From Candidatus Acetothermia bacterium (GTDB lineage Bacteria; Bipolaricaulota; Bipolaricaulia; RBG-16-55-9; JANLFV01), in assembly GCA_024653345.1 (NCBI GenBank), contig JANLFV010000005.1:790-64789 (forward strand): a stretch of DNA of 64,000 nt, in the 5' to 3' direction. Position 1 is the stretch's first letter. Every line of letters starts with the position of its first letter. The notes under the pieces were generated by a model that had not been told where the DNA came from, made no database searches, and worked only from the letters and a program-made list of their open reading frames with translations. Position numbers and translations under genes: made by a program. This document shows, one piece after another, positions 1-64,000 of this stretch.

Positions 1-132
1 AGGAGGCACAGGGCTCCCTTCATCTCCTGCCTCGGGGATGGAGGTGGAGATGGGCATCAGGCCCTCGCGGGGCAGGCAGCCTGTAAGGGGAAAGACCACG
101 AGGCAGAGGATTATCATGATAATTTGCTTCAT
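1..132 (-). CDS. lipoprotein, N-terminal part only (gene runs off the window start)
   Basis: Minus-strand ATG at about 132 preceded by GGGGTGA. Translation MKQIIMIILCLVVFPLTGCLPREG gives a hydrophobic signal plus LTGC lipobox. 5' partial. The plus ORF 38..274 overlapping it looks like a shadow. Confidence 0.35.
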   Translation of the reverse strand, partial: MKQIIMIILCLVVFPLTGCLPREGLMPISTSIPEAGDEGSPVPP

Positions 133-197
133 TTTCTCACCCCGAATGAGAGAGCCGGGGAGGCGGGTTTCCCCCGCCTCCCCGTGGATCTTCAGCT

Positions 198-644
198 TCA
201 CCTCGGCTTGGGCCGGAACTCCCCAGGGGGAATCCCCGGATTCTCTACCAATGGCTTCCGCTGAGCCGCGCTGAGGAAGTATTCCATGCCGTATGGGCCT
301 GGGAAGTCATTGCCCAAGGTCTGGACCGGCGTGACTGTGGTCCCAGTGATCTGGAAGACCGTCCACCAGTAGCCAGTTCCACTAGCATCGCAGGCCCTGA
401 AAGTCCCGACAAGGGCGCTCCCTTTGTATAGCCGGACCACAGCGTCGTCGTCACACCAGGATGTTTCTACACCATTAAAGTCGTGCACCGCGAAGGTGTA
501 GGTGCCGGTATATTTGGTCCGGAACACCGTGGTCTCAACGAACGGTGGCCACCAGGGCCGCCACGGTATCTCCCCAGGCTCGTCCCTTAGCAGCCGGGCG
601 AAGGGATGGACATTCAAGTTCCCTCGATCTAGCCAGAACACCAT
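198..644 (-). CDS. hypothetical protein (no recognisable motif)
   Basis: 148-aa ORF co-directional with and downstream of the protease gene. Trp/Tyr-rich, no signal peptide. Coding status uncertain. Confidence 0.3.
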   Translation of the reverse strand: MVFWLDRGNLNVHPFARLLRDEPGEIPWRPWWPPFVETTVFRTKYTGTYTFAVHDFNGVETSWCDDDAVVRLYKGSALVGTFRACDASGTGYWWTVFQITGTTVTPVQTLGNDFPGPYGMEYFLSAAQRKPLVENPGIPPGEFRPKPR

Positions 645-716
645 ATACTTATTCCGGTCCGGAAGAGTAGGAGGAAGCCAGAGGTAGGAATCAAGGTCCC
701 AATGGTTCCATCCTCG

Positions 717-2405
717 TCACTCCAGGACGGCTGTCCAGACATCGCTGGCCTGGGGCTTGGGCAGGGCGAAGAAGGGGAGCAAATTCCAGCACCCCTCGGG
801 AACTGACCAAGTCCTTTCATCGGCTGTGGTGATGTAGCCAGACTTGGAGGCAGTCACGGTGTAGTCACTTTGGGGTATGTTGGTGATGGTGAAGGTCCCG
901 TCGGCCCGGGTGGTGGCAGTGGGGGTGATTGTGCCGGACTTTGCGGTCACCGTGGCAGCTCCAAGGGGAAGGCCATTGTTCGCGTCCACGACCAAACCGA
1001 CGAGTGCCCCTCCCGCGGGCGGCATCGTCATCTTCGCCGCGAAGGCGCTATACAGATTAAGTTGTTTAACGCCATTCGGGAACGCGTGGCCATTGCATTC
1101 GTCAAGGTCGACGGGATCACCGGTCGTAGTGAGGAGGTCGGCTACCTGCTGACGAGTCAAGGTGGGCCACTTGCCCCACACTAAGGCCGCCGCCCCGGCC
1201 ACAAATGGGGAGGCCATCGAAGTCCCGTCGGACCAGTCATAATTAGGCTCGTAGAACCAAGACCCGGCTACTGGCGTAGTTGAGAAAATCCCCACACCTG
1301 GGGCAGCGATGTCCACGTAATCCCCGTAGTTAGAGAAACATGCTTTGCGGGTCCCTATCCAGCAGACATCTTGCCAGTTCAGCCACTCCTCCCATTTGAG
1401 TTCCGTTGCCCCCACCGCGAGGACATCAGGATAAGCTGCGGGGTAGAGTGGGTCTGTGATATCTTCGTTCCCAGCTGCGGCGACCACTAAGACCCCTTTG
1501 GTGTTCGTGGCATAATTGATGGCATCGGCGATGTATGGATCTGGCATGTAGCCACCCCAGCTCAGGTTGATGACCTTAACCCCAGAATAGTCGGCGGCAT
1601 AGACGATCCCCGCTGCGCCCGCGAAGATCGGGACCCACCATTCGCCGACCCGGATGGCGAGGACCTTGCTCTTCCCGGACACTCCGGCTACCCCAGAGTT
1701 GTTGTCGATGATGGCGGCAGCGATCCCGGCGACATGGGTTCCATGCCCAGTAGTATCCATTGGGTTCATATCGCCATCATAGTAGTCCGGCCCCTTGATG
1801 ACCTTGGCCGTGCCGAGGTCGGGGTGGGTGTAGTCCACCCCGGTGTCCACTACAGCCACGATGGGCGCGCTGGTCGGGAGCACTGAAGCCGCAATCTTAT
1901 GGAAATCGATAGCGAACATACCCCACTGCCAGTGGAAGTATCGGTCATTTGCAAAGTGTTCAGGGACAACAGGTTTGGCCTCCCTCCCCAAGAGCTGGTA
2001 TACATAGTTAAGCCCGACCGATTCTACATCTGGTTCCGCGGCGAGCTTGCCCTTCATCTCCGTCAAGTCCATCCCAGCTGGAATGCTAACCAGTATGAGC
2101 CTCAACCGGTTGATCCTCCCTCGCAGCACTAGTTTGTGCTTGTTGAGCAGGGCATTGATATTAGTCGTTGTGAATTTATCCGGCTTGAACTTCACAATGA
2201 GTTGGTCAGGGATGAACTTTATCGCTCGGGCTTCTACCGCTGTGAGAGCGGTAGGATAGGCCCCGGTATCCATCCAAACATCATCATTCACCGCTTCCGA
2301 ATCAAGGTCCTGAGGCAACAAACCGTCAAAGTAGGCGCAGCCACCCAACCATGCTACTGCAAGCATCAAGACGGCACATAATACTGAAACAATCCCAGGT
2401 TTCAC
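717..2405 (-). CDS. subtilisin-like serine protease (peptidase S8) lipoprotein with C-terminal carboxypeptidase-regulatory-like beta-sandwich
   Basis: Catalytic motifs VVDTGVDYTHPDL (Asp), GHGTHVAGIAAA (His), GTSMASPFVAGAAAL (Ser). N-terminal signal with LGGC lipobox. GTG start after AGGAGGGAGG. Confidence 0.9.
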   Translation of the reverse strand: MKPGIVSVLCAVLMLAVAWLGGCAYFDGLLPQDLDSEAVNDDVWMDTGAYPTALTAVEARAIKFIPDQLIVKFKPDKFTTTNINALLNKHKLVLRGRINRLRLILVSIPAGMDLTEMKGKLAAEPDVESVGLNYVYQLLGREAKPVVPEHFANDRYFHWQWGMFAIDFHKIAASVLPTSAPIVAVVDTGVDYTHPDLGTAKVIKGPDYYDGDMNPMDTTGHGTHVAGIAAAIIDNNSGVAGVSGKSKVLAIRVGEWWVPIFAGAAGIVYAADYSGVKVINLSWGGYMPDPYIADAINYATNTKGVLVVAAAGNEDITDPLYPAAYPDVLAVGATELKWEEWLNWQDVCWIGTRKACFSNYGDYVDIAAPGVGIFSTTPVAGSWFYEPNYDWSDGTSMASPFVAGAAALVWGKWPTLTRQQVADLLTTTGDPVDLDECNGHAFPNGVKQLNLYSAFAAKMTMPPAGGALVGLVVDANNGLPLGAATVTAKSGTITPTATTRADGTFTITNIPQSDYTVTASKSGYITTADERTWSVPEGCWNLLPFFALPKPQASDVWTAVLE

Positions 2406-2800
2406 GGCAGTCCTCCCTCCTTATTAGACTGATGTGAAGCGATCATTTCGTGCGTTTACGTCACCTCTTTCCCGCGAGAGGTTATTATTCACTCGCAGCT
2501 ATATCATTATACCCGAACATCCAAGCTAGTCATCTCCAAACTTAGATAGACACGGCAGTTTCACCCTTTGACACCCTAGTCTATTGTTCAGCAGGGGGCA
2601 TCAGTCCAAACCCTTGAGCTGGCTCGAGGCGAGGCGGCAGGAGGCCAGGTCGCCTAAGCCGTGTGTCCTGTTGTGCGATCGGATTTCGGGATTAGGCGCT
2701 CAGAATTAGATTCGGATCACGACCCCATGGAAGCGGCAGAGCTCAGGCATCGGCTCTGGCCGGCCTGGGATCCGGGAAGATCTCCTCAGGGACCTTCCCT

Positions 2801-2999
2801 GTTAGCCTAAGGTAGAGCGCGTCCGGGCAGAGGGCGATCTCCTCCTCCCAGGCGATGGCCCCGGCCTCATCATCTATCCTGACCGCCTCGAAGAAGGCCC
2901 GGTCTTTGCGCCCCGAAAGAGCCGCAGGGTCAGGTCTTGCAATGAGACATCTCCTGCTGCGCGGCCTGGGATGTTGCAATGCAAGACCTGACCCCAACT
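2801..2999. repeat. repeat copy 1: segment a (2801-2818), 130-nt spacer, segment b (2951-2999); includes hairpin 2927-2995 with a 15-bp stem
   Basis: Segments a (gttagcctaaggtagagc) and b (ctcctgctgcgcggcctgggatgttgcaatgcaagacctgaccccaact) recur contiguously at 3756-3820 in the order b-a. Read directly from the sequence. Confidence 0.6.
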
Positions 3000-3014
3000 G
3001 CTGAAGCCACGGGT

Positions 3015-3269
3015 TCAGCCTGTTAAACCCAGACGACGTAGATCTGTTTCGTCCCACCCGATGTCTCCAAGCAGAGCCCGCAGCATCTTCGGGCTGAAGA
3101 TCTTGCGCCTGTGATAGTGTATCGCTACGATGCGTGGCCCTTTGCGGAAGACGCGCCGTGATCCCCTACCCTTGCGCAGTTGCCAGCCATCGCGCTCCAG
3201 AGCCGCCATGAGCTCATCCGCGGTGATAGTCTTGATCTGGTCCCAAACCTGAGGAGGCCAGCTCATCAA
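3015..3269 (-). CDS. hicA: HicA-family toxin (mRNA interferase), copy 1
   Basis: 84 aa with ELMAALERDGWQLRKGRGSRRVF...IHYHRRKIFSPKMLRALLGDIGW, matching the HicA (YcfA) fold. 4-nt overlap with the upstream hicB. The usual His in the GSH motif is Arg here. Confidence 0.75.
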   Translation of the reverse strand: MMSWPPQVWDQIKTITADELMAALERDGWQLRKGRGSRRVFRKGPRIVAIHYHRRKIFSPKMLRALLGDIGWDETDLRRLGLTG

Positions 3270-3544
3270 ACCGAGATTGAGACCGGCTTCGTATATATCT
3301 GCACGCCGGGGGGAATAGCTTCCACCACTCCCGTGGGGATGGGATCGCCATCTTCGATGAGGACTTCTAGATAGAGCTGGGCCAGCTCTTGGGCGCGTTG
3401 GACGGCTTCAGCCGCTGTCGCTCCGTCGGCATGAAGCCCTGGCAGCATGGGGCTCCAGGCGTGATAGCGGTCTCCGTCGGGCTCAACGAGAAAGACGATC
3501 TGGAAGGTCAGTGTTCCTGCGTGCGGTTTGAGCTCTTGAGCCAT
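3266..3544 (-). CDS. hicB: HicB-family antitoxin (RNase-H-like N domain), copy 1
   Basis: TFQIVFLVEPDGDRYHAWSPMLPGLHADGATAAEAVQRAQELAQLYLEVLIEDGDPIP matches the HicB/UPF0150 pattern. GAGGAG RBS 5 nt before the ATG. Antitoxin sits first in the operon. Confidence 0.75.
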   Translation of the reverse strand: MAQELKPHAGTLTFQIVFLVEPDGDRYHAWSPMLPGLHADGATAAEAVQRAQELAQLYLEVLIEDGDPIPTGVVEAIPPGVQIYTKPVSISV

Positions 3545-3664
3545 AACAACTCCTCATTCCTTCATCTCATGGCAGCACCAGATCACCCTGAACCATCACG
3601 CCGGCAAGCACGCAGCAGTCAAGCGCTGCGATCGCGCTCTTCACGTTTCCCGCCTTCGCTTGCA

Positions 3665-3694
3665 ATTGTAGCACTTTCGGCCCCGCGTGGTCAA
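3665..3694 (-). promoter_or_regulatory. sigma70-like promoter for hicBA-1 (TTGACC-N18-TACAAT on the minus strand)
   Basis: Minus-strand TTGACC (plus 3689-3694) and TACAAT (plus 3665-3670) with an 18-nt spacer, about 120 nt upstream of the hicB ATG. Confidence 0.4.
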
Positions 3695-4404
3695 TAGAGC
3701 GGGCAGTGCTGGGGCATCGGGTCAGATACTGTATCGCTCGTCAAGTTGCTACCCCCTCCTGCGCGGCCTGGGATGTTGCAATGCAAGACCTGACCCCAAC
3801 TCGTTAGCCTGAGGTAGAGCTTGCTGATGATCAGTATGGATCTAGAACTTGACCCCGGGGGCTTTTCCGAGCCGGTGGGGGCCTCAAGGTAGGGAGCGGC
3901 CTCGAACCCGAACTGCCTCGCGATCAGATTCCCCGGGAACCGCCGGATCGCGGCGTTATACTCCTTCACTGAATCGTTGTAGCGCTTCCTCGCCACGGCG
4001 ATCCTATTCTCCGTCCCCGCCAGCTCGTCCATCAGCCGGATGAAGGTCTGGTTCGACTTCAAGTCGGGGTAGTTCTCTACGACCACGAGGAGCCTCGCTA
4101 AGGCCCCGGCCAGGGCCGCGTCGGCCTCGAGCTTACCCGCAAGGTCCTGCGCCCCGGCATACTGAGTCCGGGCGGTCGCGATCTCCTCGATGATCGTCCG
4201 CTCCTGGGCCGCGAACCCCTTGACCGTCTCCACGAGGTTGGGGATCAGCTCGAACCGCCGCTGGAGCTGGTTGGCGATCTCCGCTTGGCTATTCGAAATC
4301 TCCTCACGCATCGTCACGAAGCGGTTGTAGTTCCCCACGGTCAGGAAGTAGATGACCAACCCCAGGATCACGACCACGACCGCGACGACCAAGCCCTTCT
4401 TCAC
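3691..4404 (-). CDS. lemA: LemA family membrane protein; 3' end reads through repeat copy 2
   Basis: N-terminal TM helix, then QLQRRFELIPNLVETVKGFAAQERTIIEEI...RYNDSVKEYNAAIRRFPGNLIARQFGF (LemA signature). Likely GTG start at 4404 after AAGGAGG; the track ORF begins further 5'. The last 40 or so codons are translated repeat sequence. Confidence 0.85.
   Translation of the reverse strand: MKKGLVVAVVVVILGLVIYFLTVGNYNRFVTMREEISNSQAEIANQLQRRFELIPNLVETVKGFAAQERTIIEEIATARTQYAGAQDLAGKLEADAALAGALARLLVVVENYPDLKSNQTFIRLMDELAGTENRIAVARKRYNDSVKEYNAAIRRFPGNLIARQFGFEAAPYLEAPTGSEKPPGSSSRSILIISKLYLRLTSWGQVLHCNIPGRAGGGSNLTSDTVSDPMPQHCPLY
3756..3820. repeat. repeat copy 2: segments b and a contiguous (b 3756-3801, a 3803-3820)
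   Basis: Near-identical to the copy-1 segments but permuted. Lies inside the 3' end of the lemA ORF. Confidence 0.6.
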
Positions 4405-4463
4405 CTTCGCCTCCTTGTGAGGGAGTCTAGCGTCTGGCCTAGGGCTTGTCAAAGGCGGCCGAC

Positions 4464-4492
4464 TTGCAGCCGCGGGGGCTTTTGGTATATAT
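4464..4492 (+). promoter_or_regulatory. candidate promoter TTGCAG-N16/17-TATATA for the aminotransferase gene
   Basis: Hexamers seen in sequence about 45 nt upstream of ATG 4535. Confidence 0.35.
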
Positions 4493-4534
4493 TCGGGGTG
4501 CGAGGTGACTCTAATTCTTAACAGGAGGCCGGGA

Positions 4535-5764
4535 ATGGATGAATTGTTCTCCCGACGGACGCGGGCCGTCAAGCGCTCGGAGATCCGCGAGCTGTTGAAG
4601 CTGGCGGAGCGACCGGAGGTGATCTCGTTCGCGGGCGGCTTCCCCGACCCCGCGACCTTTCCCCATCGCGAGCTGGCCGCGGTCGCCCAGAAGGTCCTGG
4701 GCGAGGACTACGATCGCTCGCTCCAGTATGGCGCCACTGAGGGGGACCGGCTCTTCCGCGAGGCGGTCTGCGAGTGGCTCGGCCGGCAGGGGCTTGCGCT
4801 CTCCCGGGAGGAGGTGACGGTCACCAGCGGCTCGCAGCAGGCGATCGACCTGATCTGCAAGGTCTTCCTCGACCCCGGGGATGTGGTCTTCTGCGACCTT
4901 CCCACCTACCTCGCGGCCATCCAGTCCTTCACGGCCTTCGAGGTCGAGAAGGTGGGGATCCCCCAGCGCGAGGACGGGATGGACCTGGAGATCCTCGAGG
5001 AGAAGATCGAGGAGGTGAGCCGCCAGGGGAAGCGGGCCAAGCTGATCTACCTCGTCCCGGACTTTCATAATCCCACGGGGATCACCATGAGCCTGGTCAA
5101 GCGCCGCCGGGTCCTGAAGATCGCCGAGCGGCATAACTTGGTGATCATCGAGGACAACCCCTACGGCCAGGTCCGGTTCGAGGGCGAGCCGCTCCCGATG
5201 CTGAAGAGCCTCGATCGGACGGGAAGGGTCGTCCTGCTCCTCACCTTCTCCAAGATCCTCTGCCCCGGCCTCCGGCTGGCGGTGATCGTCGCGTCACCCA
5301 GAATCACCGAGCAGATCGTGAAGCTCAAGCAGCCCGCCGACCTCTGCAGCTCCTCCTTCACCCAGCGGCTGGCCTACGAGTTCATGACCAGATACGACTT
5401 TGCGGCGCACATCGACGAGATCCGCGCGCTCTACCGGGAGAAGCGGGACACGATGCTCGAGGCACTCGAGGCCTACATGCCCAAGCATCCCGGGATCCAC
5501 TGGACCAAGCCCCAGGGCGGGCTCTTCGTCTGGCTCACCCTCCCGGAGTTCGTCGACACTCGGGAAATGTTCCCCCGCGCGGTCGAGCGGAATGTGGCCT
5601 ATGTGGTGGGCTCGGCGTTCTTCGTCGACGGGAGCGGGCAGAATACGATGCGCCTGGCCTTCTGCGAGCCGACCCCCGAGCTGATCCGCGAGGGGATCAG
5701 GCGCTTGGCCGAGGTGATCGAGGCGGAGCTGAGCGTCGCCAGCGCGGCCGTCGCCTCTAAGTGA
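4535..5764 (+). CDS. class I/II PLP-dependent aminotransferase (2-aminoadipate / aromatic aminotransferase-like, LysN/ARO8 family)
   Basis: SFAGGFPDPATFP N-terminal motif, SKILCPGLRLA (PLP lysine), C-terminal fold II. ATG 4535 with AGGAGG 6 nt upstream; the track ORF starts at an upstream GTG. Confidence 0.85.
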   Translation: MDELFSRRTRAVKRSEIRELLKLAERPEVISFAGGFPDPATFPHRELAAVAQKVLGEDYDRSLQYGATEGDRLFREAVCEWLGRQGLALSREEVTVTSGSQQAIDLICKVFLDPGDVVFCDLPTYLAAIQSFTAFEVEKVGIPQREDGMDLEILEEKIEEVSRQGKRAKLIYLVPDFHNPTGITMSLVKRRRVLKIAERHNLVIIEDNPYGQVRFEGEPLPMLKSLDRTGRVVLLLTFSKILCPGLRLAVIVASPRITEQIVKLKQPADLCSSSFTQRLAYEFMTRYDFAAHIDEIRALYREKRDTMLEALEAYMPKHPGIHWTKPQGGLFVWLTLPEFVDTREMFPRAVERNVAYVVGSAFFVDGSGQNTMRLAFCEPTPELIREGIRRLAEVIEAELSVASAAVASK

Positions 5765-8249
5765 GCTGCCCCCACCAGGGGAGCTTCCGCAGGACGAGCT
5801 CCGAGACGAAGGCGAACAGCGCAAGAAGGAGTGAGACTGGCCGGAGGTTCTGGTATTGGCGGACCCCTTGGCCGCGGAGCAGCTCCTTGCTGAGGCCCTC
5901 CTCCGTCAGATACTGGCCCCCGGTCGCGGCCGCGATCTCCTCTAGCAGCAGTTCATCGATCCCGATCCGGCGATACTCCTCAGGATAGGGGACCGTAACG
6001 GCCTTCGTCGCGGAGGAGATCTCCTGCCCCTCCCCGGTCGCGGTGAGATTCACCAGGTAGGCCCCGGGCTGGAGGTCCTCGACCACGGTCTCGTAGCGTC
6101 CCGGGGCGAGCTGCTCCAGCTCGAGCTCCCTGGCTCCCTCGGCGGAGGAGAGCGCGCCCCGCACCTCGAGGAGGTTGGCCCACCGCCCGTCCTGAGCGAC
6201 CTCTGCTACGAGGCGGAGCGAGGAGCCCTCGACCTCGGCCGCGAGCGTGAGCTCCTCTCCCAGCGGCCGGCCCGAGGCCCGGCGGACGATCTGCATCATC
6301 AGGAGTGAGGCCCCCTCCCAGCTCAGCCAGCCCGCGGACCAGCGCCCCTCGAGGTCGGTGTTCACCACCCCTGCTCGGCCGAGGCCGTAGCTCCAGAAGC
6401 TGACCAGCGGATCGTCCTGCTCGGAGAGGAGGGCCACCTCGCTCGTCTCCTTGGGGTAGGTGACGATGTAGCCCCCCAGAGGAGGGATCGGCCCGAGCTC
6501 GCCGAGCAGCGCGGCTGACGGCCCGGGGAGGACGGCGATCTGCCCCTCGAGCCAGCGCTCGCGCCTCGTCCGCTCGACCTCCTGGAGCGTCACCCGCGGC
6601 AGGTCCTCGGGGTCCTCCACGAGGTAGACCTGGCCGCCGGTCGCCTCGGCCAAGCCCCTGAGGAAGGGCACGTCCGCGTCCTGGCCGATGGCGATGGCCG
6701 AGACGGTGATCTTCTCGCTCGCGATCTGCTCCAGAAGCTGGGGGAACTCCAGCTCGTGGAGCAGGGCCTTCCCGTCGGAGAAGACGATGATGTGCTTCAT
6801 CTTCGCCTCGACGGCTGCTATCTTCTGGAAGGCCTCCTCCAGCGCGGGGTAGAGGTCGGTCCCTCCCCCGGCCTCGAGGGCCGCGATCTGGCGATAGATC
6901 GGCTCCTTGTCCTCCGCCGGCTGGAGGGGGAAGAGCCACCAATGGGCGGTGTCGAAGGCCAGGAGCCCGAGCAGGTCCCTCTCCTCCAGGACCTCCGCGC
7001 TCGCGGCCGCGGCCTCCCTGAGGAACTCGATCTTCTTGCCGGTCATGCTCGAGGAGCGATCGAGGACGAAGACGATCGCCAGCGAGGGGGCCTGGGCCGG
7101 CTCGCGCCCCTCATAGGAGATCGGGAGGAGCCGCTCCAGCCCCGTCTCGCGGAGCCCCTCGACCGCCCGCTGGCCCTGGATCACCAGCAGGCCCCCGCCG
7201 GCCTGGAGGTAGCTGTCGAGGGCCTCGACCGCCCGCCCGCTGAGCCGGGCGAGCGGGAGGTTGTCCAGAATCACCAGCCGGTAGGGCGCCAGGTTGAGGA
7301 GGTCCCAGACGAAGCCGTCCGCGGAGGCGCGGGCGTATTCGTATCCCGCGGCCCGGAGGAGTTCCGCGGTCCCTCCTCCGGCCCCGCTCTGGAGGAGCAG
7401 GATCTGCGGCCCGCCCCGGACGGTCGTGATCGCCTCGAGCGAGTTGTTCTCCATGATCGTGTCACCGGCGGCGACGAGGTAGGCCCGATAGCGATGGAGC
7501 CCGCTCTCGCCGAGTCGGTCGCGGAGCTCGATCCTGTTCGAGCCCGGGAGGAGGCTCACCTCCCGAGTGCCCCACCACTCGCCGTCGCGGTAGAGGAGGA
7601 GCTGGGCCGCGCCCGCCCGGAGCGAGCCGATGGTGAGGGCCAGCCCGAACTCGGCCCCCGGCGGGACCTCCTCCGGGAGGGAGAGCGCCTCGAGCCAGAC
7701 CTCCTCTCCGCGGGGCCGGAGCGGGAGGACGGAGATCTTGACCCCCTCCCGGGCCGCGCGGGCCAGGACCGGGCGAAGGTCGCCCCTCGTGGGCAGCCCA
7801 TCGCTGAGGAGGACGATCCCTCGCCCGCCCTCCTTCGGCAGGCTGGCGAGCCCCAGCTCGAGCGCGGCGGCGAGGTCCGTCCCGTCCGGCGAGACGACGG
7901 CCGAGACATCCTCAAGATCGAGCCTGGCCTTCAGCCCCTGATCCACGGCCGCCTCCGCGCCGAAGAGGATCAGGCCGTAACGGAGGCCCTCGCGCTCCAC
8001 CATCAACGACCTCACCAGCTCGAGGAGTTCCTCCCGCGGACGGGCGATGCTTCCGGAGAGGTCGACGGCGAAGTAGAGGTTATTCTGGAGAACTCGCGAG
8101 GCGATCTCCGGCTCGGCCAGGGCCAGGAGGAGGAGGCCCAGCGCCACGCCCCGGAAGAGGGCGACTCGTCGCCGCTTGAGCAACCACCAGAGAAGCGGCA
8201 TGAGGGCCAGCAGGCCGAGCAGGGCCAGCGGCTGGGAGAAGCGGATCAA
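5757..8249 (-). CDS. BatA_N (aerotolerance N-terminal) + two VWA domains + C-terminal TM anchor protein (BatB-like)
   Basis: N-terminus MIRFSQPLALLGLLALMPLLWWLLKRRR resembles BatA_N. VWA MIDAS motifs VDLSGSIARP and VLDRSSSMTGKK. C-terminal hydrophobic segment. Stop/start overlap with the upstream gene. Confidence 0.8.
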   Translation of the reverse strand: MIRFSQPLALLGLLALMPLLWWLLKRRRVALFRGVALGLLLLALAEPEIASRVLQNNLYFAVDLSGSIARPREELLELVRSLMVEREGLRYGLILFGAEAAVDQGLKARLDLEDVSAVVSPDGTDLAAALELGLASLPKEGGRGIVLLSDGLPTRGDLRPVLARAAREGVKISVLPLRPRGEEVWLEALSLPEEVPPGAEFGLALTIGSLRAGAAQLLLYRDGEWWGTREVSLLPGSNRIELRDRLGESGLHRYRAYLVAAGDTIMENNSLEAITTVRGGPQILLLQSGAGGGTAELLRAAGYEYARASADGFVWDLLNLAPYRLVILDNLPLARLSGRAVEALDSYLQAGGGLLVIQGQRAVEGLRETGLERLLPISYEGREPAQAPSLAIVFVLDRSSSMTGKKIEFLREAAAASAEVLEERDLLGLLAFDTAHWWLFPLQPAEDKEPIYRQIAALEAGGGTDLYPALEEAFQKIAAVEAKMKHIIVFSDGKALLHELEFPQLLEQIASEKITVSAIAIGQDADVPFLRGLAEATGGQVYLVEDPEDLPRVTLQEVERTRRERWLEGQIAVLPGPSAALLGELGPIPPLGGYIVTYPKETSEVALLSEQDDPLVSFWSYGLGRAGVVNTDLEGRWSAGWLSWEGASLLMMQIVRRASGRPLGEELTLAAEVEGSSLRLVAEVAQDGRWANLLEVRGALSSAEGARELELEQLAPGRYETVVEDLQPGAYLVNLTATGEGQEISSATKAVTVPYPEEYRRIGIDELLLEEIAAATGGQYLTEEGLSKELLRGQGVRQYQNLRPVSLLLALFAFVSELVLRKLPWWGQLT

Positions 8250-10021
8250 CCTTTCCTCCTCGCAATCCGCCAGCTCGGCCGCTCATGCCGGATCGATTCT
8301 AGCACCAGCGCGAGCAGCCCCCCGAGCGCCAGATACTCCCAGAGCGGCCGGAGCGCGCTCCGCTCGTGGGTGAGCCCCGCGAGGGCGCTCCCGCTCGGGG
8401 CGTCGAGCGGCTCGCCCGGCTCCGACTCCGCCGGTGCTAGGTTGACCGCGAGATAGCTGCTTCCGCGCGGGGAGTCGAGCCGGTAGAGCCCGGGAAGCTC
8501 GGGGATCAGTGCCTCCCCGGCTCGAGAGGTCTTCCCACGGGGATCGGTTACCTCGACCGCCGTCTCGAGCGGCAGGGGCTCCCCGACCTCGTGGTAGGCC
8601 AGGGCTTCGCCCCCGGCCAGTGGCGGGAGGAGCCAGCCGAGCAGGTTCTTCATCAGGATCGGGAAATCGACTGTAAGCACCAGGTTGGACCAGCGGAGGT
8701 CGAAGGCGATGAAGCAGATCCGCTGGGCCTCCAGCCGCTTGAGGTAGATCAAGGGGAGGCCCGCAGCGCTCAGCAGGACCTCGCCGCCGGAGGGCAGGCT
8801 CGCCCGGGCGGCCCTGGCCACGGCCAGCGAGCCGGGCTCGACCCCTGCGAGGAGCGGGTGCGCGGCGGCTCGGGGCGGCGAGCTGATCTCCTCCAGCCCG
8901 AGCAACTGGACGAGCGGGGGATAGGAGGCGTTGACTAAGAGGATATTCCCCTTGAGGTCTGCGGGGACCTCGGCACCGTTGGCGACGATGAGGTCGAACT
9001 CCCCGTCCCCGGGATCGCGGGTGATGGCGAACTCCCCCGCGGCCAGGAGCGCCCCGCGGAGGAAGCGGTCGTCCCTCCCCAGCCAGAGGACGCGCCGCTC
9101 GAGCGGCGGGAAGGCGAAGTATCGCCGATCGTCCCAGGGGAAGTCGTCCCCGGCCTCGAGGGCCGCGGTAGCAGTTCGCGGCAATGGGCCGGGATGGGAG
9201 AGTGCGAGCGCGCGGCCGCTGTGAGCGGCGAGGGCAATCCTCTCGGAGAAGATCGGGGCGCCATCGGCCGAGATCGTGAGGACCGGCTCGGCCGGCTCGT
9301 CGGTGTAGTTCTCCGCCCGGACGAAGACGGAGTAGCCGCTTCCCGGCTCGGGCTCGGGGCGGATGGCGAAGGCGCTCAGGGCCAGGTTCGCGGCCGGCTC
9401 GCCCAGGCCGATTACCTCGAGCGGGAGGCTCTCCCCCGCCCCGCGAACCGGGTGGTCCGTGAGGTAGAAGATCCGGCTGAAGTCGGCGAGCGGCCCCTGG
9501 CTCTGGAGGAGTTGCCAGATCTGCTCGAGCGAGGCGTCCCCTTCGAGGGTCGGACGAGAGGAGCCGAGGGCCTCCCGAGCACGGCGCTTCTCCTGAGTGA
9601 GCGGCACGAGCAGCCTCGGCCGCCGCTGGGCCTGGATCAGGGTCAGCTCCCCCGCGGCTGAGTCGAGCAGCTCGAGCGCCCGCTCGACCGCTAGCTCGTA
9701 GCGGCTCACCCCCCCGCGGGAGACCTGCATGCTCGCGCTCCCGTCGATGATGATCGCCAGCCTTCCCGAGAGCCCCGCGCTGTAGTAGGCGGGGTTGGCG
9801 ATCGCCAGGATCAGGAGCGTGAGGGCCGCGAGCTGGAGGAGGAGGAGCCAGAGGGAGCGGCGGACGAAGAGCAGGGCCCGTCTCCCCCGCGCCTCGATCT
9901 CCTGCCAGAGGAAGAGGGCTGAGACGCGATACGGCTCCGCCCGCCGGCGGAGAAAGTAGGCCACGACCACCACCGCGGCGAGCGCGAAGAGGTAGAGCGC
10001 CCAAGGACTGAGGAAGGTCAT
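8246..10021 (-). CDS. BatA_N + VWA domain protein (BatA-like)
   Basis: N-terminus PWALYLFALAAVVVVAYFLRRRAEPYRVSALFLWQ (BatA_N). VWA motif IIIDGSASMQ. 4-nt overlaps with both neighbours. Confidence 0.8.
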   Translation of the reverse strand: MTFLSPWALYLFALAAVVVVAYFLRRRAEPYRVSALFLWQEIEARGRRALLFVRRSLWLLLLQLAALTLLILAIANPAYYSAGLSGRLAIIIDGSASMQVSRGGVSRYELAVERALELLDSAAGELTLIQAQRRPRLLVPLTQEKRRAREALGSSRPTLEGDASLEQIWQLLQSQGPLADFSRIFYLTDHPVRGAGESLPLEVIGLGEPAANLALSAFAIRPEPEPGSGYSVFVRAENYTDEPAEPVLTISADGAPIFSERIALAAHSGRALALSHPGPLPRTATAALEAGDDFPWDDRRYFAFPPLERRVLWLGRDDRFLRGALLAAGEFAITRDPGDGEFDLIVANGAEVPADLKGNILLVNASYPPLVQLLGLEEISSPPRAAAHPLLAGVEPGSLAVARAARASLPSGGEVLLSAAGLPLIYLKRLEAQRICFIAFDLRWSNLVLTVDFPILMKNLLGWLLPPLAGGEALAYHEVGEPLPLETAVEVTDPRGKTSRAGEALIPELPGLYRLDSPRGSSYLAVNLAPAESEPGEPLDAPSGSALAGLTHERSALRPLWEYLALGGLLALVLESIRHERPSWRIARRKG

Positions 10022-10887
10022 CGCACGACCCTCCTCTCCCCCAGCATCTCGAAGATCGCGCTCTCGAGGGGGGTGGTGACGGGGAGGCGGAGATACTCGA
10101 TCTTATGGGCGAGGCAGAACTGCTCCAGGCTCTGGAGATAGGCCCGGAGCAGCTCCTGATAGGCCCTGATCGCCCGCTCGTCCATCTCCAGCTCGAACGG
10201 CCGCCCTCCCTCCTCGGCGTCCTCGAGCCGGACGGCCCCCTGAGGGCGGGGCTCGAGGTCCTCGCTCGCGAGGAGTTGAAGGATGATCACGGTGAACCGC
10301 CTGTAGAGGAGGTGGGAGAGGCCGCGCTCGTAGCCCTGCGGCGTGAGCATGTCGCTCAACAGGACGAGGAGCCCCGGCTCGCGTCGCTGGGCGGCGAAGC
10401 CCTCGAGCGCCCCGTCCAGGTCGGTCCGGCCGCCCGGCCTCACTCCCTCGAGGTAGCGGAAGAGCTGGAAGATCTGGCGCGGGCCGGAGTGGGGCGGCAG
10501 GCCCCCCTCGACCCTGGAGGCGAAAGGATAGGCCCCGACCCGGTCGAGCTCCTTCAGCCCGAGGTAGCCGAGCGCCGCGGCCAGCCGGAGCCCGTAGAGG
10601 AGCTTCCCGCCGATCTCCATCGAGCTGCTCTTGTCGATCAAGAGGTAGATCGGGAGGTCCTGCTCCCGGGTGAAGACCTTGATCAGCAGCCGGTCGAGGC
10701 GGCCGTAGACCTTCCAGTCAACATAGCGGAAGTCATCGCCGGGCGAGTATTCCTTGTAATCGGTGAACTCCAGGCTCATCCCCGCCCGCGGGGCATGGTG
10801 GGTCCCGCCCGGCCGGCCGCGCGGCTGGGTCTTCACCATGAGCCGGAGCCGCTCCAGCCTCTTCAGGAACTGCTCATCTAAGAGCAT
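10018..10887 (-). CDS. DUF58 family protein (VWA-like, MoxR partner)
   Basis: SLEFTDYKEYSPGDDFRYVDWKVYGRLDRLLIKVF and LLIDKSSSM match the DUF58 consensus. 14-nt overlap with the MoxR stop. Confidence 0.85.
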   Translation of the reverse strand: MLLDEQFLKRLERLRLMVKTQPRGRPGGTHHAPRAGMSLEFTDYKEYSPGDDFRYVDWKVYGRLDRLLIKVFTREQDLPIYLLIDKSSSMEIGGKLLYGLRLAAALGYLGLKELDRVGAYPFASRVEGGLPPHSGPRQIFQLFRYLEGVRPGGRTDLDGALEGFAAQRREPGLLVLLSDMLTPQGYERGLSHLLYRRFTVIILQLLASEDLEPRPQGAVRLEDAEEGGRPFELEMDERAIRAYQELLRAYLQSLEQFCLAHKIEYLRLPVTTPLESAIFEMLGERRVVR

Positions 10888-11869
10888 CGACCTCCACCCT
10901 CCGCAGGACCTCGTCCAGGACCTCTTCCGGGGAGACCCCGGCGGCCTCGCCCTTGAAGCTGAGGATCACCCGGTGATTGAGGCTGGGGGCGAAGACGGCG
11001 CGAATGTCCTCCAGGCCAACATTCACCTCGCCGGCGAGGAAGGCGTGGGCCTTGGCCCCCGCGATCAGGCTGATCCCGCCCCGCGGGCTCGCGCCATACT
11101 CGACATACTCCCGGACCGCGGGCGGCGCGAGCTCGGAGTCGGGATGCGTGGCGTGGACCAGGGCGCTAGCGTAGCGGTAGAGCTGCTCGGGGACGGGGAA
11201 GGCGGCCACGATCTCCCGGGCCGCGAGGACCTCCTCGCGGGAGAGGACCTCCCTCGCAGAGTAAGGGGCGCCGGAGGTGTTCCGAACGATGATCTCCTCC
11301 AGCTCCCCCAGGTCGGGATAGGCGAGCTTGAGCTTGAAGAAGAACCGGTCGACCTGGGCCTCGGGGAGCGGATAGGTCCCCTCCATCTCGATCGGGTTCT
11401 GGGTGGCGAGGACGACGAACGGCTCCTCCAGCTCGTGGGTGTTGTTCCCCACGGTCACGGACCGCTCCTGCATCGCCTCGAGCAGTGCCGACTGGGTCTT
11501 GGGCGTGGCCCGGTTGATCTCGTCCGCGAGGATGAGGTGGGCGAAGAGCGGGCCGCGGGCGAACTCGAAATGGCGCCTCCCGGCCTCGTCCTCCATCAGC
11601 AGCAGCGTCCCCGTGATGTCCGCCGGCATCAGGTCCGGGGTGAACTGGATCCGGGAGAACTCCAGCCCGAGCGCCCGCGCGAGAGTCCTCACTAGGAGGG
11701 TCTTCCCCAGCCCGGGCACCCCCTCGAGCAGGGCATGGCCCTGACAGAGGAGGCAGATCAGCACCCCCTCGATCACCGCGTCGTGGCCGACGATCACCCG
11801 CCCGATCTCCTCGCGGAGCTCCTGGAACATCCTCTGTGTCCGCTGCAGGACTTGCTCGTCGATCATCAT
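10874..11869 (-). CDS. moxR: MoxR-like AAA+ ATPase
   Basis: Walker A GVPGLGKT plus the MoxR hallmarks (PDLMPADITGT, VLATQNP). Real start is ATGATG at 11869 after GGAGGA; the track ORF extends 75 codons further 5'. ATGA overlap with the upstream stop. Confidence 0.9.
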   Translation of the reverse strand: MMIDEQVLQRTQRMFQELREEIGRVIVGHDAVIEGVLICLLCQGHALLEGVPGLGKTLLVRTLARALGLEFSRIQFTPDLMPADITGTLLLMEDEAGRRHFEFARGPLFAHLILADEINRATPKTQSALLEAMQERSVTVGNNTHELEEPFVVLATQNPIEMEGTYPLPEAQVDRFFFKLKLAYPDLGELEEIIVRNTSGAPYSAREVLSREEVLAAREIVAAFPVPEQLYRYASALVHATHPDSELAPPAVREYVEYGASPRGGISLIAGAKAHAFLAGEVNVGLEDIRAVFAPSLNHRVILSFKGEAAGVSPEEVLDEVLRRVEVDALR

Positions 11870-13218
11870 TCCTCCGTGATGATAAGAAAATACTGCTTGA
11901 CCGTCTCCTGGACCTCTTCCGGGACATTCCGCGATTCGAGGATCGCGATCACCCTCTGGAGGTTCAGCCTTAGGGTCGCGGGAGCCTCCGCGCCCCCGGC
12001 CTCGAAGGGCGTCCCTCGGGTGAGCAACTGCTCGACCTCCCCCCATTCGCCCAGCTCGCCGGAGATGTGCAATTCCCTCGTCCCCGAGGGCCAACTGAGC
12101 GGCAAGGGCTCGCCCGCGGGCCAGCTGCCCCGGCTCGTCCCGGCCTCCTCGCCGCCCTCCTGGCTGCCCTCAGTCGGCGGCTCGCCCGACCCCTCTCCCT
12201 CGGGCGAGGCGCCGCTCCCCTCCTCCTCGCCGCGGCTGGCCGATGCCGGCCCCGCGAGCTGAAGGGACCGCTCGAGCTCCTCATCTGCCTTGGCCAGGCT
12301 CTCGGCCAGGGCCTGGGCCGCCGCCAGGTTCTGCTGTGCCTCGGGCCTGCCGAGCTCAGGGAGCCGCTGGAGCAGGTCCTTGAGGAGCCCGCCGGTGAGG
12401 CGGCTCGCCAGGCGGCCCAGCTCGGCCTGAAGCTCGGCTCGCTCCGCCTGCCCCGCCCCCTCCTCCTCGCCCTCGCGCGCCGCCGGCGAGGAGAGGGCCT
12501 GCGAGAGCCGCTCGAGGATCTCCCCTCTGAGGGCCTGATCGGTCGAGGGGCCCCAGAGCTCCTCCTCCAACTGCTCCTGGAGCTCCCGCGCCCGCGCGCC
12601 CCTCTCCTGGAACACCTCCGGTCGGCGCTCGAGCGCGAGTGCGGCCAGCTCTTCCTCCAACTCCGCCGCTTGCTCCTCGAGGGCCGCGAGCTTCCGCTCG
12701 AGGGCCTCCTGTCCCCCCCGCTCGACCGCCCGCTCCTCGGCCGTTGGCCAGGGGGCGATCTCCCTCGGCAGGCCCAGGAGCAGGGTGGCCAAGATCAGGG
12801 CAGTCGGCAGGAGCCAGCTCCTCCTCCGCGCGAGGGGCACGGCCCGCGCCACCTCGAGCCGCGGCGGAAGCCGGGCCGTCAGAAGGGGAATGAACTCCGC
12901 CGGCCCGCGGCCCCGCGCGAGCTCATAGAGCGCGGAGAGCCGCTCATGGAGCCCCAGGCGGCGGTCGGCCTGGAAGAGGGCCCGCGGCAGATCGACCTTC
13001 TGGAGGTAGGACCAGAGGAAGCCCGCGAGGCCCACGAGCAGATTAGCAAAGACGAGCCAGTAAGGCTCGATCGCCCCGACGAGCCCGAGGAGCCGGAGCG
13101 CCTGATAGCCGAGAGTGAGGGAAAGAGTGGCGCTCAAAGAGCGGCCGGCCCCCTCGAGCCCCCGGGCCAGGCGGGCCCGGCGCTCGATGCTCAGGACAAG
13201 CTCTTGGAACCGCTCCAT
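11866..13218 (-). CDS. membrane-anchored coiled-coil protein with acidic Gly/Ser/Glu-rich C-terminal region (MoxR-operon member)
   Basis: ATG 13218 (MERFQEL). Two to three TM helices, then long heptad-like ELEEQ/ALEEL stretches. Translationally coupled to moxR. Confidence 0.55.
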   Translation of the reverse strand: MERFQELVLSIERRARLARGLEGAGRSLSATLSLTLGYQALRLLGLVGAIEPYWLVFANLLVGLAGFLWSYLQKVDLPRALFQADRRLGLHERLSALYELARGRGPAEFIPLLTARLPPRLEVARAVPLARRRSWLLPTALILATLLLGLPREIAPWPTAEERAVERGGQEALERKLAALEEQAAELEEELAALALERRPEVFQERGARARELQEQLEEELWGPSTDQALRGEILERLSQALSSPAAREGEEEGAGQAERAELQAELGRLASRLTGGLLKDLLQRLPELGRPEAQQNLAAAQALAESLAKADEELERSLQLAGPASASRGEEEGSGASPEGEGSGEPPTEGSQEGGEEAGTSRGSWPAGEPLPLSWPSGTRELHISGELGEWGEVEQLLTRGTPFEAGGAEAPATLRLNLQRVIAILESRNVPEEVQETVKQYFLIITEE

Positions 13219-13856
13219 CGCTTGATCCTCCTTCGCGCGAACAGGAGCGAAGCTCCGCCGAGGGCCACCAGCAGCAGCGGCCCCGCAACTGATTCTACCG
13301 GATAGCCGTGGCCCTGCAGCAGGAGCCCGAGGTTGAAGAACGGGCTCCCCGCAGGCCAGAAGAAGGTCCCCCCGAGATAGGCGAGGAAGCCGAGATACTT
13401 GAGCTGGAACTGCGCTGTCTCCGAGGGGAGGGTCGCCAGGAGGAGCCCGAAGGCCGCCCAGGCCCAGCCGTAGGCCGAGAGGTAGGCCGCGCTGGAGATG
13501 ATCGCCGCAGGCCGGGCGTAGGCCCCGGCCTTGAAGATCAGCCAGAAGGGGGCGGTGAGCAGGAGCCCCAGGCCGAGCTGGGAGGAGATGTGGGCCAGGT
13601 ATCGCCCGAAGCGGCCTTGGAATCGGCCCCGCCAGCCCTGCTCTCTCTGGCCGACCTGGAGGGCGAAGATCCCGAAGGCCACCAGCAGCGTCCCGGCGAA
13701 GAAGGGGACGGGCTCCCAGTCCGAGCTGATCAGCTCCCCGATCCGCCGGCTCGGGGGGAGCGTCAGGATCGTGACCGCGCCCAGGAGAGCCGTAAGGCCG
13801 AGATAGAGGGCCCAGTTCAGCCGGTTCACTAAGTAGCCCATCTCTTTGCGCGCCAT
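13191..13856 (-). CDS. polytopic inner-membrane protein (5-6 TM), unknown function
   Basis: 221 aa with repeated hydrophobic helices. Starts 1 nt after the upstream stop. Confidence 0.5.
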   Translation of the reverse strand: MARKEMGYLVNRLNWALYLGLTALLGAVTILTLPPSRRIGELISSDWEPVPFFAGTLLVAFGIFALQVGQREQGWRGRFQGRFGRYLAHISSQLGLGLLLTAPFWLIFKAGAYARPAAIISSAAYLSAYGWAWAAFGLLLATLPSETAQFQLKYLGFLAYLGGTFFWPAGSPFFNLGLLLQGHGYPVESVAGPLLLVALGGASLLFARRRIKRWSGSKSLS

Positions 13857-15551
13857 TCAGGCGTCCTCCTCGATGGCCACGATGCAGGCCGCTTGGCGCT
13901 CCTCCGCCGCGGCCTGAGAGAAGGTCCCCGGCGGGGCGCAACGGCAGAGGAGCGCCCGCTCACCGCGCAGCCCCTCCCTGGCCTTGGCGTAGAGCTGGGC
14001 GCGGACCGGCTCGGTCGGCCAGCGGGCCTCCGGCCCCACCTCGCGCTCCGTTGTCTCGTGAGGCCCGAGATCGCCGAAGAGAAACGCTTTTCCTCCCAGG
14101 AGAACGAGGCAGTCCGAGAGGCTGAGCGGGGTGAGGTTCTTCGCGATCGCCCGTCCTCCGGCGACCCTCAGGCTGGCCAGGTCCCCGCTCATCCTCTCCA
14201 GGTAGAGCGAGCGCGCCTGCCAGGCCTCCATCTTGAACAAGGCCCTCAGCTTGTCCTCCTCCCGGAGGAAGATGAGATCGTAGAGGTGGTCTCCTCGTTC
14301 CTCGGGGAGGGCCTGCTCCAGCTGGCCATCGGCGATCTCCGCTTCCACCTCGAGTTCCGCCCCGGCCTTGGCGAAGAGCCCGAGCCAGGCCGAGTGGACC
14401 GTCGCGCCCCCTAGGTCGTGGAAGAGGTCGAGCTCCAGGCCGAGGAGCGGCTTGGCGAACTCCGGGCGGTCGAGATACCGCGCGGTGAGAACCATCACAC
14501 CCGCGACCCAGAGGAGGACGAGCGGGCTCCAGCGGGGGCGATGCAAGGCGGCCCAGCCGAAGAGGGCCAGCCCGCCGAGGTAGAGCGAATAGATCCCGAT
14601 GAGTGTGAGCTTCGAGGGGAAGGGGAGGCGGAGCTGGCTGAGGAGCTCGCCCGCGAGGCGCGGCGCCTCATGATCGACCGACGCGCCCTTCTCTTCCCCG
14701 CTGAGGGCCTTCCAGAAGGCCTCGTCCACCGGGTCGGTCAGGGGATTGACGGTGGAGAAGAGGACTCGTCCCCGCCCCCGCGCCGCCGCGACGAGAATTG
14801 CTGATCCCTCCTGATAGAGGACTTCACCGCGCGGTTCACCGAGGACGACCGGGCGGCCCTCCCGCTCCCCGAGCCCCGTGGGGGCGAAGGGGATGAGCTC
14901 GCGCAGTGCGGGAGTGTCCTGAAAATACCAGTTGTCACCCCCGAGGACCACCAGCTCGCCGCCCCACTCGATCCAGCGGACGAGCGCCTCCCACTGGGGG
15001 CGGGAGAGCCCGGCCGGGTTGAGCCGAGCGAGGTAGATCCGCCTCACGCCCGCAAGCCCCGGCCACTCGCTCGGCAGGCTCTCGGGCTCGATCTGGAGCG
15101 GCAGCTCGCCCGAGGGGAGGGCGTTGGGAAAGGGGGAGTCCCCCAGGGCCAGGGTGAGCGGCTCCTCGGAGAACCGGCCCTTCAGGCTGATCTCCTGCTC
15201 ATGGACGACCTGGCCGCCGGCGAGGACGGTGATCGAGAGAGGGTAGATATAGCCTCGGACGAGGAAAGTGAGCGAGAACCGCTTCTTTGTCCTGCCCGCC
15301 AGCTCGAAGGGGAGGATCAGCCGCTCCTCAGTCGCCCCCTGCCAAGGGCTCTTCACCTCTTGAGCGATGATGATCTGGCCCTGGAGCGCCGGGCCCCGGC
15401 TCTGCAGTGTGATCCAGATGGGCGTGGGGCAGTCGGGATGGTAATAGCCGTTGAAGCCGAAGTCAGTCTCCACATCCACCTGGGCGGCCAGCGGCGAGCT
15501 CGCGACTAGGCAGATCAAGAGCGCTAACCCCAGAGGTCTCATAAAGGTCAC
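13857..15551 (-). CDS. secreted/membrane protein with signal peptide and two central TM helices (possibly BatD-like)
   Basis: N-terminus MTFMRPLGLALLICLVASSPLAAQ fits a signal peptide. TM pair LTLIGIYSLYLGGLALFGWAAL and LVLLWVAGVMVLTARYL. The BatD-like assignment is a guess. Confidence 0.5.
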   Translation of the reverse strand: MTFMRPLGLALLICLVASSPLAAQVDVETDFGFNGYYHPDCPTPIWITLQSRGPALQGQIIIAQEVKSPWQGATEERLILPFELAGRTKKRFSLTFLVRGYIYPLSITVLAGGQVVHEQEISLKGRFSEEPLTLALGDSPFPNALPSGELPLQIEPESLPSEWPGLAGVRRIYLARLNPAGLSRPQWEALVRWIEWGGELVVLGGDNWYFQDTPALRELIPFAPTGLGEREGRPVVLGEPRGEVLYQEGSAILVAAARGRGRVLFSTVNPLTDPVDEAFWKALSGEEKGASVDHEAPRLAGELLSQLRLPFPSKLTLIGIYSLYLGGLALFGWAALHRPRWSPLVLLWVAGVMVLTARYLDRPEFAKPLLGLELDLFHDLGGATVHSAWLGLFAKAGAELEVEAEIADGQLEQALPEERGDHLYDLIFLREEDKLRALFKMEAWQARSLYLERMSGDLASLRVAGGRAIAKNLTPLSLSDCLVLLGGKAFLFGDLGPHETTEREVGPEARWPTEPVRAQLYAKAREGLRGERALLCRCAPPGTFSQAAAEERQAACIVAIEEDA

Positions 15552-15589
15552 GGAGATGATACCCCCGCCTGACCATCTCTTGACAGCCG

Positions 15590-16363
15590 CTACCAGCGGC
15601 CGCCGGCCCCGCCGCCCCCGGCGTGCCCCCCGCCGAACCCGCCGAAGCCCCGCCCGCCAAAACCCCCGCCGATCCGCCCGCCTCCCCCCGAGCCGGTCCC
15701 CCCGGACCAGAAGATCCAGGGGAAGGGCGAGGGTCGGCCGATGCTCCGCCGGCGGGAGAACAGCCAGTAGAGGATGATGAAGATGATCACGAGCACGATC
15801 AGGGCGCTCTTCAGGTTCGCCCCGGGGCCCTCCCCCAGGCCCTCGCCTGGGGCGAGGCCGGTCAGCTCGACCCCCGCGTCCTGGGCGATGATCGCCGCGA
15901 AGGCCTCTACCCCCCTCCTGATCCCCCCGGAGTAGTCCTCAAGCTTGAAGTAGGGCAGGATGTCCCTGTCGCGGACCTCGCCGACCTTCCCGTCGGGCAG
16001 GATCCCCTCAAGGCCGTAGCCGGTGAAGATGTGCATCGCCCGGTCCTCGGTGGCCGCGACGATCAGCAGCCCGTTGTCCTTCCCCTCCGCCCCGATCTTC
16101 CACCGGTCGAAGACCGCCATCCCGTAGTCGAAGATGTCCAAGGGAGAGGTCGTCTTGACGGTGAGGACCGCGATCTCGGCGGTCGTCTTCTCCTCCAGCT
16201 CCCTCAGGAGGCCATTCAGATACGCTTCGACCGGCTCCTCGATCACCCCGGCGTAGTCCGAGATGTAGTCGATCGGCTCCGGGATGGCGGCTTCCTGGGG
16301 AGAGCCGAGGAGCGGGAGGAAGAGGATGAGCGCTCCGATGATCAGGGCCATTCTGCAGCGCAT
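15590..16363 (-). CDS. TPM-domain (TLP18.3/Psb32/MOLO-1) protein with TM helix and Gly-rich tail
   Basis: Signal peptide, then YISDYAGVIEEPVEAYLNGLLRELEEKTTAEIAVLTV...LLIVAATEDRAMHIFTGYG (TPM signature). C-terminal TM and GGFGGRGFGG repeats. Confidence 0.8.
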   Translation of the reverse strand: MRCRMALIIGALILFLPLLGSPQEAAIPEPIDYISDYAGVIEEPVEAYLNGLLRELEEKTTAEIAVLTVKTTSPLDIFDYGMAVFDRWKIGAEGKDNGLLIVAATEDRAMHIFTGYGLEGILPDGKVGEVRDRDILPYFKLEDYSGGIRRGVEAFAAIIAQDAGVELTGLAPGEGLGEGPGANLKSALIVLVIIFIILYWLFSRRRSIGRPSPFPWIFWSGGTGSGGGGRIGGGFGGRGFGGFGGGHAGGGGAGGRW

Positions 16364-16365
16364 CT

Positions 16366-17211
16366 CTAGCCCTCTCCCCTGAAGAGGTGGTCGGCAGCCC
16401 GGGCGAGCTGGCGGACCTCGAGGAGATAACGCGAGAAGAGCCCGTTCAGCTCCGCGCGCCCGAAGCTGCGCAGCCCGAGCTTCAGTTGATAGGCTTGGCG
16501 GAAGGCGTCCAACTCCAGGCCGAAGGCCGCCTCGACCTGGGCCAGGATCTCGAGGAACTCGCGCGGCGGGATCGGGAAGCCCTTGAGCCGAAGGAGGGTC
16601 GAGAGCACGGCCGCGAAGGGGCTGAGGGAGCCGATGAGGACCCGCCGGAGTTGGCGCGTATCACCAGCGGCCTCGAGATAGGCCCGCCGGAGTTGCAACC
16701 ACTTCCCCTTCAGCTCCTGCTCGCACTGGAGGCGGAGGTTCTCCCGGGGGACCTCCAGCCGCGCGAGGGGGTCCTCCTCGCCCCACAGGAGGCGGTGCTG
16801 CTCCTGCATCTCCAGGAACTCGATGGGGAAGGAGTCCAGCGAGCTTCGGATATACTCCGGATCGAGGAAGAGCGGGCTGAGCCGGCTCTTCTGCCACCTC
16901 CTCATCCACCTGCCGGCCTTGGCCAGCTGAGGGGGCCCGACCTCCCGGAGGACGACCAACAGGTTCAGATCCGAGACTCCGGAGATCCACTCCGGCCCGA
17001 CGGCGCTCCCGTATAAGACTACCGCGAGCAGATCATCGCCGTAGAGGTCCCGGACCTCGCGAACGAAGCCCTCGAGAAGCCCCTGAGTCCGCGGATCGAG
17101 CTCGGCCATCTCAATGAGCTTATACTGAATGGCTTGCGCCCTGTCAAAGGCGGGGAGCGGACGGCTGAGCGTGAGACATGCCTCGTCAACTGCCCTAAGC
17201 GATAGCGACAT
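16366..17211 (-). CDS. Pol-beta-superfamily nucleotidyltransferase domain protein
   Basis: LYGSAVGPEWISGVSDLNLLVVL has the GS...D.D minimal NTase motif. About 150-aa helical C-terminal region of unknown type. First gene of the co-directional block. Confidence 0.65.
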   Translation of the reverse strand: MSLSLRAVDEACLTLSRPLPAFDRAQAIQYKLIEMAELDPRTQGLLEGFVREVRDLYGDDLLAVVLYGSAVGPEWISGVSDLNLLVVLREVGPPQLAKAGRWMRRWQKSRLSPLFLDPEYIRSSLDSFPIEFLEMQEQHRLLWGEEDPLARLEVPRENLRLQCEQELKGKWLQLRRAYLEAAGDTRQLRRVLIGSLSPFAAVLSTLLRLKGFPIPPREFLEILAQVEAAFGLELDAFRQAYQLKLGLRSFGRAELNGLFSRYLLEVRQLARAADHLFRGEG

Positions 17212-17243
17212 AAAAGCGATGGCCGATGCCCCTCGTCCTGCAC

Positions 17244-17272
17244 TTGACTTTCTCCGCAGTTGAGATTATACT
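17244..17272 (+). promoter_or_regulatory. sigma70-like promoter TTGACT-N17-TATACT upstream of the LTD protein gene
   Basis: Near-consensus hexamers with a 17-nt spacer in the 150-nt divergent intergenic region. Confidence 0.4.
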
Positions 17273-17361
17273 CTTGGTCGAGATCAACTAGCCGGAGGTG
17301 ATGGTCGGTAAACCTCTGAGTTGCCCATCCGCGCTATTCCTCTGCTCAGGGACTGATTCGC

Positions 17362-19818
17362 TTGCCTTCATCGCCTCGGATGGATGAGGCAGAGAGAGGG
17401 ATCAGGATGGGCTCGAAGGTGGTTGGGGCATCAAGGGGAGGTTTCGCTCTAAGAGCCGCAACGATCATCTTGCTCCTCGGCGGCGCTGTCCATGGCAGCA
17501 GTCCACATCTCCTTGCAGCTGGCCCGCGCGATGTGGTGATCAACGAGGTCGCCTGGATGGGGACGGCCGCGAGCACTTATGACGAGTGGATTGAGCTTTA
17601 CAACAACACCGATCACGACATCGACCTCACCGGCTGGGAGCTTGAAGCTGCCGACGGGACCCCAAGCATTACGCTCTCCGGTATCATCCCCGCCAAGGGC
17701 TACTTCTTGCTCGAACGGACGGATGACAACACCGTGAGCGATATCTCCGCCGATCAAATATACGGGAATGACGGAACTACTTGGGCGCTCAAGAATGATG
17801 GCGAGGCCCTCTTCTTGAGAGACTCCTTCGACAATGTCATTGACACTGCCAACGGCGATGGGGGCAAGTGGCCCGCGGGCACGGCCGCGGGCGGCACTCC
17901 TCCCTATGCCACGATGGAGCGGATCGATCCCCTCGCGCCGGACTCCGACTCGAACTGGGCCACGAACGACGGCGTCCACCGGAACGGCCATGATGCCAAG
18001 GGAGACCCGATCAATGGGACCCCCAAGGCTCTCAACTCGGCCTCGATCGTCAACCATCCTCCCACCTGCAGCGATGTTAGCATCACCATCGACGAGGATA
18101 GCTCGGTAGAGATCGATCTAGCCTTGCACTGCGCCGATCCCGACGGCGATCCCCTGAGCGGCTCGTTCGTGAGCGACCCTGCCCATGGCACCGCCCGGTT
18201 CTTGAGCCCGACCATTCGCTACACCCCCGAGGAGAACTTCTCGGGCGGCGATTCCTTCACCTTCAGGGTGAGCGACGGGCGGCTCGAGAGCAACACCGCC
18301 TCGGCCAACATCTTCGTCAACGAGGTGAATGATGACCCCATCGCCGATGCCGGGCCGGATCAGACCGTGGATGTCGGCTCCATCGTCCAGCTCGACGGCT
18401 CCGCCTCCGCTGACCCCGATGGCGATGAGCTGAGCTACACCTGGTCTCTTGTCTCTAGACCGGCCGGGAGCGCTGCGGTGCTGTCGGACCCCGCGATCGT
18501 CGACCCTACCTTCATCGCCGACCTCGCCGGGGTCTATATTGCAGCGCTCACGGTTGAGGACGGTCGCGGGGGGAGGGCCTCAGATCAGGTGACGATCACG
18601 GCTCTAGCGAACGAGCCCCCGGCGGCCGACTTCTCATATTCTCCCGAGCTTCCCACCACCTGCGAGGTGGTCCAATTCGTCGATAGCTCACAAGATCCCG
18701 ATGGGACGATCGCCGCCTGGGAGTGGGATTTCGGCGACGGTGCTGACTCCACTGACCAGAGCCCGCCTCATCGCTACCTCGAGCCCGGAGCCTACACGGT
18801 GACCCTCACTGTGACCGACGATCGGGGTGCTACCGGAACTGCTTCCGAGGGGATCGAGGTCTGGCTCCGCGAGGGGGATGCGGACAACGACTGCCAGCGG
18901 ACCGTCAAGGACGCCATCCTGGCGGCGAAGTCTGCCCTCGGCCTGCTCGCACTGACTGAGTATCAAGAAAAGGCCGCCGATGTGGTCCCACCGTGCGGGA
19001 CGATCGATGTCCGAGATGTAGTGAGGATCGCCGAAGTGGCCCTGGGGATCAAAGACGAGAGTATCTTCACCTGCGATGGAGGCCAGGGCCTGGGAAGCGT
19101 GAGCTTACGGAAGCCTCAGAGCCTCGGGCCGGCCGAGCTTCGCATCGGCACTAGGGAACTCCTCCCCGGCGAAAGGGCCACCCTCACGATCTTTTCCAGC
19201 GCGGCCCTCTTGGGGCTCCAGGCCGGCCCGGAAGGGGGCCTCTCCTTCGATCCCAAGGTGATCCAGATTAGAGCAGTTCGGGGCGTCCCGCCATACGAGG
19301 TGCTCGCGAGCGAGGTCGATAACGGGGCGGGCCGAGCCAAGTTCATCGCGATCGCCCTGGGGGAGCCCGAGGGCGGCGAGCTCGTCGAGTTGGAGGTCGA
19401 GGCCATCGGGCGAGAGGGCGAGAGCACCCTGATCGGGCTCACACCGGACATGGCCATCGATGCCGAGGGGAACGGACTTAGGCTCGAGGCCGTCGCAGCC
19501 CGGCTGACGGTAGGCCGGCCGGGGCCGCTCAAGGTCGAGCGCGTTCGGGCCTTCCCCAATCCGGCCCGAAGCAGGGAGGTGAGGTTCATCGCCGAAGGCC
19601 AGGGGATCAAAGAGGTCGAGGTCCGGGTCTACGACCTCTCCGGCCGGGAGGTCTTCAATAGCGGCTGGGTCGCGGGCCCGACCTTCGAGTGGAACCTCAT
19701 GGGCAACCGAGGGCGGCTGGTGGCGAGCGGGGTCTACCTCTACATTCTGGCCATCCGCGGCTTCGGCAGGGATGAGCTGGTCCAAAGCGGGCTAAAGAAG
19801 CTGGTGATCCTCCGATGA
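17362..19818 (+). CDS. large secreted multidomain surface protein: lamin-tail domain, cadherin/Ig-like repeats, PKD, dockerin-like Ca-binding repeats, cohesin-like module, C-terminal Ig-like sorting domain (T9SS-CTD / FlgD-Ig-like)
   Basis: LTD motif VVINEVAWMG...DEWIELYNNTDHDIDLTGWELEAADG...AKGYFLLER. PKD motif WEWDFGDGADSTDQSPPHRYLEPGAYTVTLTVTDDRGATG. DADNDCQRTVKDAILAAKSALG gives a D-x-D-x-D repeat. C-terminus FPNPARSREV...VRVYDLSGREVF...GVYLYILAI. Confidence 0.8.
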   Translation: MPSSPRMDEAERGIRMGSKVVGASRGGFALRAATIILLLGGAVHGSSPHLLAAGPRDVVINEVAWMGTAASTYDEWIELYNNTDHDIDLTGWELEAADGTPSITLSGIIPAKGYFLLERTDDNTVSDISADQIYGNDGTTWALKNDGEALFLRDSFDNVIDTANGDGGKWPAGTAAGGTPPYATMERIDPLAPDSDSNWATNDGVHRNGHDAKGDPINGTPKALNSASIVNHPPTCSDVSITIDEDSSVEIDLALHCADPDGDPLSGSFVSDPAHGTARFLSPTIRYTPEENFSGGDSFTFRVSDGRLESNTASANIFVNEVNDDPIADAGPDQTVDVGSIVQLDGSASADPDGDELSYTWSLVSRPAGSAAVLSDPAIVDPTFIADLAGVYIAALTVEDGRGGRASDQVTITALANEPPAADFSYSPELPTTCEVVQFVDSSQDPDGTIAAWEWDFGDGADSTDQSPPHRYLEPGAYTVTLTVTDDRGATGTASEGIEVWLREGDADNDCQRTVKDAILAAKSALGLLALTEYQEKAADVVPPCGTIDVRDVVRIAEVALGIKDESIFTCDGGQGLGSVSLRKPQSLGPAELRIGTRELLPGERATLTIFSSAALLGLQAGPEGGLSFDPKVIQIRAVRGVPPYEVLASEVDNGAGRAKFIAIALGEPEGGELVELEVEAIGREGESTLIGLTPDMAIDAEGNGLRLEAVAARLTVGRPGPLKVERVRAFPNPARSREVRFIAEGQGIKEVEVRVYDLSGREVFNSGWVAGPTFEWNLMGNRGRLVASGVYLYILAIRGFGRDELVQSGLKKLVILR

Positions 19819-20321
19819 GCGGGCTGAAGGCGATCCTGGGCGGGCTCCTCTTGGCCACGATGGCCGCCTTTCTCAGCGCCTGCGTCGCCGGAGTGGCCTA
19901 CGGCCCGAGCGTGGTCGTGGGTAGCCTTGCGCTTCCGCCGGGCGGGACCGGGCAGGTCGTGATAAGCGTCTTCGGGCTCAATGACCTCCAGGGCCTCCAG
20001 GTCGGGCCGCAAGGGCGGTTCACCTTCGACCAGAAGGTGGTCCAGTTAAAAGCGATTGAAGGGCTCAACGGCTTTGTGGTCTTCGCCAGCAAGATCGATA
20101 ATGCCGGGGGCTGGGCCTCTTTCCTTGTGGCCTTTCCCGGCGGGAGCCGGGGCGAGGACGGGGTGGTCCAGCTCGAGCTTGAGGCCGTCGGGACACTCGG
20201 ATCAAGCTCGACGCTCGCGATCACCTCGATCGATGTCCTGGCCGACAGCCGAGGGAACGATATCACCAACTACGAGATCATCAACGGGAGGGCCATCATT
20301 TCCCCGGGCATTGGACCCTGA
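19815..20321 (+). CDS. cohesin-like lipoprotein, paralogous to the cohesin-like module of the upstream gene
   Basis: Signal peptide with LSAC lipobox. VVISVFGLNDLQGLQVGPQGRFTFDQKVVQLKAIEG aligns with LTIFSSAALLGLQAGPEGGLSFDPKVIQIRAVRG in the 17362 protein. 4-nt overlap with that gene. Confidence 0.5.
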   Translation: MSGLKAILGGLLLATMAAFLSACVAGVAYGPSVVVGSLALPPGGTGQVVISVFGLNDLQGLQVGPQGRFTFDQKVVQLKAIEGLNGFVVFASKIDNAGGWASFLVAFPGGSRGEDGVVQLELEAVGTLGSSSTLAITSIDVLADSRGNDITNYEIINGRAIISPGIGP

Positions 20322-21942
20322 TCCGGGGGTCGAGCCCCTTGTCCCCGTAGGCCCGATCGAAGTGGGCTGCGAACTCCGCGGCCAATTTGGCCGCCCGGCG
20401 GTCGTATTCCCCCTTATCTTGCCAGGTATTCCTGCGATTGAGGATTTCGCTAGGGACCCCGGGGCAGCTTTGGGGGACCCAGAGGTGGAAGAGCTTGTCC
20501 TCTTCGTAATCGGTCTCTTCTAAAGCCCCGTTCAAGGCCGCGCGGACCATCGCCCTGGTGAGGCGGATGTCCAGCCTCCTCCCGATGCCGTAAGGCCCGC
20601 CGCTCCAGCCGGTGTTGACCAGGTAGACCCTTGTCCCGTGCTCTTCCAGCTTCTCCCCGAGCATCCGGGCGTAGACCTCGGGCTTGCGGGGCATGAACGG
20701 CTCGCCGAAGAACCGGGAGAAGGTCGACTGCGGCTCGATCACCCCGGTCTCGGTCCCCGCGAGCTTGCTCGTATAGCCCATGAGGAACCAGAGCATCGCC
20801 TGGTCCTTAGTGAGCCTGGCGATCGGCGGGAGGACCCCATTAGCGTCGGCGGTGAGGAAGAGGATCGTCCGCGGGTGGCCTCCTTGGGCCGAGGGCTTGA
20901 TGTTCTTGAGGAAGGTCAAGGGGTAGGAGCCCCTCGAGTTGGGGGTGAGCCGACTATCATGGAAGTCGAACTCACCGTCAGGATAGATCATGGCATTCTC
21001 GACGATCGCCCCATGCTCGAGGTAGTGGGCCTTGTGCATGATGGCGTTATAGATCTCCGGCTCCTTGTTGGGGTCGAGGTCGATCAGCTTGGCGTAGCAG
21101 CCGCTCTCGAAGTTCGCCACCCCGTTCGGCCCCCAGCCGTGCTCGTCGTCCCCGAGCAGGGCCCGCTCCGGGTCGGCTGATAGAGAGGTCTTCCCCGTCC
21201 CGGAGAGGCCGAGGAAGAGGGCCACATCCCCTTGTGGGCCCTCGTTGGCCGCGCAATGCAAGGGCAAGATCCCCTCCGGCGGGAGGAGGTAGTTCATCAC
21301 GGTGAAGACTAGCTTCTTGACGGAGCCGCAGTAGGCCGAGCCGAAGACCACCCCGATCAGGCGGTCGAAGTCCATGGCGATCACCATCCTCGAGGCCTTC
21401 CCCGTAGCCGGGTCGGTCCGGAGCCGGCCCTTATACCTTTCGGGATCGAGCTTATCGTATGGGAGGGCCAGGATGGTGAGGGGCCTCCCGGCGAAGGTGC
21501 TCCTCCCAAGGTCTGGCGGGACCGGGCGGAACATGTTGTCCGTAAACAACGCCGTGAGGGCCCGGTCAGTGATAGTCCTCACCGGGAGGGCATAGGAGCT
21601 ATCGGCCCCCACGACCCGCTCGGTGAGGTAGAGCCTCGGCTTGGCCCGGAGCGCCTCGAGTGCGTCCTCGAGGATCATCGCGAAGGTCTCCTCGTCCAGG
21701 GGGAGGTTGTTCGGGGAGGTCCAGTCGATCTCGCCCGCGCTCGCCTCATGCCTCACGATCACCGTATCCTTCGGCGAGCGGCCGGTCGACTCCGGCGGGG
21801 TCCAGGTGGCCAGTGCCCCGCTCTGGCTCACGAGCGCCTCCCGCCGCTCGACCGCCTCCTCGATCAGCCGCCCGCGGGAGGGGTTGGACCGGACTTCCCT
21901 GTGGCTCTGCAATAGCCTCTCTAGCTCTCTGGTGAACTCCAT
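20296..21942 (-). CDS. pckA: phosphoenolpyruvate carboxykinase (ATP)
   Basis: Kinase-1a GLSGTGKTSLS, and DDEHGWG / GCYAKLIDL motifs. Full length, 548 aa. Confidence 0.95.
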   Translation of the reverse strand: MEFTRELERLLQSHREVRSNPSRGRLIEEAVERREALVSQSGALATWTPPESTGRSPKDTVIVRHEASAGEIDWTSPNNLPLDEETFAMILEDALEALRAKPRLYLTERVVGADSSYALPVRTITDRALTALFTDNMFRPVPPDLGRSTFAGRPLTILALPYDKLDPERYKGRLRTDPATGKASRMVIAMDFDRLIGVVFGSAYCGSVKKLVFTVMNYLLPPEGILPLHCAANEGPQGDVALFLGLSGTGKTSLSADPERALLGDDEHGWGPNGVANFESGCYAKLIDLDPNKEPEIYNAIMHKAHYLEHGAIVENAMIYPDGEFDFHDSRLTPNSRGSYPLTFLKNIKPSAQGGHPRTILFLTADANGVLPPIARLTKDQAMLWFLMGYTSKLAGTETGVIEPQSTFSRFFGEPFMPRKPEVYARMLGEKLEEHGTRVYLVNTGWSGGPYGIGRRLDIRLTRAMVRAALNGALEETDYEEDKLFHLWVPQSCPGVPSEILNRRNTWQDKGEYDRRAAKLAAEFAAHFDRAYGDKGLDPRIRVQCPGK

Positions 21943-22106
21943 CGCGGCTCACACTATAGCAGTGGAACCGGGAAGCGGACAAGCTCAACGGCTCCACATT
22001 GCACCGGCGCAACTGAGCTGCTAGAATTAGTTTGTTACCCCAGTCCAGATCACCTAACCGCGCTCCGTGAGGCTCGCGGCGCAGGGCTCTCTCAAGGGGG
22101 GATGGA

Positions 22107-22328
22107 ATGCTAGTCGACAACAACACCGGGTTAGAGGGGCGGAGGCCGTCGTTCTGTGTCCTGGGCGCTGGCCCCGGCGGGCTGGCGATGGCCGGCCATC
22201 TAGCCCTGATGGGCTTTGGGGTCAATCTCTACAATCGAACGGAGGAGCGGCTCTGGCCGGTCCAGCAGCGTGGGGGGATCGAGCTCATCGGCGAGGTCGA
22301 GGGCTTCGAGAGGATCGGAGGGGGGTGA
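22107..22328 (+). pseudogene. orphan N-terminal Rossmann fragment (opine/NAD-dependent dehydrogenase-like), truncated after about 73 codons
   Basis: FCVLGAGPGGLAMAGHLALMGFGVNLYNRTEERL is a beta-strand plus GxGxxG NAD(P)-binding start. Stops 6 nt before the mscS ATG. No remainder of the gene is present. Confidence 0.3.
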
Positions 22329-22333
22329 CCCAA

Positions 22334-23380
22334 ATGGCAGGGGTCGTGAGAGACCTGGGCTTGCTTTTCATCCTCCTGGCCGCGGTGGTCCTGGGGAGCT
22401 ATCTCATCCGGCTCTTCTGGGACCAGGTCCTGAAGCGGATCGCCCGGAGGACGCGGACGAAGCTCGACACCATGATCATCGAGGCCACGGAGCGGCCGGC
22501 CTTCCTCCTCGTCTTGCTCGGCGGGTTCTACCTGGTCTTCCAGAGGTTCAGCACCCATCCGGCCCTCGCCGGGACCCCCTGGCTCAAAGTCATCAACGGG
22601 GTCTTCTTCGTGGCCGCAGCGATCGCCTTCACTCGGTTCCTCTATGCCCTGATCAAGGCGATCTTGGACTGGTATCTCGCCGAGGTGGCCGTCCGGACCG
22701 AGACGAGAGTCGATGAGGAGTTCATCCCCCTCTTCGCCCGGCTCCTCAAGGTCATCCTCTACTTCATCGCCATCACCGTCATCCTCGGCTACTTTAAGGT
22801 CAACCTCACGGGGTTCATCGCTACAGCAGGGGTGGCCTCGCTGGCGCTCGCGCTCGCGGCCCAGGAGACGATCGCGAACTGGATCTCCGGGTTCGCCATC
22901 ATGGTCGACCGGCCCTTCAAGGTCGGGGACCGGATCGAGCTACCCGACGGCCAGATCGGGGATGTCTACGAGATCGGCCTCCGCTCCACGAGGATCCGCA
23001 CATTCGATAACAACCTCCTCATCGTCCCCAACACGGAGATGGCCAAGTCCAGGGTCCTCAACTTCCGCTACCCTAGCCCTCAGGCCAGGATCGCCCAGAC
23101 GATCGGCGTGGCCTACGGGAGCGACTTAGATAAAGTGAAACGGGTCTTGCTGGAGATCTGTGCCAATCATCCCGATGTCCTGAAGGAGCCCCCGCCTGGG
23201 GTCTACTTCACCGAGTTCGGCGAGTCCGCCCTCAAGCTCTTCCTCTCCTGCTGGGTGGCCGCCTACCGCGACCTCTTCCGAGTCCAGGACGAGCTGAACA
23301 TGGAGATCAAGCGGCGGTTCGAGCAGGAGGGGATCGAGATCCCCTTCCCCAAGAGGGATGTTCGTATCAGGAGGGAGTAG
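22334..23380 (+). CDS. mscS: small-conductance mechanosensitive channel (MscS family)
   Basis: TM helices then ETIANWISGFAIMVDRPFKVGDRIEL...GDVYEIGLRSTRIRTFDNNLLIVPN (MscS beta-domain). ATG 22334; the 88 codons of the track ORF upstream of it are unlikely to be translated. Confidence 0.85.
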   Translation: MAGVVRDLGLLFILLAAVVLGSYLIRLFWDQVLKRIARRTRTKLDTMIIEATERPAFLLVLLGGFYLVFQRFSTHPALAGTPWLKVINGVFFVAAAIAFTRFLYALIKAILDWYLAEVAVRTETRVDEEFIPLFARLLKVILYFIAITVILGYFKVNLTGFIATAGVASLALALAAQETIANWISGFAIMVDRPFKVGDRIELPDGQIGDVYEIGLRSTRIRTFDNNLLIVPNTEMAKSRVLNFRYPSPQARIAQTIGVAYGSDLDKVKRVLLEICANHPDVLKEPPPGVYFTEFGESALKLFLSCWVAAYRDLFRVQDELNMEIKRRFEQEGIEIPFPKRDVRIRRE

Positions 23381-23539
23381 ATGGGCGGCATGGTCAGGTC
23401 CAGTAGGCCAGGCCGCAGTTGGTAGTGGAGGCTATGCCCGAACAGGTCGGCATTGCGAGCCGGGACGGCGCCGACTCTGGAGCGCTAGGATTCCGGCAAG
23501 GGCCCATGACCTTAGCGGAAGCTGAAGCCTCAAGGAGGC

Positions 23540-23842
23540 ATGATGGAGAGAACGGTAGCTCTACTGCAGCGGCTCTACTGGGCGATTCTGGCGGCTATCG
23601 TCGTCTTGTTCAGCCTGATCAACCTCGATCTTCTCAGGTCGGTAGTGAAGGTCGATCTCCTCTTCGGGAAGTTCGCCGTTCAAGCCGTCTGGTTCTTGGC
23701 CTTCGTCTTGGTCGCCTTCCTCCTCCAGATCCTCATCTCTCGCTCGCTGCTCGCTCTCGTCAGGGCCAAGCTCGAGAAGCTGAACCGGGAGTTGGCGGCG
23801 CTCCGGACCCCTCCCTCTGGAGAGGAGGAGAGGCGGGGCTGA
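23540..23842 (+). CDS. small 2-TM membrane protein with C-terminal coiled coil, hypothetical
   Basis: AAGGAGG immediately before ATGATG. Two hydrophobic helices, then LEKLNRELAALR. Confidence 0.4.
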   Translation: MMERTVALLQRLYWAILAAIVVLFSLINLDLLRSVVKVDLLFGKFAVQAVWFLAFVLVAFLLQILISRSLLALVRAKLEKLNRELAALRTPPSGEEERRG

Positions 23843-23932
23843 GCCGGCCCTCCTTGACGGCCATTGGGCGTTTTGCTATGATCCATAGAGTTTGGCCTGG
23901 AATGATCATCAAGGATACGGAGGTGATCGAGC

Positions 23933-24202
23933 ATTCCCAACATTAAGTCAGCGGAGAAGCAGTTGAGGCAGAGTGAGAAGCGCCGCGTCCGGAACAGGCG
24001 GCGACTGACGGCCCTCCGGCGCGTGACCAAGGAGCTCCAGAAGCATCTGGCCGCCGGGGAGAAGGAGAAGGCCCAGGCCCTTCTGCCCAAGCTGATGCAG
24101 GTCGCCGACCGCGCGGCCGCGAAGGGGCCGTTCCACCGGAACAAGGTGGCCCGGATTAAGTCGAAGTGGATGAGGAAGGTGAACGAGCTTGGCCGCGGAT
24201 AG
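23933..24202 (+). CDS. rpsT: 30S ribosomal protein S20, apparently with an ATT start codon
   Basis: MPNIKSAEKQLRQSEKRRVRNRRR matches the S20 N-terminus. GGAGGTGA at 23919-23926, a 6-nt spacer, then ATT at 23933. In-frame TGA at 23924 excludes a start further upstream. The track ORF starts at TTG 23963, which would cut off the conserved N-terminus. Confidence 0.8.
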   Translation: MPNIKSAEKQLRQSEKRRVRNRRRLTALRRVTKELQKHLAAGEKEKAQALLPKLMQVADRAAAKGPFHRNKVARIKSKWMRKVNELGRG

Positions 24203-25133
24203 GGGCTATCGGATCGATTTCCTCAAGCATCGTAAGCTCTTCATGGCCCTCTCGGGCTCGCTGGTGCTGATCGCCATCATCTCCCTTCTCCTCCACCAGC
24301 CGCCGCTCAACCCCGGTCTGGACTTCACCGGGGGGACCCGCCTCCGCGTCCAGTTCCCCGAGGATGTCTCCGCCGCCGAGGTGCGGAGCGCCCTGGGGAG
24401 GATCGCCATCCCCGGGGTCGACCTGACGGCCAGCCTGGTCCAGGACTTCCCCGACCTCCGCCGCCAGGGCCAGTTCGTGAAGACGATCACCCTCATGGCC
24501 ACCGAAGAGGACGATGTGGACAGGGTCATCAAGGCGCTCGGGGAGCAATTCCCCGGGATAGAAGTGCTCGAGCGCGATGTGGTCAGCGGGCAGGTGAGCC
24601 GGGAGATCCGCCAGAAGGCCTGGCAGGCGATCCTCGTGGCCCTGGTCGTGATGCTGATCTACATCTCCTGGCGGTTCAAGCTCCGCTTCGCCGTCGGGGC
24701 GGTGGTGGCCTTGGTCCACGACGTGATCATCCCGATCGGGGTCTTCTCCCTCTTCCGCTTCGAGGTCAACCTCTCGGTGATCGCTGCACTGCTCACGATC
24801 GTCGGCTACTCCGTGAACGACACGATCATCGTCTTCGACCGGGTGCGCGAGAACCTGGGGACGCGGAAGAGAAAGGTCGACTACTACGATGTCCTCAACT
24901 TGAGCAATAACCAGACCCTCCCCCGGACGATCCAGACCTCCGTGACCACGCTCATCCCGGTGCTCATCGCACTCTTCTTCGGGGGCTCGGTGCTCCGGCC
25001 CTTCTGCCTGGCGATGACCATCGGGCTGATCTCCGGGACCTACTCCTCGATTTACATCGCGGAGATACTAGTCTACTACTGGTCGCTCAAGGCCGACGCG
25101 GCTAGGGGACGCGCGCGCGTGCGCGCCCGCTGA
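24189..25133 (+). CDS. secF: protein-export membrane protein SecF
   Basis: GLDFTGGTRL and LVHDVIIPIGVFSLFRFEVNLSVIAALLTIVGYSVNDTIIVFDRVREN match the SecF signature. TTG start overlapping the rpsT end. No secD next to it. Confidence 0.85.
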   Translation: MAADRGYRIDFLKHRKLFMALSGSLVLIAIISLLLHQPPLNPGLDFTGGTRLRVQFPEDVSAAEVRSALGRIAIPGVDLTASLVQDFPDLRRQGQFVKTITLMATEEDDVDRVIKALGEQFPGIEVLERDVVSGQVSREIRQKAWQAILVALVVMLIYISWRFKLRFAVGAVVALVHDVIIPIGVFSLFRFEVNLSVIAALLTIVGYSVNDTIIVFDRVRENLGTRKRKVDYYDVLNLSNNQTLPRTIQTSVTTLIPVLIALFFGGSVLRPFCLAMTIGLISGTYSSIYIAEILVYYWSLKADAARGRARVRAR

Positions 25134-25144
25134 CGGGCCTGCTG

Positions 25145-26875
25145 ATGGAGGACCTTTGCTCGCTCTTCACCTCGAGGCGTTGGCGGCTCAGTCCGCCGAG
25201 CCCAGGGCTGGCCGAGGCCCTCGCGGCCAGACTGGGCTGCTCGCTCGCCCTGGCCCGTGTCCTGGAGGGTCGTAAGGGCGGGAAGCCGGAGGATCTCCTG
25301 GAAGGAGGCCCCGAGCAGTTCAACCCCCCGTGGAGCTTCGCCCCGATGGAGCGGGCGGTGGAGCGGTTGCTCCTCGCCCGCGAGCGCGGCGAGCGGCTCT
25401 TCATCCACGGCGACTTCGATGTGGACGGGATCAGCGGGACAGCCCTCCTCTACCTCGGCCTCCGCCAGGCCGGCTTCCAGGGGTTGAAGGTCGAACTAGA
25501 GGACCGCGCCCGAGGCCACGGCCTCAATCCAGAGGTGGTGAAGCGGGTCATCGCCGAGGGGTTCAAGCTCCTCATCACGGTCGATTCCGGAACCTCCGAC
25601 CCGGACTATGTCGCGCAGCTCGAGGAAGCGGGGGTGAATGTGATCGTCACCGACCACCATCAGCCCCTCCCCCAGCTCCCTCCAGCGACGGCGATCCTGA
25701 ACCCGAGGCTGGAGAGCTGCGCCTACCCCAATAAGGCCCTCGCGGGGGTCGGGGTGACCTTCCAACTCCTCCGCGGGCTCTACGAGCGGCTGGGGATGGC
25801 TGAGCAGGCCCGGGCCTTCCTCGATTTGGTGATGCTCGGGACGGTGGCCGACCTCGTCCCGCTGGTGGCCGACGGCCAGGCGGAGAATAAGGCGCTAGTG
25901 GCCGAGGGCCTGAGGCTGCTCGCCGCCGGCGGGGGCCAGCTCGGCCTCCGGACGCTCGTGGAGAAGGTGGGCCTGGACCCGGCCCGCCTCACTGCTGGGG
26001 AGGTGGGCTACATCGTGGCTCCGAAGGTGAACGCCGCGAACCGCGTGGGCGACCCCCGGGTGGCCTTCCTCCTCCTCACTACCGAGAGCCGCCAGCGGGC
26101 GGACTACCTCGCGGAGATCTTGCTGGACTACAACCGCGACCGCCAGGTGGCCCAGGACGACCTCCTCTACCAGGCGGAGGAGCTGATCCGGGCCGGGGCG
26201 GCCGATCCCGCGCGGGACAAGATCATCATCCTCGAGGGGAAATACTGGAACCCGGGGATCATCGGCCTGGTCGCCTCCGATCTGGTCGAGCGCTACTATC
26301 GCCCCGCGATCCTCATCTCGCGGGGCGAGCGGGAGAGCCGGGCGAGCGGCCGCTCGATCCCCGAGTTCGACCTGATCGCCTCGCTCGAGCGGTTCAGCCA
26401 CCTCTTGCTCCGCCACGGGGGGCACCAGATGGCCGCGGGGTTTTCCATCACCAACCAGAACATCCCTCCCCTGCGCGAGGGGCTCTTCAGCTACGCCAGG
26501 GAGCGGCTGGCCGACCTCGACGGCCCGACCTCGAAGATCGATGCGCTCCTCGCCCCCGAGGAGATCGGCCTCGGCCTCTACAAGGAGATCCAGCGCCTCG
26601 CCCCCTTCGGGATGGGGAACCCCGAGCCGCGGTTCCTCCTCCCGCGCGCCCGGCTCGCATCCGTCGAGCTGGTCGGCAAGGGAGGGAATCACCTCAAGTG
26701 CCGCGCCCAGGCCGGCGGGAGCGAGCTCGAGTGCATCGGGTTCGACATGGGAGGCTATGCCAGGCGGCTCTGGGAGCTAGGGGAGGTCGGGCTGGTCTTC
26801 AAGCTCGGGCGGGATGAGTGGCTCGGCCAGGTGAAGGTCCAACTCGAGCTGGAGGACTTCGTCCCGGCCTGCTGA
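25145..26875 (+). CDS. recJ: single-stranded-DNA-specific exonuclease RecJ (DHH/DHHA1)
   Basis: DHH motifs LFIHGDFDVDGISGTA, ITVDSGTS, VIVTDHHQP. GGHQMAAGF from the DHHA1 region. Confidence 0.9.
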   Translation: MEDLCSLFTSRRWRLSPPSPGLAEALAARLGCSLALARVLEGRKGGKPEDLLEGGPEQFNPPWSFAPMERAVERLLLARERGERLFIHGDFDVDGISGTALLYLGLRQAGFQGLKVELEDRARGHGLNPEVVKRVIAEGFKLLITVDSGTSDPDYVAQLEEAGVNVIVTDHHQPLPQLPPATAILNPRLESCAYPNKALAGVGVTFQLLRGLYERLGMAEQARAFLDLVMLGTVADLVPLVADGQAENKALVAEGLRLLAAGGGQLGLRTLVEKVGLDPARLTAGEVGYIVAPKVNAANRVGDPRVAFLLLTTESRQRADYLAEILLDYNRDRQVAQDDLLYQAEELIRAGAADPARDKIIILEGKYWNPGIIGLVASDLVERYYRPAILISRGERESRASGRSIPEFDLIASLERFSHLLLRHGGHQMAAGFSITNQNIPPLREGLFSYARERLADLDGPTSKIDALLAPEEIGLGLYKEIQRLAPFGMGNPEPRFLLPRARLASVELVGKGGNHLKCRAQAGGSELECIGFDMGGYARRLWELGEVGLVFKLGRDEWLGQVKVQLELEDFVPAC

Positions 26876-26897
26876 GGGGAACGCCGCGGGGGCAGCG

Positions 26898-28517
26898 CTA
26901 GAGGACTTCCCGGCCCGGTTCGAGGAGGAGGACTCGCAGGATGAACGGCGGTATCGCCAGGGCCCTTCTCGCCCGCCACGGCTGGCGTAGCAGCCGGTAG
27001 AGCCATTCCAGGCCGAGCTGGCGCAGAACGCGCGGGGCCCGCGGGAGCCGCCCCGAGAGGACATCGAGGCTCCCTCCGACCCCGATGAGGACCTTTGCCT
27101 TGAGCTCACGCTTGTGCTCCAGCATCCACAGCTCCTGCCGCGGGACGCCCAGCCCGACGAGCAGAACCTCGGCCTCGGAGGCGTTGATCAGCCCGATGAT
27201 CTCGCGGTCATCAGCGAAGTAGCCGTGATGGGTTCCCACGATCCTGATCCCCGGGAAGCGCTCCTCCAACTGCGCCTTGGCCTCCTCGGCTACGCCGGGA
27301 GCCGCCCCGAGGAGGAAGAGCCTGTAGCCCCGCGAGGCCGCGCGCCGGCAGAGCTCCTCGGCCAGCTCGATCCCCGTGACCCGCTCCGGCAGGGGTGCTC
27401 TCCAGAAGCGCGAGGCCCAGACTATCCCCGTCCCGTCGGCGGTGACGAGGTCGGCCTGCTGATAGGCCTCCTTCAGCCTTTGATCCCGCTGGGCCCGCCA
27501 GAGGGCGGTCGTGTCGGGAGTCATGACGACCGCCTGCCGGCCCTCGGCCAGTCGCCGCTCGAGGAAGTCGGCCGCCTCCTGCAGCCTCAGCCGCGCTAGA
27601 GGGACGCCGAAGAGCCGAAGCTGCCTCTCCGTCGAGAGGAGCTGATCGCCCGCGGCCGGGCTCCCCCAGCGCCACAGGATGAAGCCCAGCGGGACAAGCC
27701 CGCCGAGGAGGAGTAGCCCCGGCCTGGGGGTGCGCCAGAGGACGAGGCCGATGCTGAAGTAGCTCGCCAACAGATAGAAGAGGAGGCCATGGTGTCGGAG
27801 GGTCCGGAGGAGCGCAGCCCGCTCGGCCGGGCCGTAAGCGATCGGGAGCGTGGTCGTCCAGAGCGGGAGCCCGAGCGAGAGCAGCGGCCCGAGCAGCGCC
27901 AAGGAGGCAGTCGTCTTGAGGACCCCGGCGATGGAGATGAGCGCCAGGGCAAAGCCCACGGCCTCGGGAGCGGCCAGCCCTCGGCCGCGGAGGAACCAGG
28001 CCGACAGGAGCCCGAGGAGGCTGACAACCAGGGCAAGGGCGAACAGCGGCGACTGGCCCTGAAATAGCCCGATGATCAAGAAGACTACGGTCGTGAGCAG
28101 CGCGATCTTCAGCCCCAGCCGCCCCGCGCTCCAGGAGTTGATCAGGCTCAATGAGTGGGCCACAACGGCGATCCAGCCGAGCGTGAGCGGGAGGCTGAGA
28201 TAGCTCAGGTAGATGAAGCCACCGCTGGGACTGGTGATGAAGGAGATCCTGAAGCCGGCAGCGTAGGCGATCCCGCCCGCGAAGAGGACCAGCGCAAGGC
28301 GGAGCCAGGGGCTGTTCCCCCAGCGCCTGCCGAGCGCACTTCCGACAAGGAGCATCGCCAGGCCCGCCCCCAGGCCGAGGAGCCGCCCGTCCGGGCCGAG
28401 CGGGATCAAGGCCAACGGCAGGGCGAGCAGACTCCGCCCTGGCCGGCGGCGGGCGAATGCCAGCCCGGCGATCAGCGCGAGCCCCAGGACCACCACCAGC
28501 TCCATTACAGTTGACAT
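26898..28517 (-). CDS. fusion: N-terminal polytopic membrane domain (about 290 aa, 8-10 TM) + C-terminal WecB/TagA/CpsF family glycosyltransferase (GT26)
   Basis: C-terminal half QAVVMTPDTTALWRAQRDQRL...ADLVTADGTGIVWASRF...LLVGLGVPRQELWM matches GT26. The N-terminal half is all TM helices. Confidence 0.8.
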   Translation of the reverse strand: MSTVMELVVVLGLALIAGLAFARRRPGRSLLALPLALIPLGPDGRLLGLGAGLAMLLVGSALGRRWGNSPWLRLALVLFAGGIAYAAGFRISFITSPSGGFIYLSYLSLPLTLGWIAVVAHSLSLINSWSAGRLGLKIALLTTVVFLIIGLFQGQSPLFALALVVSLLGLLSAWFLRGRGLAAPEAVGFALALISIAGVLKTTASLALLGPLLSLGLPLWTTTLPIAYGPAERAALLRTLRHHGLLFYLLASYFSIGLVLWRTPRPGLLLLGGLVPLGFILWRWGSPAAGDQLLSTERQLRLFGVPLARLRLQEAADFLERRLAEGRQAVVMTPDTTALWRAQRDQRLKEAYQQADLVTADGTGIVWASRFWRAPLPERVTGIELAEELCRRAASRGYRLFLLGAAPGVAEEAKAQLEERFPGIRIVGTHHGYFADDREIIGLINASEAEVLLVGLGVPRQELWMLEHKRELKAKVLIGVGGSLDVLSGRLPRAPRVLRQLGLEWLYRLLRQPWRARRALAIPPFILRVLLLEPGREVL

Positions 28518-28809
28518 TAAACCCGACGAGCCCGGTCAAGTGAAAGAAGGGGGTGAGATGGACTCCGGACCTTTGTCCCCTGGCACGGCAGCCTCGGCCG
28601 ATTCCAGCCAAATCATAACCTCGGCGGGCAGCCCCAGGTTAAGGTCTATGACGCCGCAGTGGTCGCTCGCGTCAATACTCCGTCAGGTATCCCGTCTCAA
28701 GAGCATGAACACGGCACGCTGGGGGTTGCGCAAGAGTGGGTAGTTGCTTTATTATGATCGCTATTAAGGAAAGGTGGTCGCCGAACCCCATGGAGATGGG
28801 AGGGTCGAT

Positions 28810-29796
28810 ATGGGTGTTGAGTTCTCGCCTCAAGAAGTTATTGAATTCTTAGGAGGCCGGGACGAGTTTCGCAAGTTCCTTGGACAAAAGGTCCACGCCG
28901 CCGAGGTGGCTAAGAGCCTAGTGGAGGCGGCCTTGGCCGGCAAAGGTGATGCCTACAGCTCTTCTCTTCAGGACACAATCAACCGCATTGGTGAGCTCTT
29001 AGGGTTCCAAGTGACATACGGGGAATACCGGAGTGGGCCGGACGGGATCTGGCTCTCCTCGATGGACCGTGCTCTCGTAGTGGAAGTGAAGACCTCCACC
29101 AGCTTCCGCATCTCCCATGAGGTGCTCTTGGGGTATATGGACCAGGTCAAGAGCGAGCGCGGAGTCCCCAAGGGGAGTGTTCTGGGGCTCTATGTCATCG
29201 GGCGTCAAGAGGATGACACAACTCAGATTGAGGACAGTATCAGGGGCGGGGGCCGCGAGCGCGAGCTGCGCATGATCTCTGCCCATGAACTGATCGCGCT
29301 CTTGGAACTGAAGGAAGAAGCAGGACTAGACCATGAGCAAGTCCTGGTCTTCTTGCCGCTTGACTTGGTCAACTTAGGCCCACTTATCCGCCAGGTGAGG
29401 GCGATGCTTCTTGCTTGCGCTCGCGGTGAGGGTGCTCAGCCTGAAACTCCTACACTGGAAGAACCATCCCTGCCTCCTAAAGGCAAGCGGCGGCTGGTAA
29501 GACTCAAAGACCTATTGAAACGAGGGATCATAGAGCCGGGGATGGAATTTCATGCGAAGCGTAAAGGCAAGGAGTATACGACTACAGTCTCTGCCAATGG
29601 CAAGTTGATCTTGGGCAAGAAAGAGTTCGAAACGCCTTCAGCTGCCGCCTGCGCTGCGGCCAAGACCACTGCCGAAGATGGGTGGTTCTTCTGGCACTAT
29701 AGAGATGCCCAGACTGGCCAGCTGGCCCCGATTGCCGAACTCCGGGCCAAGCTAACCGGCGGGCTCCGCAACCCTTACCTGCCGAAGGGAAAATGA
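28810..29796 (+). CDS. PD-(D/E)xK restriction-endonuclease-like domain + C-terminal DUF4357/RAMA-like domain protein (low-GC island)
   Basis: GPDGIWLSSMDRALVVEVKTS gives a PD...EVK nuclease motif. C-terminus YTTTVSANGKLILGKKEFETPSAAACAAAKTTAEDGWFFWHY gives the SPS-AA / GW..W pattern of DUF4357/RAMA. GGGAGGG RBS before ATG 28810. Local GC much lower than the flanks. Confidence 0.55.
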   Translation: MGVEFSPQEVIEFLGGRDEFRKFLGQKVHAAEVAKSLVEAALAGKGDAYSSSLQDTINRIGELLGFQVTYGEYRSGPDGIWLSSMDRALVVEVKTSTSFRISHEVLLGYMDQVKSERGVPKGSVLGLYVIGRQEDDTTQIEDSIRGGGRERELRMISAHELIALLELKEEAGLDHEQVLVFLPLDLVNLGPLIRQVRAMLLACARGEGAQPETPTLEEPSLPPKGKRRLVRLKDLLKRGIIEPGMEFHAKRKGKEYTTTVSANGKLILGKKEFETPSAAACAAAKTTAEDGWFFWHYRDAQTGQLAPIAELRAKLTGGLRNPYLPKGK

Positions 29797-29866
29797 AGAA
29801 GAGCATTGGCTGGTTCTAAAGTCAACCGTGGTCCATCTTCAAAATCCCGGGGAGCTTGGAGTGCCG

Positions 29867-30670
29867 ATGGCCGGGAAGCGGGAGGCGGTGTATGAGGCGG
29901 TGGTCTCGCTGCTGCGGGCGCGGCTGGAGAACGTAAAGAGCATCCGAGATATGCACTTGATTTACATGGACGACTCTCGTGATGAGCAACTTTGCGCATT
30001 CTCGGCTCTAGCTGTGCCAGCAGATCAATGGCAAGAGGCATTTGCCCAAGTGCGCGCGTTCAGGCGCGGCCTTAAGAGATCTGATGGAATCTATGTTTAT
30101 AAAGAGCTTCATGCCTGGAAATTTGTCTCAGGACGAGGCAAGATCTCTGATCGAGTGGTTCCTAAAGGCCGGCGCTGTGAAATCTTCAAACAAGCCTTGC
30201 AAATGGTTGCTAGCCTTCCGGGAAGTCGTCTCTTCAACGCCGTATTCCCTGCCAAGCAAGATACTTGGGCATTCGAGTGACTGCTCAATCGTATTAACCG
30301 GACTATGAGCGCTTGGGATAGTCGAGCCATCTTGATCTGTGATACTGGTAAGGAGTTAGCCTATATACGCCTAGTTCGCCGCTTGCATATCTACAACCCT
30401 ATACCCAGTAAACACGGGGTCTGGGAAGATACAGGCACAGCGACGAAAAATATCCCCATTGAGCGCATTATTGAAGATCCGTTCTTCAAGCGCTCGGAGC
30501 AATCGTACTTCATCCAGTTAGCTGATTTTTGCGCTTATGCGCTCTTACGGAAGGAGCGACCGGTCCCCTCCAAGACAGAATATGGCTTAGATCGCGCGTT
30601 TGAATTGCTCAAGCCTATCCTGGTCTTGGAGGCAAGCCCCCGGGATCCTGAAGGCGTTATTCGTCCTTAG
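29867..30670 (+). pseudogene. DUF3800 family gene interrupted by an in-frame TGA (two track ORFs 29828..30280 and 30305..30670 in the same frame)
   Basis: N-terminal MHLIYMDDSRDEQLCAFSAL resembles the DUF3800 IY-DESG start. C-terminal FIQLADFCAYALLR resembles the DUF3800 Q.AD motif. Both halves are in the same frame, separated by TGA at 30278-30280. Low-GC. Confidence 0.45.
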
Positions 30671-30770
30671 CCTCAAAAAGAAGAGCAGGGCCTAGCTCCG
30701 CCACCGAGGACGGGTTCGGTCCTGCATAACTACTATAACAGCTCGTCGGACGAATGTCAAGTGCTGTGAG

Positions 30771-30851
30771 GTGACGGCGGGCGAGCGCGACGCTGTCTAT
30801 GAGGCAATGATCGCACTGGTGCAATCGCCGCTGGAGAAGGTAAAGTGTATA
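30771..30851 (+). pseudogene. 5' remnant (about 27 codons) of a second DUF3800 paralogue, truncated by the hicBA-2 cassette
   Basis: VTAGERDAVYEAMIALVQSPLEKVKCI aligns with MAGKREAVYEAVVSLLRARLENVKSI at the start of the intact DUF3800 gene. The upstream 30 nt are also similar. Homology ends about 20 nt before the hicB-2 ATG. Confidence 0.4.
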
Positions 30852-30871
30852 ATGGGAGAAGGTGAGACGAC

Positions 30872-31092
30872 ATGGGCAAGTATCAGTTTACTGTTGTCGT
30901 AGAGAGCGATGAGGATGGCGTGTATATCGCCTCCTGCCCCGCAGTTCAGGGATGCTACTCCCAGGGGGTACCTACGAAGAGGCATTAAGGAATCTTAAGG
31001 ATGCCATCAAGCTGCACATTGAGGCGCGCCGGAGCGTGGGAGAGCCGATTCCCATCGAGATCGCCGTAGATCGGGTAGAGATTGATGTCTAA
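30872..31092 (+). pseudogene. hicB: HicB-family antitoxin, copy 2, with a -1 frameshift in a G5 run (30964-30968)
   Basis: Frame 0: MGKYQFTVVVESDEDGVYIASCPAVQGCYSQG, then stop at 30986. The -1 frame continues GTYEEALRNLKDAIKLHIEARRSVGEPIPIEIAVDRVEIDV to the stop at 31090-31092. Joined, they give a canonical HicB. Confidence 0.6.
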
Positions 31093-31282
31093 GCTCCGCC
31101 CAGCCAAGTCCGAAGAAGTGCAGAGGATCTTAGAGCAGCTGGGCTTTCAGCCCATCCGTCAAAGTGGCAGTCACGCTGTCTACCGCTATCCTAATGGCCG
31201 CTGGACTGCGGTGCCCCTTCATCCAGGCAGGGAGGTATCCAAAGGGACGCTGAGAGTCGATGAATTTGAAGCGTTGTGCTGA
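31085..31282 (+). CDS. hicA: HicA-family toxin, copy 2
   Basis: MSKLRPAKSEEVQRILEQLGFQPIRQSGSHAVYRYPNGRWTAVPLHPGREVSKGTLR fits the HicA fold and has the catalytic His in GSH. ATG overlaps the hicB-2 stop. Confidence 0.7.
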   Translation: MSKLRPAKSEEVQRILEQLGFQPIRQSGSHAVYRYPNGRWTAVPLHPGREVSKGTLRVDEFEALC

Positions 31283-31326
31283 CGGTTGGGGAGCGCGCCA
31301 CATTCTCTAAGGCTATGGGTGAGCGA

Positions 31327-32721
31327 TTACTTCCCCACACAGAAGTTGGCGAAGATCCGGTCGATGACCTCCTCGGTGAGGTTCTCCCCGGTCAGCTCGC
31401 CCAGGATCGCCAGGGCCTCCTCCAGCCCGGTCGCCAGCAGGTCCGGGGTCGCCCCCGCTCTGGCGTCGGCGAGGGTCGCCTTTAAGGCCCCTTTCGCCCG
31501 CTGGAGCAGCTCCTTCTCGCGGATGTTCAATAAGAACAGGCCTTCAGGCCTCTCGAGCCGGCCCTCCCAGACCAGCCCGACCAGCCGCCCCTTCAGCTCC
31601 TCGAGGCCGGTGCCGAGCTTGGCCGAGATCTCTAGGACGCCTTCGGGCTCGATTCCCAGGGCCACAACCGCCTCTTGCGGAGAGAAGCTCTTCTCGAGGT
31701 CGGCCTTATTCAACACCAGGATGGTGCGCTTCCCCTGTAGTCTCTTGGCGATCAGCCGGTCCTCCGCCGTGAGCGGCTCGCTCAGGTCGAGCAGGAAGAG
31801 CACCAGGTCCGCCCCCTCCGCGGCCTTGAGGGCCAGCTCGACCCCGAGCCGCTCGACCGCGTCATGGACCTCCCGGACCCCGGCGGTGTCGATCAGTTTG
31901 AAGGGGATTCCCTCGAGCTCGACCCACTCCTCGAGCCGGTCCCGGGTCGTCCCCGGGAAGGGGGTGACGATGGCCCGCTCCTCCTGGAGGAGGGCGTTCA
32001 AGAGCGTGGACTTCCCCACATTCGGCCGGCCGATGAGCGCGACCGCCAGCCCCTCGCGGATGATCCGCCCATCCCGGCCGTGCTCGAGGAAGTATTCTAC
32101 CTGAGCGAGGGCCGCCTCCAGCTCCCCGAGGAGCCGCTCTCGCGGGAGGGCCTCCTCCTCGTAGTCGGGGAAGTCGAGCCCCACCTCAATCCCAGCCAGA
32201 AGGTCGAGGAGCCTCTCGCGGAGCTCTTTGATCGGGCGGGAGAAGCGGCCCTCGAGCCTTTGCATCGCGCATTCCAGCCCGAGCTCCGTCTTGGCTCGGA
32301 CGATCTCCAGGACCGCCTCGGCCTGGTCGATCGAGATCCGCCCATTGAGGAAGGCCCGCTTGGTGAACTCCCCCGGCCCGGCCGGCCGCGCACCCTTCGC
32401 CAGGACGAGCTCCAGGACCCGCCGGAGCGGGACGATTCCCCCGTGGCAGTCGATCTCCACCACATCCTCGCGGGTGTAGGTCCGGGGGGCACGCATCACG
32501 GCCACGAGGACCTCATCGACCCTCTCCCCGCCAGCCTCGATGAAGCCGTAATGGATGGTGTGACTCGGGGCATCCCGGAGCCTGATCCCCTTCGGTGAGC
32601 GGAAGAGTCCGTCGACGATCGCGATCGCCTGGGGGCCGGAGAGGCGGACGATCCCGATCCCACCCTCCCCGAGGGGGGTCGAGATCGCGGCGATCGTATC
32701 CTCAGTGTAGGCGCGGCTCAA
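31327..32721 (-). CDS. mnmE: tRNA modification GTPase MnmE
   Basis: N-terminal GIVRLSG, G-domain GRPNVGKSTLLN / DTAG, C-terminal CVGK. Confidence 0.95.
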   Translation of the reverse strand: MSRAYTEDTIAAISTPLGEGGIGIVRLSGPQAIAIVDGLFRSPKGIRLRDAPSHTIHYGFIEAGGERVDEVLVAVMRAPRTYTREDVVEIDCHGGIVPLRRVLELVLAKGARPAGPGEFTKRAFLNGRISIDQAEAVLEIVRAKTELGLECAMQRLEGRFSRPIKELRERLLDLLAGIEVGLDFPDYEEEALPRERLLGELEAALAQVEYFLEHGRDGRIIREGLAVALIGRPNVGKSTLLNALLQEERAIVTPFPGTTRDRLEEWVELEGIPFKLIDTAGVREVHDAVERLGVELALKAAEGADLVLFLLDLSEPLTAEDRLIAKRLQGKRTILVLNKADLEKSFSPQEAVVALGIEPEGVLEISAKLGTGLEELKGRLVGLVWEGRLERPEGLFLLNIREKELLQRAKGALKATLADARAGATPDLLATGLEEALAILGELTGENLTEEVIDRIFANFCVGK

Positions 32722-33154
32722 TGACTACCCTCCGCTCCGCCCCCCGGCCCTCGGAGTAGGTCCGGACCCCGGCGAAGCCGGCCAGGGCCTCGTGGATCGC
32801 CTTCCGCTCCCAGGGCTCCATCGGGTTGAGCCGGATCCGCTTCCGCTCGGCCCGGGCCTCCTCTCCCAGCTTGAGGGCCATCAAGCGGAGCTCCTCCTTC
32901 CGCCGGAGGCGGTAGCTGTTGACATCGAGCTGGACCCGGACCCCCTCGTGCAGCCGCCGCTTCAGCGCGAGCTCCAAGAGGTAGTCGAGGGCCCGAAGAG
33001 CCTCCTGCTCCTGGCCGGAGAGGATTTCCATCCCCTTCAGGTCGATCATGACCATCCCCCCCTCCTCCTTCAGCTCGAGCTGGGCCGATTCGCCCAGGAT
33101 CTTGAGGAATCGCTCGAGATAGGCCCGGACGGCCGCCTCAACTTCGGGCTTCAT
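32702..33154 (-). CDS. jag: RNA-binding protein Jag/KhpB (KH + R3H)
   Basis: 150 aa, Jag-N/KH/R3H pattern. Conserved position between yidC and mnmE. Confidence 0.8.
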   Translation of the reverse strand: MKPEVEAAVRAYLERFLKILGESAQLELKEEGGMVMIDLKGMEILSGQEQEALRALDYLLELALKRRLHEGVRVQLDVNSYRLRRKEELRLMALKLGEEARAERKRIRLNPMEPWERKAIHEALAGFAGVRTYSEGRGAERRVVIEPRLH

Positions 33155-34721
33155 CGCCGTTCCCCTCCGCCTTCTCCGCGAGGAGCTGCTCCGTGGCCTC
33201 GAGGGGGACCGGCGCGAGCCGGGCCACCTCGCGGTTGATCAGCCACTGCTGGCCGAGCTGGACGATCGTGGTGAGGAGCCAGTAGAGCCACATCCCCGCG
33301 GGGAAGTTCCGCAGAAAGATCCCCATGAAGACCGGCATCCCCAGGGTGAGGAGCCAGTTCGGCTTCTGCCCGGTCGTGGGGGTGGAGAGCAGGCTCTGGA
33401 GGATCATGGCCAGGACATTCAAGGCCACGATGATGTAGTAAGGGTCCGCGACGGAGAGGTCGGCCATCCAGAGGAACCCCGGCGAGAGGTGGACCCGCTC
33501 GGCCGAATAGAGGATGGCCTGCCAGAGGACATAGAGGATCGGGAATTGAATCAACAGCGGCAGGCAGCCGGAGAGGGGGTTGATCCCCTCCTTCTGATAG
33601 AGCTCCATCATCTTCTTCTGGAGGAGCTTTTTGTCCTGCTTGTAGCGCTGCTGGAGCTGCTGGAGCTTCGGCTGGAGCCGCTGCATCCGGGCCATCGAGT
33701 AATACTGCTTCCGCATCAGGGGGAAGAGGAGGAGCCGGACGACGATGGTGAAGAGGATGATCGCCCAGCCGTAGTTCCCCGTGGCGGCGTAGAGCCAGTC
33801 GAGGAACCGGACGATCCCCACCAGGGCCCAGCCGAAGGCCCCCACATCGACGACGGCCTCAAGCCCCGAGAGCTGGAGCAGCGCCCACTTCGGCCGCCCG
33901 GCGTAGAGCGTGAAGCCGAAGGTCCGCTCCTCGCCCGGCGCGAGCTTGAGCTCGCCGGTCCTGACCCCGAGGAGCTTCCGCCCGCGCTCGTCCAGCTCCA
34001 CGCTCGGGGCCAGCGGCTTCCCCTGCCCCGCCGCGCGGCTCTTCAAGAAGAGGACCAAGACCTTCGTCACCACCCCCAGGCCATCGAAGCGCTCGTAGCT
34101 CGGGGGGACGGTCTCCGCCCGCTTCCCATCGAAGAGGTAGCGGACCTCGCCGGTGACGAACTTCCCCACGACTAGCTGGAACTGGTCCGTTCCCAGGAGC
34201 AGCTTGAAGCCCTCCAGGGAGAGTTCGCCCCCGCCCTGGTTCCGCAGGACCAGATCGAGGTCGACGGTGTAGGAGGGATCATCGCGGATGGTGTAGATTC
34301 TCTTGAGCTGCAAGGCCCCCACGGCCTTAGCGAACTCGAGCTGGACCTCTCTCGCCTCCTGCTTCAAGAGGCGATACTCCCAGGGCCCCTCGAGGCCGGC
34401 GAGCTGGAGCGTGAACGGGAAGACCCCGCCGGGGGTGTAGCTGCGGGCGAGCGTTGTGGGGTCGGTCGTGGTGTCGACGACCAGCTCTTGCTTCCTTAGC
34501 CCGTAGGGGGCGAAGTGGAGGAAGGCGCTCCGCAGCTCGCCGTTCTCGGTCGAGAAGAGGTAGTCAGCTAGCCCCGTCCGGACCTCGATCTCGCGATAGC
34601 CCTCTCGCTCCGACTCCTGCAGCTCGATCCGCCTTGAATCCTCGGCCCCGAGGGCCATCGTCCCGGCAAGGACAAGCGATGCCAGGAGCAGTATGGCTGA
34701 GCCTAGGGCAATCCTCTGCAT
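33138..34721 (-). CDS. yidC: membrane protein insertase YidC
   Basis: Large periplasmic domain, then NYGWAIILFTIVVRLLLFPL and the C-terminal 5-TM core. 527 aa. Confidence 0.95.
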   Translation of the reverse strand: MQRIALGSAILLLASLVLAGTMALGAEDSRRIELQESEREGYREIEVRTGLADYLFSTENGELRSAFLHFAPYGLRKQELVVDTTTDPTTLARSYTPGGVFPFTLQLAGLEGPWEYRLLKQEAREVQLEFAKAVGALQLKRIYTIRDDPSYTVDLDLVLRNQGGGELSLEGFKLLLGTDQFQLVVGKFVTGEVRYLFDGKRAETVPPSYERFDGLGVVTKVLVLFLKSRAAGQGKPLAPSVELDERGRKLLGVRTGELKLAPGEERTFGFTLYAGRPKWALLQLSGLEAVVDVGAFGWALVGIVRFLDWLYAATGNYGWAIILFTIVVRLLLFPLMRKQYYSMARMQRLQPKLQQLQQRYKQDKKLLQKKMMELYQKEGINPLSGCLPLLIQFPILYVLWQAILYSAERVHLSPGFLWMADLSVADPYYIIVALNVLAMILQSLLSTPTTGQKPNWLLTLGMPVFMGIFLRNFPAGMWLYWLLTTIVQLGQQWLINREVARLAPVPLEATEQLLAEKAEGNGDEARS

Positions 34722-34877
34722 TCCTTCCGGCCTCCGTCTGATGAAGCTGCTCTAGAGTCTAGTCGAGCGGGATTGCCATTGCAACTGCTCGAGGCCCCAG
34801 ATCGCGCGAGCGGTTGCTGGAGGAGGGCTCTTCCCGGTAAACGCGGCTTGCACTGCGCTCTCGGGGTTTCTCATGGA

Positions 34878-34906
34878 TTGCCCCGCGCAGGCTGTCAAGG
34901 TAAACT
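34878..34906 (+). promoter_or_regulatory. candidate promoter TTGCCC-N17-TAAACT. Its -10 element ends 10 nt before the ribE ATG, giving a leaderless or near-leaderless mRNA
   Basis: Hexamers seen in sequence. No Shine-Dalgarno before ATG 34917. Confidence 0.3.
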
Positions 34907-34916
34907 CTAGGCCGAG

Positions 34917-35522
34917 ATGTTCACCGGGATCGTCGCTGGCCTGGGGGAGGTCGTGACCCTGGCCGGGGGAAGGCTGGTGATCCTTCCGCCCGCCGAGCTC
35001 CTTCCGCCGGCGGGGGGGAGCATCGCCGTGAACGGGGCCTGCCTCACCGCTTCCGAAGTTGAGGACGGGAGGTTTGCCGCGGACTTGAGCCCGGAGACCC
35101 TCAAGCGGACGAACCTCGGTGCGCTCCGCGCCGGCGAGAAGGTCAATCTCGAGCTCCCGCTCGCGGCTGGTGACCGGTTCGCCGGCCACCTCGTCCTCGG
35201 GCACATCGACGCCGTTGGCAAGATCGTGGCTATCGCGCCCCAGGGCGAGTCCTACCTCTTCTCCTTCGCCGTCGAGCCCCGCTTCGACCACCTCCTGGTG
35301 GAGAAGGGCTCGGTGGCCGTGGACGGGATCAGCCTCACCGCCTTCAACATCCGGGAAGGGCGGTTCGAGGTGGCGATCATTCCTCACACTTACAGGATGA
35401 CCAATCTGAAATACCGCCGGCCCGGGGACTTGGTGAATGTGGAATTCGACATCCTCGGGAAATACGTGGCGAAGCTCATGAACATGAAGGTGAAGGAGGT
35501 CTCATGGTCTTCGATCCGGTAG
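34917..35522 (+). CDS. ribE: riboflavin synthase alpha subunit
   Basis: [12 protein letters not shown]... Two lumazine-binding repeats. 201 aa. Confidence 0.9.
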
Positions 35523-36718
35523 AAGAGGTGATCGAGGCGATCCGGCGGGGGGAGATCGTGATCGTCGTCGACGATGAGGAGCGGGAGAACGAGGGCGACC
35601 TCGTCATGGCCGCGGAGAAGGTCACCCCGGAGAAGGTGAACTTCATGGCCAAATACGGCCGGGGGCTGATCTGCGCCCCGCTGGCGGAGGAGCGAGCCGA
35701 TGAGCTCGGCCTCCGCCTGATGGCCGGGGGGAGCACCGGCCGGGAGACGAACTTCACCGTCTCCGTCGACGCCCGCTACGGGATTACCACCGGGACCTCG
35801 GCCTTCGACCGGGCGCTCACCATCCAGCTCCTCGCCTCGCCCGCGGCCGGCCCGCGGGACTTCGTCCAGCCGGGCCATGTCTTCCCGCTCCGGGCCAGGT
35901 CGGGCGGGGTCCTCCGCCGGGCCGGGCACACTGAGGCAAGCGTCGACCTCGCCCGGCTCGCCGGACTCTACCCTGCAGCGGTGATCTGCGAGATCATGAA
36001 CGAGGACGGGACGATGGCCCGCCTCCCCCAGCTCTGCCAGTTCGCCCGAAAGCACGGGCTCTTGATGACCTCGGTCGCCGACCTCATCAGGTATCGTGCC
36101 CAACGGGAGAAGCTGGTGAAGCGCGAGGCGGAGGCCGAGCTCCCCACGGAGTTCGGCCACTTCCGGCTGGTGGCCTACAGCAACGATGTGGACGGGAAGG
36201 AGCATGTGGCCCTGGTGAAGGGCGAGGTGGCGGGGAAGGAGAATGTCCTCGTCCGGGTCCACTCGGAGTGCCTCACCGGCGACACCTTCCTCTCCAAGCG
36301 CTGCGACTGCGGGCCCCAGCTCCATGAGGCCCTCTCCCGGATCGAGGCCGAGGGGGAGGGGGTCCTGCTCTACATCCGCCAGGAGGGGCGAGGGATCGGC
36401 CTCATCAACAAGGTCAAGGCCTACGCCCTCCAGGACCAAGGGCTGGACACGGTCGAGGCCAACCGGCGGCTCGGCTTCCGCGAGGACCTCCGGGACTACG
36501 GGATCGGGGCCCAGATCCTCAAGGACCTCGGCCTCTCCTCGATCCGGCTGCTCACGAACAACCCGAAGAAGGTCGTCGGGCTCGAGGGCTATGGCCTGGT
36601 GATCGTGGAGCAGATCCCGCTCGAGGTCGAGCCCAACGAGTATAACTACGCCTATCTCCGGGTGAAGAAGGAGAAGCTCGGCCATCTCCTCCGGCTCCCC
36701 GAGGAGGGGTTGAGATGA
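35504..36718 (+). CDS. ribBA: bifunctional 3,4-dihydroxy-2-butanone-4-phosphate synthase / GTP cyclohydrolase II
   Basis: DHBP synthase [12 protein letters not shown], plus GTP cyclohydrolase II CxxC...GRGIGL motifs. 404 aa. Confidence 0.9.
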
Positions 36719-37170
36719 GCGAATTCTCCGGCTCGCCCGATGGGAAGGGCCTGCGGATCGCGATCGTGGTCAGCCGGTTCAACAGCGCGATCACCGAGCG
36801 CCTGCTCGCGGGGGCGGTCGAGCGGCTGATTCGCGGGGGCGTCAAGCGCGAGGCCATCGATGTCTATTGGGTCCCCGGCTCGTTCGAGCTCCCCCAGACA
36901 GTCCGGAAGCTGATCAAGGCCGAGAAGTATGATGGGATCATCCCCCTCGGCTGCCTCATCCGCGGGGAGACCCTCCACTTCGAGGTCCTGGCAAGGGCGG
37001 TGACCGCGGAACTGCTCCGGCTTAGCTTAGAGGGGACGCCTCTGGTCTTCGGGGTCCTGACCGCCGACACTGCGGAGCAGGCACTGGCCCGCGCGGGCGT
37101 GAAGTCCCACAAGGGCGTCCAGGCCGCGGAGAGCCTCCTGGAGCTGATCGGCCTCCTCCGGCAGATCTAG
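36715..37170 (+). CDS. ribH: 6,7-dimethyl-8-ribityllumazine synthase
   Basis: [21 protein letters not shown]. 151 aa. 4-nt overlap with ribBA. Confidence 0.9.
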
Positions 37171-37172
37171 CG

Positions 37173-37925
37173 ATGGAGCGACCGAGCTTCGGGACCTCGA
37201 TCTTCATCGCCGGCGAGGAGGAGCAGCTCTGGGACGAGGAGGTCCATCAGGCTCGGGCCGCCGGGGCGGAGCACCTGGCCGTCCACCTGGAGTATCCGCC
37301 TGGGAACGGCCGCCTGCGTGAACGCCAGATCCGCAGGCTGCGGAACGCGGCGAAAGGGACCAAGCTCCTCGTGGAAGCCCCCAGCTCTTGGCCCTCGCTC
37401 GTCACCCCGCACGAGGGACTCCTCCGCCTCTCCCTGCAGGAGTTGACTGACTCGCTCAGCGTCGCGGCCAAGCTCGGGGCGGCGCTCTTCATCCTCCGCG
37501 GCGGGCCGAACCCCTTCCCCCACCTCCGGGAGCTAGGGGATGGCGTGGCACGCTTTGCCGAGGGCGTCCGCGAGCTCCTTGCCCGCAGCCGCCAGTTCGG
37601 CCTCCCCCTGGCGGTGGAGAACCTCGCTCGAGGCTTCCCCTCCACTGCCGAGGAGCTGGAGGGAGCTCTGGCCCTGGGGCTGAAGCTGAGCCTGGCTCTG
37701 GATGAGCTTGGCGGGAGCGGCGAGGAGGTAAACGCTCTCTTGAAGAGGTTTTCCGCGCGGGCAGTCCGGGTAGCGCTCGGGCCCCTCACTAGCCCGCTCG
37801 CGGCCGAGGTGCGCGACTGCCGCTTTGCCGGCTTCCTCACGCTCGAATTCCCCCCGAACCCCGCCCGCTGGGGGGAGGTTCAGGAGTCCCTGCGCAGCCT
37901 GAGGGAGCTGTGGGCCGGGGCCTAG
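37173..37925 (+). CDS. sugar phosphate isomerase/epimerase (xylose isomerase-like TIM barrel)
   Basis: Alternating beta/alpha pattern with LAVENL. 250 aa. Starts 3 nt after ribH. Confidence 0.5.
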   Translation: MERPSFGTSIFIAGEEEQLWDEEVHQARAAGAEHLAVHLEYPPGNGRLRERQIRRLRNAAKGTKLLVEAPSSWPSLVTPHEGLLRLSLQELTDSLSVAAKLGAALFILRGGPNPFPHLRELGDGVARFAEGVRELLARSRQFGLPLAVENLARGFPSTAEELEGALALGLKLSLALDELGGSGEEVNALLKRFSARAVRVALGPLTSPLAAEVRDCRFAGFLTLEFPPNPARWGEVQESLRSLRELWAGA

Positions 37926-38106
37926 GCCGAGAGCGAGCCAGAACCTGGAGCCCCTCGGGCACCGAATTTTCACCTCTCTGCCATTCCCTTTGGACCCAGG
38001 GATCACTATCCTCGAGGCTGAGGGCTCTCTTAGGGATTCCCAAGCCTCCAAACCTGGGTGAGAGGGGGAGAAGGCACCTCCTACAAGGTCTCACGCCTTG
38101 TAGCAA

Positions 38107-38140
38107 CTGAGCCACTCCCTTGGGAGTGGCTCAGTCCTTT
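38107..38140. terminator. 12-bp GC-rich hairpin (tgagccactccc-ttg-gggagtggctca) followed by a short T tract; middle of three tandem hairpins between convergent genes
   Basis: Inverted repeat seen in sequence. Only a weak U-run follows it. Confidence 0.3.
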
Positions 38141-38237
38141 CCGATCTCCGGCCCGATCCACTTGAAAAGATTGCCCTTCCCGAGTGCGAGAGGGGAAGGA
38201 GGCGGGCGAGGCCCCGCTCGGGGCGTGCGCCGGGCCG

Positions 38238-38468
38238 TTACTGCAGGACGATGTGGGTGCTGGTATCCGTCACCCCGTCGATCTGGTGGATGCGATCGAT
38301 CATCTTCTGGTGGACATCCTTGATGTCGTTCACTTCGGCCTTGATGATGGCATCGTAGTTCCCGGTGATGGGATAGGCCTCCTTCACCCCTTCGAGCCGG
38401 CCCAACTTCTCCAGCACCGGGACGATCTTCCCTGCCTTGATGTGGACTAGGATATAGGCCTGGACACT
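38238..38468 (-). CDS. stand-alone Lrp/AsnC-type ligand-binding (RAM) domain protein
   Basis: MSVQAYILVHIKAGKIVPVLEKLGRLEGVKEAYPITGNYDAIIKAEV fits the RAM domain. ATG 38468 after GGAGGTGA. No HTH domain. Confidence 0.65.
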   Translation of the reverse strand, partial: SVQAYILVHIKAGKIVPVLEKLGRLEGVKEAYPITGNYDAIIKAEVNDIKDVHQKMIDRIHQIDGVTDTSTHIVLQ

Positions 38469-38569
38469 CATCGCTTCACCTCCAGCCAGAATAATGCATC
38501 TTACCAAAGTCAGCGGGGAGGCGCAAAGCTCACTTCCCCCGGAGCTATCAGTCAGCTATAATCGCCCCG

Positions 38570-39745
38570 ATGGGCTACGATTATCTCGTCCTGGGAGCGG
38601 GGATGCAAGGCGCGGCCGCGGCCTACGATCTGGCGCGGTTCGGCGAGGCGGAGCTGGTGAGACTAGCCGATCTGGACCCGGCCCGCGCGGCCGAGGCGGC
38701 GGCGCGGGTCAATCGCTTGACTGAGGGCGACCTGGCTGAGGGGGGCCAGATCGATGTTGGGGATAGAGCAGCTCTAGCTCGGGCGCTCCAGGGCGTCGAT
38801 GTGGTCCTGAGCGCCGTCCCCTACCGGTTCAACCTCCTGATCACCGAGGCGGCGATCGCCGCCCGCGCGGGGATGTGCGACCTCGGGGGGAACACGGGGA
38901 TCGTGCTCGAGCAGCTCAAGCTCGATCCCCAGGCCAGGGCCGCGGGCGTCACGGTCATCCCCGACTGCGGCCTGGCCCCCGGGATGGTCAACACGCTGGC
39001 CGTCTACGCCATGTCCAAGATGGAGAACCCCCAGGAGGTCCGGATCTGGTGCGGCGGGCTCCCTCGCTATCCCAAGCCGCCCCTCGGGTATAAGCTGGTC
39101 TTCAGCATCGAGGGGCTGACGAACGAGTATTTCGGGAAGGCCGAGGTCTTGCGCGATGGCAAGGTGGTGGAGCTGGACACCTTCACCGAGCTGGAGGAGC
39201 TGGAGTTCCCCCCGCCGGTCGGAAGGTGCGAGGCGTTCATCACCTCCGGCGGGACCTCGACCTGCCCCTGGACCTTTGCGGGGAAGCTCAGGAGGTATGA
39301 ATACAAGACCGTCCGCTACCCCGGCCACTACGAGAAGATCAAGCTCCTCCGCGACCTGGGCTTTCTCGACCCCGAGCCGGTCAAGCTCGGCGCGGTCGAG
39401 CTCGCCCCGCGCGAGCTCTTCCACAAGCTCGTCCCGCCAAGGATCTCCTTCCCCGAGGACCCGGACCTGGTGGTCTTGCGGGTCGCCTGCTCCGGTCTGG
39501 ATCGGGGCGAGCCGATAGAAGTCCAGCTCGAGCTGATGGAGTTCGCCGACGAATCGGCCGGCTTCTCGGCGATGGAGCGGACGACCGCCTTCCCTGCGGC
39601 GATCGTGGCCGAGATGATCGCCAGAGGCGATCTCGAGCGGGGCGTCATCCCCCTCGAGCGGGCCGTCCCCCCGGGCCCGTTCATCGCCGAGCTGACCAAG
39701 CGGGGATTCAGGCTGACGGAGACAGTCAGGCGGCCGCTCCGTTGA
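38570..39745 (+). CDS. saccharopine dehydrogenase NADP-binding domain protein
   Basis: N-terminal YLVLGAGMQGAAAAYDLARFG Rossmann start. 391 aa Sacchrp_dh-like. TATAAT about 8 nt upstream of the ATG. Confidence 0.75.
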   Translation: MGYDYLVLGAGMQGAAAAYDLARFGEAELVRLADLDPARAAEAAARVNRLTEGDLAEGGQIDVGDRAALARALQGVDVVLSAVPYRFNLLITEAAIAARAGMCDLGGNTGIVLEQLKLDPQARAAGVTVIPDCGLAPGMVNTLAVYAMSKMENPQEVRIWCGGLPRYPKPPLGYKLVFSIEGLTNEYFGKAEVLRDGKVVELDTFTELEELEFPPPVGRCEAFITSGGTSTCPWTFAGKLRRYEYKTVRYPGHYEKIKLLRDLGFLDPEPVKLGAVELAPRELFHKLVPPRISFPEDPDLVVLRVACSGLDRGEPIEVQLELMEFADESAGFSAMERTTAFPAAIVAEMIARGDLERGVIPLERAVPPGPFIAELTKRGFRLTETVRRPLR

Positions 39746-40094
39746 TCTTCAAGATCGCGAGGATGATCCGGATGATGATCAGGACCCAGCCGACGCTCAC
39801 GACGATCCAGATGATCCTCTTGGCGAACCCGTAGATGGCCAGGAGGATCGTCAGCAGCGCCAGGACGCCGATGGGGTCGATGAGCTGATCCAAGACGGAG
39901 CCGGCCTGGGGGAGGATCGCCTGGATCGCCTTGACGACCAACTGGCCGAGGCCGTGGGAGATTGAATACATGAAGGCCAGGAACTGGCCGAGAAGGTCGC
40001 GTCGCCCCTCCGCTCCCTGCACCCCCTCTTGAATCGCCCAGCCGCTGAACCCCCAGAGCAGTCCCATTCCGGAAAAGATGGTAATCCTTCTCAC
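39726..40094 (-). CDS. small 3-TM membrane protein, hypothetical
   Basis: 122-aa hydrophobic ORF overlapping the 3' end of the convergent gene by 20 nt. No other support. Confidence 0.35.
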   Translation of the reverse strand: MRRITIFSGMGLLWGFSGWAIQEGVQGAEGRRDLLGQFLAFMYSISHGLGQLVVKAIQAILPQAGSVLDQLIDPIGVLALLTILLAIYGFAKRIIWIVVSVGWVLIIIRIILAILKINGAAA

Positions 40095-40275
40095 TTGTCT
40101 CGCCTCCCCCGAGGCGCTTATTATAGCATGTTCCGCCGGGGAGGCTGAAAATGGCGGCGGAGGAGGTTTCTCAGAGAGGTTGGGCGCTATGGTGCGCGGC
40201 GACCCGGTCTTCGTTCCATTCTGTCATCCAAATTACAGATATCGCCGGGGGAATATGCTATGAAGGGGGCGAGCG

Positions 40276-40872
40276 GTGGTCACTGATGACAGAAGGGTTG
40301 AAAAATTCGGGCTATTCAAGGAGGTGGCGGTGGAAGGTGCGGTCAGAGCGTTATCCCTGGACAAGTTGATCCGGCCTTATAGCAGGCGGATGGTCTATCG
40401 CGAAGGGGAGTATGTCTACCTGCCCGGCGATCCGAGTGATTGCGTCTACTTGATCGTGAAGGGGCGAGTGAGGCTCTCCTATCCCGGCCGGGACGGGCGG
40501 CCGCTGCCGCTCTCGATCCTCGGAGAGGGGGAGGTCTTCGGCGAGATGGCCCTGGTCGGCGGGGAGCGGCGCGAGCTGATGGCCGAGGTCCTCGAGCGGA
40601 GCTCGATCTGGGCCATCGAGAAGGAGGGCTTCCTCCGCCTCCTGCAGGGGAACGCCAGCCTCTCCCTGCAGATCATGGAGGTCTTCATCCATCGCCTGAA
40701 GCTGCTGCAGGAGCGCGTGGTGGAGCTGCTCTTCTACGACCCGCTCGCCAAGCTCTCGCTCCTCCTCGCCCAGACGGCCCAGGAGGGCGAGGGCCAGGAG
40801 CTGGACCTGGTGAAACTGATTCGAGTGGCAATGGCTGACGGGGTCATTGCCACTCCTCTCTCCTCCAGCTAG
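40276..40872 (+). CDS. Crp/Fnr-family regulator (cyclic-nucleotide-binding domain)
   Basis: YREGEYVYLPGDPSDCVYLIVKGRVRL...ILGEGEVFGEMAL matches the cNMP-binding beta-roll. The C-terminal HTH is weak. Confidence 0.55.
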   Translation: MVTDDRRVEKFGLFKEVAVEGAVRALSLDKLIRPYSRRMVYREGEYVYLPGDPSDCVYLIVKGRVRLSYPGRDGRPLPLSILGEGEVFGEMALVGGERRELMAEVLERSSIWAIEKEGFLRLLQGNASLSLQIMEVFIHRLKLLQERVVELLFYDPLAKLSLLLAQTAQEGEGQELDLVKLIRVAMADGVIATPLSSS

Positions 40873-40883
40873 ACTGCCGAGGG

Positions 40884-41456
40884 TTAGCGCGGCCAGAAGA
40901 GGAGGACCGCCGCCGTAGCGGCGATCAAGAGCCCTAGCCCTATCCAGAGGATCACCCTGGTCTGAGCCTGCTGCTTCTTGATCTCCTTGATCGCCGAGGT
41001 GAGCGCGATCGTCCCGCGCAGAATCCCCTGAGAGAACTCCCCCTCCTGGAACGAGGGCATGATGTCGCGCTCCAGGATCTGCCGCAACTTCTCGTCCGTA
41101 AGGGCGCGGTTCAGCCGCTTCCCCGGATCGAGGCGGATCCTCCCGTCCCGCAGGGCCACGAGGAAGAGGAGGTCGTCCTGCCCCAGGCCCCACTGGGCGA
41201 AGACCGCCGCGCTGTAGTCGTCGATCTCCAGAGGGGCAGTGCTCTCGATGGTCAGGATCACCACCTTGCTCCCATACTTATCCTCGAGCGTCTTCAGGAT
41301 GAGCGCTAGGGCCAGCTCGGTCTTCTCGTCCACGATCGCGGCGTAGTCGGAGACATAGCCCTGCTGTTCGGGGACCTGAGCCTTGCCGGCCAGCGCGGGG
41401 GCAGAAAGAAGGACCAGCAACGCCAGGAGCGTTCCGGAAAAGATTCTTGCCATCAT
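40884..41456 (-). CDS. TPM-domain protein (second copy) with C-terminal TM helix
   Basis: Signal peptide, GYVSDYAAIVDEKTELALALILKTLEDKYGSKVVILTIEST, C-terminal TM. Confidence 0.75.
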   Translation of the reverse strand: MMARIFSGTLLALLVLLSAPALAGKAQVPEQQGYVSDYAAIVDEKTELALALILKTLEDKYGSKVVILTIESTAPLEIDDYSAAVFAQWGLGQDDLLFLVALRDGRIRLDPGKRLNRALTDEKLRQILERDIMPSFQEGEFSQGILRGTIALTSAIKEIKKQQAQTRVILWIGLGLLIAATAAVLLFWPR

Positions 41457-41553
41457 CTCCTCCTTGAGCTTTCCCCGATTATAGCCCAGGGCCGCTGGGG
41501 CCGGTCAAGCGGGAATTGCCCGCGAGCTGGGGGCTCAGCTAGGCTAAGGGAGG

Positions 41554-42990
41554 ATGAGATCGCTCCCCGCGCGACGGCAGAGGCTGAGCTTGGAGTCGCG
41601 CGTGTCGCCCGTCTTGCTAGCGACGGCCCTGGCGCTATGCTCCTTCCAGAGCCATCTCGGCGGCTCGCTCGCCGCGTCGGCCGTCGGGCCATGGACCTCT
41701 GAGTGTCTGGCACTCCAGGCTGAGCCCGTGGGCGCAGCCAAGACCTTCGTCACCTGGCTCCCCTCGGAGGCCGCGCCGGACGGCGGGATCGCGGTCAGGG
41801 TGATCTACCCAGATCGGCCTCGCTATCCCGAAGGGACCGCGGCGGTCGTGGAGGTCCCCGGCGCGGACGATCCCGGCAGCGTAGACCTCCCGGCGCGCGC
41901 GGTGCCGGAGGACCCTTTCGTCGCTCAGGGGCTGGTCCATCTCCTGTTCGCCTTCCCCGGCGGCGGGCGGCCGCCCCTGCAATCGGGCGGCGTCTACGAC
42001 CATCGGGGGTTGGACTCATTGAAGGCAGTGCGGGATGTCGTCCGCTCCCTCCGCGGAGAGTTGAGGGAGGTGAACGGCTGCACGATCGCCGACCTTCTGC
42101 CCTACAGGGTCACCCAGGTCGGGCTCGTCGGCTCCTCCAACGGCGGGAATACTTCCATTGTGGCCCTCGGGCTCTTCGGGGACGAGATGGATGTAGACTG
42201 GTATGTCGGCTGGGAGAACCCTGCGGGGGTCCAGTTTACCACCGTCGACCTCGGCTCGCGGGAGAAGCCTAATCCCGCTTACATCCCGGGCTCCTGCCGC
42301 CCCACCCCGGAGGGGGCCAGATGTGATGTCGATTACACTCACCTCCGCTGGGACGGAGAGGCGGTCTCCCGCGGCTGGGGGCCGCAGCGGGGCGGGGAGC
42401 GCGGCGCCCTCTACCATGATTTGAACGGGAACGGCCGCTACGATGAGCCCGATTACGTCCTTGGGGCCTACACCGGGACCTTCGCGGGCCAGGAGAAGCG
42501 GGTCTACTCGACCGCGGCAATCGAGGCCGCGGCCGGCCGCGGGCTGCTCGACCCGTGGCCGGAGGGGGTCGCAACCGTTGAAGAGGCCCGCGAGTTCTGG
42601 CGAATTCGCGATATGAGCCGGTATTACGATGATGTCATGACCAAGCTCCCCCAGCTTCGGGCGATCGTGATCGGCTCGCGGGACGACCATGTCCAGGAAA
42701 CGCCGGACTACCCGCACATTGTCCTCCAGTATCGGGGCTGGCAGGAGGCGGGGATGGAGTGGGTCCGGCTCAATCCCGACGCGGCCTATGTCGGGGCGCT
42801 GGCGGGCCGGGCACTCCCGGTCGCGGATAACGATGCCAACATGCTCGTGGACTATAACAACATTCTTGGCCTGGTCGAGCCGGAGATCGTGGGCGACCCT
42901 CTCCTCCAGTTGGCGGCCGTGCTGGAACTGAGCGATCGGACCTACCGGGATGACTGGCGAGCCAATTTGGACAAGCCCTTAAATATGTAG
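41554..42990 (+). CDS. secreted hydrolase-like protein (possible alpha/beta-fold, GxSxG-like VGSSNGG)
   Basis: Signal peptide. GLVGSSNGGNTSIVALG nucleophile-elbow-like motif. Otherwise uncharacterised. Confidence 0.4.
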   Translation: MRSLPARRQRLSLESRVSPVLLATALALCSFQSHLGGSLAASAVGPWTSECLALQAEPVGAAKTFVTWLPSEAAPDGGIAVRVIYPDRPRYPEGTAAVVEVPGADDPGSVDLPARAVPEDPFVAQGLVHLLFAFPGGGRPPLQSGGVYDHRGLDSLKAVRDVVRSLRGELREVNGCTIADLLPYRVTQVGLVGSSNGGNTSIVALGLFGDEMDVDWYVGWENPAGVQFTTVDLGSREKPNPAYIPGSCRPTPEGARCDVDYTHLRWDGEAVSRGWGPQRGGERGALYHDLNGNGRYDEPDYVLGAYTGTFAGQEKRVYSTAAIEAAAGRGLLDPWPEGVATVEEAREFWRIRDMSRYYDDVMTKLPQLRAIVIGSRDDHVQETPDYPHIVLQYRGWQEAGMEWVRLNPDAAYVGALAGRALPVADNDANMLVDYNNILGLVEPEIVGDPLLQLAAVLELSDRTYRDDWRANLDKPLNM

Positions 42991-43020
42991 AGGGCCGCCT
43001 TCCATTGATGGCGCAAGGCC

Positions 43021-44424
43021 TCAGTTCCCCGGCCTCCTTCTCACGAAGAGATGGATCGGCCGCTCCAGCCCGGCCAGGGCCGCCTCCATCAGGGCCTCGG
43101 GGAGCGTGGGATGGGGGTGGACCGTCCGGGCCAGGTCTTCCAAGGTCGCGCCGGCCTCGACCGCCAGGGCCGCCTCGCCGATCAGGCTCGAGGCCTCCGG
43201 GCCGACGATCTCCGCGCCGAGCAAGGCCTTGCTCTCAGCATCGGCGACGAGCTTGACAAAGCCTTCGGCCTCCCCCATTGCCGCCGCTCTCCCCAAAGCG
43301 GCGAAGGGGAACTTCCCCACGACGATCCTCCGGCCTTGGGCTTGGGCCTCGGCCTCGCTCAGCCCGACATAAGCCACCTCCGGATCGGTGAAGATCACCG
43401 CCGGGACGGCCTTGAAGGGGGCCGTCGGGAGGCCGGCGAGCGCCTCGGCCGCGAGGAGCCCCTCATGGGAGGCCTTATGGGCCAGCATTGGCGGGCCGGC
43501 CGCATCCCCGATGGCGAAGATCCGGGGGTTGCTCGTCCGGAATCGCCCGTCCACTCTGATGAAGCCCCTCTCGGTGAGCTCGACCCCGGCCTCCTCCAGC
43601 CCCAGCGCGGCGGTGTTCGGCCCCCGGCCCACGGCCTGGAGGATCTTCTCTGCCTCAAGCCTCTGCTCGCCCTCGGGGGTCTCGACGAGCAGCTCCGCCC
43701 CTAAGCGGCCCCGCCGGAGCCCCTTGGCCTTGGCCCTCAAGAGGACCCCCACTCCGAGCCCGCGGAGCCGCCGCTCGACCGGCCGCACAAGCTCGGCGGG
43801 CACGCCCGGGAGGAGTTGGTCCATTATCTCCACGACCGTCACCTTGCTCCCGAGCTTGGCATAGAGAGTCCCCAGCTCGAGCCCGATATAGCCCCCGCCG
43901 ATCACGATTAGGGCCGCGGGCACCTCCCGAAGGGCCAGGGCATCGGTCGAATCGAGGACCAGCTCATGGTCGAACTCCAGGCCGGGGAGCTCCAGAGGCC
44001 GCGAGCCCGGAGCAACAATACAATGCCCAAACTCGATGGTCTCCCCCTCGGGGCCCTCGAGCTCGGCCGCCTTTTCGGAGATGAACGAGGCCCGGCCCTG
44101 GATCACCCTCACGCCGTTGGCCGCGAGGAGCTTGGCGATCCCCTCCCGAAGGCGGGCGACCACCCCTTCCTTCCAAGACTGGAGCCTCCCCAGGTCCAAG
44201 TGGAGGCCCTCGACGGAGATGCCGAGCGGCTCGAGCTCGGGGATCTTATGGTAGAGATTGGCGGCATGGATGAGGGCCTTGGAGGGGATGCAGCCGACAT
44301 TCAGGCAGACCCCGCCGAGCCGGTCCTGCTCGATGAGCGTCACTTCTTTCCCGAGCTGGGCGGCCCGGATGGCCGCGACATAGCCTCCCGGCCCGCCGCC
44401 GACGATCAGGAGCTCGGTCTTCAT
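43021..44424 (-). CDS. lpdA: dihydrolipoyl dehydrogenase (E3)
   Basis: [24 protein letters not shown] motif, redox disulfide [21 protein letters not shown]. Confidence 0.95.
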
Positions 44425-45296
44425 CGGCGTCTGGCCTTCTTGAAGAGCTCCCCGGCGCGGTAGGAGCTCCGGACCAGCGGCCCGGCGGCCACGGCCAGGA
44501 AGCCCAGCTCCTCCCCTAAGCGGGCATAGCGCTCGAACCGCTCGGGCGGGAGGTATTCCCGGACCTCGAGGTGCCGCTTCGTCGGCTGGAGATACTGCCC
44601 GAGCGTGAGGAAATCGACCCCCGCATCCCGGAGGTCCCGCATCGCCTCCAAGACCTCCTCTTCGGTCTCCCCCAGCCCGAGCATGAGCGAGGACTTCGTG
44701 TAGATCGAGGGCTCGAGCCGCTTGATCTCCGCTAAGACCTCGAAGGATTGCCGATAGCCCGCCCGGCGGTCCCGGACGAGCGGGGTGAGCCGCGCGACCG
44801 TCTCGATGTTGTGGCCGACTACATCCGGTCCGGCCTCCACGACCCTCTTGAGGGACTCGATGTCGCCCTGGAAGTCGGGGATGAGGACCTCGACCGAGGA
44901 GGCGCAGCCTCCCCTTTTGATCGCCTCGACCGTCTTGGCGAAGTGCGCGGCCCCGCCGTCAGGGAGGTCGTCCCGGCTCACTGAAGTGAGCACAACATAG
45001 TCTAGGCCCCACTCGGCCACCGCTTGGGCCACCTTCTCGGGCTCCTCCGGGTCCGGAGGCTCGGGCCGGCCCTTGGCCACGGCACAGAAGCGGCAGCCGC
45101 GGGTGCAGACCTCCCCGAGGAGCATGATCGTGGCCGTCCCACTTCCCCAGCACTCATCGATGTTCGGGCAGTGGGCCCCCTCGCAGACCGTGTGGAGCCC
45201 GAAGCGGCGGAGGGCCCCCTTGATCCGAGCATAACCCCCTCGCCCCGGTGGGCGGACCTTGAGCCAGGCCGGCTTCCGCCTGGCAGCGGTTGGCAT
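44421..45296 (-). CDS. lipA: lipoyl synthase
   Basis: CEGAHCPN and radical-SAM [10 protein letters not shown] motifs. 4-nt overlap with lpdA. Confidence 0.95.
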
Positions 45297-45303
45297 CAGC
45301 TTC

Positions 45304-45699
45304 TCAGCCGACCTTGACCTCCTTGGCCGACTGCCACAGCCCGTGGATGTTGCAGAACGCCAGGGCGTAGAGCGTCCCGGACTTGGCGGTCTTGAACGAG
45401 GTCGAGACCTCGTGGTGGGTATAGATCGAGCTCGTGTCCGGCCCCTCGGTCGATTCGCCGTGGGCGGCGAACTCGAAGTGCCCGAGCTGGTAGGTGAACT
45501 TCTCCCCCTCGGGGTGGAAGAAGAGCTCGATCCAGCGGATGTGATGGGCTGTGGTATTGGGGTGCGCGATCTCCTTCCCCAGGCTCACCTTCACTTGAAC
45601 GAGCTCGTTCGCCTTCACCTTCTCGGGGCACTCGATGACCGGGACATGCTTCTCCTTCTTCCAGTCGGCCTCCTGGATGTGTTCGGCAAATTTGACCAT
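45304..45699 (-). CDS. sor: superoxide reductase (1Fe-SOR, neelaredoxin-type)
   Basis: EKHVPVIE and CNIHGLW motifs. 131 aa. Confidence 0.9.
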
Positions 45700-45703
45700 C
45701 GGC

Positions 45704-46375
45704 TCACCTCCTCCCCTCGAGCCTCTTGTGGCAGAACCACCAGTCGTAGCACTCCACCTTCCCGGCCTTGGCCTCCTCGAGACGCTTCTTAGCCCCCTCC
45801 TCTGAGGAGGGCGGGGGGACGATCACTCGGTCCTTGAGGAACTCATTCTCCGGCCAGCCGGCGGGGAGAGCCACCTTCTCCCGATCGGCGGTCTGGAGGG
45901 CCCGGAGGAGCCGGAGGATCTCGTCCATATTCCGCCCGACATTGAGGGGGTAGTAGATGATCGCTCGGATGAGCCCCTCAGGGTCGATGAGGAAGACCGC
46001 TCGGACGGTCTGGGCCTCCGCGGCCCCAGGATGGAGCATCCCATAGAGCTCCCCGATCTTGCCGGTATTGTCGGCGATGATCGGGAAGGGGATCTCTACC
46101 CCCAACTTCTCCTTGATCCACTCGACCCACTTGATGTGGGAGAAGACCTGGTCGATCGAGAGGCCCAAGAGCTCGGCCCCCAGGGCCTTGAACTGCTCAT
46201 AGCGCTTGGCGAAGGCCACAAATTCGGTGGTGCAGACCGGGGTATAATCGGCGGGATGAGAGAAGAGGACCACCCACTTCCCCTTGTAATCCTTGGGGAA
46301 GTCGAGCGGCCCGTGGGTAGTCCTCGCCTGGAAGGCTGGTGCCGGATCGCCGATCAATGGCAAGCACTTCTCCAT
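45704..46375 (-). CDS. peroxiredoxin (Prx6 / 1-Cys-type AhpC-TSA family)
   Basis: [14 protein letters not shown] peroxidatic Cys motif. 223 aa. Confidence 0.9.
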
Positions 46376-46379
46376 CCGC

Positions 46380-46880
46380 TCACCTCCTCGCCCTCGTTCT
46401 CCCCCTGGCCCTTGCTGCTCGCCTCTTCGGCCGCTCCGCCGCCTCCGCTGCTGCCCCTGCTCCCGCCTCCTGCAGGAGGGTCCCGAACTCGTTGTGGTGC
46501 TCCTCCTCGTCCTCGAGGATCCCGCGGAACATGTGGGCGGTCGTCACATCCCCTTCCTTCTCCGCTAGGGCGATGATCTCCTTATACATCGCGATCGCCT
46601 CCTCCTCGGCCTTCAGGTCGAGCTGGAGCATCTCCTTCCACTCCTCCCCGACGGTGATCGGGGCCGGCTTGGTCGTGGGGACCCCGCCCAGATAGTCCAC
46701 CCGCTCGGCGATCGCCTCGGCGTGCTTCATCTCGGTGATGGCGGTGGCCCGGAAGACCCCCCCGATCGCGGCCGCATGGGGCCCGGCGATCCGGACATGC
46801 TGCCACATATACTGGATCGAGACCTGGAGCTCCCGCGCGATCGCCTCGTTCAGCATCTCCAGCAGCTTCTTCGATGCCAT
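46380..46880 (-). CDS. bfr: bacterioferritin-like ferritin-superfamily protein with Arg-rich C-terminal tail
   Basis: [32 protein letters not shown] and ILEDEEEH give Bfr-like ExxH ligands. The tail [17 protein letters not shown] is unusual. Confidence 0.7.
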
Positions 46881-46948
46881 CCTGACCTCCTTGATATGTT
46901 GGACTCTGCTCAGCCCAGTCTAGTCAAGACCTGCCCCGGCCGTCAAAA

Positions 46949-47452
46949 TCAGAAGACCTTGAACTTCTCCCGCGCGGCCCCGCAGACGGGGCAGCGGTCG
47001 GGGGCCTCCCCCTCGACGGTATAGCCGCAGACGGGGCAGATGTAGACCTTCCCGAGCCGGAGGTCCTTCCCGCCCGCCAGGGCCTGCTTGGCCTTTTGAT
47101 ACATCCCGGCGTGGATCTTCTCCGCCTCGAGGGCGTAATGGGTCGAGCGGACCGCCCCTTGCTCGTTCTGGAGCTCAGCCACCTTGTTGTAGGCGGGATA
47201 CATCTCCTCGACCTCGAAGGTCTCGCCGTCGATCGCCGTCTGGAGGTTCCCCGTCGTCTCCTTGATCCCGCCGAGTTCACGATAGTGGTTGGTGGCGTGG
47301 ACCTGCTCGGCATAGGCGATGGCCCGGAAGAGCCGGGCCACATTGGGATAGCCCTCCTCTTCCGCTCGCTCGGCGAAGATCAGGTAGCGCATGTGGGCCA
47401 TGCTCTCCCCAGCGAAGGCGCTGTTCAGGTTCTGCTCGGTGATCTTGTGCAT
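46949..47452 (-). CDS. rbr: rubrerythrin
   Basis: Diiron ExxH pairs plus a C-terminal rubredoxin-like CPVCG...CPVCG. Confidence 0.9.
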   Translation of the reverse strand: MHKITEQNLNSAFAGESMAHMRYLIFAERAEEEGYPNVARLFRAIAYAEQVHATNHYRELGGIKETTGNLQTAIDGETFEVEEMYPAYNKVAELQNEQGAVRSTHYALEAEKIHAGMYQKAKQALAGGKDLRLGKVYICPVCGYTVEGEAPDRCPVCGAAREKFKVF

Positions 47453-47464
47453 CTTTACCTCCTT

Positions 47465-48658
47465 TCATTCAGATCCTTTCAGCACCCGCTCGGCCACGGC
47501 CCGGCCGAGGGCCGCGCCCTGCTCTAATTCCGCCTCGGTCGGGCGGCCGTTGAATTCGACGACCGGCCCGACCAACTCCCACTTCAGCTCTTCGATAATG
47601 CTTCTCATCGCCTTCACGGCCCCGCCGGACCAGCCGAAGGAGCCGAAGAGGCCGACGAGCCTGTGCTGGAGCCGCTTCCGCTGGGCCAGGCGCAGGAATT
47701 GCTCGATCGGGACGAAGACCCCGCCGTCGTAGGTCGGGGCCCCCAGAATCAGCGCCTTGTAGCGCCAGGTCTCGGCCAGGAGGAAGCTGGGGTGAGTCCG
47801 GGAGGCATCCATCACCCGCAGCGGCGCGCCTTTGGCGATCACCCCGCGGGCGACGCGCTCGGCCAAGAGCTCAGTGTCGCCATACATCGAGCCGTAAATA
47901 AGGACGACGCCGGGCTCGCCCTCCATCCGGCTCCAGCGGTCGTAGAGCCCGACGATCCTGCTCGGATCTTTCCGCCAGACCGGGCCGTGCGAGGGGGCGA
48001 TGGTCCGGATCTCGAGGCCCTTGAGCCTCTGGATCGCCCTTTGGGTGGGATTGGTATACATCCCGACGATGTTAGAAAAATAGCGGAGGCTCTCGGGCTC
48101 ATATCGGGCGAGGTCCAGCTCATAGTCGAAGAGCCCCCCGTCCAGGGCCCCGAAGCCGCCGAAGGCGTCCCCGGAGAAGAGAATCTTCTCCTCCGGCAGG
48201 TAGGTCATCATCGTCTCCGGCCAGTGGACGAACGGGGTCTCATAAAAGATGAGGCTATGCCTCCCCAGGCTGAGCTTCTGGCCGTCCCAAACGGGCTCGA
48301 ACCCCTCCTCAATTCCGTAGAGGGCTTTCAATAGGCCCCTGGCCTTCTCGGTCCCTAGGATCTTGAGATTCGGCGCGAGCCTCCGGATGAGCGGGAGCGC
48401 CCCGGAGTGGTCCGGCTCCATGTGGTTGACGACCAAGTAGTCGAGCTTCCCGGGATCGAGGACCTCCTCGATGTTCCGGACGAGCTCGAGGGCGAAAGGC
48501 CCCTTGACGGTGTCGATCAGGGCCACCTTCTCATCCACGATCAGGTAGGAGTTGTAGCTCACCCCTTGGGGGAGGGGCCAGACCGACTCAAAGAGGTCGG
48601 TCTCGCGGTCGTTCACCCCCACCCAGAAGATTCCCTTCGCGAGCTCGATCGCGCTCAT
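47465..48658 (-). CDS. flavodiiron protein (FprA, metallo-beta-lactamase-like + flavodoxin)
   Basis: HMEPDHSG diiron motif. C-terminal flavodoxin fold. 397 aa. Confidence 0.9.
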   Translation of the reverse strand: MSAIELAKGIFWVGVNDRETDLFESVWPLPQGVSYNSYLIVDEKVALIDTVKGPFALELVRNIEEVLDPGKLDYLVVNHMEPDHSGALPLIRRLAPNLKILGTEKARGLLKALYGIEEGFEPVWDGQKLSLGRHSLIFYETPFVHWPETMMTYLPEEKILFSGDAFGGFGALDGGLFDYELDLARYEPESLRYFSNIVGMYTNPTQRAIQRLKGLEIRTIAPSHGPVWRKDPSRIVGLYDRWSRMEGEPGVVLIYGSMYGDTELLAERVARGVIAKGAPLRVMDASRTHPSFLLAETWRYKALILGAPTYDGGVFVPIEQFLRLAQRKRLQHRLVGLFGSFGWSGGAVKAMRSIIEELKWELVGPVVEFNGRPTEAELEQGAALGRAVAERVLKGSE

Positions 48659-49116
48659 TGCCGATCCTCCTCCTTCAGGCAGTCGGCGCAGAGGCCGTAG
48701 AGCGAGAGCTGGGCCTCCTCGACTCGGTGGCCCTCGAACTCCTTCCCCGCGAGGTCCTTAAGCCCCGGCGGGGCCGCGAGGTCGAAGAGCCGGCTGCAGC
48801 GGCGGCAGCGGAAGTGGCAGTGCGGCTCGGTCTTGAGGTCATAGCGTGCGGCCTGGGGCTCGATCCGCAGCTCGGCCACCTCCCCCAGCGCTTTCAGGAC
48901 CTCCAGGGTGTTGTAGACCGTAGCCCGGGAGAGCATCGGGTAGCGCCGGGCGAGCTTCGCATAGAGCTCCTCCGCGGTCGGATGGCCCCCCTCCTCCAAG
49001 AGCTCGATGACCGCCAGCCGCTGGGGGGTGAGCTTGAACCCCGCCTCCCGCAGCCGCGCGATCAGCCGGTCTCGCTCCTCCATAGGCTCGAGTATATCCC
49101 GGATCGGGCTCGGCAT
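48655..49116 (-). CDS. perR: Fur-family peroxide-stress regulator (PerR-like)
   Basis: LTPQRLAVIELL...HPTAEELY, HCHFRCRRC...CADC. ATG 49116; the track ORF starts 31 codons upstream. Confidence 0.8.
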   Translation of the reverse strand: MPSPIRDILEPMEERDRLIARLREAGFKLTPQRLAVIELLEEGGHPTAEELYAKLARRYPMLSRATVYNTLEVLKALGEVAELRIEPQAARYDLKTEPHCHFRCRRCSRLFDLAAPPGLKDLAGKEFEGHRVEEAQLSLYGLCADCLKEEDRQ

Positions 49117-49118
49117 CT

Positions 49119-49670
49119 CTAGCACATGAACTTCGAGACGAACGGGGAGGTCTCGCCGCGCCGCATGAAGTGGCCTGATGGCCCCTCGCCGAGGAATTCG
49201 GAGAACCACGACTCGTGCTCGATCTCTTCATTGAGGATCGCCAGGGCTAGGTCATAGGTGCGATGATCCTTCCCGGCAGTCAGGTTGCAGACTTGGGTGT
49301 AGCCGCGCACGGCGCAGCGCTCCGCCTCCACCAGGACGGTGGGTATCGCCTTGATGTCCCTCGGGTCCTGGGGGAGCGTCGCCGGCGGGCAGGCGGAGAT
49401 GTCGTGGAACTCCTTCATGTCTTGCGGTAGCCTCCCGCCCAGCTCGTAGATCCGGGGGACCAGGGCCTCGAAGTGGTTCCGGTCCTCGATCCGTGCCGTC
49501 TCGGCGATCTCTTTGATCCCTTCTCCCTCCAACCCGATCAGATTGGCCCGCAGGATCGTGTAGTAGTAATAAGTAGTGAGCTCAGCCGCCGCGTTCTTCA
49601 CCAGCAACTCCAGGAGCTTATCCACATCCACTCCCGCTTTCTCGACCACCTCTCTTGCTACCTTCGCCAC
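49119..49670 (-). CDS. ferritin-like diiron-domain protein
   Basis: IEDRNHFEAL and EEIEHESWF ExxH motifs. GTG 49670 after AGGAGG; the Arg-rich stretch upstream in the track ORF is not translated. Confidence 0.6.
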   Translation of the reverse strand: MAKVAREVVEKAGVDVDKLLELLVKNAAAELTTYYYYTILRANLIGLEGEGIKEIAETARIEDRNHFEALVPRIYELGGRLPQDMKEFHDISACPPATLPQDPRDIKAIPTVLVEAERCAVRGYTQVCNLTAGKDHRTYDLALAILNEEIEHESWFSEFLGEGPSGHFMRRGETSPFVSKFMC

Positions 49671-49730
49671 TCTCGACCTCCTCGTCCTCTTCCCAGGCCG
49701 GCGAGCGCCGGTCCGGGCTAATCTGGCAGC

Positions 49731-49759
49731 ATTATAGAGTAGTAACAAATCTCTGTCAA
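49731..49759 (-). promoter_or_regulatory. perfect-consensus sigma70 promoter TTGACA-N17-TATAAT, about 55 nt upstream of the ferritin-like/perR gene string
   Basis: Minus-strand TTGACA (plus 49754-49759) and TATAAT (plus 49731-49736) with exactly 17 nt between them. Confidence 0.5.
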
Positions 49760-49793
49760 GCTGCCTTCTAAATGAGGGAAAGCCCGCTCGATC

Positions 49794-50522
49794 TCATTGG
49801 CCGCGAGTCAGGGCCTCCAGGGCTTGCCGGAAGCGATCATTCATGGCGCGGACATACTCGTCGCGCGGCAGGAGGTCGCGGCCCACTGCCGCTAGGGTCC
49901 GGTCTGCCATCTTACCGTCCCGGACGAGCTGCCGGCCTGCCTCCCCCGCGGCCTCGTAGATCTCGTCGACGGGCAGGCCGAGCCGCTTCAGCCGCGGCAA
50001 GGCCGCAGCGTAGGGGCGCAAGAGGGCTCCGGCGAACTCGACCCCCAGGTTCCGGCAGATCGCCCTCACATGCGCGATCAGCGGCTCGAAGTTGTCCAGC
50101 TCAGTGAAGCCGCAGACCGAGACGAGGACCACCTTCTGATCCGTTCGCCCGTCACGCCGCGGGTGGCGGCAGTGGCCGTCCCTGATCTCGAAGAAGGGCT
50201 CGACCAAGGGGAGGGAGCGCTCGATCAGCCGCTTCATCGTCGAGGTCATCCCGTCGACGAAGACCGGTGTGGCAAAGACAAGCAGGTCCGCGGCCTCGAG
50301 CTTGGAAAGGAGCCAGGCCATGTCGTCCTGCTGGACGCACCGTCCCGGGGTCTTGAACCAGCAGCCGAAGTCGCCGAGGCAGGGCTCGATCTTCAGCTTG
50401 TGGACATAGATGAGCTCGACCTCCGCTCCGGCCTCCTCCATCCCGTTGAGGAACGGACCGAGGATCAGCGCCGTCCCGCCCTTCTCCATCTTCGGGCTGC
50501 TGTTGAGAGCCAAGACCTTCAC
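49794..50522 (-). CDS. iron-sulfur flavoprotein / NADPH-dependent FMN reductase-like flavodoxin-family protein
   Basis: MKVLALNSSPK start. Compact Cys cluster EPCLGDFGCWFKTPGRC as in Isf proteins. Confidence 0.7.
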   Translation of the reverse strand: MKVLALNSSPKMEKGGTALILGPFLNGMEEAGAEVELIYVHKLKIEPCLGDFGCWFKTPGRCVQQDDMAWLLSKLEAADLLVFATPVFVDGMTSTMKRLIERSLPLVEPFFEIRDGHCRHPRRDGRTDQKVVLVSVCGFTELDNFEPLIAHVRAICRNLGVEFAGALLRPYAAALPRLKRLGLPVDEIYEAAGEAGRQLVRDGKMADRTLAAVGRDLLPRDEYVRAMNDRFRQALEALTRGQ

Positions 50523-50798
50523 CTGGTGCTCCTCCTCTCACGCGGCTATCTCGAGCTAATCGCTCGGGGCACAGACCAGTATCGTCGCTCACTTGAGGAA
50601 GGTCAACTTTCCCACGCGAGCGGGGCGAGGGCGCGGCAAACGAAACGCGTCTCACGGTATTGCCGATCACCGACTCTTCCCAAGGCGAGTGCTATACTCC
50701 GTTCACTAGGTCAGGCATGAATGGTGAAGTCTCTTCCTAAACGGAGAATGCGCGCTCTCCGCTCGCGCTTCCGGGCGGAGAGGCGGGAGGTGGTCTAG

Positions 50799-51191
50799 AT
50801 GCTGAAGCCGCTCGTTCTCATTCTGATCGCTGGGGTCATCTTTTTTCTGACCTTTCAGGCGACCGGGCTCGCCGCGGAAGAAGAGGCCGGGCAGGTCGAT
50901 CCGCTCATCCCCGGCCTGGCGTCATTCATCGTCCCGGGGACGGGCCAACTGCTGATCGGCGACTCGGATAAGGCCCTGGTCCACGCGATCATCGACCTCG
51001 GGGTCCTCGCGGCCGGCTGCTCCGCGGCACTCCTCTTCCCTGTCCCGCTGGTGGTCTGGGAGGTCACGGTCGTCGCCAGGCTCAGCCTGTCGACCTACAG
51101 CGCGTTGGATGCCTATTCCAGCACGAGAGAGCTGAACCGCTACCACGCGGCCCTAAGCCAGCTGATCAGCTATATGGTCCAAGAGGGCTGA
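50799..51191 (+). CDS. small membrane/secreted protein, hypothetical
   Basis: N-terminal TM/signal segment plus two more hydrophobic helices. 130 aa. Confidence 0.35.
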   Translation: MLKPLVLILIAGVIFFLTFQATGLAAEEEAGQVDPLIPGLASFIVPGTGQLLIGDSDKALVHAIIDLGVLAAGCSAALLFPVPLVVWEVTVVARLSLSTYSALDAYSSTRELNRYHAALSQLISYMVQEG

Positions 51192-51247
51192 CTCTCATCC
51201 CGAGCGCGCTCGCTCTTCGAGCGAGGCCCGTGAGAGAGCAGCTTACG

Positions 51248-51916
51248 CTAAGGCTTTCCCCCCACGGGGAGGCGGAGCCGCTCCAGGATCTCCTCCGGCC
51301 GCCACTGCCTGGTCCCGTCGAGCACCAGGGCCGCGGGATGGCCCAAGAGCCACCGATCGTGGAGCTCCTCGATCTGGCGGAGGTAGTCCAGCGTGATCCG
51401 GCTCTCCTCCTTCCGGCCCCTTGCCCTGATCCGCTCGAGGCAGACCTCGACCGGCGTGCGCAGGTAGATGATGTGGTCCGGCTGGACACAGTATTGGCTC
51501 ACGAGGAAGTCCCACAGGCCGCAATAGAGCTCCCACTCCACCTCGCTGATCGCCCCTAAGCGATGGAGGTTGGCGGCGAAGACATGCCTATCGGTGAAGA
51601 CCGACCGCTCGAGGACGACCCGAGGGTGAGCGGTCCGGCTCAGGATCTCCTGCCAGGTCTTGACCCTGGTGACGAAGGCCATGATCTGGAAGGTGAAGGC
51701 CCACCTCTCCATCTCCGCATACATCCGCTCGAGGAGGTTAGCGGCGAACCCCTCGCGCCAGAGGGAGATCGGCTCCTCGAGGAAGTCGAAGAGCCCGGAG
51801 GCCTTCATCCTCTGCCCGACGGTGCTCTTCCCCGCCCCGATGTTCCCCTCGAGGGAGAGGATGAGCCTACCCTCCCTGGCAGGTCGGGCGGCAGGTTGCA
51901 GCTCGTTCTTCAGCAT
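51248..51916 (-). CDS. deoxynucleoside kinase (dAK/dGK family)
   Basis: P-loop EGNIGAGKST, plus ERS and RITLDYL motifs. The start may be M at 51916. Confidence 0.85.
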   Translation of the reverse strand: MLKNELQPAARPAREGRLILSLEGNIGAGKSTVGQRMKASGLFDFLEEPISLWREGFAANLLERMYAEMERWAFTFQIMAFVTRVKTWQEILSRTAHPRVVLERSVFTDRHVFAANLHRLGAISEVEWELYCGLWDFLVSQYCVQPDHIIYLRTPVEVCLERIRARGRKEESRITLDYLRQIEELHDRWLLGHPAALVLDGTRQWRPEEILERLRLPVGGKP

Positions 51917-52487
51917 AGCACTGGCGGCAACGCGGTGCATAGCTCTCAGCTCCTCCGACTTTGATCACGGGTCCGTCGAGCGGGGCCGGCCTCCCGCCGA
52001 TCAGCCGCTGGGTCCTTGTGGCGAACCCGCCGCACCTGGTGCAGATGGCCGCCCGCTTCTCCACCTTATCCGCGAGGGCCAAGAGCGTCGGCATCGGCCC
52101 GAACGGCTCCCCGGCATAGGTGAGGTCCAGCCCGGCCACGATCACCCGCTTCCCCAAAGCGACCAGCTCCTCGCAGAGGGCTGGGAACCGCTCCGAGAAG
52201 AAGTTCCCCTCGTCGAAGGCCACGACATCGGCCTCGCGCAGGCTCGCCGGACCGACGATCTCCTCGAGCTTCGCGAGCGACTCCTCCCCCGGCTGGAGGA
52301 GGTAGGCCCGGACCTCCCGGCCGTCGTGGGTCACGACTGCGTCCTTGGCATACCTCGTATCGATCACGGGCTTGAAGAGGAGGGCCTTCCTCCCCGCGAG
52401 CCGGACCTGCTCGAGCCGCCAGAGCAGCTCCTCCGTCTTGCGGGAGAACATCGGGCCGGTAATGACCTCGAGGCTCCCTGCCTGCAC
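51867..52487 (-). CDS. tdk: thymidine kinase
   Basis: GPMFSRKTEEL P-loop. C-terminal Zn ribbon CTRCG...CRQCY. Confidence 0.9.
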   Translation of the reverse strand: MQAGSLEVITGPMFSRKTEELLWRLEQVRLAGRKALLFKPVIDTRYAKDAVVTHDGREVRAYLLQPGEESLAKLEEIVGPASLREADVVAFDEGNFFSERFPALCEELVALGKRVIVAGLDLTYAGEPFGPMPTLLALADKVEKRAAICTRCGGFATRTQRLIGGRPAPLDGPVIKVGGAESYAPRCRQCYAEERAATCRPTCQGG

Positions 52488-52560
52488 TCCCTCTCACCCC
52501 CATTGTCGGGAATCTAAGGTGCGGCAAGTAGCGAATTATATCCCAGCCCGCGGCGAGGGT

Positions 52561-53934
52561 TCAAATCTCTGGGTCTAGCTCCTCGAACCGGGCGAGGAAG
52601 TGGCGGAGGCTCGGCGGCTCGCTGACGAACCGGAGCGGCCTGATCCCCTCCCGGCCGCGGTAGACGGAGATGACCGTCTCGGCCACATAGTCCAGGTGGG
52701 CTCTGGTGTAGACGCGGCGGGGGATTGCCAGGCGGACCAGCTCGAGGCGGGGGAAGCGCCACACTCCTGTCTGGGGATCGCGCTCGCCGAAGGCGAGGGT
52801 CCCCAGCTCGACCGCGCGGACCCCGCCCTCGCGGTATAAGGCCACTGAGACCGCCTGGCCGGGAAGATGCTCTCGCGGCCAAGTGGGGAGGAACCTGAGC
52901 GCGTCGAGGTAGACCGCATGCCCGCCGGGCGGCTCGAAGAGCGGGACGCCCGCCTCCCTCAGGCGGGCGGCAAGATACCGAACCTGGCCGATCCGATACC
53001 GCAGGTAAGGTTCCTCGATCGCTTCCTGCAGGCCCTGTGCCAGGGCCTCCATGTCCCGGCCCGCCAGCCCGCCGTAGGTCGGAAACCCCTCGGTCCGGAC
53101 CATGTTCTGGCAGATCCGGTCGAAGAGCTCCCGATCGCGCACGCACAGCAGCCCGCCGATATTTACCAAGCCATCCTTCTTCGCGCTCATCATCATCCCG
53201 TCGGCCAGGGAGAAGGTCGCCCGGACGATCTCGCGGATGGTCAGCGCGGGCTCCTCCCGCTCGTGGATGAAGTAGGCGTTCTCGGCGTGGCGGGCCGCAT
53301 CGAGGTAGAGCGGGACCTCGTAGCGATCGCACAGAGCCCGTGCCCGGCGCAGGTTCTCCAGCGCCACGGGCTGGCCCCCGCCGGTGTTGTTGGTGATCGT
53401 GATCAGGACTAGCTTCGGCCGCGGGCGGCCCTTCAACGCCCCCTCCAGCCGGCCCAGGTCGATGTTCCCCTTAAAGGGATGCGTGCTCACGGGATCATAG
53501 GCTTCCTCGACCACTAACTCCAGGGCCTGAGCCCCGCGGGCGAGGATGTTGGCATTCGTCGTATCGAACGGCTGATTCGTGGCCACCAGGTCGCCCAGCT
53601 GGAGCAAGACCTCGAAGACGACACGCTCCGCCGCCCGCCCCTGATGGACGGGGGTGAAGTAGGGGAAGCCGAAGAGGTCTGACTGGACCTCGCCCAGCCG
53701 CTCGTAGCTCCTGGTGCGGGCGTAGGCCTCGTCGCCACGGTGGAGCGCGGCCCACTGCTCGTCGCTCATCGCCCCGGTCCCGCTATCGGTCAACAGGTCG
53801 ATCGTCACGACCCGGGAGGGAAGATTGAACAAGTTATAGCCGGCCTCGGCCAGGTGCCGCTCCCGCTCGGTGCGGGCGGTGAGGGGGAGCGCTTCCACAG
53901 CCTTGATCTTGAATGGCTCGATAGGATACTCCAC
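52561..53934 (-). CDS. tnaA: tryptophanase / tyrosine phenol-lyase (beta-eliminating lyase)
   Basis: N-terminal EPFKIKAVE. PLP lysine motif SAKKDGLVNIGG. 457 aa. Confidence 0.9.
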   Translation of the reverse strand: MEYPIEPFKIKAVEALPLTARTERERHLAEAGYNLFNLPSRVVTIDLLTDSGTGAMSDEQWAALHRGDEAYARTRSYERLGEVQSDLFGFPYFTPVHQGRAAERVVFEVLLQLGDLVATNQPFDTTNANILARGAQALELVVEEAYDPVSTHPFKGNIDLGRLEGALKGRPRPKLVLITITNNTGGGQPVALENLRRARALCDRYEVPLYLDAARHAENAYFIHEREEPALTIREIVRATFSLADGMMMSAKKDGLVNIGGLLCVRDRELFDRICQNMVRTEGFPTYGGLAGRDMEALAQGLQEAIEEPYLRYRIGQVRYLAARLREAGVPLFEPPGGHAVYLDALRFLPTWPREHLPGQAVSVALYREGGVRAVELGTLAFGERDPQTGVWRFPRLELVRLAIPRRVYTRAHLDYVAETVISVYRGREGIRPLRFVSEPPSLRHFLARFEELDPEI

Positions 53935-53946
53935 GGACTTACCTCC

Positions 53947-54966
53947 TCAGCTAGGGACTTCCCGCTGCTTGAAGGCGAATCTCCCCCAGGCCAGGACCGC
54001 CTCCAGGGGCTTCCGCTCACGCGGGCCGAGCTCGATCTCGAGGTGCTTCTCGCTCAAGGTGCCGGGGTCGCCGGGCTTCCCGACGACCACCAGGGTCATC
54101 AGGACATAGTCCGGCGGGATCCCCAGGGCCTCCTTGACCTTCAGGGGGTCGTAGCCCGCGATCGGGTGGGCCACCAGCCCCATCTGTGTGGCCTGGACCA
54201 TCAAATTTCCGACGGCCAGCCCGCAGCCGAAGAGGAAGTAGTCGCGCCCATCGCTCAGCTTGCAGTCCAGGTCGCGATGGGAGGCCACGGCTATAATTAC
54301 TGGAGCCGGCTTGGTCCAGTAGTTCCCGCCCGGGAGGGCCGCCTTCACCTTCTCTAACCCTTCACCGGTGGCGACGACGAACCGCCAGGGCTGGTTGTTG
54401 AAGCAGGAGGGTGCGAGGTGGGCCGCCTCGATGAGCCTGGTGATCAGCTCTTCTGGAATCGGCTCGCTCGAGATCGCGCGCCAGGCCCGCCTCGTGGCGA
54501 TGAGGGGGTTGATCTCCCGGTCGGCGGAATGGAGCGCCTTCAAGACCTGCAAGACCTCCTCAGCATGGCCCGCGACCTTGACCCCTAGCCACTGCCACCT
54601 CAAGGCCCCGGCCCGATCGAAGAGAAAAGTCGAGCGCAAGAGCTTGCCCTGGCCGTCCACGGCCCCAAGCTCCCGGGCCAACCGGAGCTCGGGGTCGGAG
54701 AGCATCCTCACCTTGAGCCCCTTGGCCTCGACGAACTTGGCCTGGGCTTCGGGCCGATCGGGCGAGACGCCGAGGACGGCCGCCTCCAGCGCCTCGAACT
54801 CCCCGAGCCGGGCTGAGAACTCCTGGGCCTCGCGGGCGCACCCTGGCGAGCCGGCCTTGGGGTAGAAATACAGGACGAGATACCGCCTGAGGTAGTCCTT
54901 GAGCCGGGCCCTCCCGCCATCGTGGGCCGGGAGCTCGAACTCCTCGAGCTTGCGAAATAATCTCAT
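53947..54966 (-). CDS. fusion protein: thiol peroxidase Bcp (AhpC/TSA) N-terminal + nitroreductase-family C-terminal
   Basis: YFYPKAGSPGCAREA supplies the peroxidatic SPGC. C-terminal half AHLAPSCFNNQPWRFVV is the nitroreductase fold. Confidence 0.8.
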   Translation of the reverse strand: MRLFRKLEEFELPAHDGGRARLKDYLRRYLVLYFYPKAGSPGCAREAQEFSARLGEFEALEAAVLGVSPDRPEAQAKFVEAKGLKVRMLSDPELRLARELGAVDGQGKLLRSTFLFDRAGALRWQWLGVKVAGHAEEVLQVLKALHSADREINPLIATRRAWRAISSEPIPEELITRLIEAAHLAPSCFNNQPWRFVVATGEGLEKVKAALPGGNYWTKPAPVIIAVASHRDLDCKLSDGRDYFLFGCGLAVGNLMVQATQMGLVAHPIAGYDPLKVKEALGIPPDYVLMTLVVVGKPGDPGTLSEKHLEIELGPRERKPLEAVLAWGRFAFKQREVPS

Positions 54967-55040
54967 CGGGACCTCCTTTAAGTTCTAAGTTCTTAATGGA
55001 ATGGGGCTGAGGGAGCCCTCTCGCCCCTTATGCTGGGGCT

Positions 55041-55631
55041 TCATCCCTCGAACATCGGGCCGGTGACATCCCCTTGGTTGTTGTAGCCCCGCTCCTCCCA
55101 GAAGCCGCGGTAGGCGGGGTTGTCGGAGAGCTCGATCTCGGTGATCCAGCGGGCCCACTTGTAGCCCCACTTCCCCTCGGCCACGAGGATGAAGGGGAAC
55201 CCCAGGGCCGCTGGGAGCGGGAGCCCGTTGATCCTGTCGGCGATGATGATGTCCTTCTCCAGGAGGTAGGCGAGGGGAAGAGATGTGGTATACCCGTCCT
55301 GGGCGTGGAAGATCACGGTGTTCGCCCCCGGCTTCGGCTGGACCAGTGCGAAGATCGCCTTAAGCGGAATGCCTTCCCAGAGGGCCTTAACGGACCAGCC
55401 CTCGACGCAGTCGACGGCCGCGAGCCGCTCCTTCCGCGGCAATTCCTTAAGCTCGTGGTATTTGAAGGAGCGGGGGCGCTGGACCAGCCCGGTGATGGCC
55501 AGCTTGTATCGAGCCAGGTCGATCTCCTGGACCCCCTTGGTCGAGTTCTCCCGGAAGTCACCGATCGAGCCGAGCCGCTCGCCCCGGTATTCGCGGAGCT
55601 CGGCCTGAGCCGGGTGATTCTCGCTCATCAT
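55041..55631 (-). CDS. molybdopterin-binding oxidoreductase (sulfite-oxidase fold, short YedY/MsrP-like)
   Basis: AAVDCVEGWS (Mo-ligand Cys region) and GFPFILVAEGKWGYKW. 196 aa, no signal peptide. Confidence 0.7.
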   Translation of the reverse strand: MMSENHPAQAELREYRGERLGSIGDFRENSTKGVQEIDLARYKLAITGLVQRPRSFKYHELKELPRKERLAAVDCVEGWSVKALWEGIPLKAIFALVQPKPGANTVIFHAQDGYTTSLPLAYLLEKDIIIADRINGLPLPAALGFPFILVAEGKWGYKWARWITEIELSDNPAYRGFWEERGYNNQGDVTGPMFEG

Positions 55632-55666
55632 CCTCTCCTCCTACTCGACTCGTATAGACAGCCAAA

Positions 55667-56842
55667 TCACCCCAAGCCCAGCGAGCGATGCCTCTCGGCG
55701 ATCGTCTCCGCTAGTTTATCCAAGGCCTGGAGGTCGGCCTTCCTCGGCGCGCCCTTGCAGATCACGGGCTCGAGGAGCTCCACTTTCAGGTTCGAGAGCA
55801 GCCCCGCGAGCTGCTCGACCGCCTTCCCGCCCCAGCCGTAGGAGCCGATGACCGAGACGAACCGCAGTTTGGGCCGGAGGGCATTGGCGAGATAGGCGGC
55901 GTAGGCCGCGAGGGGATGGGGCCCGCCCAGGACCGTCGGGGTCCCGATCACGACCGTGGCCGCATCGACCAGGGCCATCGCGAGCTTACCCACATCGGTC
56001 TCTGCCAAATCGAACCGCTTGACCTTCACCCCTCGCTCCGCCAAAGCCCCCACCAAGCGCTCGACCATCCTCTTGGTGCTACCCCACATCGAGACATAGG
56101 CGATCACAGCCAGGTTCTTCGGCAGGCCGGCGACCCAGTCACGGTAGGCCTCGAGGATGAACTCCGGCCGGCGGTAGATCGGGCCGTGGCTCGGGGCGAT
56201 CAGCTCGATCCTGTAGTCCTTCAGCTTCTCCAGGTGCTTTGCGATCACCCCCCGGAAGGGCATCATGATCTCGGCGTAGTAGCGCTTGGCCGGCTCGTAG
56301 ACCCGCCCCTCATCGGCGTATAAGTCAGTCGTCGCAAGATGGGAGCCGAAGAGGTCGCAGGTGAACAAGACCCGCGCCTCCTCGAGGTAGCTCACCATCG
56401 TCTCCGGCCAGTGGACCCAGGGGAGGTGGATGAACCTCAAGGTCTTATCGCCCAGCGAGAGGATCTGGCCGTCCTCGACCGGCTCAATCCTCTCCTCGGG
56501 GATGGCGAAGAGGTCGATGAGCAGCCCTTTACCCTTGGGGGTGGTCAGGACCTTGGCCTTGGGGTAGCGCTCGATCACCTTGGGGATCGCACCGGAGTGG
56601 TCCGGCTCGGCATGGTGGGAGACGACATAGTCCAGGGCCTCTACATCTTCCAATTGGGCCAGGAGGTGCTCGCTCATCCTCGGGTCGACGCTGTCCAGGA
56701 GGGCTGCCTTCTCCCTGCCTCGGATGAGGTAGGCGTTGTAGCTCGTCCCGTCCGGCAGAGGGATGAGGGAATCGAAGAGCCGCCGGTCCCAGTCGATCGC
56801 CCCCAGCCAATAGACCCCATCTTGGATCTCTCGCGGTCTCAT
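55667..56842 (-). CDS. flavodiiron protein (second copy)
   Basis: HAEPDHSG motif and a flavodoxin C-terminus. ATG 56842 forms an ATGA overlap with the upstream stop. The 73 codons of the track ORF upstream of it are not translated. Confidence 0.85.
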   Translation of the reverse strand: MRPREIQDGVYWLGAIDWDRRLFDSLIPLPDGTSYNAYLIRGREKAALLDSVDPRMSEHLLAQLEDVEALDYVVSHHAEPDHSGAIPKVIERYPKAKVLTTPKGKGLLIDLFAIPEERIEPVEDGQILSLGDKTLRFIHLPWVHWPETMVSYLEEARVLFTCDLFGSHLATTDLYADEGRVYEPAKRYYAEIMMPFRGVIAKHLEKLKDYRIELIAPSHGPIYRRPEFILEAYRDWVAGLPKNLAVIAYVSMWGSTKRMVERLVGALAERGVKVKRFDLAETDVGKLAMALVDAATVVIGTPTVLGGPHPLAAYAAYLANALRPKLRFVSVIGSYGWGGKAVEQLAGLLSNLKVELLEPVICKGAPRKADLQALDKLAETIAERHRSLGLG

Positions 56843-58050
56843 AGCAGCCTCTTCTCCCCTTCGATCTTCTTGATCTCGGTGATGTCCTGGGTCACCTCCA
56901 TGCAGCCGAAGTATTCGCCCGCCTTCCCCCAGACCGGGAAGTAACGGATATAGATTAGCCGGCCCTTGAGGTCGAGCCAAAATTCGGCCACCTCCCGCCT
57001 CCCGGTCCGGAAGTCCTCCAGGATCTGATTGACCAGGTGGAGGCTCTTCTGGGGGTGGCACTGCTGGACCTTCCTCCCGAGGACGGCCTTCGTCCGGGTG
57101 AAGATCCGCTCTTCGGGCCGGTTGAAGTAGCGGACGGTATCATCTTTATCGACGAAGGTGATCTCCACCGGGAGGGCATTAAGGAAGGCCTCGAGCTCCT
57201 CTTGGGAGAAGCTCCCGGTCTCGAGCTCGATCAGGCCGGCCCTCTCAGCCTCGGCCTCGACTTGAACCCTGGCGGCCGGCTCCGGCGGCCTGGGGGTGAA
57301 GCAGCAGTAGCCGAGCTCATCGAACTCCGCTCGGATGGCGGGCCACTCCTCTCCCGTGATGACTTTTGAGGCCGCGGGGAAGAGGATGTTGTTCTCCTTG
57401 TAGATGTGGCTTTGGAGCATCTCTTCCAAGGCCGCGGCCTTCTCCGCCAGTTGGCCTGCGAATCCCTCCGGAGCCGCCCCGGCCTCGGCCGCGACCGCGA
57501 CTTCGACGAGCCGGGCAAGCTCGCGCTTCAAGCCCCGGAGCTTGTCGTGCTCCTGCCACATGATCGCCGGGGGCTCGGTGATCCCGTGCCTCTCGAGGTA
57601 GGGGAAGAGGACATTCTCCTCCCGAAGGTAGTGGCTCTCCGCCTCCAAGAGGTGGTGGACGAGCTCCCGCAGCCTCGCCCTATCCGGGCCTTCGCTCTCA
57701 CTCAGCCCCCGGGCGAGGCCCGCCAACTCCGCGGCGAACCCGCGAAGCAGTTCGTGCTCCGCCATCAGGATCTGGAGCGGGTGACCCGCTGGGAGCGGGG
57801 GCTTCGGCCCCTCCAATCGCTCCTTGAAGAGGGCGAGGTGGACATCACAGAGCCTTTGGACCTCCTCCCGCGGCAGGCCCTCTCTAATTAGCTCCTCCTC
57901 GGCCTTCGCCAATTCCTCCGGGGAGAGGCCGGCGATCAGGCCCGCGAATTCCGCCTTCAACCACTCCGGCGGCTCGCCCGCGTGGAGCCGCTTGATCAGC
58001 CCCTTGAGGGTCTCTTTTCTAGCACCAACTTCGCTCGAGTGCTCACTCAT
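56839..58050 (-). CDS. DUF438 + hemerythrin-like HHE + C-terminal PAS domain protein
   Basis: C-terminus ITFVDKDDTVRYFNRPEERIFTRTKAVLGRKVQQCHPQKSLHLVNQILEDF is a PAS fold. Central HHE-type His/Glu helices. ATG 58050. The rest of track ORF 56839..59439 is antisense to glyQS. Confidence 0.7.
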   Translation of the reverse strand: MSEHSSEVGARKETLKGLIKRLHAGEPPEWLKAEFAGLIAGLSPEELAKAEEELIREGLPREEVQRLCDVHLALFKERLEGPKPPLPAGHPLQILMAEHELLRGFAAELAGLARGLSESEGPDRARLRELVHHLLEAESHYLREENVLFPYLERHGITEPPAIMWQEHDKLRGLKRELARLVEVAVAAEAGAAPEGFAGQLAEKAAALEEMLQSHIYKENNILFPAASKVITGEEWPAIRAEFDELGYCCFTPRPPEPAARVQVEAEAERAGLIELETGSFSQEELEAFLNALPVEITFVDKDDTVRYFNRPEERIFTRTKAVLGRKVQQCHPQKSLHLVNQILEDFRTGRREVAEFWLDLKGRLIYIRYFPVWGKAGEYFGCMEVTQDITEIKKIEGEKRLL

Positions 58051-58194
58051 TAAGTCCTCCATATTCTTAGCTTGGCTAATTATACCGCCGGACCAAGGGG
58101 CGAGCAACTCCCTCTTGTCTTGCATTCCTCCCCGGACTTTGCTAAACAGTGATGGACCGGCGGGACCTCTCCGCCGAATCAGAGGAGTTATCCA

Positions 58195-59499
58195 ATGGAG
58201 CAGATCGTTGACCTGTGCAAGCAACGGGGCTTTATCTTCCAGGGGAGCGAGATCTACGGCGGGCTCGGGGGCTTCTGGGACTACGGCCCGCTTGGGGTCG
58301 AGCTGAAGAACAACATCAAGCGGTTGTGGTGGAAGGCGATCGTCCACGACCGCGAGGATGTGGTCGGGCTCGATACGGCGATCATCATGAACCCCCGGGT
58401 CTGGGAGGCGAGCGGCCACCTCACGGAGTTCACCGACCCGATGGTCGACTGCAAGCAGTGCAAGCGCCGCTTCCGGGCCGACGACATCAAGGACCAGACC
58501 TGCCCGAGCTGCGGGGCCATCGGCCAGTTCACCCCCGTCCGGCGGTTCAACCTGATGTTCAAGACCTTCGTCGGGCCGGTGGAGGACGCGAGCGCGCTCG
58601 CCTACCTCCGGCCGGAGACGGCCCAGGGGATCTTCACCAACTTCAAGAATGTCTTGAATACCATGCGCAAGAAGCTCCCCTTCGGGATCGCCCAGATCGG
58701 CCGCTCCTTCCGGAATGAGATCACCCCGGGGGACTTCATCTTCCGGGACCGGGAGTTCGAGCAGATGGAGCTCGAATACTTCGTCAAGCCCGGGGAGGAC
58801 GAGCGCTGGCACAAATACTGGGTCGAGGAGCGCTTTAACTGGTATATCCAAGCCCTGGGCCTGAGGGCGGAGCGGCTCCGCATTCGGGAGCTCCCGAAGG
58901 AGGAGCTGGCCCACTACGCCAAGGCGGCCTATGAGATCGAGTATGACTTCCCGGGGAAGGGCTGGGCCGAGCTGGAGGGGATCGCCAACCGGACCGACTA
59001 CGATCTTAGGAGGCACATCGAGTTCAGCGGGAAGGAGCTCTTCTACTTCGACGAGGAGACCGGTGAGCATATCATCCCCTATGTCATCGAGCCCTCGGCG
59101 GGGGTGGACCGGCTCTTCCTCGCCTGCCTGCTCGACGCCTACCATGAGGAGGAGGTCCGCGACCGCAGGAGGGTGGTCCTCCGGCTCAAGCCGGCCCTGG
59201 CCCCGATCAAGGTGGCGGTCCTCCCGCTGTTGGCCAACCGGCCGGAGATCGTGAGCCTCGCGCGGGAGATCACCGCCAGGCTCAAGCCGAAGTTCACTAC
59301 GATGTATGACGACACCGCCTCGATCGGGCGGCTTTATCGCCGGCAGGACGAGATCGGGACCCCTTACTGCGTGACCGTCGATGTCCAGTCCCTCACCGAC
59401 CATCAGGTCACGGTCCGCGAGCGGGATACCATGGAGCAAATCAGGGTCCCGATTGACCAGCTTCCCAGGCTCCTGGAGGAGAAGCTCGCTTTAGCCTAG
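58195..59499 (+). CDS. glyQS: glycine--tRNA ligase (alpha2 homodimeric type)
   Basis: LCKQRGFIFQGSEIYGGLGGFWDYGPLGVELKNNIK (class II motif 1 region). 434 aa. Confidence 0.95.
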   Translation: MEQIVDLCKQRGFIFQGSEIYGGLGGFWDYGPLGVELKNNIKRLWWKAIVHDREDVVGLDTAIIMNPRVWEASGHLTEFTDPMVDCKQCKRRFRADDIKDQTCPSCGAIGQFTPVRRFNLMFKTFVGPVEDASALAYLRPETAQGIFTNFKNVLNTMRKKLPFGIAQIGRSFRNEITPGDFIFRDREFEQMELEYFVKPGEDERWHKYWVEERFNWYIQALGLRAERLRIRELPKEELAHYAKAAYEIEYDFPGKGWAELEGIANRTDYDLRRHIEFSGKELFYFDEETGEHIIPYVIEPSAGVDRLFLACLLDAYHEEEVRDRRRVVLRLKPALAPIKVAVLPLLANRPEIVSLAREITARLKPKFTTMYDDTASIGRLYRRQDEIGTPYCVTVDVQSLTDHQVTVRERDTMEQIRVPIDQLPRLLEEKLALA

Positions 59500-59523
59500 G
59501 GCCTGAGGGCCCAGAGGAAACAG

Positions 59524-59724
59524 ATGAGACCTTGGCAGAATCTGGCCGGCAAGTTGGCCGATAAGCTGATGGACCTGGCCAACTTCACCGCCGGTGCCCT
59601 CATCATCGGCCAGCTCATCAGCGGGCGGCCCTTCGACTGGACCATAGCGGCCTTGGGGCTCGGGGTCTGGATAGCACTTTACATCATCGCGTCCATTGCG
59701 GTATTATTAGGCCGAGGTGAGTGA
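59524..59724 (+). CDS. small 2-TM membrane protein, hypothetical
   Basis: 66 aa, hydrophobic. No other support. Confidence 0.3.
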   Translation: MRPWQNLAGKLADKLMDLANFTAGALIIGQLISGRPFDWTIAALGLGVWIALYIIASIAVLLGRGE

Positions 59725-59727
59725 GCT

Positions 59728-61369
<1,642 letters not shown>

Positions 61370-61402
61370 ATTGAGGGGCTCGGGGGGCGAGCCCGAGCTG
61401 AA

Positions 61403-61750
61403 TCAAGAGGCGATCCCTTCGATGACGACGAATGTGCCTGTCCCGATGGCATAGAGCCTCCCATCAGGGCCGGTGATGCGCATCTCCGCCACATCGACCC
61501 GCCTCCCGCGATGGATGAACTCCCCGACGGCTTCCAAGTCCACCCGGGAGGCGGGCTCGAGGAGGTGGATGTTGAGGCTGACGGTTGCGAGCCAGACATT
61601 CTCATGGAGGGCGGCAGCGGCGAACCAGCCCGCGGTGTCGAGCAGCGTGGTCATGATCCCGCCGTGGACCCCGCCGAGGGCGTGGTCGAAGTCCGGATTG
61701 TAAGGGAGGTGGACATGGGCCCGGCCATCCCCATCGTAGGAGAGGCTCAT
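61403..61750 (-). CDS. PaaI/YbgC-type hotdog-fold thioesterase
   Basis: LGGVHGGIMTTLLDTAG motif. 115 aa. Confidence 0.7.
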   Translation of the reverse strand: MSLSYDGDGRAHVHLPYNPDFDHALGGVHGGIMTTLLDTAGWFAAAALHENVWLATVSLNIHLLEPASRVDLEAVGEFIHRGRRVDVAEMRITGPDGRLYAIGTGTFVVIEGIAS

Positions 61751-61812
61751 CCCGAAGCTCCGGGCGATTGGGGAATTGGAGAATCTTCGGATCAGCTAAG
61801 CCTGCCGTGCGG

Positions 61813-61907
61813 TCATCTCAGCTCCAGCCGCATCGGCGGCAACTCTTCATCATCCCGAGCGATGTGGAAGCCGTGCTTCAGGTAGAATTCGACCGGCCTG
61901 AAAGGAA
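61813..61907 (-). pseudogene. 3' remnant of a GNAT acetyltransferase paralogue (about 30 codons)
   Basis: Minus-strand translation VIPFRPVEFYLKHGFHIARDDEELPPMRLELR matches the C-terminus PVKFYLKHGFHIRRDDEEFPLMRLELEESG of the GNAT gene at 62349..62909. It begins at the stop codon of the DUF433 gene. Confidence 0.5.
61822..61898. repeat. 77-nt direct repeat, copy A (about 86% identical to 62367-62443)
   Basis: Aligned by eye: 66 of 77 identities. Most mismatches fall at codon third positions. Confidence 0.6.
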
Positions 61908-62261
61908 TCACTCAGGGCAGCGGATCCGCACCCGCCCCGGCTCCACAATGATCAGATTGCCCATGATGTCGCTCTCCCCAAGCCCTGCCAGCCCTCGCCG
62001 GATCTCCTCATTGATCCTCTTGGTCGAAAGCTCATTAGGAAACCGGGCGATCTCCTGAGCCACCAGTCGGGCAGCGTAGGCCAGGGCAGCTAGCACATCC
62101 TCGCGCTCCAGCTCATACTCACGCATGACTTCTTCCATGGACATGCCGCCCGCGAGCTTGCCCAGGACCAGTTCCACAGGCACTCGTGTCCCCCGAATGA
62201 CCGGCTTGCCGAAGCGGACTCGTTCATCGACCACGATCCGCGGAGCGATCTCCACCGCCAT
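61908..62261 (-). CDS. DUF433 domain protein with about 45-aa C-terminal extension
   Basis: RVRFGKPVIRGTRVPVELVLGKLAGGMSMEEVMREYELEREDVLAALAYA fits DUF433. ATG 62261 after GAGGTGA. Confidence 0.6.
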   Translation of the reverse strand: MAVEIAPRIVVDERVRFGKPVIRGTRVPVELVLGKLAGGMSMEEVMREYELEREDVLAALAYAARLVAQEIARFPNELSTKRINEEIRRGLAGLGESDIMGNLIIVEPGRVRIRCPE

Positions 62262-62348
62262 TCTTATCACCTCAACCTGCTTGCATTATCCTCCAAATCG
62301 CGGAGAGGGTCAAAAGGACTTCCCGCTGAGGCCGGTCCCAGCGCCCGA

Positions 62349-62909
62349 TCAGCCGCTCTCCTCTAACTCCAGCCGCATCAGCGGGAATTCCTCATCGTCG
62401 CGGCGGATGTGGAAGCCGTGCTTCAGGTAGAACTTGACCGGCCCGACGGGGTTCTCCGGGCTCCCGCGCCGGGCGAAGGCCTCGACAGCCTTGAGCCCCC
62501 TCGAGCGGAGCTCGTCCAAGATGCCCTTGAGGAGCAGGCTCCCCAGCCCTCGGCCCCTATGTTCTCTTGCGGGGATGAAGAGGCAGGCGATCAGGGCCGC
62601 ATCCTCGCTCACCGGCCCGGCGGGGTAATTCCTCGAGTTCGGGAGAAATCGGGCCGGGGCATACTCGGCGTAGCCTATGGCCTTTCCGTCGAGATAAAGG
62701 AGCTTACCGCAGGGCCCGAACTCGGCCCGGACTAGCCGGAGCCAGGCTAGCTTCCGCTGGAACATTTCCCCCTTCTTCCCCTCGGCCGGGTCGAGCAATA
62801 GCTCGGGCTCCTCCCAGTAGAGGCACCACTTGCAACTGTAGGGGCGACTCGCCCACTCCGGGGCCTCGATGAGGTTCTCCTCGGTCAGGTCGAGGAGCTC
62901 GGCCTTCAT
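62349..62909 (-). CDS. GNAT family N-acetyltransferase
   Basis: REHRGRGLGSLLLKGILDELRSRGL motif A, and the YLKHGF C-terminus. Confidence 0.75.
   Translation of the reverse strand: MKAELLDLTEENLIEAPEWASRPYSCKWCLYWEEPELLLDPAEGKKGEMFQRKLAWLRLVRAEFGPCGKLLYLDGKAIGYAEYAPARFLPNSRNYPAGPVSEDAALIACLFIPAREHRGRGLGSLLLKGILDELRSRGLKAVEAFARRGSPENPVGPVKFYLKHGFHIRRDDEEFPLMRLELEESG
62367..62443. repeat. 77-nt direct repeat, copy B (the 3' end of the intact GNAT gene)
   Basis: See copy A. Confidence 0.6.
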
Positions 62910-63601
62910 AATTTAGCCTCCTTCCAGCTTAGCTCGGCCAGCGCCTGTGGGAGCTCCCCGAGCGAGCCGACCTCGAGGTCCGGCTCGTGGGCCGGTGTGA
63001 GCGGCTCCTGCTTCGCATAGGGCCCGACGAGGACCCGGACGGTCAAGAGCCCCAAGAGCTTGGCGGGGAAGGTGTCAAGATCGAGCCGATCCCCGACCAT
63101 CGCCGCCTCCTCCGGCCCGACCTCCAAGGAGTCGAGGATCACCTGGAAGAAGAGGGGATCGGGCTTGGCCACCCCCATCTCCTCGGAGACGAGCCGGAAG
63201 CGGAAGTAGCGGAGGACCTCGGAAGATTCGAGCAATTCCTTGATCGCCGCCGGCTGGTTCCCCGCCAAGGCCAACTGATAGCGCCCGGAGAGGGCCGCGA
63301 CGGCCTCGAGAGCCCCAGGCTGGAGCCGCTCGGCCTTCCACTCCTGGCGTCGGCGCCTGAGCTCCTCCACCGCCCGGTGGTAGCCCTCCAGATCGGGCTT
63401 GAGGAAGTGCCATATCGCCGCCCGGCGGGGGTTGGGGTAGAGCCGGGCGATGAGGCCCTGCACTAGCGCTTGATACTCCTCCTTCGGGACATCTCGGCCG
63501 CTCGAGGCCAGTAGCTCGAGCACTACTCGGTCGGCAAGCTCGTAGAAGCTATGGTCATCGACCAATGGGCCGCCAATATCGATCAAGATCGCCTTGAGCA
63601 C
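62906..63601 (-). CDS. HAD-superfamily hydrolase-like protein
   Basis: N-terminal KAILIDIGGPLVDD (motif I-like, with the second Asp replaced). GDRLDLD motif IV region. 4-nt overlap with the GNAT start. Confidence 0.55.
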   Translation of the reverse strand: MLKAILIDIGGPLVDDHSFYELADRVVLELLASSGRDVPKEEYQALVQGLIARLYPNPRRAAIWHFLKPDLEGYHRAVEELRRRRQEWKAERLQPGALEAVAALSGRYQLALAGNQPAAIKELLESSEVLRYFRFRLVSEEMGVAKPDPLFFQVILDSLEVGPEEAAMVGDRLDLDTFPAKLLGLLTVRVLVGPYAKQEPLTPAHEPDLEVGSLGELPQALAELSWKEAKL

Positions 63602-64000
63602 CTAGAGCCCCTTCTCCATCAGGTGCCAGTCGTAGTGGAACTTATTGTCCCGCAGGGCACAGGCGACCTTGAAGCCGTGCCTCTCGTAGAAGGCCCGGGC
63701 TTGGTATTCGGCCGTCTCCAGCGTCAGCTTATGGCACCCCTCGGCCCGGCAGAGCCGCTCGAACTCCCGGAGCAAGCGGGAGCCGAGCCCCCTCCCGCGG
63801 CATTCCTTGGCCACGAGGAGCTGGTCGAGGTGCCCGACCCCGCCGACGAGGTGAAAGGCCGCGAGCCCGACCGGAAGGCCTCCCACCTCAGCTAGGAGAT
63901 AATACCGCCTCGAGTCCCAGGTGACCCCGACCTCGGCGTTGTATCTCTGCCACTCCTTGGCGGCGAACCCCTCTAGCTCTTCTCTGCTCGCGAGGCGGAC
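63602..64000 (-). CDS. GNAT family N-acetyltransferase (5' end beyond window)
   Basis: The frame stays open upstream of the track ORF's start: ...EWQRYNAEVGVTWDSRRYYLLAEVGGLPVG..CRGRGLGSRLL...FYERHGF. The gene start lies past position 64000. Confidence 0.7.
   Translation of the reverse strand, partial: VRLASREELEGFAAKEWQRYNAEVGVTWDSRRYYLLAEVGGLPVGLAAFHLVGGVGHLDQLLVAKECRGRGLGSRLLREFERLCRAEGCHKLTLETAEYQARAFYERHGFKVACALRDNKFHYDWHLMEKGL

Follow-up and report, generated by a model that had tools for sequence, protein, structure and literature searches.

An islet beside mnmE in a Candidatus Acetothermia genome is probably an insertion hotspot with one intact nuclease-RAMA gene among unrelated acquired modules

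In the 64,000-nucleotide stretch of DNA analysed here (the window), from a Candidatus Acetothermia (Bipolaricaulota) genome, an islet of foreign appearance separates a wecG-type glycosyltransferase gene from mnmE, and the question it raises is whether its genes work together. An earlier note had proposed a new defence system in which a PD-(D/E)xK nuclease with a DUF4357/RAMA-type domain is paired with DUF3800 and stabilised by a HicBA toxin-antitoxin module. The drop in G+C that the note had reported was real when computed, with 0.552 in 28540-31300 and 0.657 +/- 0.039 (500-nt windows) in the remaining window, but its figure of roughly 50% was too low for the whole islet, the minimum of 0.49-0.50 being confined to the DUF3800 gene. 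The codon-usage shift was borne out as well: GC3 is 0.64 in the nuclease gene, 0.52 in DUF3800 and 0.61 in hicA/hicB, compared with 0.88-0.91 in wecG, mnmE and jag. By both G+C and GC3, the islet DNA is foreign-looking. As the note had also stated, none of the islet ORFs encodes a methyltransferase. The 5' flank aligns patchily to loci L001/L002 and lacks about 210 nt found there; an RBS-like GGGAGGG and the ATG at 28810 are both conserved. A mechanical ORF in this flank (28540-28743) was rejected as a gene, with the Pfam match absent and the alignment to L001/L002 patchy. Our preferred explanation, which we consider probable, is that the segment between the glycosyltransferase gene and mnmE would be a variable insertion hotspot holding three unrelated, horizontally acquired modules and not one system, and that the solitary nuclease-RAMA gene would be its only intact, selectively maintained gene. 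The features are collected in the table.

Table. Features of the islet, in coordinates of the window
Feature	Position	Strand	Description
Islet region	28540-31300		between wecG-type glycosyltransferase gene and mnmE
5' flank	28518-28809	.	wecG-type glycosyltransferase start to nuclease gene
Nuclease-RAMA gene	28810-29796	+	intact, 328 aa, two domains
Nuclease-RAMA protein layout	aa 1-205; 206-227; 229-327		FokI/HindIII-like PD-(D/E)xK; disordered linker; RAMA
Repeat R, copy 1	29866-29943	+	directly upstream of DUF3800
DUF3800 gene	29950-30670	+	RNase H-fold; inactivated by in-frame TGA 30278-30280, codon 110 of 240
Small RNA gene	30675-30760	-	just 3' of DUF3800, convergent with it
Sigma-70 promoter	30760-30755; 30737-30732	-	TTGACA, 17-nt spacer, TATAGT
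Small RNA hairpin	30725-30685	-	41 nt, conserved; U-run 30684-30675
Repeat R, copy 2	30773-30850	+	direct repeat of 29866-29943
hicB-type antitoxin	30872-31092	+	1-nt deletion at about 30962/30963 vs L001, beside G5 run
hicA-type toxin	31082-31282	+	in-frame 27-nt deletion, junction 31254/31255

The PD...EVK nuclease core described by the earlier note held up well, since D78 and E92 do not vary among 28 homologues and K94 hardly does, and the D, E and K are kept in 90% or more of a further 107, more remote relatives. In the AF2 model of the protein (pLDDT 83), the N-terminal domain is predicted to adopt a restriction-endonuclease-like alpha/beta fold, the best matches of which are restriction enzymes (FokI, BspD6I and HindIII), and the weaker matches include NucS/EndoMS and Holliday-junction resolvases. 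No Pfam family matches aa 1-217, and a PDB sequence search was also empty; the distant homologue P0029 matches NOV_C weakly (23.9 bits), and one of the 107 distant relatives matches PDDEXK_4. The assignment of the N-terminal domain rests on the predicted structure, the motif and the one weak NOV_C match. At the C-terminus, the RAMA half of the DUF4357/RAMA assignment was confirmed by PF18755 (E 2e-18, 66.5 bits against a gathering cutoff of 35.2, profile positions 6-101 of 107, over the whole RAMA segment), and the fold of this domain resembles solved RAMA domains, with the CcrM C-terminal domain (6pbd) among the matches; DUF4357 (PF14267) was not matched by the protein even at E<=1. A protein with 100% identity to it is annotated as hypothetical in a Candidatus Acetothermia MAG.

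The nuclease gene is under strong purifying selection (omega 0.08-0.10, with 0.20 for mnmE), and its product is 85.5% identical to the L001 orthologue, close to the 86% of MnmE, indicating that the nuclease was inherited at this locus. No methylase is adjacent to it in seven nuclease contexts (the window, L001, L005, L006, L011, L012 and L013). Among the 447 cluster representatives of the nuclease domain, this domain is always N-terminal, and the C-terminal partners sampled in its relatives include RAMA, SeqA_C, Mrr_N, DUF4357 (carried by just 2 of the 107 distant relatives) and EVE/YTH-like domains. These swaps of the reader domain, together with the lack of an adjacent methylase, make a type IV-like reading the most likely one, and the modification-dependent nuclease proposed by the earlier note is plausible; the protein would most likely be a solitary modification-dependent endonuclease. 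A cognate methylase could lie elsewhere in the genome, as the methylase search covered the islet and the surroundings of the homologues. According to an earlier prediction, RAMA-nuclease fusions sense adenine methylation (PMC4738411), and they have been put forward as candidate type IV enzymes (PMC11037411). The sole solved RAMA-DNA complex is that of mouse MPND, in which 6mA DNA is not preferred (PMC9963953; PMC11037411), and we therefore infer modification dependence from the architecture. In the proposed mechanism, RAMA would dock the protein on DNA bearing a foreign modified base (most plausibly N6-methyladenine), cleavage nearby by the FokI-like domain, probably after dimerising, would follow, and the enzyme would act as a solitary type IV restriction endonuclease needing no methylase. 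Its characterisation could then be the first for a RAMA-dependent type IV restriction enzyme and would show what RAMA reads.

Several known proteins resemble parts of this nuclease. Type IV reader-nuclease fusions include DpnI/HhiV4I (winged helix + PD-(D/E)xK), VcaM4I (EVE + HNH) and MspJI/AspBHI, and like them the protein has one DNA-reading and one non-specific cleavage domain (predicted here) in one polypeptide, has no methylase partner and sits in a variable island; paralogues of its nuclease domain bear EVE/YTH-like, SeqA_C or Mrr_N domains instead of RAMA. It differs in that the putative reader is RAMA, in that the nuclease comes first and the reader last, and in that its activity is a predicted one. 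To FokI, R.BspD6I/Nt.BspD6I (both type IIS) and HindIII, identity is only 9-15% and falls below Pfam and PDB sequence matching; a methylase partner is absent here, and dimerisation-dependent cleavage is assumed by analogy with them. RAMA is shared with the C-terminal domain of CcrM and the N-terminal domain of mouse MPND (Pfam), and with PDC-S14 over the RAMA part; however, CcrM is a methylase, MPND is a eukaryotic deubiquitinase-family protein and PDC-S14 does not share the nuclease domain. It is very unlikely, in our view, that the protein serves outside defence, as a housekeeping repair, recombination, chromatin-associated or selfish homing-type nuclease. Its retention at one locus with conservation similar to that of MnmE, its lack of partner genes and its weaker matches to NucS/EndoMS and the resolvases would suit such a role, whereas its foreign G+C and GC3, its rare and patchy distribution (29 word-search matches, in addition to the 447 domain cluster representatives), the neighbours found in its other contexts (toxin-antitoxin modules, an IS66 transposase and integrase fragments) and the restriction enzymes that head its fold matches all argue against it.

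The nuclease gene is followed by repeat R, the two copies of which (78 nt) are 73% identical, with differences that look mostly synonymous in frame, as judged by eye. The second copy accounts for what had been taken for a truncated second DUF3800 copy (30771-30902), a segment that contains no DUF3800 sequence and has no Pfam match. The peptide encoded by R (..EAVYEAVVSLLRARLENVKSI) is similar to the tail (..EEERLQVYRAVVELIKK..) of an Eco57I-type methylase of 1234 aa, which in locus L041 runs in frame into DUF3800. Judged by this resemblance, R is probably what remains of the 3' coding tail of an Eco57I-type N6-adenine methylase gene. In L013, the segment of R copy 1 is separated from the DUF3800 ORF by a stop codon, and R copy 2 runs straight into the 3' end of mnmE. 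R is present, too, ahead of hicA in L001 and on either side of hicAB in L012, in both cases without DUF3800. The DUF3800 module appears to have arrived in the window with these methylase-tail relics.

This probable relic bears on another reading of the nuclease, namely that it belongs, as the restriction enzyme, to a classical or type IIS-like restriction-modification system, the methylase of which was deleted (leaving R) or lies elsewhere, with RAMA serving for sequence recognition. RAMA takes its name from the adenine methylases, and the restriction enzymes belonging to them, with which it is associated (PMC4738411). Type IIS FokI and BspD6I are the enzymes most like the cleavage domain, and R immediately follows the nuclease gene in the window, in L013 and in L001. 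The RAMA-like C-terminal domain of CcrM in the 6pbd DNA complex presumably binds DNA without reading methylation, and we count it on the same side. We nevertheless regard this reading as unlikely. Loss of the methylase before its restriction enzyme normally kills the cell, yet here the nuclease gene is intact, has an omega of about 0.09 and is found in at least seven lineages without an adjacent methylase; L005, L006 and L011 have neither a methylase nor R; and the sister families swap RAMA for EVE/YTH-like or SeqA_C domains, which read modified bases.

The assignment of the next gene to DUF3800 was correct as to family, but its reading frame is broken. With the stop bridged by X, PF12686 matches over its full length (profile 1-149, 45.1 bits against a cutoff of 21), and both the N-terminal DD/DE motif and the C-terminal QLAD (QxxD) motif, as defined for this family (PMC7736814), are present. 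The 91%-identical relative in L013 has CGA (Arg) at the stop position and an intact 239-aa ORF. Since TGA also terminates the nuclease gene and hicA, the codon is a true stop here.

Convergent with DUF3800 lies a 41-nt hairpin preceded by the only promoter-like site in 28400-31400, which matches the consensus at 11 of 12 positions and has a TG extension. In 39 of 51 loci a promoter with at least 9 of 12 positions lies at a fixed distance from the hairpin (mean score 9.6, against 7.4 for shuffled sequences). A covariance model built from 43 distinct sequences, the window copy included, scores that copy at 69.1 bits (E 4e-17; the copy being part of the model) and matches beside DUF3800 in about 75 of 85 loci, across phyla. 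Cells of the alignment are paired in 88% of cases, as against 35-50% when the partners are slid, and double-change cells number 20, a count that none of 500 shuffles reached (7.7+/-1.8 after shuffling). Base-pair counts alone leave the strand undecided (530/602 cells on the minus and 523/602 on the plus strand); minus-strand terminators are found in at least 46 of the 51 loci. The hairpin of the window copy is no stabler than shuffled sequence (z = -0.48), and this copy has C at 30695, where 41 of 43 sequences have G. As judged by promoter, covarying structure and terminator, the hairpin is a putative independent small RNA gene. Searched against Rfam 15, 28400-31400 was empty at E<=10, and so were the surroundings of DUF3800 in 8 other loci at E<=1; RAGATH-28, the sole Rfam match (11.5 bits against a gathering score of 45.3), was rejected as chance.

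DUF3800 and the small RNA would form a separate, widespread two-part module, mobile across phyla. It spans many phyla with proteins 55-80% identical, often sits at the 3' ends of restriction-modification methylase genes and, in 12 of 70 loci, lies between direct repeats of local sequence that are 20-120 nt long. In the window this module would be dead or dying, with a CGA>TGA nonsense codon in the protein gene and a substitution at a nearly invariant base of the RNA. DUF3800-associated RNA motifs, DUF3800-I to -XI, have been described (Weinberg et al. 2017, PMC5737381); of these, at least DUF3800-I and DUF3800-IX are in Rfam 15 (PMC11701678). The present RNA resembles DUF3800-I and others in being a structured RNA beside DUF3800, encoded on the other strand and with an intrinsic terminator behind it; it differs from these motifs in its hairpin of only 41 nt, its own clear promoter and its lack of a match in Rfam 15. 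It could conceivably equal one of motifs II-XI. We tentatively raise the possibility, doubtful as it is, that DUF3800 and the hairpin RNA constitute an undescribed, widely transferred two-component element of an RNase H-fold nuclease and its cognate RNA. DUF3800 proteins are RNase H-fold accessories of type VII retrons and also occur in some Cas12a2/Cas13 loci (PMC7736814, PMC10910872, PMC12669027); if the two-component element is true, an RNA-controlled toxin or abortive-infection module, like retron type VII with its pairing of DUF3800 and a structured nucleic acid, would fit, as would a new mobile cassette in which the RNase H-fold protein mediates its own insertion.

The HicBA pair was recognised correctly by family, but both genes are damaged. 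The first frame of hicB (ATG 30872) stops after 38 codons; when repaired, the gene matches PF15919 (43 bits against a cutoff of 27) and also UPF0150, whereas unrepaired it scores 17.2 bits, below the cutoff, and the L001 orthologue is intact (82 aa, 77% identical). HicA matches PF07927 (E 9e-17, 61.4 bits) only over profile positions 2-50 of 58, its deletion relative to L001 removing 9 codons, most of the C-terminal helix. The hicA of L001 keeps these 27 nt (..KIIKDLGIT..) but has 7-nt and 2-nt deletions of its own, indicating that the pair is decaying independently in both lineages. As in HicAB type II toxin-antitoxin modules, the genes overlap and have HicA and HicB-like HMM matches; here the order is hicB then hicA, and with its frameshift and deletion the pair would be a remnant. 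Because both genes are damaged, it stabilises nothing, contrary to the role assigned to it by the earlier note.

The decay itself might be an artefact of MAG assembly or consensus, with the DUF3800 module and HicBA functional in the organism. The hicB frameshift in particular, where one base is missing next to a G5 homopolymer, could have arisen in assembly, as a MAG consensus can carry errors of this kind, and omega for DUF3800 between the window and L013 is still 0.135. However, the DUF3800 lesion is a C>T substitution and not an indel, the hicA lesion is a clean 27-nt deletion, hicA in the independent L001 assembly is broken differently, the RNA substitution falls at a nearly invariant base, and four independent lesions within 1.3 kb suit decay better than error. 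We therefore find an artefact quite unlikely as an explanation of the islet as a whole.

We regard the pairing of the nuclease with DUF3800 as a two-gene defence system held by a HicBA addiction module as extremely improbable. In the window and in L013, which has an intact DUF3800, the two genes lie side by side in the same orientation, and both families occur in defence-type neighbourhoods, with type I RM and toxin-antitoxin genes in L039 and methylase genes in L041 and L058. However, the nonsense mutation of DUF3800 stands beside a nuclease gene under strong purifying selection, hicB and hicA are both damaged, and PADLOC matches the RAMA part only (PDC-S14, E 2e-16) and leaves DUF3800 unmatched. 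Co-occurrence data largely refute the pairing. Of the six other nuclease contexts, that of the closest relative, L013, is the only one in which DUF3800 comes after the nuclease; the remaining five (L001-L004, L005, L006-L010, L011 and L012) lack DUF3800 beside it. Conversely, no nuclease homologue lies within 3-4 kb of DUF3800 in any of 85 loci from other genomes and metagenomes. Apart from the near-identical lineage of L013, homologues of the two genes thus essentially never co-localise elsewhere, an outcome that the earlier note had named as counting against its proposal. Even when the window is compared with L013, the nuclease has a dS of 0.54 and DUF3800 one of 0.21, indicating that the two genes have different histories.

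The islet between the wecG-type gene and mnmE (28540-31300) lies in a trough of G+C content that extended from ~28.5 to 31.3 kb in sliding windows (0.50-0.58, compared to 0.67-0.71 on either side). Across the islet the G+C content was 0.552, compared to 0.657 +/- 0.039 in the rest of the window, and the GC3 values of its genes were 0.64, 0.52 and 0.61, compared to 0.88-0.91 for wecG, mnmE and jag. Since both G+C and GC3 differ between the islet and its flanks, the drop in G+C and the shift in codon usage that an earlier note had described both stand, although its figure of about 50% does not hold beyond the DUF3800 gene. An ORF at 28540-28743 was rejected as a gene, with no family match and poor conservation. 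In the comparison loci L001-L003, a 77-aa ORF without a Pfam match lies 5' of the nuclease gene (L001 5751-5984), where ~210 nt are absent from the window (28590-28640); this ORF may be what is left of an older gene. The idea of a PLD-type nuclease relic at this position in L001, suggested by N-terminal motifs, was dropped, as the Pfam search was empty.

A hypothetical protein from a Candidatus Acetothermia MAG matches the 328-aa product of the nuclease gene with 100% identity. As proposed from the sequence, this product carries a C-terminal RAMA domain (aa 229-327; PF18755, 66.5 bits), while the DUF4357 domain named alongside it had no match in the HMM search. The first 217 residues matched no Pfam family, PDB sequence searches using profiles of both nuclease families gave no match, and the PADLOC and NCBIfam matches were at the level of RAMA only (PDC-S14, methylase C-termini and the CcrM C-terminus), with no match for DUF3800, HicA or HicB. 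An AlphaFold model of the protein, for which 28 homologues were used as input, had a pLDDT of 83 and consisted of two domains with a disordered linker between them. In structure comparisons the predicted N-terminal domain scored 15.3 with FokI, 15.0 with the small subunit of R.BspD6I, 14.8 with Nt.BspD6I and 13.6 with HindIII, and the predicted C-terminal domain scored 13.2 with the CcrM C-terminal domain and 11.5 with the RAMA domain of mouse MPND; Foldseek agreed. The residues of the PD...ExK motif (D78, E92 and K94) are all conserved, which, together with a predicted fold nearest to FokI, bears out the nuclease core that had been recognized as PD...EVK. Purifying selection on the gene is strong (omega 0.08-0.10, compared to 0.20 for mnmE). 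Between the window and L001 the nuclease is as conserved as MnmE (85.5% and 86% identity, respectively); it has therefore been retained at the mnmE locus since the two lineages split, although its composition is foreign.

A full HMMER search restricted to the nuclease domain returned 447 cluster representatives, and among the matches listed this domain is N-terminal and is followed by ~150-200 variable residues. In 107 sampled members the C-terminal partners were RAMA, Mrr_N, DUF2924, DUF4357, the SeqA C-terminal domain, DUF4268 and DUF5655. The family, which includes proteins P0012-P0026 (~380 aa) and P0150-P0297, also has an EVE/YTH-like domain among its C-terminal partners. This FokI-like family looks like a small uncharacterised set of probable modification-dependent nucleases. 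A non-specific cleavage domain, swappable readers of modified bases and the lack of an adjoining methylase make up the architecture of a modification-dependent restriction enzyme. The earlier note had seen no methyltransferase with the nuclease, and indeed none adjoins it in the islet or in the other contexts of its homologues (7 contexts). Known modification-dependent restriction enzymes likewise join a cleavage domain to a modified-base reader without a methylase, and it is credible that nuclease-RAMA is a putative solitary type IV-like enzyme of a kind already predicted: RAMA-nuclease fusions were pointed out when the RAMA domain was named (PMC4738411) and have been put forward as type IV candidates (PMC11037411). 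Caution is called for in this reading because the RAMA-DNA structure of MPND, for which reading of 6mA had been claimed, showed no preference for 6mA (PMC9963953). With the target of RAMA in dispute, a 328-aa FokI-like/RAMA fusion with cutting as its read-out offers a simple assay for the question, and a compact test case whose sister proteins carry EVE/YTH-like or SeqA_C domains in place of RAMA.

The earlier note had proposed that the nuclease and DUF3800 form one defence system, stabilised by HicBA. Among the loci carrying nuclease homologues (L001-L013), DUF3800 adjoined the nuclease only in L013, the closest relative (91% identity to the window nuclease). Elsewhere the neighbours were HicA-HicB followed by a HicB-like gene, with wecG...mnmE synteny retained (L001-L004, 85%); none, at a site between a zincin gene and lon (L005, 73%); an IS66 transposase and an integrase fragment (L006-L010, 55%); a Phd/ParE pair and a membrane protein (L011, 70%); and MJECL33, an unknown 355-aa protein and HicA-HicB (L012, 72%). 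Conversely, none of the 85 fetched DUF3800 loci (25 in species genomes, 60 in metagenomes) had a nuclease homologue within 3-4 kb. The dS between the window and L013 was lower for DUF3800 (0.21) than for the nuclease (0.54), and DUF3800 was therefore shared or exchanged more recently. The claim of a joint system is accordingly not carried forward, and the wecG...mnmE neighbourhood is best seen as a hotspot, with cassettes arriving and leaving. In L012 (1236-3558) the nuclease-RAMA gene is followed by the MJECL33-family gene, the 355-aa protein, which has a VFVECK (PD-ExK-like) motif, and HicA-HicB; the MJECL33-family gene and the 355-aa protein are possibly another cargo pair of the same hotspot.

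Whereas the G+C shift, the RAMA domain and the nuclease core hold, and DUF4357 and a second DUF3800 copy do not, the DUF3800, hicB and hicA sequences are present in damaged form. Two ORFs (29828-30280 and 30305-30670) share a frame with one TGA between them and, when bridged, match DUF3800 along the whole profile, so that the family assignment is sound and the frame is not intact. The orthologue in L013 is an intact 239-aa ORF (start MHLIY) with CGA at the position of the TGA. Recoding of the TGA was rejected, given this CGA and the use of TGA as stop codon by two other islet genes, the nuclease gene and hicA; as TGA is a normal stop here, that in DUF3800 is a nonsense mutation (C>T). The HicBA pair is likewise real in sequence and broken in both genes: hicB starts at 30872, shifts frame at ~30962/30963 and passes the HicB_lk_antitox threshold only when repaired, and hicA matches PF07927 without the last part of the profile. 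The syntenic L001 has an intact orthologous hicB and a hicA that retains the 27 nt absent from the window but is disrupted by two separate frameshifting deletions. Since the lesions differ, the pair is decaying independently in both lineages. The islet sequence is a MAG consensus, and the hicB lesion, which lies beside a G5 run, may be an assembly error. Everything in the islet other than the nuclease-RAMA gene is cargo in decay.

Of the side findings, the most interesting is a putative small RNA gene linked to DUF3800. The 60 nt directly 3' of the DUF3800 stop codon are conserved in Dehalococcoidia, Chloroflexia, Kiritimatiellia, Salinibacter, Poribacteria, KSB1, Nitrospirales and others, and in the window they lie within a predicted unit of promoter, two-helix hairpin and U-run.

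Features of the islet, of the second low-G+C stretch and of comparison loci (window coordinates unless a locus is named)
Feature	Coordinates	Strand	Remark
Nuclease gene	28810-29796	plus	start MGVEF common to all close homologues
R copy 1	29866-29943		78-nt direct repeat; 73% identical to copy 2
DUF3800 gene	29950-30670	plus	PF12686
Small RNA gene (putative)	30675-30760	minus	converges on DUF3800
Promoter (sigma-70)	30760-30732	minus	TTGACA-17 nt-TATAGT; no other promoter-like site in the 3 kb
Two-helix hairpin	30725-30685	minus	41 nt; six nucleotides past promoter
U-run	30684-30675	minus	ends 5 nt from DUF3800 stop codon
R copy 2	30773-30850		
Subtilase gene	717-2405	minus	in second low-G+C stretch
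HicB-like ORF	3266-3544	minus	in second low-G+C stretch
LemA gene	3691-4572	minus	just past second low-G+C stretch
R in L001	7073-7124		upstream of hicA
R in L012	3602-3639 and 4085-4106		either side of hicAB
R in L039	2912-2949 and 3849-3867		either side of DUF3800
Direct repeats, L045	515-622/1527-1634		
Direct repeats, L058	2839-2960/3851-3972		
Direct repeats, L068	128-229/1143-1244		
Direct repeats, L092	2842-2927/3946-4030		

The best-scoring promoter match per locus, over 51 distinct loci, averaged 9.6 of 12 positions, compared to 7.4 in shuffles, and the distance from the end of the -10 element to the hairpin was 6-8 nt in 35 of the 39 loci with a promoter match of at least 9/12. In 43 distinct sequences 88% of cells were paired in the two-helix structure, compared to 35-50% when the partners were slid; compensatory changes were found at four of the six inner-helix pairs, and the 20 double-change cells (7.7 +/- 1.8 in shuffles) were reached in none of 500 shuffles. 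Wobble pairs were uninformative as to the strand (530 vs 523 of 602 cells), and the RNA strand was assigned instead from the promoter and terminators: a minus-strand U-run follows the hairpin in 22 of the 51 loci and a second GC-rich hairpin with a U-run in at least 24 more, while a T-run on the opposite strand was found in only 4. A covariance model built from the 43 sequences, the window's own copy included, gave a single hit in the window (69 bits), hits next to DUF3800 at ~75 of 85 loci (among L013-L094), and none in the nuclease-only loci. The window hairpin was not more stable than its shuffles (z = -0.48) and carries C at 30695, a position occupied by G in 41 of the 43 sequences; together with the nonsense codon, this substitution suggests that the DUF3800/RNA module of the window is decaying as a whole.

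Eleven unrelated RNA motifs without a known function were reported in 2017 to accompany DUF3800 genes (PMC5737381), and so the hairpin is most likely one more motif of this kind. Rfam 15 gave no family match for the hairpin or the whole islet, and it is through Rfam only that the predicted RNA is set apart from the published motifs. The DUF3800 protein is considered an RNase H-fold nuclease found with type VII retrons and some class 2 CRISPR loci (PMC7736814, PMC10910872, PMC12669027). As a leading guess, we infer that the RNA may be a specific ligand or antidote of this nuclease, in a toxin-antitoxin-like pair; near-invariant unpaired bases across phyla argue for recognition by protein over simple antisense pairing. 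That the hairpin loop acts as an anti-Shine-Dalgarno sequence on the DUF3800 start region was rejected on inspection by eye, the loop sequence lacking such conservation. The gene layout of the RNA, from promoter through 41-nt hairpin to terminator, is unusually clear; with ~75 instances, DUF3800 and its RNA offer a small protein-RNA pair for testing what DUF3800 does.

The sequence taken earlier for a truncated, 43-aa second DUF3800 copy (30771-30902) has no Pfam match and no DUF3800 residues, and proved to be the second copy of the direct repeat R, which otherwise lies upstream of the DUF3800 ORF and outside it. The in-frame peptide of R (..EAVYEAVVSLLRARLENVKSI) resembles a C-terminal tail (..LGLTEEERLQVYRAVVELIKK..) directly 5' of DUF3800 in L041 and L042; in L041 (16-3720) the tail is part of a 1234-aa protein with Eco57I, MmeI_Mtase and N6_Mtase matches that runs in frame into DUF3800. 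By this likeness, R appears to be what remains of the 3' end of an Eco57I-type N6-adenine methylase gene. Methylase 3' ends as a universal insertion target of DUF3800 were rejected, as they account for a minority of loci and the others lie after SpoIID-like or unrelated genes. Across Acetothermia loci, copies of R flank differing cassettes (DUF3800 or hicAB), as though cassettes had inserted there repeatedly, and R appears to travel with inserted cassettes or to be duplicated by them. In 12 of 70 loci (the four in the table and 8 further loci) the DUF3800 and RNA cassette lies between direct repeats of local sequence (19-122 nt, 74-100% identical), and in 1 of 70 between inverted repeats, a pattern that may point to a mobile cassette with long target duplications. 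A second low-G+C stretch was observed at 1-3600 of the window (G+C 0.49-0.60), and it may be another acquired segment.
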